A stretch of 14,562 nt of DNA from a virus (lineage: Duplodnaviria; Heunggongvirae; Uroviricota; Caudoviricetes): IMG/VR virus record IMGVR_UViG_2534681835_000020; one strand, 5' to 3'. Below are positions 1 through 14,562 of this stretch, piece by piece. Within the stretch, counting starts at the first letter, position 1, and each line of letters starts with the position of its first letter. A model generated the notes under the pieces. It worked only from the letters and a program-made list of their open reading frames with translations, did not search any database and was not told the origin of the DNA. The translations under genes were made by a program, and so were the position numbers.

Positions 1-6994: not shown

Positions 6995-7346
6995 CCCGCA
7001 TGTATTCACCTGATATTGCGTTGTCAGCGCCGCCAGTATCGCGCATAACAGCGCACTGACCGGGTAAACCGTAGCGCACGACCGTTGCGTTAGTATCACC
7101 GCCGCGCCGTATCTGGCGCGATTCATACACTGTCACCCGCTCAAGCAGTCCACCAGCAACCATGCTTTCCAGTGTGCGCCGGGTTGATTCGAGCTGGTGA
7201 CGCTTATCGAACGACACCATGCCATGAAGCAGGTAGGCCACACCCGACACATCGAACGGCGGCGCACCAATCTCACCAGTCACCCATTCGAGGTTATCCG
7301 GTTCAAAGTAGCTAAGTATCTCTTTTTTGCGACTGGTCATTCTCAT
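6987..7346 (-). CDS. Hypothetical protein (119 aa), convergent with the previous gene and overlapping it by 8 bp
   Basis: ORF with aagga upstream of the ATG; a possible winged-helix-like segment (RTLESMVAGGLLERVTVYESRQIRRGG). No confident family assignment. Confidence 0.45.
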   Translation of the reverse strand: MRMTSRKKEILSYFEPDNLEWVTGEIGAPPFDVSGVAYLLHGMVSFDKRHQLESTRRTLESMVAGGLLERVTVYESRQIRRGGDTNATVVRYGLPGQCAVMRDTGGADNAISGEYMRVS

Positions 7347-7889
7347 GGCTGGCTGATTCCTTATTGTGGGATAGCACTATCATACAATAAGTGGGTTAAA
7401 GGGAGAGCGTTACCGCCTGATATGCTGTATGAATAACAACCAAATTTCAGGGGCGGAAAAAGATATGGGGGTACTTTTGGGGGTATCTATAAAAAATGAA
7501 CAATAAAAAAGGCAACAAAAACAAAGCTTATCGCCTATGTGTATTGTTCCTATTATCCCATTTATATCAAGCAATTACGATTAAATCCTCTCTTTGTCTG
7601 CATCATGATTTTTTCCGTGTAACTCCATGTGTAAGTAATTTTCGTCAACATAAATCAACAATAGAGCATCCGTATCTCAGATTGGCTCAGTCTTGTTGAT
7701 TTTTTCATCTTGATGAAACAATATTTCTGATATTGATGTTGGACATTTGGGGGGGCAGCTTAGCAGGCCTGTACAGGTTGTTTCATTGATTATTGCTCTA
7801 TATGCCTGCCCTTTTAGATAGCCCTTTCCTGTCTACTTCCATCTATGGTGTAATCCCTTGCGAGATTAAGGTTTCTTTCGAGAGATAGT

Positions 7890-8549
7890 ATGGAATTATT
7901 CGAAAATTATTTGTCAGCGTTACCTAAAAAAAAGCGATTGAGTAAAGTCAAGTTGATTATCCTAAAGAGATTATGGGTTTCAGATGATTTTGATTTTCCT
8001 AAACCTTGGGTCCCATCGACAGAATTACTGGAATTGACAGGGCAAAAGTACTTCGATAGACGAACAAGAGAGTTGCGTGATGAACTAGGCTGTGATCTCG
8101 AAAGCTCGTACATTCCGGAATTCTCGGGACATGCTTGGCGGCTGAAATCAAGCATGATTGCCCCGCCAATGGAAAGGGAATATCTGACAGAATCACAACG
8201 ATCCAGTTTATTTTCTAACTGCAGCAATACATGTGCAACATGTGGTAAAACTGTTGCCGCTGGGGTCAGGGGGCTACAAGCGGATCACAAAATACCTTTG
8301 TCACGCGGTGGTGGAAATGAGTTAACCAATTGGCAAGCTCTTTGCCACAATTGCAACGTAGGTAAGAGAAGAGCATGTGAGGGATGTACTGAAGATTGTT
8401 ACACATGCTCATGGGCATTTCCTGAAAAATTTGGGATAACAACAATGCTCCATCTGCCAGAAGCTAGTTTAAGAAGAGCCCAACAACTAGCTGATGCAAA
8501 GGGTTTTTCTTTAGACGAAATCGTTGACTACGCAATACGCAAGCTTTGA
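7890..8549 (+). CDS. HNH-family endonuclease (candidate restriction endonuclease) with a Cys-rich zinc-binding region and a ribbon-helix-helix-like C-terminal tail
   Basis: 219-aa ORF with CATCGK ... LQADHKIPLSRGGGNELTNWQALCHNCNVGKRRAC, a classic HNH/beta-beta-alpha-metal motif with flanking CxxC pairs. The gene is AT-rich and convergent with a C5-methyltransferase gene. Confidence 0.8.
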   Translation: MELFENYLSALPKKKRLSKVKLIILKRLWVSDDFDFPKPWVPSTELLELTGQKYFDRRTRELRDELGCDLESSYIPEFSGHAWRLKSSMIAPPMEREYLTESQRSSLFSNCSNTCATCGKTVAAGVRGLQADHKIPLSRGGGNELTNWQALCHNCNVGKRRACEGCTEDCYTCSWAFPEKFGITTMLHLPEASLRRAQQLADAKGFSLDEIVDYAIRKL

Positions 8550-9597
8550 ACATCATTCGATTCCAGTGGTGATGCCAACTGTTTTTTTTCATTAGATCAA
8601 CCGCTTCGAGTGCTTTACGAATTTGCCTTCCTGTTGCTTCGGCAACAGGAGGAGGAAAAGCGTTACCTACTTGACGATAAGCAGCTGTTTTTTTCCCAGA
8701 GAATTCCCACCAGTCCGGGAAACCTTGGATTCGTGCAGCCATTCTCACCGTCAAACGAGGCATATTTTCAAGACCTGCTCGAATATTTCCGTCTCTTCCA
8801 ATATACCCAGTAAACCCCTTTTCAGGGCTACTATCAGCTATGGAATGCCCGTTGACTCCAAGCGCTTGCCAAGCTTTTTTGGCTCTCGTCGGTCCAAGGT
8901 CTGGACCTCCATGCTTATGGGAACCGCCAACAAGTGTAGGGGCTATATTGTTAGCGGCCTTTCTCCATGCCTCGGCTCCTTCCCAGCCACCCTGTGACAT
9001 TAAGTCAAAGAGAGCATCACCCACAGTCGGTGGTATCAACGTTTCACTCGGCCAACGAAAATGAGCGGAATACTTACCACGCAATGCAACTAAAAGAACT
9101 CGGGGACGAAGCTGAGGAACTCCGTAATCAGAAGCGTTATGAAGTTTCCAAAAGGTTTTATAACCCATTGCAGAGAAAGCATGATCTAGTTCTTGTCGGT
9201 ATTGTTTAAACTTTGGGTCTAATAAACCTGAAACATTTTCAATCATTACTGCTTTTGGCTTAATGATGTTCACAATTTTGAGCGCTGTTGGAAACAAATC
9301 ACGTTCATCATCTTTGCCTAGTTGTTTCCCTGCTTTTGAGAATGGCGGGCAGGGCACTCCCCCTGCGACCAAGTCAATATCAGAAAAATTATATGCAGTA
9401 TGTTCAGCAAAATGCTTAACGCAACCCTCTATGATATTTTCCCAACCTAAAGAATGGAGCTCATTGTTGAGGCGAAGAGTTTCGCAGGCAGCAGGATCAA
9501 TCTCGACGAGCGCGCGGTGAGTGAAGCCAGCGTTATGTAACCCTAGAGCTTGACCTCCTGCCCCTGCACAAATCTCTACAGATGTGTATTGTAACAT
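8464..9597 (-). CDS. DNA (cytosine-5)-methyltransferase
   Basis: 377-aa ORF with motif I EICAGAGG, motif IV GGVPCPPFS (catalytic Cys), motif VI ENV, motif VIII QLRPRVLLVA and motif X GNAFPPPVAEA. There is a ~50-aa tail after motif X, and the 3' end overlaps the HNH gene by 86 bp. Confidence 0.9.
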   Translation of the reverse strand: MLQYTSVEICAGAGGQALGLHNAGFTHRALVEIDPAACETLRLNNELHSLGWENIIEGCVKHFAEHTAYNFSDIDLVAGGVPCPPFSKAGKQLGKDDERDLFPTALKIVNIIKPKAVMIENVSGLLDPKFKQYRQELDHAFSAMGYKTFWKLHNASDYGVPQLRPRVLLVALRGKYSAHFRWPSETLIPPTVGDALFDLMSQGGWEGAEAWRKAANNIAPTLVGGSHKHGGPDLGPTRAKKAWQALGVNGHSIADSSPEKGFTGYIGRDGNIRAGLENMPRLTVRMAARIQGFPDWWEFSGKKTAAYRQVGNAFPPPVAEATGRQIRKALEAVDLMKKNSWHHHWNRMMFKACVLRSQRFRLKKNPLHQLVVGLFLN

Positions 9598-10197
9598 GTC
9601 ATTAAACCTGTATATAAAAACAGTTGTATGTTTATCTGATCAGAGACCATTACGCAACAAATTGTACAAAACAAGTAGTACCGTCGCTATTGAACCGGTC
9701 AGCTTAGTTACTTGATTGCTGAATGACAAGGCAATCTACAACTTTGTTTTGGAATCCTATATTTATCAAATAACTAACATTCGACAGTACTATTGGCATT
9801 CTCTTGATCAGACAGGCAGAATCTCATGTGGACTGAATAAAATGCCTTAGCTGAGTACGAAAAGAACTACTATCTGTTTACATGATTTTTTGTCCGTAAG
9901 ATGCATTGCGTCCGCTGTAAATAGCAGACGCATTCTGCAGAGAACAAATGAATAAGAAAGATTGGCACGCTGCTTGTGGAATTCAGCTTTGGCTTCGTCG
10001 CAACATGTCGGTTGTTTGTCGTGCTCGTAAGATATCTACGGTCTGAAGATAATGTGATTGCTCCCGCCTGCTCAACACTCTGTGATCGATACGAATCAGT
10101 TCGTACTTATCTACTAGGAAGTTGACTGTATCGGCTAAGGGGAATCCCGTTTTCAATATGTACCTTCATAACAGTGTCGTCAATGCGCTGCGTATCG

Positions 10198-10392
10198 TTA
10201 AGAGTCAGGCTGTAGTGTTTGTCCTGCAGGTATGTAACTAGGGGCTGTCAGACGGTTACAGAGGACTTCGCCACACGTTTTCGGAATATAGGTAAAATTC
10301 TCATCGTCGGTTATTCTGCGAATAAAAGAAATTAATTGCGGACGGGTTTTTCGCGGTACGTCACTGTCGTATGGCAGCCAGCGTATCTTGGT
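10198..10392 (-). pseudogene. Possible remnant of a CbtA-family toxin gene (open frame without a start codon)
   Basis: A 64-codon open frame directly after the antitoxin stop reads ...KTRPQLISFIRR..., which weakly resembles the C-terminal region of CbtA/YkfI-type toxins as recalled. No ATG and no N-terminal part. Confidence 0.25.
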
Positions 10393-10801
10393 TTATGCCC
10401 TGCTCCGTATTGTTATGTCGGTCGGTATGGCATAATGCAGTCCTAGCTTTTTCATCGCTGGCAAATGTACCAGTGCGAACCGAAGGGGGGATTCACCGAT
10501 CATCCTTTTCGCATACAGCGTGACGGTCTGCTGATGACGGGGATTCAGTTCACCGCTGGTGAACATGAGTTCCAGTTGTTTCATCAGCAGTGGAAAGGCT
10601 TGGTCCAGATGGTATGCATCCGCATCGCTGAACCGGCCTCTGATACCGGCGCGGTCTGCAAGGTAATGCAACTGATTGCCCTCCTGCACCAGACGGGCGC
10701 CAAAACGGGGTGTCACTGTCACGAACGGTGCAGGGCAGCCCCCACCAGGGGCGGTCGTGATTGTCGTCGGGATAATTTGTTTCATGGAGCGTGTCTGACA
10801 C
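10393..10801 (-). pseudogene. CbeA/YeeU-family antitoxin gene, frameshifted
   Basis: Frame A (GTG at 10801) gives MSDTLHETNYPDDNHDRPWWGLPCTV; frame B continues TVTPRFGARLVQEGNQLHYLADRAGIRGRFSDADAYHLDQAFPLLMKQLELMFTSGELNPRHQQTVTLYAK. The frame break coincides with ttcgtgacagtgaca (~10716-10725), which looks like a short tandem duplication; the C-terminus also diverges. Confidence 0.75.
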
Positions 10802-10880
10802 GATAAAATCCTCACAGAAAATCGGTTAAGAACGGTCAGGTAATGTCGATAATTCTGCTCATCAGAATGCCCTTACTGAC

Positions 10881-11102
10881 TCAGTTCAGAGTGACGCTCA
10901 TCAGCCGGACATACGGGCCAAAACTGTCCTTACGGCGTTCTGCAAACACGGCCAGCACACCGGGAATATTCTGCACTTCACGACCGGTATACGCCTTAGC
11001 ACTGCCGTGCCAGCGGTATTTGCCGGTACAGAACGGAAAAAGACGGGATGCAGGATGCTGTTGGTGAATACGCATGGCTTCACCACGGGTGATGATTTTC
11101 AT
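10881..11102 (-). CDS. YeeT-like small protein (DUF987-type)
   Basis: 73-aa ORF MKIITRGEAMRIHQQHPASRLFPFCTGKYRWHGSAKAYTGREV..., recalled as the YeeT family that sits between RadC-like and antitoxin genes in CP4-type islands. Confidence 0.75.
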   Translation of the reverse strand: MKIITRGEAMRIHQQHPASRLFPFCTGKYRWHGSAKAYTGREVQNIPGVLAVFAERRKDSFGPYVRLMSVTLN

Positions 11103-11170
11103 GGTGTGATACCTCTGAAGACAGAAGATAAAAGTGAAAACAGGTGTGATGTGGTGGTGACGGTGACGGG

Positions 11171-11647
11171 TTAAAGCAGACCATGTTCGGCAAAGGAGAA
11201 AACCTGGTTGCCACCAACTATCAGATGGTCCGGCACCCGGATATCCACCAGGCCCAGTGCCTGTACCAGACGTTCCGTGATAAGGCGGTCTGCCTTGCTG
11301 GGTGTGACTTCACCGGACGGGTGATTGTGTGCCAGCACCACGGCTGCGGCATTGTGGTACAGGGCGCGTTTAATCACTTCCCGGGGATGGACTTCCGTGC
11401 GGTTGATGGTGCCGGTGAAGAGGGTTTCACCGGCAATCAGCTGATTCTGGTTGTTCAGATACAGCACCCGGAATTCTTCACGCTCCAGTCCCGCCATGTT
11501 CAGAATCAGCCATTCCCGTGCCGCACGGGTGGAGGTGAAGGCCACGCCGGGTTCATGAAGATGGCGGTCCAGGGTTTTCAGGGCCCGCAGAATGAGGCTG
11601 CGCTCTCTGGTTGTCATTTCTCCGGGCAGAAAGGAAAGCTGCTGCAT
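11171..11647 (-). CDS. RadC-like JAB/MPN-domain protein (YeeS/YfjY/YkfG family)
   Basis: 158-aa ORF with the JAMM-type motif HNHPSGEVTPSKAD (HxHx7Sx2D). Confidence 0.85.
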   Translation of the reverse strand: MQQLSFLPGEMTTRERSLILRALKTLDRHLHEPGVAFTSTRAAREWLILNMAGLEREEFRVLYLNNQNQLIAGETLFTGTINRTEVHPREVIKRALYHNAAAVVLAHNHPSGEVTPSKADRLITERLVQALGLVDIRVPDHLIVGGNQVFSFAEHGLL

Positions 11648-11662
11648 TGTTCCGGCCCCCTT

Positions 11663-12148
11663 TCAGTCGATGATGCGCATAATGGCGTTGCATTCCGGAT
11701 GCTGCAGGGCGTAATCCCGCAGCCGGTAATAATGGACCGTCATGGCATAACACTCCGTACGACAGGCATGATGGCTGTACGTCATCAGACAGGCGGCAAT
11801 ACCGGCGGCTTCCGGGCTCATTTCAGCGCGGTTACCGTTCATGGCATTGAACAGTACCCATGTTTCTCCATCATCTTCATCCGGTTCTGGAGCCATAAAT
11901 GCCCCGCCGTTGTTCAGGGTGTACAGATTCCAGATACCACCACAGTAGTCTTCGCAAAGACGGTCCATCCAGCCGAAGATACGGGGCTCCAGGGTCACCC
12001 ACTGTGAAATGAGGCCAAAATGTTGCGGCCAGAAGCTGATGCGCTGTTCATCAGGGACGAGAGTAGCAACCAGCTGAGGTGGGTTATTCCCTGATGCAGC
12101 GGTTACGGAAACAGAAGGTGTGGTGGAATTATGCGTAACGGTTGTCAT
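11663..12148 (-). CDS. Antirestriction protein (KlcA/ArdB-like; YfjX/YafX family)
   Basis: 161-aa ORF ...FWPQHFGLISQWVTLEPRIFGWMDRLCEDYCGGIWNLYTLNNGGAFMAPE...; family recalled from CP4-type islands. Confidence 0.75.
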   Translation of the reverse strand: MTTVTHNSTTPSVSVTAASGNNPPQLVATLVPDEQRISFWPQHFGLISQWVTLEPRIFGWMDRLCEDYCGGIWNLYTLNNGGAFMAPEPDEDDGETWVLFNAMNGNRAEMSPEAAGIAACLMTYSHHACRTECYAMTVHYYRLRDYALQHPECNAIMRIID

Positions 12149-12239
12149 GAGATTATTCCTTATAAAAAGTAAATGAATGGAAGAATGCCCGGGGGAAGGG
12201 ACAGCCGTGAGTCAGGACTGCGCTTTCAGGGAAAAGGCA

Positions 12240-13058
12240 TCAGCGCATGCTCTCCAGCAGCGTTTCTGCCATCACCCACAATGCCCGGTTGAGCTTAATG
12301 TCGGTATCGATGCTGTGAATGGCACGGGTGTGGATACGTTTTCCTTTTGCACTGCGACCGGAAAGCCCGCCTTTCAGCATATTCTCCTGGATGGTCTGAT
12401 AAGCACTCCACAGGTCCTTACCGTAATCCTCCCTGCGTCGTGGTGTCAGAATGTCGGCGGTGGTGACGGGCTGATGTTCGTCACCATAACGGTAAGTCAG
12501 TGCCGCCTGTGCCAGCGCCTGGCGTGCCGGTGGCGGCAGGACCAGCGACTGCATGGCATCACGCTTCTCCTCTATCCGGTCAAACACACCCACCACCTCG
12601 TAAGCCCCTTCAATGACTCTGTCCACCACATTTCCCCGGTGCGGAACACGCACTTCCCCCAGAGACTGACCACAGACGCAGCCGTTCTGGCAGACGAATC
12701 TGAAGTAACCCGGCAGCATCTGGTAGCTGGAGGTACCGTCATGGGAGTTGAGCAGAATAATTTCAGGGACATGTTGTCCGTTTATCTCCCCGTCACGGCG
12801 CAGACGCAGCATGTGTTTGGTATACCCCCGGCGGCCCGGGTCACGTACGCGGGTCTGGCAGGCGAAGAATGGCTGAAAGCCTTCCCGCTGCAGGCTTTCC
12901 AGCACTGTGATGGTGGGGATGTACGAATACCGTTCACTGCGGGAGGTATGCCGGTCTTCCCCAAAAATGCTGGGAACATAGTGCATCAGTTCTTCATGGG
13001 TCAGTGGGCGGTCACGGCGTATCTGATTAATCCGTCCGAAGCGACTGGCTAATCGCAT
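12240..13058 (-). CDS. DUF932-family protein (YfjQ/YafZ-like)
   Basis: The ORF track extends to 13118, but the Met at 13058 (MRLASRFGR...) is preceded by aaggag and gives ~272 aa. The longer extension would run through a terminator hairpin. Confidence 0.8.
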   Translation of the reverse strand: MRLASRFGRINQIRRDRPLTHEELMHYVPSIFGEDRHTSRSERYSYIPTITVLESLQREGFQPFFACQTRVRDPGRRGYTKHMLRLRRDGEINGQHVPEIILLNSHDGTSSYQMLPGYFRFVCQNGCVCGQSLGEVRVPHRGNVVDRVIEGAYEVVGVFDRIEEKRDAMQSLVLPPPARQALAQAALTYRYGDEHQPVTTADILTPRRREDYGKDLWSAYQTIQENMLKGGLSGRSAKGKRIHTRAIHSIDTDIKLNRALWVMAETLLESMR

Positions 13059-13080
13059 AATTAACTCCTTATCTGATAAT

Positions 13081-13123
13081 GAAATAAAAGCAAAAAGGCC
13101 ATGTCCCCGGAGGAACATGGCCT
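13081..13123 (-). terminator. Intrinsic terminator on the minus strand (9-bp stem AGGCCATGT/ACATGGCCT followed by a U-rich tract)
   Basis: Plus strand aggccatgtccccggaggaacatggcct at 13096-13123; on the minus strand the hairpin is followed by tttttgcttttatttc. It lies downstream of the 13148..14086 gene. Confidence 0.5.
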
Positions 13124-13147
13124 GATGGAATATATTATTGCTGATGA

Positions 13148-14086
13148 TTAATGTTGCTGATTTTTCTCTTTAACTTTTGACCATGAGGGGCGTCGGTTGC
13201 CGGAAAATTCCTTCTGCATTGACCAGTAACCAATCGGGAACTGCTTCACCAGCACCCCGTTGATACCAATATCGACGGACAGATACTGACCGTTGTTGAT
13301 GCTGCCCTTGCGGATGTACGCATCCGCACTGCAGGTGCCGGTATCATACTGCCGCCATGTTGCGGTATCGCGGGCGGCAACATAAAAATCACCGAAAGCA
13401 CAGCCCGTTGCTGACTTACGATTCAGAACGGCAACGTAATACTTAGTGTTGGCTATAATGGCGCAACTGCTGCTCTGACCGCCGCAGACCTGCCATAACG
13501 TTTTGCTGCTGTCACCCTTAAAGGTCCAGATAGTGTCTGCCGGTGCGCCGTCTGTATGTGTTACTGGCAATGCCGGAGCCTGCTGCACTGGTGTAACGTC
13601 GGGTACGTCGCGGCGTAATAGTCGTGCTTCAGCATCCCCGACATCGCCAAACATGTTTTCCTCTCCGCTGTTGTAATAAAAACCGGCAATAACATGTTCT
13701 GAGGGGATATACAGTATTTTCAGATAATGGTCACCGCAATTACCCCGCTCACAGACAGACCCCAGCAGCCACTTCTCGTCACCAACGACCACCGGAATTA
13801 ATCCACTGTCAGGGCCGTTCATGGAGCCCTGTTTTCCCGTTAACCCGGTGAGTCCTGCTGACTTCAGCGCATCATCAAGGTCTTTCTTGAATACCGGGTC
13901 GGCATCGTAGATACTGCCCAGAAAGGGGCAGGAACCGTATCCGTTTTCATTATCACCAGCATCAGGATCACAGCGCATTGCATCTGCTGCCGTTTTTGCG
14001 ACACCGGCAGCGTAAACTCCGGTGGAAATAAAACAAAGCGAGGATATCAGTATTATCTGTTTTAATTTACGTAATACAAGAAACAT
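13148..14086 (-). CDS. Secreted/periplasmic Cys-containing protein with N-terminal signal peptide (YfjS/YafY-like, tentative)
   Basis: 312-aa ORF with N-terminus MFLVLRKLKQIILISSLCFISTGVYAAG (hydrophobic core, then an Ala-x-Ala-like site) and multiple Cys residues. Confidence 0.6.
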   Translation of the reverse strand: MFLVLRKLKQIILISSLCFISTGVYAAGVAKTAADAMRCDPDAGDNENGYGSCPFLGSIYDADPVFKKDLDDALKSAGLTGLTGKQGSMNGPDSGLIPVVVGDEKWLLGSVCERGNCGDHYLKILYIPSEHVIAGFYYNSGEENMFGDVGDAEARLLRRDVPDVTPVQQAPALPVTHTDGAPADTIWTFKGDSSKTLWQVCGGQSSSCAIIANTKYYVAVLNRKSATGCAFGDFYVAARDTATWRQYDTGTCSADAYIRKGSINNGQYLSVDIGINGVLVKQFPIGYWSMQKEFSGNRRPSWSKVKEKNQQH

Positions 14087-14105
14087 GATTATTTTTACTC
14101 CATCC

Positions 14106-14141
14106 TGTTTATATAAAAGAAACGGGCTCCGTGAAGAGCCC
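14106..14141 (-). terminator. Intrinsic terminator on the minus strand (GGGCTC-N6-GAGCCC hairpin followed by a U-rich tract)
   Basis: Plus strand gggctccgtgaagagccc at 14124-14141; on the minus strand it is followed by gtttcttttatataaa. It lies downstream of the 14152..14562 gene. Confidence 0.5.
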
Positions 14142-14151
14142 TGTAAAAAAT

Positions 14152-14562
14152 TTAAAAGTCAATGGTATTAAGACCGACATTCTTTTTGATGGAGGGATCG
14201 TAAATAACAACGGTAAGATGGTCTTTGTCTGAAGAACGGACAAACTTAGCGGTGGCCTCACCACTGCATGTTGCATGACGGTTATAATCCATCATTTTAC
14301 CTTTGCTGGTAGCAAGATTGACAACGATGATATAAGGATCATAACAGGCCGAACCTCCCGGACTGCTCAGCAAGGCATATTTGCCATCATCAGAGACACC
14401 AATGAGGCTGCATATCCCGTCTTTTACATCCTCACTTCCGCACATCTGCTCACTTCCATCTTTCACATCAATCACAGTACGGGGTAATTTAACCTCTGTA
14501 GCATTAACTGATGCACTCAACAACAAACCTGAAACTATTAATGACAATATAAACGCTTTCAT
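14152..14562 (-). CDS. Small secreted protein with signal peptide (YfjT-like, tentative)
   Basis: 136-aa ORF with N-terminus MKAFILSLIVSGLLLSASVNATEV. The start codon is the last three bases of the window. Confidence 0.6.
   Translation of the reverse strand: MKAFILSLIVSGLLLSASVNATEVKLPRTVIDVKDGSEQMCGSEDVKDGICSLIGVSDDGKYALLSSPGGSACYDPYIIVVNLATSKGKMMDYNRHATCSGEATAKFVRSSDKDHLTVVIYDPSIKKNVGLNTIDF

Follow-up and report, generated by a model that had tools for sequence, protein, structure and literature searches.

An HNH nuclease and a C5-methyltransferase on a genomic island of Escherichia coli O111: a candidate Type II restriction-modification module with a putative LexA operator

Two convergent genes of E. 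coli O111, one coding for an HNH nuclease and the other for a C5 DNA methyltransferase, raise the question of whether they form a restriction-modification (R-M) system and, if so, how such a system is controlled when no gene for a controller protein stands beside it. The DNA analysed is a stretch of 14,562 nucleotides (the window), identical in sequence to the draft contig AIGJ01000017.1. The locus is an uncharacterised Type II R-M module which is carried by E. coli O111 and its relatives on a genomic island, at the edge of the island nearest to thrW. The literature searched contains no biochemical or methylome data on this nuclease/methyltransferase pair, and the SMRT paper on O111 was blind to 5mC. 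The explanation in which we have good confidence as a whole is that the two genes are a genuine R-M pair, likely specific for GCCGGC, that their coding regions overlap by 22 bp, that the run of eight T which makes the overlap look longer is an artefact, and that a putative LexA operator may take the place of the controller.

The candidate restriction endonuclease is encoded by an intact open reading frame at 7890..8549 on the plus strand. Its product of 219 aa is identical to WP_001444700.1 and matches PF01844 at 3.8e-10 (Pfam). It is built from a winged helix (about aa 1-95), an HNH domain of the beta-beta-alpha-Me type with two CxxC pairs (aa 100-162), an extra Cys4 cluster (C163, C166, C170 and C173) and a ribbon-helix-helix-like tail (aa 183-219). 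Eleven residues are invariant in 101 homologues (D132, H133, N147, N156, C115, C118, C152, C155, C166, C170 and C173), and the protein has what defines the HNH superfamily, namely the beta-beta-alpha fold together with a D-H...N...N motif that has zinc ligands of the CxxC type on its flanks. The AlphaFold2 model has a pLDDT of 90. Fold searches with the protein gave matches to winged-helix and HNH domains only, and no full-length solved relative was found by sequence or by fold in the PDB. The sequence-only reading had seen a ribbon-helix-helix or dimerisation element in the tail. This has some support at the level of the family, where RHH_1 (PF01402) is found in 11 of 23 homologue tails with a best match of 4.6e-4 and the family profile matches CopG 1b01 (E=1e-3), whereas the tail encoded in the window is itself below Pfam significance; the monomer model shows two helices there.

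HNH enzymes of Type II such as KpnI, Hpy99I, PacI and others share with this protein the beta-beta-alpha-Me core, the zinc-binding cysteines, the small size and the partner methyltransferase, but outside the HNH core they match it neither in sequence nor in structure, and the matches listed in either fold search include no Type II HNH enzyme of solved structure. Neither an N-terminal winged helix nor a C-terminal ribbon-helix-helix is a known feature of enzymes of the KpnI/Hpy99I/PacI type.

The methyltransferase is complete. In the window it is read from the minus strand at 8464..9597 as a protein of 377 aa, and it matches PF00145 (DNA_methylase) over the full length of the profile (positions 2-323 of 324) at 1.4e-68 and TIGR00675 at 5.9e-45. 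All the expected catalytic motifs are present, as had been claimed: I (CAGAGG), IV (GVPCPPFS), VI (ENV), VIII (QLRPR), IX (RIQGFPD) and X (GNAFPPP). For its recognition domain no solved relative was found.

That the two proteins belong together is indicated by their distribution. In 50 of 53 loci, drawn from many phyla, orthologues of the nuclease and of the methyltransferase are neighbours, and from locus to locus the identity of the one protein declines with that of the other. The proposal of a Type II pair, a complete C5 methyltransferase linked to an intact HNH nuclease, is thus borne out as a candidate across taxa. The sister methyltransferases, 57-72% identical to this one, are instead paired with nucleases of the NaeI family (PF09126 at 1e-67, PDB 1ev7 at 1e-39) or of the NgoMIV family (PF09015 at 1e-99 to 1e-128). 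Beside this clade of methyltransferases the types of nuclease exclude each other, and the HNH protein is never found together with NaeI or NgoMIV. In the recognition domain (aa 185-278) the median identity to the NaeI-linked methyltransferases is 62.8%, with values of up to 69%; the median for the non-enterobacterial methyltransferases which are linked to an HNH nuclease is the same, 62.8%.

The exchange of partners with the NaeI and NgoMIV nucleases, taken together with recognition domains which are equally similar, leads to GCCGGC as the predicted target. By sequence comparison the methyltransferase belongs to the M.NaeI/M.NgoMIV clade and most likely methylates this site, a prediction drawn from methyltransferases 57-72% identical, a distance at which specificity can change. 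The NaeI (GCC^GGC) and NgoMIV (G^CCGGC) systems have a methyltransferase of the same clade (recognition-domain identity about 60-69%) in a module of two genes; the NaeI-linked loci are often convergent like this pair, and several NaeI/NgoMIV loci have a LexA box upstream of the methyltransferase gene, as is the case here. They differ in the nuclease, as the winged-helix/HNH/ribbon-helix-helix protein has no similarity to the PD-(D/E)XK enzymes NaeI and NgoMIV. The Caulobacter ScmA paper gives the motif YGCCGGCR.

How could such a pair be regulated? The regulatory problem is the one met by the C-protein systems of the PvuII and Esp1396I type, in which modification must also precede restriction. 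No small helix-turn-helix reading frame is found between or beside the two genes, in agreement with the earlier statement that a controller gene is absent. Nor is there a C-box, as an inverted-repeat search upstream of the HNH gene found no significant repeat. A scan for terminators found none between the nuclease and methyltransferase genes, and promoter, terminator and inverted-repeat signals around both are at background level. In place of the C gene and C-box the candidate controls are an operator for the LexA protein of the host and the ribbon-helix-helix which is fused to the nuclease.

The putative operator is the palindrome ACCTGTATATAAAAACAGTT (CTGT-N8-ACAG) at 9606..9625, the core of which ends 10 nt upstream of the ATG of the methyltransferase gene. 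It is the sole match to CTGT-N8-ACAG in the window, where 0.14 would be expected. Scored with a matrix made from operator sequences it reaches 22.8 bits, a value in the span covered by E. coli operators, and with the same matrix a score of 21.7 bits was reached by only one shuffled sequence out of 200. Its flanks fit the extended consensus TACTGT...ACAGTA. In five enterobacterial genera the arms of the box are conserved and the spacer is variable, so the motif shows what is looked for in a member of the LexA regulon, that is, CTGT-N8-ACAG in the 5' region, kept at orthologous positions. Sites of this kind number 25 in the 26 kb of DNA upstream of the genes of this methyltransferase clade and 2 in 588 kb of other DNA, and the conserved box is thus strong in statistical terms.

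The box is absent upstream of many gammaproteobacterial homologues (Thiothrix and others). Among the named genomes it is found only in gammaproteobacterial hosts which use this LexA motif. A locus of Micavibrio, the single alphaproteobacterial hit, has instead the alphaproteobacterial form GTTC-N7-GTTC, and searches upstream of the methyltransferase genes for the LexA motifs of cyanobacteria, Leptospira, Bdellovibrio, Verrucomicrobia and myxobacteria gave none. A possible methyltransferase promoter, TTGCGT-17 nt-TAAACA, is located directly upstream of the box at 9629..9657 on the minus strand and lies in conserved alignment blocks; the case for it is weak because the consensus scan, which found no sigma-70 promoter near the box, did not flag it.

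These sequence features suggest that modification could be SOS-inducible through the putative LexA operator, and that this could stand in for a controller protein. LexA-controlled genes on mobile elements, such as those of the colicins, the integron integrases, tisB and symE, likewise have a canonical gammaproteobacterial SOS box near the point where a gene acquired by horizontal transfer begins; what is different here is that the putatively regulated gene codes for the methyltransferase of an R-M system. The literature searched contains no report of LexA control of an R-M methyltransferase. The methyltransferase in a Tn-seq paper on Pectobacteriaceae is a different one, from an MvaI system.

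Autoregulation is common among R-M systems, and the palindrome could in principle be an operator for the ribbon-helix-helix domain of the nuclease, or for the methyltransferase itself, and work in the manner of a C-box. The predicted ribbon-helix-helix fold of the nuclease is of the DNA-binding type, which would agree with this. The same box also precedes methyltransferases which are paired with NaeI or NgoMIV nucleases, enzymes that have no ribbon-helix-helix domain. Furthermore its flanks are those of the extended LexA consensus, by the matrix used it scores as highly as genuine E. coli operators, and in the named genomes it keeps to gammaproteobacterial hosts with this LexA motif. We therefore consider autoregulation unlikely and the host LexA the better candidate for the protein that binds the box.

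A different question is whether the HNH protein is a cognate restriction enzyme at all. It could be a modification-dependent enzyme of Type IV (McrA-like or of the winged-helix-HNH kind), the remnant of a homing endonuclease or a Vsr-like mismatch nickase, placed next to an orphan methyltransferase. It is common for a C5 methyltransferase to have a repair nickase as a companion. The best sequence match of the protein in the PDB is EcoKMcrA (E=0.008), and homologues carry the JGI label 'McrA'. It also resembles the winged-helix-HNH fusions of 224-283 aa which are m6A-dependent Type IV enzymes (PMC11037411).

EcoKMcrA (PDB 6ghc) is indeed the closest solved HNH domain, both by sequence and by Foldseek, but its N-terminal reader domain is a different one, it has no cognate methyltransferase and it is modification-dependent. 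HhiV4I and HtuIII (winged-helix-HNH and PUA-winged-helix-HNH enzymes of Type IV; PMC11037411) have the same order of domains and a similar size (about 220-280 aa). Type IV fusions of this kind mostly stand alone, 87% having no methyltransferase nearby (PMC11037411), and those of the HhiV4I/HtuIII type depend on m6A (Dam) methylation, which makes Dam+ E. coli a host in which they are toxic, whereas the family described here is linked to a methyltransferase in the 50 of 53 loci given above. The HNH gene is present in 56 complete E. coli genomes which are Dam+ Dcm+, and a nuclease which depends on Dam or Dcm methylation would not be compatible with such a host. Neither the stand-alone position nor the incompatibility with the host which characterizes the Type IV enzymes (PMC11037411) is thus seen for this gene. 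The protein moreover occupies the slot which in other loci is taken by NaeI or NgoMIV, and co-occurs with neither. In PADLOC it matches the REase_II model PDLC03478 at 5e-21 over aa 50-207, against 5.5e-4 for the Type IV model; a match of this strength and extent places it as related to, and not inside, the family on which the Type II model is built. A Type IV enzyme, homing remnant or nickase is therefore improbable, and the reading as a cognate restriction enzyme is preferred.

The sequence-only reading saw the two coding regions overlap by 86 bp, and took a homopolymer in the tail of the methyltransferase gene, which it placed at 8574-8581, for a possible phase-variation switch or else an error-prone site. 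The run, T8 on the strand shown and A8 on the coding strand, is in fact located at 8582..8589. An overlap of 86 bp is what is read in the window, but it does not survive comparison with other genomes. Of the 54 complete E. coli genomes compared, 53 have T9 at this place, and the remaining one departs from this by a substitution only. From this it follows that the T8 of the window is a one-base undercall or a deletion. With T9 the gene ends at 8528 (minus strand), the product has 356 aa (WP_000942525.1), and the overlap of the convergent 3' ends is 22 bp, 8528..8549, between the nuclease (...YAIRKL*) and the methyltransferase (...QSLRIA*). The overlap of 22 bp is conserved in Enterobacterales. 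The 356-aa product is found in at least 1000 contigs, against 11 with the 377-aa product; homologues match the tail ending in the conserved QSLRIA, and none of them matches the tail of the 377-aa form. The architecture had been called unusual, which is not supported: homologous pairs range from a gap of 60 nt to an overlap of 70 bp and some are divergent.

A change of one base in the run had been expected to cost the protein some 50 codons at its end; the T9 product is 21 codons shorter than the T8 product, and T7 would give 347 aa, which is 30 codons shorter, and no overlap. The run comes after motif X on the 3' side, and residues 1-337 are retained whether it is T7, T8 or T9. The usual length of the family is 335-336 aa, corresponding to the core which is kept in all frames. 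Since the catalytic core is intact at every run length, the run is not a phase switch.

A true slipped-strand contingency site, acting on the C-terminus of the methyltransferase and on the antisense overlap, should nevertheless be weighed. Homopolymers of 8-9 nt are prone to slippage. The 377-aa product recurs, its 11 contigs stemming from more than one assembly and sequencing run, and one T8 contig belongs to a 2020-era assembly, so a rare real slippage allele is possible. Against this, a comparison of homopolymer length across isolates, suggested in the earlier reading, showed no length polymorphism in the 54 complete genomes. Apart from 0-3 substitutions, what separates the T8 contigs from complete genomes is homopolymer indels, other undercalls among them. 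Strain 8E, for which there is a complete genome, has T9 and matches the remainder of the window save for 4 other differences. In related alleles the run is interrupted or absent and the product still has 356 aa. Phase-variable R-M systems, with tracts in mod, hsdS and Type IIG genes, likewise have a mononucleotide run within an R-M gene; the run discussed here differs in that it is past the last catalytic motif, invariant in length in the complete genomes and unconserved in sister alleles. A contingency site is thus improbable, and the 86-bp overlap and the methyltransferase of 377 aa most probably come from a one-base deficit in a draft T9 run, that is, from a homopolymer sequencing error. 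Draft assemblies with such undercalls can create false "overlapping genes" and "phase switches".

The best PADLOC match of the methyltransferase is the DruM model (1.5e-143), but the probability that it belongs as DruM to a Druantia system of type II is negligible: neither the window nor the island as annotated in RefSeq has DruE, DruF or DruG, the match stands alone with neighbours that have no PADLOC matches, and the regular partner of the gene is one for a small nuclease.

With a genuine R-M pair as the preferred reading, the following mechanism may be proposed. The nuclease would most likely recognise unmethylated GCCGGC through its winged-helix domain, dimerise through its ribbon-helix-helix tail and cut both strands with its zinc-stabilised beta-beta-alpha-Me site. 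The LexA operator would lie between the putative promoter and the start codon of the methyltransferase gene. DNA breaks, including those from self-restriction, would induce the SOS response and thereby raise the synthesis of methyltransferase, and read-through into the convergent nuclease gene might at the same time lower the expression of the nuclease.

A more general form of the model is that in Gammaproteobacteria the GCCGGC-type methyltransferases are wired to the SOS response by LexA whatever their nuclease partner, be it a member of the winged-helix/HNH/ribbon-helix-helix family, NaeI or NgoMIV, or an HNH enzyme of a second type, and that the O111 nuclease is an HNH enzyme of new structure which acts as an iso- or neoschizomer of NaeI/NgoMIV. 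We offer this tentatively, as a serious possibility which falls a little short of being probable. If it is true, autoimmune breaks in the chromosome would automatically raise the protective methylation, induced transcription might dampen the nuclease in the convergent modules, and there would exist a damage-sensing mode of R-M control that has no need of a controller protein. A functional LexA box would in that case tie R-M homeostasis directly to the DNA-damage response and explain how the system copes without a controller. The widespread and uncharacterised winged-helix/HNH/ribbon-helix-helix nuclease family gains a testable predicted site, GCCGGC, and the exchange of partners is clearly illustrated by a single methyltransferase clade which occurs with four nucleases that are unrelated or only distantly related.

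The system is carried by Shiga-toxin-producing O111 and by some O157 strains. In Shiga-toxin-producing strains SOS induction also drives the induction of Stx phages, and because of this SOS-dependent shifts in methylation and restriction could matter for phage traffic.

Two features at the start of the nuclease gene should be mentioned. A possible extended -10, TGGTGTAAT, is located at 7846..7854 on the plus strand and is conserved in E. coli, Citrobacter and Dryocola, from which its assignment is weakly inferred. Within the gene an A8 run at 7926..7933 (plus strand) covers codons 13-15, and a change to A7 or A9 would truncate the nuclease after 16-18 aa; A7 is found at this run in the complete genome CP077460 and in two drafts.

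The HNH ORF of 219 aa at 7890-8549 on the plus strand (ORF listing and translation; Pfam HNH PF01844, 3.8e-10) lies convergent with the C5 methyltransferase ORF of 377 aa at 8464-9597 on the minus strand (PF00145, 1.4e-68, match over the full length; TIGR00675, 5.9e-45), and in PADLOC the HNH protein scores against a Type II restriction enzyme model (PDLC03478, 5e-21). The sequence-only reading was right in part: the two genes that it took as a candidate restriction-modification pair are intact and tightly linked, and the pair is genuine and uncharacterised. It is most probably a Type II module of a familiar kind, and its nuclease family is without a solved or characterised relative. More than 340 homologues of the HNH protein were obtained (53-92% identity among the hits listed). 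In a sample of 53 loci, obtained by one-genome-per-species sampling and three look-ups, an orthologous methyltransferase (46-92% identity) directly adjoins the HNH gene in 50; a different C5 methyltransferase is found in two, and one locus is a gene fragment. The genomes of the O111-type strains UTAK-8 and 7-55 62A (genome hits H87 and H88) retain sequence only as far as roughly nt 125 of the HNH gene, and the remainder of the pair is missing, which suggests that the whole module was lost by deletion or IS action.

The methyltransferase is also found with other nucleases. Copies in Pseudoalteromonas and Pseudomonas (66% identical) are convergent with nucleases of the NaeI family (PF09126, ~1e-67; NaeI structure 1ev7, 1.3e-39). 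A metagenome scan gave 80 further loci with methyltransferases 55-93% identical to that of E. coli. Here the partner is the HNH family of the window in about 8 loci and a NaeI-family nuclease in 16 (among them loci L068, L070, L072, L073 and L077), while all six co-directional ORFs tested, of about 285-311 aa, belong to the NgoMIV family (PF09015, 1e-99 to 1e-128; L084, L085, L091, L119, L126 and L128). The few other weak HNH matches are a second, distant HNH type of about 200 aa, 28% identical to the HNH protein of the window over the winged-helix and HNH regions (L092, L097, L114 and L129). In no metagenome locus did the HNH family of the window occur together with a NaeI nuclease. This fits different nucleases filling the same role beside one methyltransferase clade; one clade with four mutually exclusive partners clearly illustrates how nucleases replace each other in a restriction-modification module.

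Ranked by identity to the E. coli methyltransferase, HNH-linked and NaeI-linked copies are interleaved (72.0, 72.0, 71.7, 71.3 and so on), and in the target-recognition region (aa 185-278) the NaeI-linked copies, with a median of 62.8%, are as close as the non-enterobacterial HNH-linked ones. NaeI and NgoMIV both have GCCGGC as their site. We therefore predict from sequence comparison that the specificity of the system is GCCGGC or a close variant. The window (14.5 kb) contains no GCCGGC vs 3.4 +/- 1.9 expected from dinucleotide shuffles, a weakly informative figure, as this palindrome may simply be rare throughout E. coli.

An alignment of the region upstream of the methyltransferase from E. 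coli, Citrobacter, Dryocola, Dickeya and Pectobacterium revealed a conserved LexA-type palindrome, in E. coli AACTGTTTTTATATACAGGT (9606-9625, on the methyltransferase coding strand, minus), the core of which ends 10 nt ahead of the ATG. The CTGT and ACAG arms are preserved in the five genera and the spacer is variable; CTGT-N8-ACAG occurs only here in the window, with 0.14 expected. On an approximate LexA matrix, built from 20 E. coli operators, the box has 22.8 bits, within the range of real operators, and 1 of 200 window shuffles reached 21.7 bits. In Salmonella, Vibrio parahaemolyticus, Neptuniibacter, Endozoicomonas, Pseudoalteromonas and Pseudomonas and in many metagenome loci, similar boxes precede the methyltransferase start by 25-64 nt, and they are found with all four partner nuclease types (L005, L008-L010, L014, L015, L048, L055, L067-L073, L077, L082, L083, L085, L089, L092, L095, L098 and L101). 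Over 129 loci, sites of at least 16.5 bits number 25 in 26 kb of methyltransferase-upstream sequence vs 2 in 588 kb elsewhere, and of these two, one again closely precedes a methyltransferase gene. Of ten loci from Alphaproteobacteria or related groups a single one, L026 from Micavibrio sp., carries a perfect alphaproteobacterial LexA motif, GTTCCTATTTTGTTC (GTTC-N7-GTTC), 68 nt ahead of the methyltransferase orthologue. Many other lineages are without the box, so the feature is lineage-restricted. We conclude that the methyltransferase gene carries a conserved, predicted LexA-type operator across gammaproteobacterial hosts. In the literature searched, no restriction-modification methyltransferase under LexA control was described, and SOS-linked control of the gene, which we have not seen described before, is probable.

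The palindrome might instead be an operator for the putative ribbon-helix-helix domain of the nuclease. The suggestion that the nuclease has such a tail finds support at the family level for the C-terminal 40 residues: RHH_1 is matched by 11 of 23 homologue tails, at best with 4.6e-4, and a profile of the family reaches CopG at 1e-3. With the box present beside every nuclease type and scoring as real LexA operators do, we find this unlikely and retain LexA as the probable regulator.

The AlphaFold2 model of the nuclease (pLDDT 90) has three parts, including a central HNH domain, which matches the HNH domains of GVE2, Gme, McrA and Cas9, and two C-terminal helices. The PDB holds no full-length relative, and no solved Type II HNH enzyme was among the matches listed in either search. 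The catalytic residues and zinc ligands (D132, H133, N147, N156, C115/C118/C152/C155) are invariant in 101 sequences, and C163, C166, C170 and C173 form a further cluster that varies little or not at all. Fusions of a winged helix with HNH, comparable in size, were described earlier as Type IV enzymes which depend on m6A, stand alone and are toxic in Dam+ cells (PMC11037411). The HNH family here, in contrast, is strictly linked to a methyltransferase and resides in Dam+ Dcm+ E. coli, and for this reason we argue for a methylation-sensitive Type II enzyme. That it is a Type IV enzyme, a homing remnant or a Vsr-like nickase adjoining an orphan methyltransferase is, in spite of the similar build, rather improbable.

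As the window reads, the 219-aa and 377-aa ORFs have 86 bp in common (ORF listing and translation), which had been taken as an unusual architecture with a possible phase switch in a homopolymer at 8574-8581. The T run is actually at 8582-8589. The draft contig AIGJ01000017.1 (assembly GCA_000249875.2) is identical to the window (14562/14562); the nearest complete genome, E. coli O111:H8 strain 8E, differs at only five positions: four indels of one base each (335, 1950, 2341 and the T run) and a substitution at 2557. Because of the indel at 335 the island's P4-type integrase falls into two ORFs, 1-447 and 318-1214, and the indels at 1950 and 2341 are within the IS3 transposase; the four differences outside the T run are probably draft-assembly errors. 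The run is T8 in the window and T9 in 8E, O111:H- 11128, 14614 and RM9387, and a 71-nt probe bearing T9 is exact in 53 of 54 complete E. coli genomes, the mismatch in the remaining one being a substitution which leaves the run length unchanged. A T9 run makes the methyltransferase 356 aa long (WP_000942525.1), with its stop 22 nt within the HNH gene; the true convergent overlap is thus 22 bp.

At least 1000 contigs are recorded for the 356-aa protein vs 11 for the 377-aa form, mostly old drafts or early SRA runs. Compared to their nearest complete genomes these 11 show one-base indels, mostly in homopolymers of 6-9 nt, with 0-3 substitutions per 2-17 kb; indel-rich and substitution-poor, this is by comparison the pattern of homopolymer sequencing error. 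The additional 40 residues of the 377-aa form matched no homologue; the 356-aa form ends in ...QSLRIA, which is conserved both within and outside Enterobacterales. The product is still 356 aa in a 91%-identical allele (E. coli ET245, Citrobacter) where the run is interrupted, TTGTTTTTT, in Dryocola, which has TTCTTTTTT at this position, and in Pectobacterium and Dickeya, which are without the run. T7, T8 and T9 give 347, 377 and 356 aa, respectively, and all keep residues 1-337, the entire catalytic core; the family length is usually 335-336 aa, approximately these residues. That T8, despite its recurrence in 11 contigs, is a genuine slippage allele is quite unlikely. Neither the 86-bp overlap, correct only for the ORFs as the window reads, nor the homopolymer switch is therefore a biological feature, and the unusual architecture and phase switch are assembly artefacts of T8 vs T9. 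Pairs are usually convergent, with nine divergent loci and one tandem, and the 3' ends of convergent pairs may be up to 60 nt apart or overlap by as much as 70 bp (commonest overlap 4 bp; 22 bp in Enterobacterales); with such variation the overlap is not a conserved device.

There is also an A8 run at 7926-7933, in codons 13-15 of the HNH gene, where A7 or A9 would cut the nuclease to 16-18 aa. The complete genome CP077460 (O111:NM 14614), in which the annotated HNH gene is shorter, has A7, as do the drafts L060 and L062; either the nuclease is truly inactivated there or this is one more homopolymer error.

The top PADLOC models for the methyltransferase are DruM and Type II methyltransferase, DruM (Druantia type II) being the best at 1.5e-143; in spite of this match it is an ordinary restriction-modification methyltransferase, and the chance that it is a Druantia DruM is very nearly nil. 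Unless partner genes are demanded as well, such models could call Druantia falsely.

We propose that the methyltransferase would methylate GCCGGC and that the nuclease would read the unmethylated site via its winged helix, dimerise via the ribbon-helix-helix tail and cut with its HNH site. LexA would limit the methyltransferase to maintenance expression and release it once SOS is induced by DNA breaks, such as those caused by self-restriction. As a scan found no terminator between the two genes, transcription from the induced methyltransferase gene may continue antisense through the nuclease gene and may lower the nuclease. Coupling by convergent transcription, which had also been suggested, is in this limited sense possible, and it needs no coding overlap.

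At 7546-7580 there is a degenerate copy of the thrW (tRNA-Thr) 3' end, followed by the sequence found directly after thrW in strain RM9387; the window thus contains two tandem islands. The variable island extends from 1 to about 7548, and the older one starts with the restriction-modification pair, followed by CbtA/YeeU remnants, RadC, an antirestriction gene and DUF932. PADLOC gave no match for two other proteins, a 203-aa multi-pass membrane protein (3410-4021, minus strand) with a weak SieA (superinfection exclusion) Pfam match in the precomputed annotation and a 151-aa protein (4843-5298, minus strand), the N-terminus of which looks ribbon-helix-helix-like by eye.
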